From: Octopus sinensis
Taxonomy: Eukaryota
Length of the DNA stretch: 11,685 nucleotides
Direction: 5' to 3'
Assembly: GCF_006345805.1 (NCBI RefSeq)
Contig: NW_021826912.1
Location: 1-11,685 of the forward strand
This document shows, piece after piece, positions 1 through 11,685 of this stretch; within the stretch, counting starts at the first letter, position 1, and every line of letters starts with the position of its first letter. Made by a program: the position numbers and the translations under genes. The notes beneath the pieces are model-generated. The model was not told where the DNA came from. It made no database searches and worked only from the letters and a program-made list of their open reading frames with translations.

Positions 1-124
1 ATATATATATATATATAGTATATAATATTTAATATATATATATATATATATATTATTACATATTATTATATATATATATATAGAATATATATTATATATA
101 TATATAATATATATATATATATAT
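1..124. repeat. Degenerate (TA)n microsatellite
   Basis: Near-continuous TA/AT dinucleotides with a few interruptions. Confidence 0.95.
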
Positions 125-366
125 TCGGTGACCTACTATTAAAAATAATAAAGAAAACAAAGTCGAAAAGTCTATTTATTTCACATAATTTCGAAACCTC
201 AAGTGCGTGACGGAGTCTGAAGATATAAATTTTAGACTTTGAGATTTCAACACTCTTATTTTTAAAGAAGTTCGTAAAAGAAAATCAATTCGTAATAATG
301 AAAGTAAAGGATAAAATGAGAAACGACTTACGTGTTATAAATTGATTTTTCGCTCATTATTCATAA

Positions 367-596
367 GGCGGTGTGCTGGCAGAATTGCTAGCACGCCGGG
401 CGAAATGCGTAGCCGTATTTCGTCTACCGTTACGTTCTGAGTTCAAATTCCGCCGAGGTCGACTTTGCCATTCATCCTTTCGGGGTCGATAAATTAGTAC
501 CAGTTATGCACTGGGGTCGATGTAATCGACTTAATCCGTTTGTCTGTCCTTGTTTGTCCCCTCTGTGTTTAGCCCCTTGTGGGTAGTAAAGAAATA
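367..596 (+). mobile_element. tRNA-type SINE, family 1, full-length copy
   Basis: Head GGCGGTGTGCTGGCAGAATTG with A-box-like TGGCAGAATTG (377-387) and B-box-like GAGTTCAAATTCC (439-451). Body CCTTTCGGGGTCGATAAATT.AGTACCAG; tail ends GTAAAGAAATA. Four further homologous copies occur in the window. Confidence 0.9.
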
Positions 597-780
597 GGTA
601 TTTCGTCTGCCGCTACGTTCTGAGTTCAAATTTCGCCGAGGTCGACTTTGCCTTTCATCCTTTCGGGGTCGATAAATTAAGTACCAGTTATGCACTGGGG
701 TCGATGTAATCGACTTAATCTCTTTGTCTGTCCTTGTTTGTCCCCTCTGTGTTTAGCCCCTTGTGGGTAGTAAAGAAATA
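597..780 (+). mobile_element. SINE family 1, headless tandem copy
   Basis: 184-bp near-identical repeat of 414-596, starting GGTATTTCGTC directly after the first tail. Possible short TSD for the whole unit: TATTCA at 358-363 and 781-786. Confidence 0.9.
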
Positions 781-1076
781 TATTCAAAATTTCAAGTTGG
801 CTGCGGAACTTAAAGATGTAAATTTAAGAACTTCAGATTTTAACACAGTTGTTGTTAAAGAGTTTTACAATAAAAGATATATACGTAAAGATATATCTTC
901 AAAATCTGTTGTTAGGTGTTCTAACAACGAAAGACACAAAGAGAAGAAGAGGTCAGACACAAAACCTTGTGAAGATTACAAAGGGAACATTATCCACCGC
1001 GGTGGATGAACTACTTTCAAATGATAAGAAAGGATAGTGAAGCGATCTTTAAATCGAAGTGGGGGTGGCATAGAGG

Positions 1077-1507
1077 TTTTCTTTATTAAACCAAAATGGT
1101 TTACATAGAGGGGACATCACAGGACAGACAAGGACATTTAGGGGACAAACACACATTCCTAAAAATTTAATGAGGAAACGGATGTATTTACACTAAAATG
1201 AACGGATGGAGTTTTAAAATTATATATGATGGGTGGGTTTCCGGGTTAATGGGTTAACCCGCCGACTGATTATCCCTTTTATTAGACGTTTCCTTCCTTT
1301 TATGCTTGGATTGGCCGTGCAAGCACGGCTCCTTGCATTCTCATCTTTCTTACGACTTCCGACCATTTTTTATCAAATACTCTTTGCGGCAGGTTCTTCC
1401 TCTCCAGGCGGATCTTGCTGGCAAGATGGGTGGCGAAGAGGTTCACCAGCCTTCGTCCGGAGATGAATTGGCCTGTCACAACCCCTTTCATTCTCGTCTT
1501 CCATACC
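1077..1507 (-). mobile_element. 3' end of an L1/Tx1-type non-LTR retrotransposon (ORF2 C-terminus plus 3' UTR)
   Basis: Minus strand reads VWKTRMKGVVTGQFISGRRLVNLFATHLASKIRLERKNLPQRVFDKKWSEV, resembling the L1/Tx1 ORF2 C-terminal W-K-x-R and F-x-x-x-W motifs. It is followed by a 3' UTR ending AATAAAGAAAA at 1077. Clade assignment comes from motif recognition only. Confidence 0.7.
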
Positions 1508-1723
1508 TATTTCTTTACTACCCACAAGGGGCTAAACACAGAGGGGACAAACAAAGACAGACAAACGGATTAAGTCGATTACATCGACCCAGTGCGTAAC
1601 TGGTACTTAATTTATCGACCCTGAAAGAATGAAAGGCAAAGTCGACCTCGGCGGAATTTGAACTCACAAGGCAGCGGCGGACGAAATACCCCTAAGCAGT
1701 TCTCCCGGCGTGCTAACGTTTCT
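1508..1723 (-). mobile_element. SINE family 1 copy A (lacks about 15 nt of head)
   Basis: Reverse complement of 367-596; tail TATTTCTTTACTACCC begins at 1508. Confidence 0.9.
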
Positions 1724-1954
1724 TATTTCCTTATTGCCCACAAGGGGCTAAACACAGAAGGGACAAACAAGGACAGACAAACGGATTAAGTCGATTACAT
1801 CGATTCCAGTGCATAACTGGTACTTAATTTATCGACCCCGAAAGGATAAAAGGAAAAGTCACCCTCGGCGGAATTTGAACTCAGAACGCAGCGGCGGACG
1901 AAATATCTCTAAGCAGTTCGCCCGACGTGCTAACGTTTCTGCCAGCTCGCCGCC
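1724..1954 (-). mobile_element. SINE family 1 copy B, full length
   Basis: Minus-strand head GGCGGCGAGCTGGCAGAAACG, B-box GAGTTCAAATTCC and complete tail. Confidence 0.9.
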
Positions 1955-1971
1955 TTATCGTCTTTCATACC

Positions 1972-2134
1972 TATTTCTTTATTACCCACAAGGGGCTAAA
2001 CACAGAGGGGACAAACAAGGACAGACATAGGTATTAAGTCGATTACATCGACCCCAGTGCGTAACTGGTACTTAATTTATCGACCCCGAAAGGATGAAAG
2101 GCAAAGTCGACCTCGGCGGTATTTGAACTCAGAA
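1972..2134 (-). mobile_element. SINE family 1 copy C, 5'-truncated, with 15-bp TSD
   Basis: Flanked by identical ATCGTCTTTCATACC at 1957-1971 and 2135-2149. Confidence 0.92.
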
Positions 2135-2206
2135 ATCGTCTTTCATACCGTTTCTTTCTATATGGTTACTATGCAGAGAAATACCACCTTCTTTGGTGAA
2201 AGTGGG
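2135..2206 (-). pseudogene. Upstream continuation of the L1/Tx1-type ORF2 fragment (degenerate)
   Basis: Minus strand reads PTFTKEG / frameshift / VVFLCIVTI*KETV*KT. This joins in frame to VWKTRMKG at 1507 once the SINE cluster and duplicated targets are removed. Confidence 0.6.
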
Positions 2207-2219
2207 AGAGCAGAAAGAG

Positions 2220-2280
2220 AGACGTCAGGATTGGAAGCGAGAAAGGAAGTGACGTCATATCAAGAAGCGGGAAATTTGAT
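2220..2280 (+). promoter_or_regulatory. Candidate Pol II proximal promoter motif cluster
   Basis: Within 61 bp: CRE-like AGACGTCA (2220-2227), reverse CCAAT (ATTGG, 2230-2234), overlapping ETS-CRE GGAAGTGACGTCA (2245-2257), E2F-like GCGGGAAA (2267-2274) abutting CHR-like TTTGAT (2275-2280). Confidence 0.5.
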
Positions 2281-2340
2281 TTGCTTCTTTCTTCGTTGAA
2301 CATCCGGAGCGAAGTTTTTCTCTCCAGCTCAAGGTAAGAG
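2281..2340 (+). other. Candidate non-coding first exon ending at a 5' splice donor
   Basis: AAG|GTAAGA with GT at 2334-2335, just downstream of the motif cluster. A second donor-like CAG|GTAAAA lies at 2403. The start coordinate is approximate. Confidence 0.35.
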
Positions 2341-2587
2341 CAACTTATTTCCCCCCCCCCCCCCGCCTCTTCTACGACAAGAACGCTGCTTCAAGGCCAC
2401 AGGTAAAATTCAAACGCTATTTCAGAAAAAGCACTACAGCGGGATATGGAAAATATTTTTTGGATTACTGTGTACCAAAGGGTCGCTGAAAAATTCCTGT
2501 CTTTAAGGATATTGCAAAAGGCTTTTTTAGAGCCCCAACCTTCAGAGTTCTTTTATGGGGCTTAGAAAAACTGAAGGAACGTTTCAG

Positions 2588-3239
2588 GGATCTTTTCGGT
2601 TTGAACGGCAGTTTTTTTTTAATAATTTCCACGTAACTAAACACTTTTAAACTTCGTATACTGGTATACTCCTTTAATTGATTAATGAAAACATCACACC
2701 ATTGTAAAGAAACCGTTTTCGTCAGATGAATTCATGAACTTCAAAATAAAGGACATTCTAAATGATTTAACACTTAAAATCCACGGAGCAAAAACATTTA
2801 CAATGATTAAGTTACTATTTCACTCAGCTGGGATCTTTTCGGTTTGAACGGCAGTTTTTAACATAATTTCCAGGTAACTAAACACTTTTAAACTTCGTAT
2901 ACTGGTAGAATGTGTTTATAAAACATCTTTTTCTCTTGGCTTTTTTGAAAAAAATTCTCTAGTTTGTGAGATATTTGTTGGGTTTTTTTTCTTCAATTTC
3001 TGCAATTTCAACCAATCAATGACGTCTATTGAGGTGAAAACATTCTGTGCCGTATGAAAATGTCCCTCGTTTAAGAAACAGATTGGGTTTATTTACATTT
3101 CTGAAGAAAAAAAAGCTACCCTTCCCCCTAACCCTAAAAGAGATTGAAATGCAATAGATCGATACAAGGGTCATAATTATGGGTGACAGTTTCATATGAC
3201 ACCACTAGAAAAAAACTGCCGTTCAAACCGAAAAGATCC
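2588..3239 (-). mobile_element. Composite GGATC-TIR MITE with 8-bp TSD (Merlin-like or hAT)
   Basis: TIR GGATCTTTTCGGTTTGAACGGCAGT at 2588, again at 2831, and inverted ending at 3239. Exact TSD CGTTTCAG at 2580-2587 and 3240-3247. 2831-3239 is a complete ~410-bp unit; 2588-2666 is an extra 79-bp terminus. Confidence 0.88.
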
Positions 3240-3469
3240 CGTTTCAGTAAGCGTGTGAACCTAGGAGGGGAATATGTTGAATAAAATCATATTTAACTGA
3301 TCCTCCTCTATTTTCTTTTACCAAAAGCCAGGAACTTTTCAGCCCCACCTCATATATTGGTTAGCATGTATTTATATGGAAATAAGATATTAAAATCACA
3401 GGTTTAATGGTGTACTTTTTATTAGGTATCGACAGGAACTTTCTGATACCACCTCGTGTGTATTATATA

Positions 3470-4036
3470 CACTACCGTCAGAAATTAATTAGCACCCTTG
3501 ATTTGCTCACCATGAAGCATGGTGGGGGTGGTCTGATGGTGTGAGGGGCGTTCAGCTACAGTGGTGTTGGGCGGCTCTATGCCGTCGAAGGCAACATCAA
3601 TGCAGCAAAGTACGTTGAGATAGTACGGGATACCTCTTTGGTGGCGAGGAGTACGTGCTGGCCAGTCACCTGACCTGAACCCTATTGAGAACCTCTGGAG
3701 TCGATTGGGTAGGGATTTGAATGTGCAGCAATACAGGAACCGACACGAGCTGTTTGGGGCACTTCTTGCTGCATGAGGGGCCATCCCTGCACAGTACCTG
3801 CAGGCACTCATAGACAGCATGCCGACCTGCGTAGCAGCTGTCATTGCTGCCAAAGGAGGAGCAACAAAATATTGACTAAATTTCACGATTAATAACAATT
3901 ATGTGGTGTGCTGGGATATGTTTTAATAAATTTTTGATTAAAAACGAGTTCGTTTCTGATAATAAGTTAATTAAATTAAGAAAATGTAAGAAAATGTAGA
4001 AATTTGAGAAGTGCTACTTAATTTCCGAAGCAAGTG
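3470..4036 (+). mobile_element. Internally deleted Tc1-family DNA transposon
   Basis: TA flanks at 3468-3469 and 4037-4038. 26-bp TIRs CACTACCGTCAGAAATTAATTAGCAC and CACTTGCTTCGGAAATTAAGTAGCAC (21/26 match). Transposase remnants inside. Confidence 0.93.
3509..3875 (+). pseudogene. Tc1 transposase C-terminal remnant
   Basis: TMKHGGGGLMV*GAFSYSGVGRLYAVEGNINAAKYVEIVRD ... QSPDLNPIENLW ... SMPTCVAAVIAAKGGATKY*. These are canonical Tc1 motifs. Two in-frame stops; regions carrying the first and second catalytic Asp are missing. Confidence 0.92.
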
Positions 4037-4091
4037 TATATAGGTGTGTATTATATATATAGGAGTACCACCTAGTGTGTATTATATATAC

Positions 4092-4476
4092 AGGAGTGGC
4101 TGTGTGGTAAGTAGCTTGCTAACCAACACATGGTTCCGGGTTCAGTCCCACTGCGTGGCATCTTGGGCAAGTGTCTTCTGCGATAGCCCCGGGCCGACCA
4201 ATGCCTTGTGAGTGGATTTGGTAGACGGAAACTGAAAGAAGCCTGTCGTATATATGTATATATATATGTGTGTCTGTGTTTGTCCCCATAGCATTGCTTG
4301 ACAACCGATGCTGGTGTGTTTACGTCCTCGTCACTTGGCGGTTCGGTAAAAGAGACCGATATTATAAGTACTGGGCTTACAAAAGAATAAGTCCCGGGGT
4401 CGATTTGCTCGACTAAAGGCGGTGCTCCAGCATGGCCGCAGTCAAATGACTGAAACAAGTAAAAGAGTAAAGAGTA
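4092..4476 (+). mobile_element. tRNA-derived CORE-like SINE, family 2, full length
   Basis: A-box TGGCTGTGTGG (4097-4107), B-box GGTTCAGTCCC (4139-4149), CORE-like TCTTGGGCAAGTGTCTT, internal TA/TG microsatellite, 3' hairpin CAGTCAAATGACTG and tail GTAAAAGAGTAAAGAG. Confidence 0.88.
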
Positions 4477-4485
4477 TATATATAT

Positions 4486-5480
4486 GGATCATTTCGGTTT
4501 GAACGGCAGTTTTTTCTAGCGGTGTCATATGAAATTGTCACCCATAATTATGACCCTAGAATCGATCTATTGCATTTCAATCTGTTTTAGGGTTAGGGGT
4601 GGGGGGAAGGCTCCTTTTTTTTTTCAGAAATGTAAATAAACCCAATCTATTTCTTAAACGAGGGACATATTCATACGGCACAGAATGTTTTTTTTTACCT
4701 CAATAGATGTCAGTGATTGGTTGAAATTGCAGAAATTGAAGAAAAAGCAACAACAAATATCTTACAAACTATAGAATTTTCTCAATAAAGCCAAGAGAAA
4801 AAGATGTTTTATAAACACATTCTACCAGTATACGAAGTTTAAAATTTTTTAGTTACCTAGAAATTATGTTAAACACTGCCGTTCAAACCGAAAAGATCTC
4901 AAATATCTTACAAACTATAGAATTTTCTCAATAAGCCAAGAGAAAAAGATGTTTTATAAACACATTCTATCAGTATACGAAGTTTAAAATTTTTTAGTTA
5001 CCTAGAAATTATGTTAAACACTGCCGTTCAAACCGAAAAGATCTCAAATATCTTACAAACTATAGAATTTTCTCAATAAAGCCAAGAGAAAAAGATGTTT
5101 TATAAACACATTCTATCAGTATACGAAGTTTAAAATTTTTTAGTTACCTAGAAATTATGTTAAACACTGCCGTTCAAACCGAAAAGATCTCAAATATCTT
5201 ACAAACTATAGAATTTTCTCAATAAAGCCAAGAGAAAAAGATGTTTTATAAACACATTCTATCAGTATACGAAGTTTAAAATTTTTTAGTTACCTAGAAA
5301 TTATGTTAAACACTGCGTTCAAACCGAAAAGATCTCAAATATCTTACAACTATAGAATTTTCTCAATAAAGCCAAGAGAAAAAGATGTTTTATAAACACA
5401 TTCTACCAGTATACGAAGTTTAAAATTTTTTAGTTACCTAGAAATTATGTTAAACACTGCCGTTCAAACCGAAAAGATCC
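4486..5480 (+). mobile_element. GGATC-TIR MITE with five tandem copies of its right end
   Basis: Left TIR GGATCATTTCGG at 4486; final right TIR ends GATCC at 5480. Flanks ATATATAT and ATTTATAT (7/8) are compatible with an 8-bp TSD in an AT tract. Confidence 0.88.
4754..5480 (+). repeat. Tandem array, 5 x 145-146 bp, MITE right terminus
   Basis: Units start CAAATATCTTAC at 4754, 4900, 5045, 5191 and 5336. They differ only by single-base indels and one C/T site (CTACCAG vs CTATCAG). Confidence 0.95.
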
Positions 5481-5927
5481 ATTTATATATATATATATAT
5501 ATATTAATTTATAATAGAAGGGTAAAATTTATTAGTTAAATTAATTAATTACTCTTCTATTGTTAATTTTAATTTATAATTTACTCCATGATAGAATATT
5601 GTAGTTTTCTGCGATATTGCTCGTAGCATACACGTGGGTATGGAGTTTGAATAGTGTATTCACATTCGGCTCTGTAAATTTTGGAAGTGTTGGTTGGATA
5701 TCTGTTACTCTTTTACTTGTTTCAGTCATTTTACTGTGGCCATGCTGGAGCACCGCCTTTAGTCGAGCAAATCGACCCCTGAACGTATTCTTTGGAAGGA
5801 AGCCTAGTACTTATTCTATCGGTCTGTTTTGCCGAACCGCTAAGTTACGGGGACGTAAACACACCAGCATCGGTTGTCAAGCGATGTTGGGGGACAAACA
5901 CAGACACACAACCATACACACACGCAC

Positions 5928-5960
<33 letters not shown>

Positions 5961-5982
5961 TATATATATATATATATATATA

Positions 5983-6180
5983 CTTTATTTAAAGAAGCAG
6001 AAAATTCAACAAAACCTGTTACTCTGAGTTTCACGTTCCCGTTCGTCAGACAGCTTTTGCTAGAATATGTTAAAATTTTCTGTTGAATTTTCTGCTGCTT
6101 TAAATAAAGCATATTACTCTACCACTGGTATTTGAGAACTCTTTTCTCCACCTTGTTTCACATTTATGTGTTTACTCCGG
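5983..6180 (-). mobile_element. 198-bp inverted-repeat element carrying a hammerhead ribozyme (Penelope pLTR / retrozyme-like)
   Basis: Bounded by (TA)n on both sides. 32-bp inverted repeat at 5983-6014 and 6078-6109 (30/32) encloses the ribozyme. The Penelope-like assignment is inferred from the ribozyme type. Confidence 0.65.
6016..6053 (-). ncRNA. Minimal type I hammerhead ribozyme
   Basis: Minus strand 5'-CUGU CUGACGA ACG GGAA CGU GAAA CUC A GAG UA^ACAG-3'. Intact CUGANGA and GAAA core; stem II ACG/CGU; stem III ACUC/GAGU around a 1-nt loop; GUA cleavage triplet; stem I CUGU/ACAG, extendable by AAAA/UUUU and further pairs after a G-G mismatch. Confidence 0.82.
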
Positions 6181-6591
6181 TATATATATATATATACGAC
6201 GGGCTTTTTGTTTCCGTCTACCAAATCCACTGACAATCCTTTGAATTTTATTGTTTCAAAGTTTGGTATTTGCATTTTTGTTGAATTTTTTTTAAGAATT
6301 TTTTTTTTTTAAATTTCTAAATATGCGGAAAAATACGGACATCGTGATTCGGACAAAAATTTCAAAACATTTCAGTACTAACGGTTAGGGTTAGGGTTAT
6401 CAGGGTTTAGTGTTGGGGGAAAAAAAGTCAAAATTACAGAAGTTGTGGGGAAAGGGGGGATTTTCACAATGCCGATTTTTGACAATTTTCCGGAACCTCC
6501 GTATCCGAAAACGGGGATTTTTGGCAAAACAAATAAATAAAAAAATTTAGGAGAAAATGGGGGTGGGGGCGGCCGGAAGTCTTTCCGCGCC

Positions 6592-7125
6592 CCTCTCCAA
6601 GAAAATGCCGCCTAATTTCTAAAAAAAAAATTTATGAAAATGGGAAATGTATCCAAAATGAATGGGCGTAACTTCGGTATAGGTACTTGAAGTACCGGAT
6701 TCATTTCAAGAAAGTGTTTTTTTTTTTAGGGTTTGTGTTAGGGGTGGGGGAAGGCTCCTTTTTTTTTTCAGAAATGTAAATAAACCCAATCTATTTCTTA
6801 AACGAGGGACATATTCATACGGCACAGAATGGGTTTTTTTTTAACCTCAATAGATGTCAGTGATCGGTTGAAATTACAGAAATTGAAGAAAACAAAGCCA
6901 CTTCCGGTACTTCCGGTACCTATACCGAAGGACCGCCAATAAATGAAGTAAGCAAAAAATTAGAAAAATTCCTGTATTTTTTAAATATTTTATACTTAAA
7001 AAACTAAACCCGGAAAACGCCCGTGAATATAAAAAACATGTTGGTCGATACAAGGGCGGTAACTTACTTTTACCAATCAGATATTGTTAATGATACGAGA
7101 GGCCCAACAATAACGTCTGCAAATT
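6592..7125 (+). repeat. Left arm of a ~250-bp inverted repeat (interrupted at about 6658-6940)
   Basis: 6592-6657 plus 6941-7125 match the reverse complement of 8282-8531. One hand-aligned 72-nt block gives 62/72 identity, mostly transitions. Confidence 0.85.
6665..6937. mobile_element. Small MITE with GGCG-terminal TIRs, carrying a captured fragment
   Basis: Perfect 15-bp inverted match CTTCGGTATAGGTAC (6672-6686 / 6916-6930), terminal GGCG/CGCC and a further imperfect extension inward. It is absent from the matching position of the right arm near 8465. TSD not resolved (AAT is possible). Confidence 0.7.
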
Positions 7126-7189
7126 CTTGATTGATTTTAATCAGATATTTTTACTGCGCACACTGGTTAGGGTTGGAGTTAGAGTTAGT

Positions 7190-8106
7190 CGATCTTTTCG
7201 GTTTGACCGGCAGTTTTTTTCTAGCGGTGTCATATGAAATTGTCACCCATAATTGTGATCCTAGTATCGATCTATTGCATTTCAATCTGTTTTAGGGTTA
7301 GGGTTAGAAGTGGGGGGAAGGGTATCTTTTTTTCTTCACAAATCTAAATAAACCCAATCTGTTTCTTAAACGAGGGACATATTCATACGGCACAGAATGC
7401 TTTCACCTCAATAGACGTCACTGATTGGTTGAAATTGCAGAAATTGAAAAAAAAAAACAACAAATATGTTACAAACTATAGAATTTTCTCAATAAAGCCA
7501 AGAGAAAAAGATGTTTTATAAACACATTCTACCAGTATACGAAGTTTAAAAGTGTTTAGTTACGTAGAAATTATTTTAAAAAACAGCACTTCAAACCGAA
7601 AAGATCCGTTTCTTAAACGAGGTACATATTCATATGGCACAGAATGTTTTCACCTCAATATACGTCATTGATTGGTTGAAATTACAGAAATTGAAGAAAA
7701 AACAACAACAAATATCTTACAAACTATAGAATTTTCACAATAAAGCCAAGAGAAAAAGATGTTTTATAAACACATTCTACCAGTATACGAAGTTTAAAAG
7801 TGTTTGGTTACGTGGAAATTATTTTTAAAAACTGCCTTTCAAACCGAAAAGATCCGTTTCTTAAACGAGGGACATATTCATATGGCACAGAATGTTTTCA
7901 CCTCAATAGACGTCATTGATTGGTTGAAATTGCAGAAATTGAAGAAAAAACAACAACATATATCTTACAAACTATAGAATTTTCTCAAAAAAGCCAAGAG
8001 AAAAAGATGTTTTATAAACACATTCTACCAGTATACGAAATTTAAAAGTGTTTAGTTACGTGGAAATTATTTTTAAGAAAAACTGCCGTTCTAACCGAAA
8101 TGATCC
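7190..8106 (+). mobile_element. GGATC-TIR MITE with three tandem copies of its right ~248 bp
   Basis: Left TIR (C)GATCTTTTCGGTTTGACCGGCAG at 7190. Right TIRs end at 7607, 7855 and 8106; units start GTTTCTTAAACGAG at 7361, 7608 and 7856. No clear TSD (5/8). Confidence 0.88.
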
Positions 8107-8281
8107 GAAATAATTATAAATCAATAGAGTAAATATGCTTAAGACGTATGCACGTTTTATAATTTTTATTTTTGCCTTCAGTTTACAGAGAAAAATTAAA
8201 CAAACACTCAGTGGCTATTTGTGTCCATAAGTTGAAAAACGGTTCATGACCATTCAAACGATTGGGAAAAGGTTTTCTTAC

Positions 8282-8531
8282 AATTGGCAGACGATATTGT
8301 CGGGCTCCTTGTATCATTAATAATATCTGACTGATAAAAGTAAGTTATCGCCCCTTGTCCGACAAGATTCTTTATATTCACGAGTGTCCATTTTTCGTGT
8401 TTTATTTTTTAGTATAAAATATTTAAAAATACATGAATCTTCCTAATTTTTTTGCATACTTCATTTGTTTTGGATATATTTCCTATTTTCTTAACTTCTT
8501 TTAAAAATTAGGCGGCATTTTCTTGGAGAGG
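8282..8531 (-). repeat. Right arm of the ~250-bp inverted repeat
   Basis: Reverse complement of the left arm, ending AATTAGGCGGCATTTTCTTGGAGAGG. Confidence 0.85.
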
Positions 8532-8550
8532 TACGCTTCTAAAGAAGCGT

Positions 8551-8620
8551 CATATACACATATATATGTGTGTTCATGTGTGTGTAATATATATATATAT
8601 ATATATATCCTATGTATATA

Positions 8621-8653
<33 letters not shown>

Positions 8654-8716
8654 CCTATATGTGTGTGTGTTCATGTGTGTATATATATAGATCCTATATA
8701 TATGTGTGTGTGTGTG
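8551..8716. repeat. Compound (TA)n/(TG)n microsatellite with higher-order repeats
   Basis: Alternating TA and TG runs punctuated by ATCCTAT three times and GTGTTCATGTG twice. Confidence 0.9.
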
Positions 8717-8912
8717 TCTTTGCCCACCCACCATCGCTTGACAACCGATGTTCGTGTGCTTACGACTCCGTAACTTAGCGGTTCGGCAAAAGAGGCCCAT
8801 AGAATATGTACTAGGCTTACAAAGAATAATTTCTTCGATTTTTTTTCCGATTAAAAGTACTCCAGTAAGGTACTCCAGTATAGCCGCAGTCGAATGACTG
8901 CAACAAAAGAAT
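8703..8912 (+). mobile_element. SINE family 2, 3' half, diverged
   Basis: GCTTGACAACCGATG...TAACTTAGCGGTTCGGCAAAAGAG...GCCGCAGTCGAATGACTG is homologous to 4270-4470. Confidence 0.85.
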
Positions 8913-8913
8913 T

Positions 8914-9047
8914 ATATACATATATGACGGGTTTCTTTCAGTTTCCCCTCTACCAAATACACTCACAAGGATTTGGTCAGCCCAAGACTATAGTAGAAGA
9001 CACTTGCCCAAGGTACCATGCAGTGGAACTGAACCCGGGACCACGTG
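8914..9047 (-). mobile_element. SINE family 2, 5' half (B-box and CORE-like part)
   Basis: Minus strand GGGTTCAGTTCCACTGCATGGTACCTTGGGCAAGTGTCTTC...GAAACTGAAAGAAACCCGTCATATA is homologous to 4130-4255. The A box is not present. Confidence 0.85.
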
Positions 9048-9220
9048 ACGGGGAACGAATGACAAAAACACACACACAAAAAAAGGTAGAATAAAACAAG
9101 CAGATAAAACTACCAGATAATAACTTCACATAATTTATTAACCAACTACATATGAACATCAAGGTCTTTCTTATTTTGTATATATATATATAATATATAT
9201 ATTATATATATATATATATA

Positions 9221-9615
9221 CTAGCAGTATCGCCCGGCGTTGCTCGGGTTTGTAAGGGAAATAACTATATAAAAGCATTTTAGAGATGTAAAGTATAATA
9301 GCCATCTCAATATGGCTAACCACAAAGGGGGGGGTGTTACTGTAGCTTTTTACGTTCTGAGATTTAATAATACATTTTTAGAGAGTTACTTCCCTTATAT
9401 AATAGCAAAAAAATGCATTAAAAAATGGGAAAAAATTATGGTAAATTTTTTTTTAATCGTAGACTCATCGTAGACACGCGCTAATACCCAGAAGGGCTCG
9501 ATATGAATCACGACTATAAGATACCCGCTTTTGGTTAAACTGCACCGCAAAATGTGGGAGTAAGGAATCTAAATCGTAGGAGACAGACACACAACTTCAC
9601 TTTTATATATAAAGA
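9221..9615 (-). mobile_element. Non-autonomous Helitron, complete (395 bp)
   Basis: Minus strand A|TC 5' end (9616|9615), subterminal hairpin CCCGAGCAACGCCGGG, CTAG|T 3' end (9221|9220); no TSD. Confidence 0.9.
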
Positions 9616-9945
9616 TATATATATACACACACACACACACAAACACGTCTACTATTGCTGCAACATTTTATAATCATTAATCAATGTAATATCACACACC
9701 CCACTTCTGTTCAGCCACCCCACATAACTTTTTTAATATTTACTGCGATGTAAAATTAACGAAGCGAATGCAATTTATCTCCCCTTTGATCACTGATGTC
9801 GTCTGACAAACGCCAAGTAAAATGGCGTGAATCTGCCAAGCTAACTCGAACTTCAAGAGCCAAACGAATGGCAGATTTTCAATCCGGAAACCATTCTCAT
9901 TCCAAAAACGTATTATACATTTATGTAGAGCCAATGTAGACTAAA

Positions 9946-10204
9946 GACTATAAGATACCCGGTTTTGGTTAAACTGCACCGCAAAATGTGGGAGTAGTTA
10001 GGAATCTAAATCGTAGGAGACAGACACACAAGCTTACTTTTATATATTTACTAGTAGTATCGCCCGGCGTTGCTCGGGTTTGTAAGGGAAATAACTATAT
10101 AAGCATTTTTAGAGAGTTATAGACAAAAAATAGCAAAAAAAAAATGCATTAAAAATGGAAAAAAAATTATGGTAAATTTTTTTTAAATCGTTGACTCATC
10201 GTAG
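9946..10204 (-). mobile_element. Permuted Helitron: 3' part (10051-10204) joined to 5' part (9946-10050)
   Basis: On the minus strand, the hairpin plus CTAG end at 10051 is followed directly by TAAATATATAAAAG and the 5' region of the same family. Confidence 0.85.
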
Positions 10205-10309
10205 CTAAAAAAGCTGAAATAGATCCACAAAAACGGCAAAAACCGCCACACAGGGCAGGTTTCCTGTGCAAACAATTTGCACAACCGAATGTTTTAGTTG
10301 TTGCACAAA

Positions 10310-10699
10310 TCTTTATATATAAAACTGTAGTTGTGTGTCTGTCTCCTACGATTTAGATTCCTAACTACTCCCACATTTTGCGGTGCAGTTTAACCAAAAC
10401 CGGGTATCTTATAGTCGTGATTCATATCGAGCCCTTCTGGGTATTAGCGCGCGTCTACGATGAGTCTACGATTAAAAAAAAAAATTACCATCATTTTTTC
10501 CATTTTAATGCATTTTTCGCTATTGTATAAGGGAAGTAACTCTCTAAAAATGTCTACGATGAGTCAACGATTAAAAAAAAAATTACCATTTTTTATTCCA
10601 TTTTTAATGCATTTTTTGCTATTTTTTTGCTATAACTCTAGAAATGCTTATATAGTTATTTCCCTTACAAACCCGAGCAACGCCGGGCGATACTGCTAG
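10310..10699 (+). mobile_element. Non-autonomous Helitron, complete (390 bp)
   Basis: A|TC start (10309|10310), hairpin CCCGAGCAACGCCGGG at 10672-10687, CTAG|T end (10699|10700). Internal direct repeat with period 99 bp (10453, 10552). Confidence 0.92.
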
Positions 10700-10968
10700 T
10701 AAAGATATATATCAACAAAATGGAACTTGGAAATTTGAATAAATATTTGGATGTCTGTCAGTATACACGTGTGCGCGACCTCCATTCTTTTCACATTAAA
10801 TTCCAATATATTCGCAATGTGCGCTATCTGAGAGATATTTGTGGAATATTTCCCTAAAAGATATCCATTTTTTCTGAAAGTTATGAGCAAACAGTTGAGT
10901 AGAGGGCACACCTGTGGGGGTCCGCTCAAAATATCCCCACAAACGCCAAAAACAAGGTGAAGATGACT

Positions 10969-11120
10969 CTGACTACATTCTTGTCTACAGGTGTATCTCG
11001 TGAACGCCTTCCGGCATCGGTCGCGGGTACGTCCACGCGTACGTGGGCCATACCGCGAGCTTAGGTTCGTTCTTTCGATTTCGGGCACGGTAGTTAGGCG
11101 CTAATCACCGCGAAAGGTTG
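10969..11120 (+). other. CpG-rich patch preceded by a candidate 3' splice site
   Basis: About 19 CpG in 10991-11120. CTGAC branch-like motif at 10969-10973 and TTCTTGTCTACAG|G at 10990; donor-like CGG|GTACGT at 11027. Confidence 0.3.
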
Positions 11121-11235
11121 AAAGAGACGGAACGTTATTTGAAACAAAAGTCTTGGAGAAAACCTTTCCGATATTGTGACATCAGCGATCGCTGGACTTG
11201 AGAAATTCTTGCATGAATTCGTACAAAGAAGCTTC

Positions 11236-11252
11236 ACTCACACGCACACAAT

Positions 11253-11298
<46 letters not shown>

Positions 11299-11685
11299 AC
11301 ACACACACACCACACCCTCGAACACACACACACGCACGCAAACACTCACACACACACACACACACGCTCACACACACGCTCACACACATACTCGCACACG
11401 CTCACGCACACCTCGCCACATACAGACATACGCACGCTCACGCCCACACACGCTCACGCACACCACCCGCTCACGCACACACACGCTCACGCACACACAC
11501 GCTCACCACCACACGCTCACACACACACACGCTCACACACGCTCACACACACACACACGCTCACACACACACACGCTCACCACACACACGCACACACGCT
11601 CACACACACACTCACACACACACACGCACACACGCTCACACGCACACACGCTCACACACACACACGCTCACACACACACACACAC
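11236..11685. repeat. Long degenerate (CA)n microsatellite with recurrent CGCT interruptions
   Basis: CA runs; the distal half is dominated by CACACGCT-type units. It continues to the window end. Confidence 0.95.

What the first reader, a model, noticed from the sequence alone, without database searches (positions are those of the whole stretch)
1077..1130. SINE family 1 shares its 3' tail with an L1/Tx1-type LINE (candidate SINE-LINE partnership)
Seen: the LINE end TTTCTTTATTA...AGAGGGGACA....AGGACAGACA is colinear with the SINE tail at 1972-2027, with three exact blocks of 11, 10 and 10 nt at matching spacing, about 40/54 identity by hand alignment. Established: SINEs borrow the 3' tail of the LINE that mobilises them, typically CR1/L2/RTE; mammalian L1 needs only poly(A). 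Inference: this is a stringent-type L1/Tx1 partner recognising a structured tail. The LINE 3' region also has hairpins at 1242-1261 and 1314-1329.
Basis: partly seen in the sequence, partly recalled or inferred. Interest (0 to 1): 0.75.

Follow-up and report, generated by a model that had tools for sequence, protein, structure and literature searches.

The report
SINE and L1-like LINE share tail
A short repeat (SINE) in this octopus-like DNA ends with the same ~60-base tail as a broken L1-like LINE next to it, the classic sign that the LINE's enzyme copies the SINE; the relationship is a known kind but rare for L1-type LINEs in animals.

Summary
Window 1078-1141 matches the last ~60 nt of all five SINE-1 copies (71-75% identity, anchored at the SINE end, far above chance).

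It is not a stray SINE piece. It is the 3' end of a degraded minus-strand LINE copy: tail 1077-1141, rest of the 3' UTR 1142-1299, stop 1300-1302, ORF2 C-terminus 1303-1507. The ORF continues at 2150-~2193, beyond a cluster of three SINEs inserted into it.

The 67-aa ORF has relatives in Octopus bimaculoides and in Logan contigs. In those contigs it follows an RT remnant and a CCHC knuckle. It is followed, 112-301 nt after the stop, by the same tail motif.

A profile built only from SINE tails finds the LINE 3' ends, always on the ORF strand. The tail is the only conserved part of the 3' UTR.

The RT matches human L1 ORF2p far better than R2, and there are weak zf-RVT hits. This supports an L1-superfamily, probably Tx1-like, assignment, but no phylogeny was possible.

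A structured tail is not supported. Mobilisation is inferred, not shown.

Verdict: a genuine candidate SINE-LINE partnership, and a new member of a known kind.

The parts
1077..1141 (-). 3' terminal tail of the LINE copy. In element orientation it reads ...TGTCCTTGTCTGTCCTGTGATGTCCCCTCTATGTAAACCATTTTGGTTTAATAAAGAAAA. It is homologous to the SINE-1 tail.
   Evidence: similarity to 5 SINE tails; profile built from SINE tails only hits 1131-1078 on the minus strand, E 1e-4; alignment with 8 other LINE tails
1142..1299 (-). Rest of the LINE 3' UTR (223 nt in all). Contains the 8-bp hairpin 1242-1261 and the 10-nt palindrome GGGTTAACCC at 1251-1260.
   Evidence: with the tail excluded, modest colinear similarity to the UTRs of L009 (z 3.4), L001 (z 4.3) and L002 (z 3.3).: no similarity to the SINE body.
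1300..1507 (-). C-terminal coding end of LINE ORF2 (VWKTRMKGVVTGQFISGRRLVNLFATHLASKIRLERKNLPQRVFDKKWSEVVRKMRMQGAVLARPIQA, stop at 1300-1302).
   Evidence: phmmer: 10 true relatives, best E 8.8e-11; family alignment; Octopus bimaculoides A0A0L8HND8; 60-65% DNA identity to 14 loci in this segment only
1508..1723 (-). SINE-1 copy a, lacking about 17 nt of its 5' end, abutting copy b head-to-tail.
1724..1956 (-). SINE-1 copy b, full length.
1957..1971 (.). Target-site duplication copy ATCGTCTTTCATACC. This is LINE ORF2 sequence. An older, 13/15-identical copy lies at 1493-1507.
1972..2134 (-). SINE-1 copy c, 5'-truncated.
2135..2149 (.). Second identical copy of the 15-nt target-site duplication.
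2150..2193 (-). Continuation of LINE ORF2 upstream of the SINE cluster (...KKVVFLCIVTI*KET|VWKTRMKG...). A weak DNA match to L009 suggests it may reach about 2271.
   Evidence: removing 1508-2149 restores one frame across the junction; tblastn of relatives hits 2193-2137; protein alignments across the junction; DNA hits to L007, L008, L013
365..597 (+). SINE-1 full-length copy, tail at about 537-597.
598..780 (+). SINE-1 5'-truncated copy, head-to-tail with the previous one, tail at about 717-780.

Best explanation
Window 1077-1507 plus 2150-~2193 (minus strand) is a 5'-truncated, decayed copy of a non-LTR retrotransposon (LINE). It belongs to a cephalopod clade that is L1-superfamily, probably Tx1-like. 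Its last ~55-65 nt (1077-1141) form a tail conserved across the clade: TGTCTGTCC..TTGTYTGTCCCCTCTRTGT..~20 nt..AATAAAGAAA(TA), with no poly(A) and no microsatellite. SINE family 1 ends with the same tail, joined to an unrelated body. Shown: the homology of the tails, their end-anchoring, their LINE context, and their conservation relative to the rest of the UTR. Inferred: ORF2p of a LINE of this clade recognises this terminal sequence on SINE RNA in trans, nicks the target and reverse-transcribes from a fixed position. This would give copies with precise ...GAAATA ends, frequent 5' truncation and ~15-bp target-site duplications (TSDs). The particular LINE copy in the window is dead. It contains stop codons and has three SINEs inserted in its ORF2, so it is a relative of the partner, not the active partner itself.
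For: (1) Tail similarity to all 5 SINE copies is far above chance.
(2) The adjacent 67-aa ORF is a genuine conserved protein domain: 10 relatives by phmmer, best E 8.8e-11, and a profile search gives E down to 2e-31, including O. bimaculoides A0A0L8HND8.
(3) In contig L002 the same domain lies downstream of an RT remnant on the same strand. The stitched remnant gives RVT_1 E 8e-5 and human L1 ORF2p E 3e-12. In L007 and L010 the domain follows a CCHC knuckle with weak zf-RVT hits.
(4) A profile built only from the 5 SINE tails hits L004 (E 4e-7), L013 (5e-5), the window LINE (1e-4), L009 (7e-4), L008 (2e-3), L012 (0.016) and L001 (0.2). These seven hits all lie on the ORF strand, in the 3' UTR after the ORF2 stop, and use only tail positions of the model. 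The UTRs measured in 7 copies are 112-301 nt long. The L004 tail is 86-89% identical to the SINE tails over 36 nt.
(5) No LINE UTR resembles the SINE body, so the hits are LINE tails and not SINE insertions.
(6) Among 7 independent LINE copies, the last 55 nt are conserved (0.57 against 0.48 for shuffles) while the other UTR windows are at shuffle level (cruder measure).
(7) All five SINE copies end at ...GAAATA without an A-run, two or three are 5'-truncated, and one has a perfect 15-bp TSD.
(8) The size and identity of the shared region fall within what the field accepts for SINE-LINE pairs: 35-61 bp and 72-95% in bivalves (PMC11481361).
Against: Only one LINE copy is in the window, and the relatives come from another species or from very diverged families: 41-56% amino-acid identity and no high-identity shared repeats. 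No consensus of the true partner family could be built. The window LINE tail is only 71-75% identical to the SINE tail. The RT evidence rests on one frameshifted contig, and the Pfam hits (RVT_1, zf-RVT) are below gathering thresholds. No endonuclease or ORF1 was seen. No TSD was found for the LINE copy itself. The tRNA-like head of the SINE was not detected by ARAGORN or Rfam. No secondary structure is supported in the tail. Trans-mobilisation was not tested.
Confidence: 0.72

Rival explanations
1. 1077-1141 is an old, severely 5'-truncated copy of SINE-1 (or of a sister SINE) that happened to insert about 160 nt downstream of an unrelated LINE ORF. On this view the LINE has no such tail.
For: The window tail is somewhat closer to the SINE tail (0.745 over 55 nt) than to most other LINE tails (pairwise mean about 0.57-0.61). 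5'-truncated SINE copies do occur here. No TSD could be defined for either reading.
Against: Seven independent LINE contigs carry the same motif on the ORF strand in their 3' UTRs, never extending into SINE-body positions. The window UTR length (223 nt) is inside the range of 112-301 nt measured in 7 copies. UTR similarity to L009, L001 and L002 runs up to about 20 nt before the tail. No second tail lies further downstream.
Confidence: 0.08
2. The tail sharing is real, but the LINE belongs to another APE-type clade (for example CR1, RTE or L2) and not to L1/Tx1.
For: The PDB holds only L1 and R2-type LINE RTs, so 'best hit L1 ORF2p' cannot separate L1 from CR1, RTE or L2. The Pfam hits are sub-threshold. 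AlphaFold of the C-terminal domain was too poor to use (pLDDT 58). CR1 and RTE are abundant in octopus (PMC13282606).
Against: A C-terminal CX2CX7HX4C knuckle gives zf-RVT hits in two copies at the right profile positions. From my own knowledge of the families: the KSPxLDxLPYEFY motif before the RT and the post-knuckle domain are L1/Tx1-like, and CR1, RTE and L2 ORF2 lack a terminal CCHC and usually end in short tandem repeats, which these copies lack. L1-Tx1 is the only L1-superfamily lineage annotated in octopus, and it is recently active there.
Confidence: 0.15
3. The tail is shared because of recombination or template switching in the opposite direction or from a third element. Either LINEs of this clade picked the tail up from a SINE, or both took it from another LINE. 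On this view the present LINE clade does not mobilise SINE-1.
For: Direction cannot be read from similarity alone. Mosaic exchange of SINE and LINE modules is documented (PMC11481361, PMC4824008). A related motif, TGTCTGTGTTTGTCCCC, also sits inside SINE family 2.
Against: The tail is present in LINE copies whose ORFs are only 41-56% identical and that come from at least two species, so it is old in the LINE clade. It is the only conserved UTR segment, which argues for function in the LINE itself.
Confidence: 0.05

Closest known systems
Stringent-type SINE/LINE pairs, e.g. eel UnaSINE1/UnaL2 (Kajikawa and Okada 2002; cited in PMC4824008 and PMC3747384)
   Same: The SINE carries the terminal tens of nucleotides of a LINE 3' UTR, the rest of the SINE is unrelated, and copies end precisely without poly(A).
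   Different: UnaL2 is of the L2 clade. Its tail has a proven stem-loop and a 3' (TGTAA)n repeat. Here no repeat and no supported stem-loop were found, and the RT looks L1-like.
L1-clade stringent pairs: maize ZmSINE2/3 with LINE1-1_ZM, and Chlamydomonas SINEX-3_CR with L1-1_CR (Ohshima 2012, PMC3472496; review PMC3747384)
   Same: An L1-superfamily LINE whose last ~45-80 nt are conserved within the lineage and shared with a SINE. The argument from 'tail more conserved than the rest of the element' is the same one used here.
   Different: [quoted passage not shown] The present case is an animal (cephalopod), lacks poly(A), and shows no convincing covariation.
SINEU and Tx1-Mar in crocodilians (Kojima 2015, PMC4494074)
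   Same: A SINE is proposed to be mobilised by Tx1-clade LINEs. Tx1 elements have marked target preference, and here two SINE insertions used the identical 15-bp target.
   Different: The SINEU link rests on a shared target (a Mariner transposon), not on a shared tail, and its heads derive from snRNA.
Mammalian L1 with Alu/B1 (relaxed type)
   Same: The RT of the present LINE is most similar to L1 ORF2p, and the TSD of about 15 bp is in the L1 range.
   Different: L1 needs only poly(A) and shares no tail with Alu. Here there is no poly(A) and there is a shared specific tail.
L1-Tx1 LINE families annotated in Octopus vulgaris and other coleoids (PMC13282606, PMC8967140)
   Same: Same host group. 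L1-Tx1 is present and recently active: 13 families and 421 recent insertions.
   Different: Those papers do not pair SINEs with LINEs. 893 of the 900 recently active SINE families are 'unclassified', and neither 'partner' nor 'tail' occurs in the text.

Membership tests
SINE/LINE pair with a common 3' tail | The 3' end of the SINE is homologous to the 3' end of a LINE, anchored at the termini and confined to the tail. | tested here: met
SINE/LINE pair with a common 3' tail | The tail-bearing long element is a LINE, i.e. the tail lies in the 3' UTR downstream of an RT-encoding ORF2. | tested here: met
   The tail lies 112-301 nt after the stop of a conserved C-terminal domain in the 7 copies measured. 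In L002 that domain is preceded by an RT remnant and in L007 and L010 by a CCHC knuckle. The RT evidence comes from one decayed contig.
SINE/LINE pair with a common 3' tail | SINE and LINE coexist in one genome and were active at overlapping times. | tested here: inconclusive
   Both occur in this window (SINEs are even inserted into the LINE). Activity profiles need the genome. The other LINE copies come from another species.
SINE/LINE pair with a common 3' tail | Tail-dependent mobilisation in trans. | not testable with these tools
   Needs a retrotransposition assay.
L1 superfamily / Tx1 clade of non-LTR retrotransposons | The RT domain groups with L1/Tx1 in a phylogeny. | tested here: inconclusive
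   Best solved-structure match is human L1 ORF2p at E 3e-12, against 2e-3 for R2. No CR1, RTE or L2 references were available, so no tree was made.
L1 superfamily / Tx1 clade of non-LTR retrotransposons | C-terminal CCHC zinc knuckle (zf-RVT type) after the RT. | tested here: met
   CLRCADREIVLHAFVEC in L007 and CPKCELVSEIVMHVFAHW in L010. zf-RVT hits at E 0.005 and 0.03 at profile positions 33-79, below the gathering score.
L1 superfamily / Tx1 clade of non-LTR retrotransposons | N-terminal APE-type endonuclease, and an ORF1. | not tested
   No contig reaches that far upstream.
L1 superfamily / Tx1 clade of non-LTR retrotransposons | Target-site preference (typical of Tx1). | tested here: inconclusive
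   Two separate SINE insertion events used the identical 15-bp target in the LINE ORF (1493-1507, 1957-1971, 2135-2149). This is n = 2 events at one site only.
tRNA-derived SINE | [quoted passage not shown] | tested here: not met
   ARAGORN found no tRNA and Rfam gave no tRNA hit at E <= 1. Only a B-box-like GAGTTCAAATTCC is visible by eye. The origin of the head stays open.
tRNA-derived SINE | Short, non-coding, dispersed copies with TSDs and variable 5' truncation. | tested here: met
   Five copies of 163-233 nt, 85-99% alike, with a perfect 15-bp TSD for copy c.
Stringent-type LINE with a structured 3' tail | Conserved stem-loop in the tail, supported by stability or covariation. | tested here: not met
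   Tail z-scores range from -1.3 to +1.6. RNAalifold finds a 3-bp hairpin at -0.15 kcal/mol. A 4-6-bp mini-hairpin sits before AAUAAAGAAA in only 4 of 10 tails.

The most novel reading that the evidence does not exclude
A cephalopod L1/Tx1-clade LINE lineage uses stringent, sequence-specific recognition of a ~55-nt poly(A)-less tail, together with a defined nick site (the same 15-bp target was used twice). Through that tail it drove amplification of one of the abundant, so far 'unclassified' octopus SINE families. This would be the first animal SINE/LINE tail pair in the L1 superfamily.
Probability: 0.3. Interest if true: 0.7.

Novelty: new member of a known kind. Interest (0 to 1): 0.5.

Why it matters
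SINEs make up roughly a tenth of octopus genomes, and their expansion is octopus-specific. Yet the repeat papers I read name no partner LINE: most SINE families are left unclassified (PMC13282606, PMC8967140). A tail shared with an L1-like LINE gives a concrete, testable candidate driver for one SINE family.

It also bears on an older question. [quoted passage not shown] An animal L1/Tx1 lineage with a conserved, poly(A)-less tail would support the view that stringent 3'-end recognition is ancestral in the L1 superfamily and was relaxed in mammals.

The relationship itself (a SINE borrowing a LINE tail) is textbook, so the interest lies in the clade and the host, not in the mechanism.

Tried and rejected
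- Pfam on the 63-aa ORF and on all six frames of 781-1510 found nothing.
- The word-indexed protein search of the ORF, and of a SINE-derived ORF, found no candidate. This nearly led me to dismiss the 'ORF2 fragment'. Only the exhaustive phmmer search found its relatives.
- Exact look-up of 10 window ORFs in the protein collection: none present.
- P0003 (O. bimaculoides) has no contig on record.
- Collection scans for the tail or for a UTR hairpin (viral contigs once, metagenome contigs twice) found nothing.
- ARAGORN and Rfam on the window gave no tRNA and no meaningful family.
- AlphaFold2 of the C-terminal domain with 8 sequences gave pLDDT 58 and pTM 0.31, so no fold search was run.
- A PDB sequence search of the stitched post-RT region of L010 gave no hit.
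- The idea that 2150-2340 is a promoter plus first exon was rejected. The 2150-2193 part is LINE ORF2 once the SINE cluster is removed; beyond 2193 nothing is settled.
- The idea that the GAAAGAAAC next to the SINE target marks microhomology priming was rejected. It lies on the wrong side of the TSD for first-strand priming (reasoned from the sequence).
- A CDS control anchored at the stop codon was uninformative, because C-terminal lengths differ between copies.
- A search for the run accessions in papers found nothing, so the species of the Logan contigs is unknown.

Full report
**What the window is.** The 11.7-kb window is repeat-rich, AT-rich eukaryotic DNA. The only named relative found for anything in it is an Octopus bimaculoides protein, and the repeat content fits an octopod genome.

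SINE family 1 occurs five times:
- 365-597 (+, full length)
- 598-780 (+, 5'-truncated)
- 1508-1723 (-)
- 1724-1956 (-, full length)
- 1972-2134 (-, 5'-truncated)

The copies are 85-99% alike. In their own orientation all five end in ...GAAATA (four read ...TAAAGAAATA, copy b ...TAAGGAAATA), with no A-run or microsatellite.

**Checking the observation.** A gapped alignment of 1077-1130 with 1972-2027 has 45 matches. blastn shows that 1078-1141 matches all five SINE tails at 71-75% over 56-66 nt (alignment). None of 3000 random 100-mers came near the observed score. The similarity begins at the last bases of the SINE and ends after about 64 nt. The rest of 1142-1506 matches nothing else in the window.

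**Is there a LINE?** At first the answer looked like no. There was no Pfam domain in any frame of 781-1510, and no hit in the word-indexed protein search.

The exhaustive phmmer search changed this. The 67-aa reading frame 1303-1503 (-) has 10 genuine relatives. The best has E 8.8e-11 and 56% identity. They share the motif FFC.VAILKE.(I/V)WKTRMKG..TG.FISG..LVN.F..HLKSKI.LEKR.L....F.K.WK.VV at their C-termini. A profile of them retrieves O. bimaculoides A0A0L8HND8 and Logan contigs with E down to 2e-31.

I fetched 14 contigs, L001-L014. DNA similarity to the window is confined to the coding part (window 1507-1270, 60-65%).

In L002 the domain lies about 0.7-1.2 kb downstream of an RT remnant on the same strand. 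Stitched across frameshifts, the remnant gives RVT_1 at E 8e-5 (below the gathering score). It gives human LINE-1 ORF2p at E 3e-12 over 227 residues, including the KSPG.DG...EFY region, against 2e-3 for R2 proteins.

In L007 and L010 the domain follows a CX2CX7HX4C knuckle, with sub-threshold zf-RVT hits at the right profile positions (E 0.005 and 0.03). The reading frame at 1303-1507 is therefore the extreme C-terminus of a LINE ORF2.

**The LINE continues beyond the SINE cluster.** The sequence ATCGTCTTTCATACC occurs at 1957-1971 and again at 2135-2149. A 13/15-identical copy lies at 1493-1507. Removing 1508-2149 joins 2150... to ...1507 in a single frame...KKVVFLCIVTI*KETVWKTRMKGVV.... This reproduces the family motif FFCVVAILKETVWKTRMKG across the junction. 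Relatives also match 2193-2137 by tblastn and 2190-2150 by blastn.

So the three minus-strand SINEs sit inside the LINE's ORF2, and the 15-mer is a TSD made of LINE sequence. It is present three times, which means two insertion events used exactly the same target. The older event brought in the b+a dimer, and its TSD copies are 13/15 alike. The younger brought in copy c, and its TSD copies are identical.

**Is 1077-1141 the LINE's own end?** Four lines of evidence say yes.

- Downstream of their stop codons, the related contigs carry the same kind of end:
  - L004 ...CTGTGTTTGATCCCTTGTGGGAAATAAAGAAATAG (86-89% identical to the SINE tails over 36 nt)
  - L013 ...CCCCACCTGTGTTCGCCCTTGTGGGTAATAAAAAA
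  - L009 ...CCTTGTTCGTCCCGTCTATGTATAGGTGAAAAAATAAAATAAAA
  - L008, L012, L001 and L002 similarly
  - L005 and L007 break off inside TGTTTGTCTGTCC
- As an unbiased test, I built a profile from the five SINE tails alone and searched all the contigs plus the SINE-masked window. The hits were L004 (E 4e-7), L013 (5e-5), window 1131-1078 (1e-4), L009 (7e-4), L008 (2e-3), L012 (0.016) and L001 (0.2). These seven hits are all on the ORF strand, downstream of the ORF2 stop, and use only tail positions of the model. The 3' UTRs measured in 7 copies are 112-301 nt long.
- No LINE UTR resembles the SINE body just upstream of the tail. These hits are therefore not truncated SINE insertions.
- The window UTR is 223 nt, within the family range. 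With the tail excluded, it shows modest colinear similarity to the UTRs of L009, L001 and L002 (z 3.3-4.3).

Among seven independent LINE copies, the last 55 nt are conserved (mean identity 0.57 against 0.48 for shuffles). The first 55 nt of the UTR and the 55 nt before the tail are at shuffle level (a cruder measure). This is the same argument Ohshima used for stringent L1 lineages in monocots (PMC3472496). The rival reading, a stray old SINE tail, is therefore unlikely; I put it at about 8%.

**How it most likely works.**

Shown:
- A LINE clade with a conserved terminal sequence of ~55-65 nt.
- A SINE that carries that sequence at its very end.
- Precise 3' ends without poly(A) in both.
- 5'-truncated SINE copies.
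- A 15-bp TSD.

Inferred from established knowledge of stringent-type LINEs: ORF2p of an active member of the clade binds the tail on SINE RNA and starts target-primed reverse transcription at a fixed position.

The tail contains AATAAA within its last 12 nt. LINE (Pol II) and SINE (Pol III) transcripts should therefore extend beyond the element end. The uniform ...GAAATA termini then imply internal, sequence-guided initiation; this is inference. The LINE copy in the window is dead, so it is a relative of the partner and not the partner itself.

**Structure.** The claim of a structured tail does not hold up:
- Tail RNAs fold no better than dinucleotide shuffles (z -1.3 to +1.6).
- RNAalifold finds only a 3-bp hairpin worth -0.15 kcal/mol.
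- A mini-hairpin just before AAUAAAGAAA is visible in the SINE (GCCC/GGGU), L004, L013 and the window LINE (AAACC/GGUUU), with one double change. That is too little to count as support.
- The hairpin at 1314-1329 is stable (z -3.1) but lies in the last codons of ORF2.
- The hairpin at 1242-1261 is an 8-bp stem in a region that is otherwise not unusual.

**Clade.** The L1-superfamily assignment rests on three things: the RT match to L1 ORF2p, the zf-RVT-type knuckle, and motif-level resemblance that I know from L1/Tx1 elements. L1-Tx1 is the only L1-type lineage annotated in octopus, and it is recently active there (PMC13282606). No tree, endonuclease or ORF1 could be examined, and the AlphaFold model was too poor to use. 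I rate L1/Tx1 at about 0.6-0.7.

**Comparison and novelty.** SINE/LINE tail sharing is textbook. The size and identity of the shared segment are typical: 35-61 bp and 72-95% in bivalves (PMC11481361). L1-clade pairs are rare. A 2013 review counted 3 of 58 known pairs, all in plants or an alga (PMC3747384). A Tx1-SINE link in crocodilians rests on shared targets, not tails (PMC4494074). The octopus repeat papers I read do not assign partners to SINEs. Repbase could not be consulted. I file this as a new member of a known kind, of moderate interest.

Noticed in passing
window 1493-1507, 1957-1971, 2135-2149: The same 15-nt LINE sequence is present three times around the SINE cluster. Two independent SINE insertion events used exactly the same target and stagger (older TSD pair 13/15 alike, younger pair identical). 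This hints at a site-specific endonuclease, as is known for Tx1-type LINEs.
   Followed up: partly
window 365-780 and 1508-1956: Both SINE-1 groups contain head-to-tail dimers with no spacer: 365-597|598-780 and, on the minus strand, 1956-1724|1723-1508. In each the downstream unit is 5'-truncated. This is compatible with template jumping of the RT or with nested insertion at the 5' end of a resident copy.
   Followed up: no
window 1251-1260; L005 ~897-906, L007 ~847-856, L008 ~1091-1100: A perfect 10-nt palindrome sits 24-50 nt after the ORF2 stop in several LINE copies: GGGTTAACCC in the window, GGTTCGAACC in L005, L007 and L008, and GGCGGGTTAATTAAAACC in L009. This may be a second conserved UTR element.
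   Followed up: partly
window 190-295 and 783-888: The left and right flanks of the plus-strand SINE dimer are 69% identical over 106 nt. This looks like an old local duplication, unrelated to the TSD.
   Followed up: no
window ~3480-3880 (+): Frameshifted remnant of a Tc1/mariner-type transposase (SPDLNPIENLW motif). Pfam DDE_3 at E 2.6e-7, above the gathering score.
   Followed up: partly
window 4085-4480 (+); partial reverse copies ~5700-5900; further partial copies ~8697-8900 and ~8930-9060: A second, longer composite SINE-like family with an internal (TA/TG)n microsatellite. Its 3' half begins with TGTCTGTGTTTGTCCCC, the same motif as in the LINE/SINE-1 tail (nhmmer E 0.03-0.08), and it ends in GTAAAAGAGTA.
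   Followed up: no
window 2589-3240, 4487-5480, 7191-8106: MITE-like elements bounded by inverted GATCTTTTCGGTTTGAACGGCAGTT termini, with internal tandem arrays of 146-nt and 248-nt units.
   Followed up: no
window 9220-9600, 9939-10090, 10315-10700: Another repeat family in inverted arrangement (9446-9562 against 10366-10482, 98% complementary), with CTAGCAGTATCGCCCGGCGTTGCTCGGGTTTGTAAGGG ends.
   Followed up: no
window 11230-11685: A long (CA)n / (CACACGCT)n-type compound microsatellite runs to the end of the window (GC skew -0.37).
   Followed up: no
L009 860-919 (-): Directly after the LINE 3' end, the Logan contig carries, in the opposite orientation, a SINE whose body is 74% identical to SINE-1 positions 73-132. 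Related SINE bodies therefore exist in that other species.
   Followed up: no
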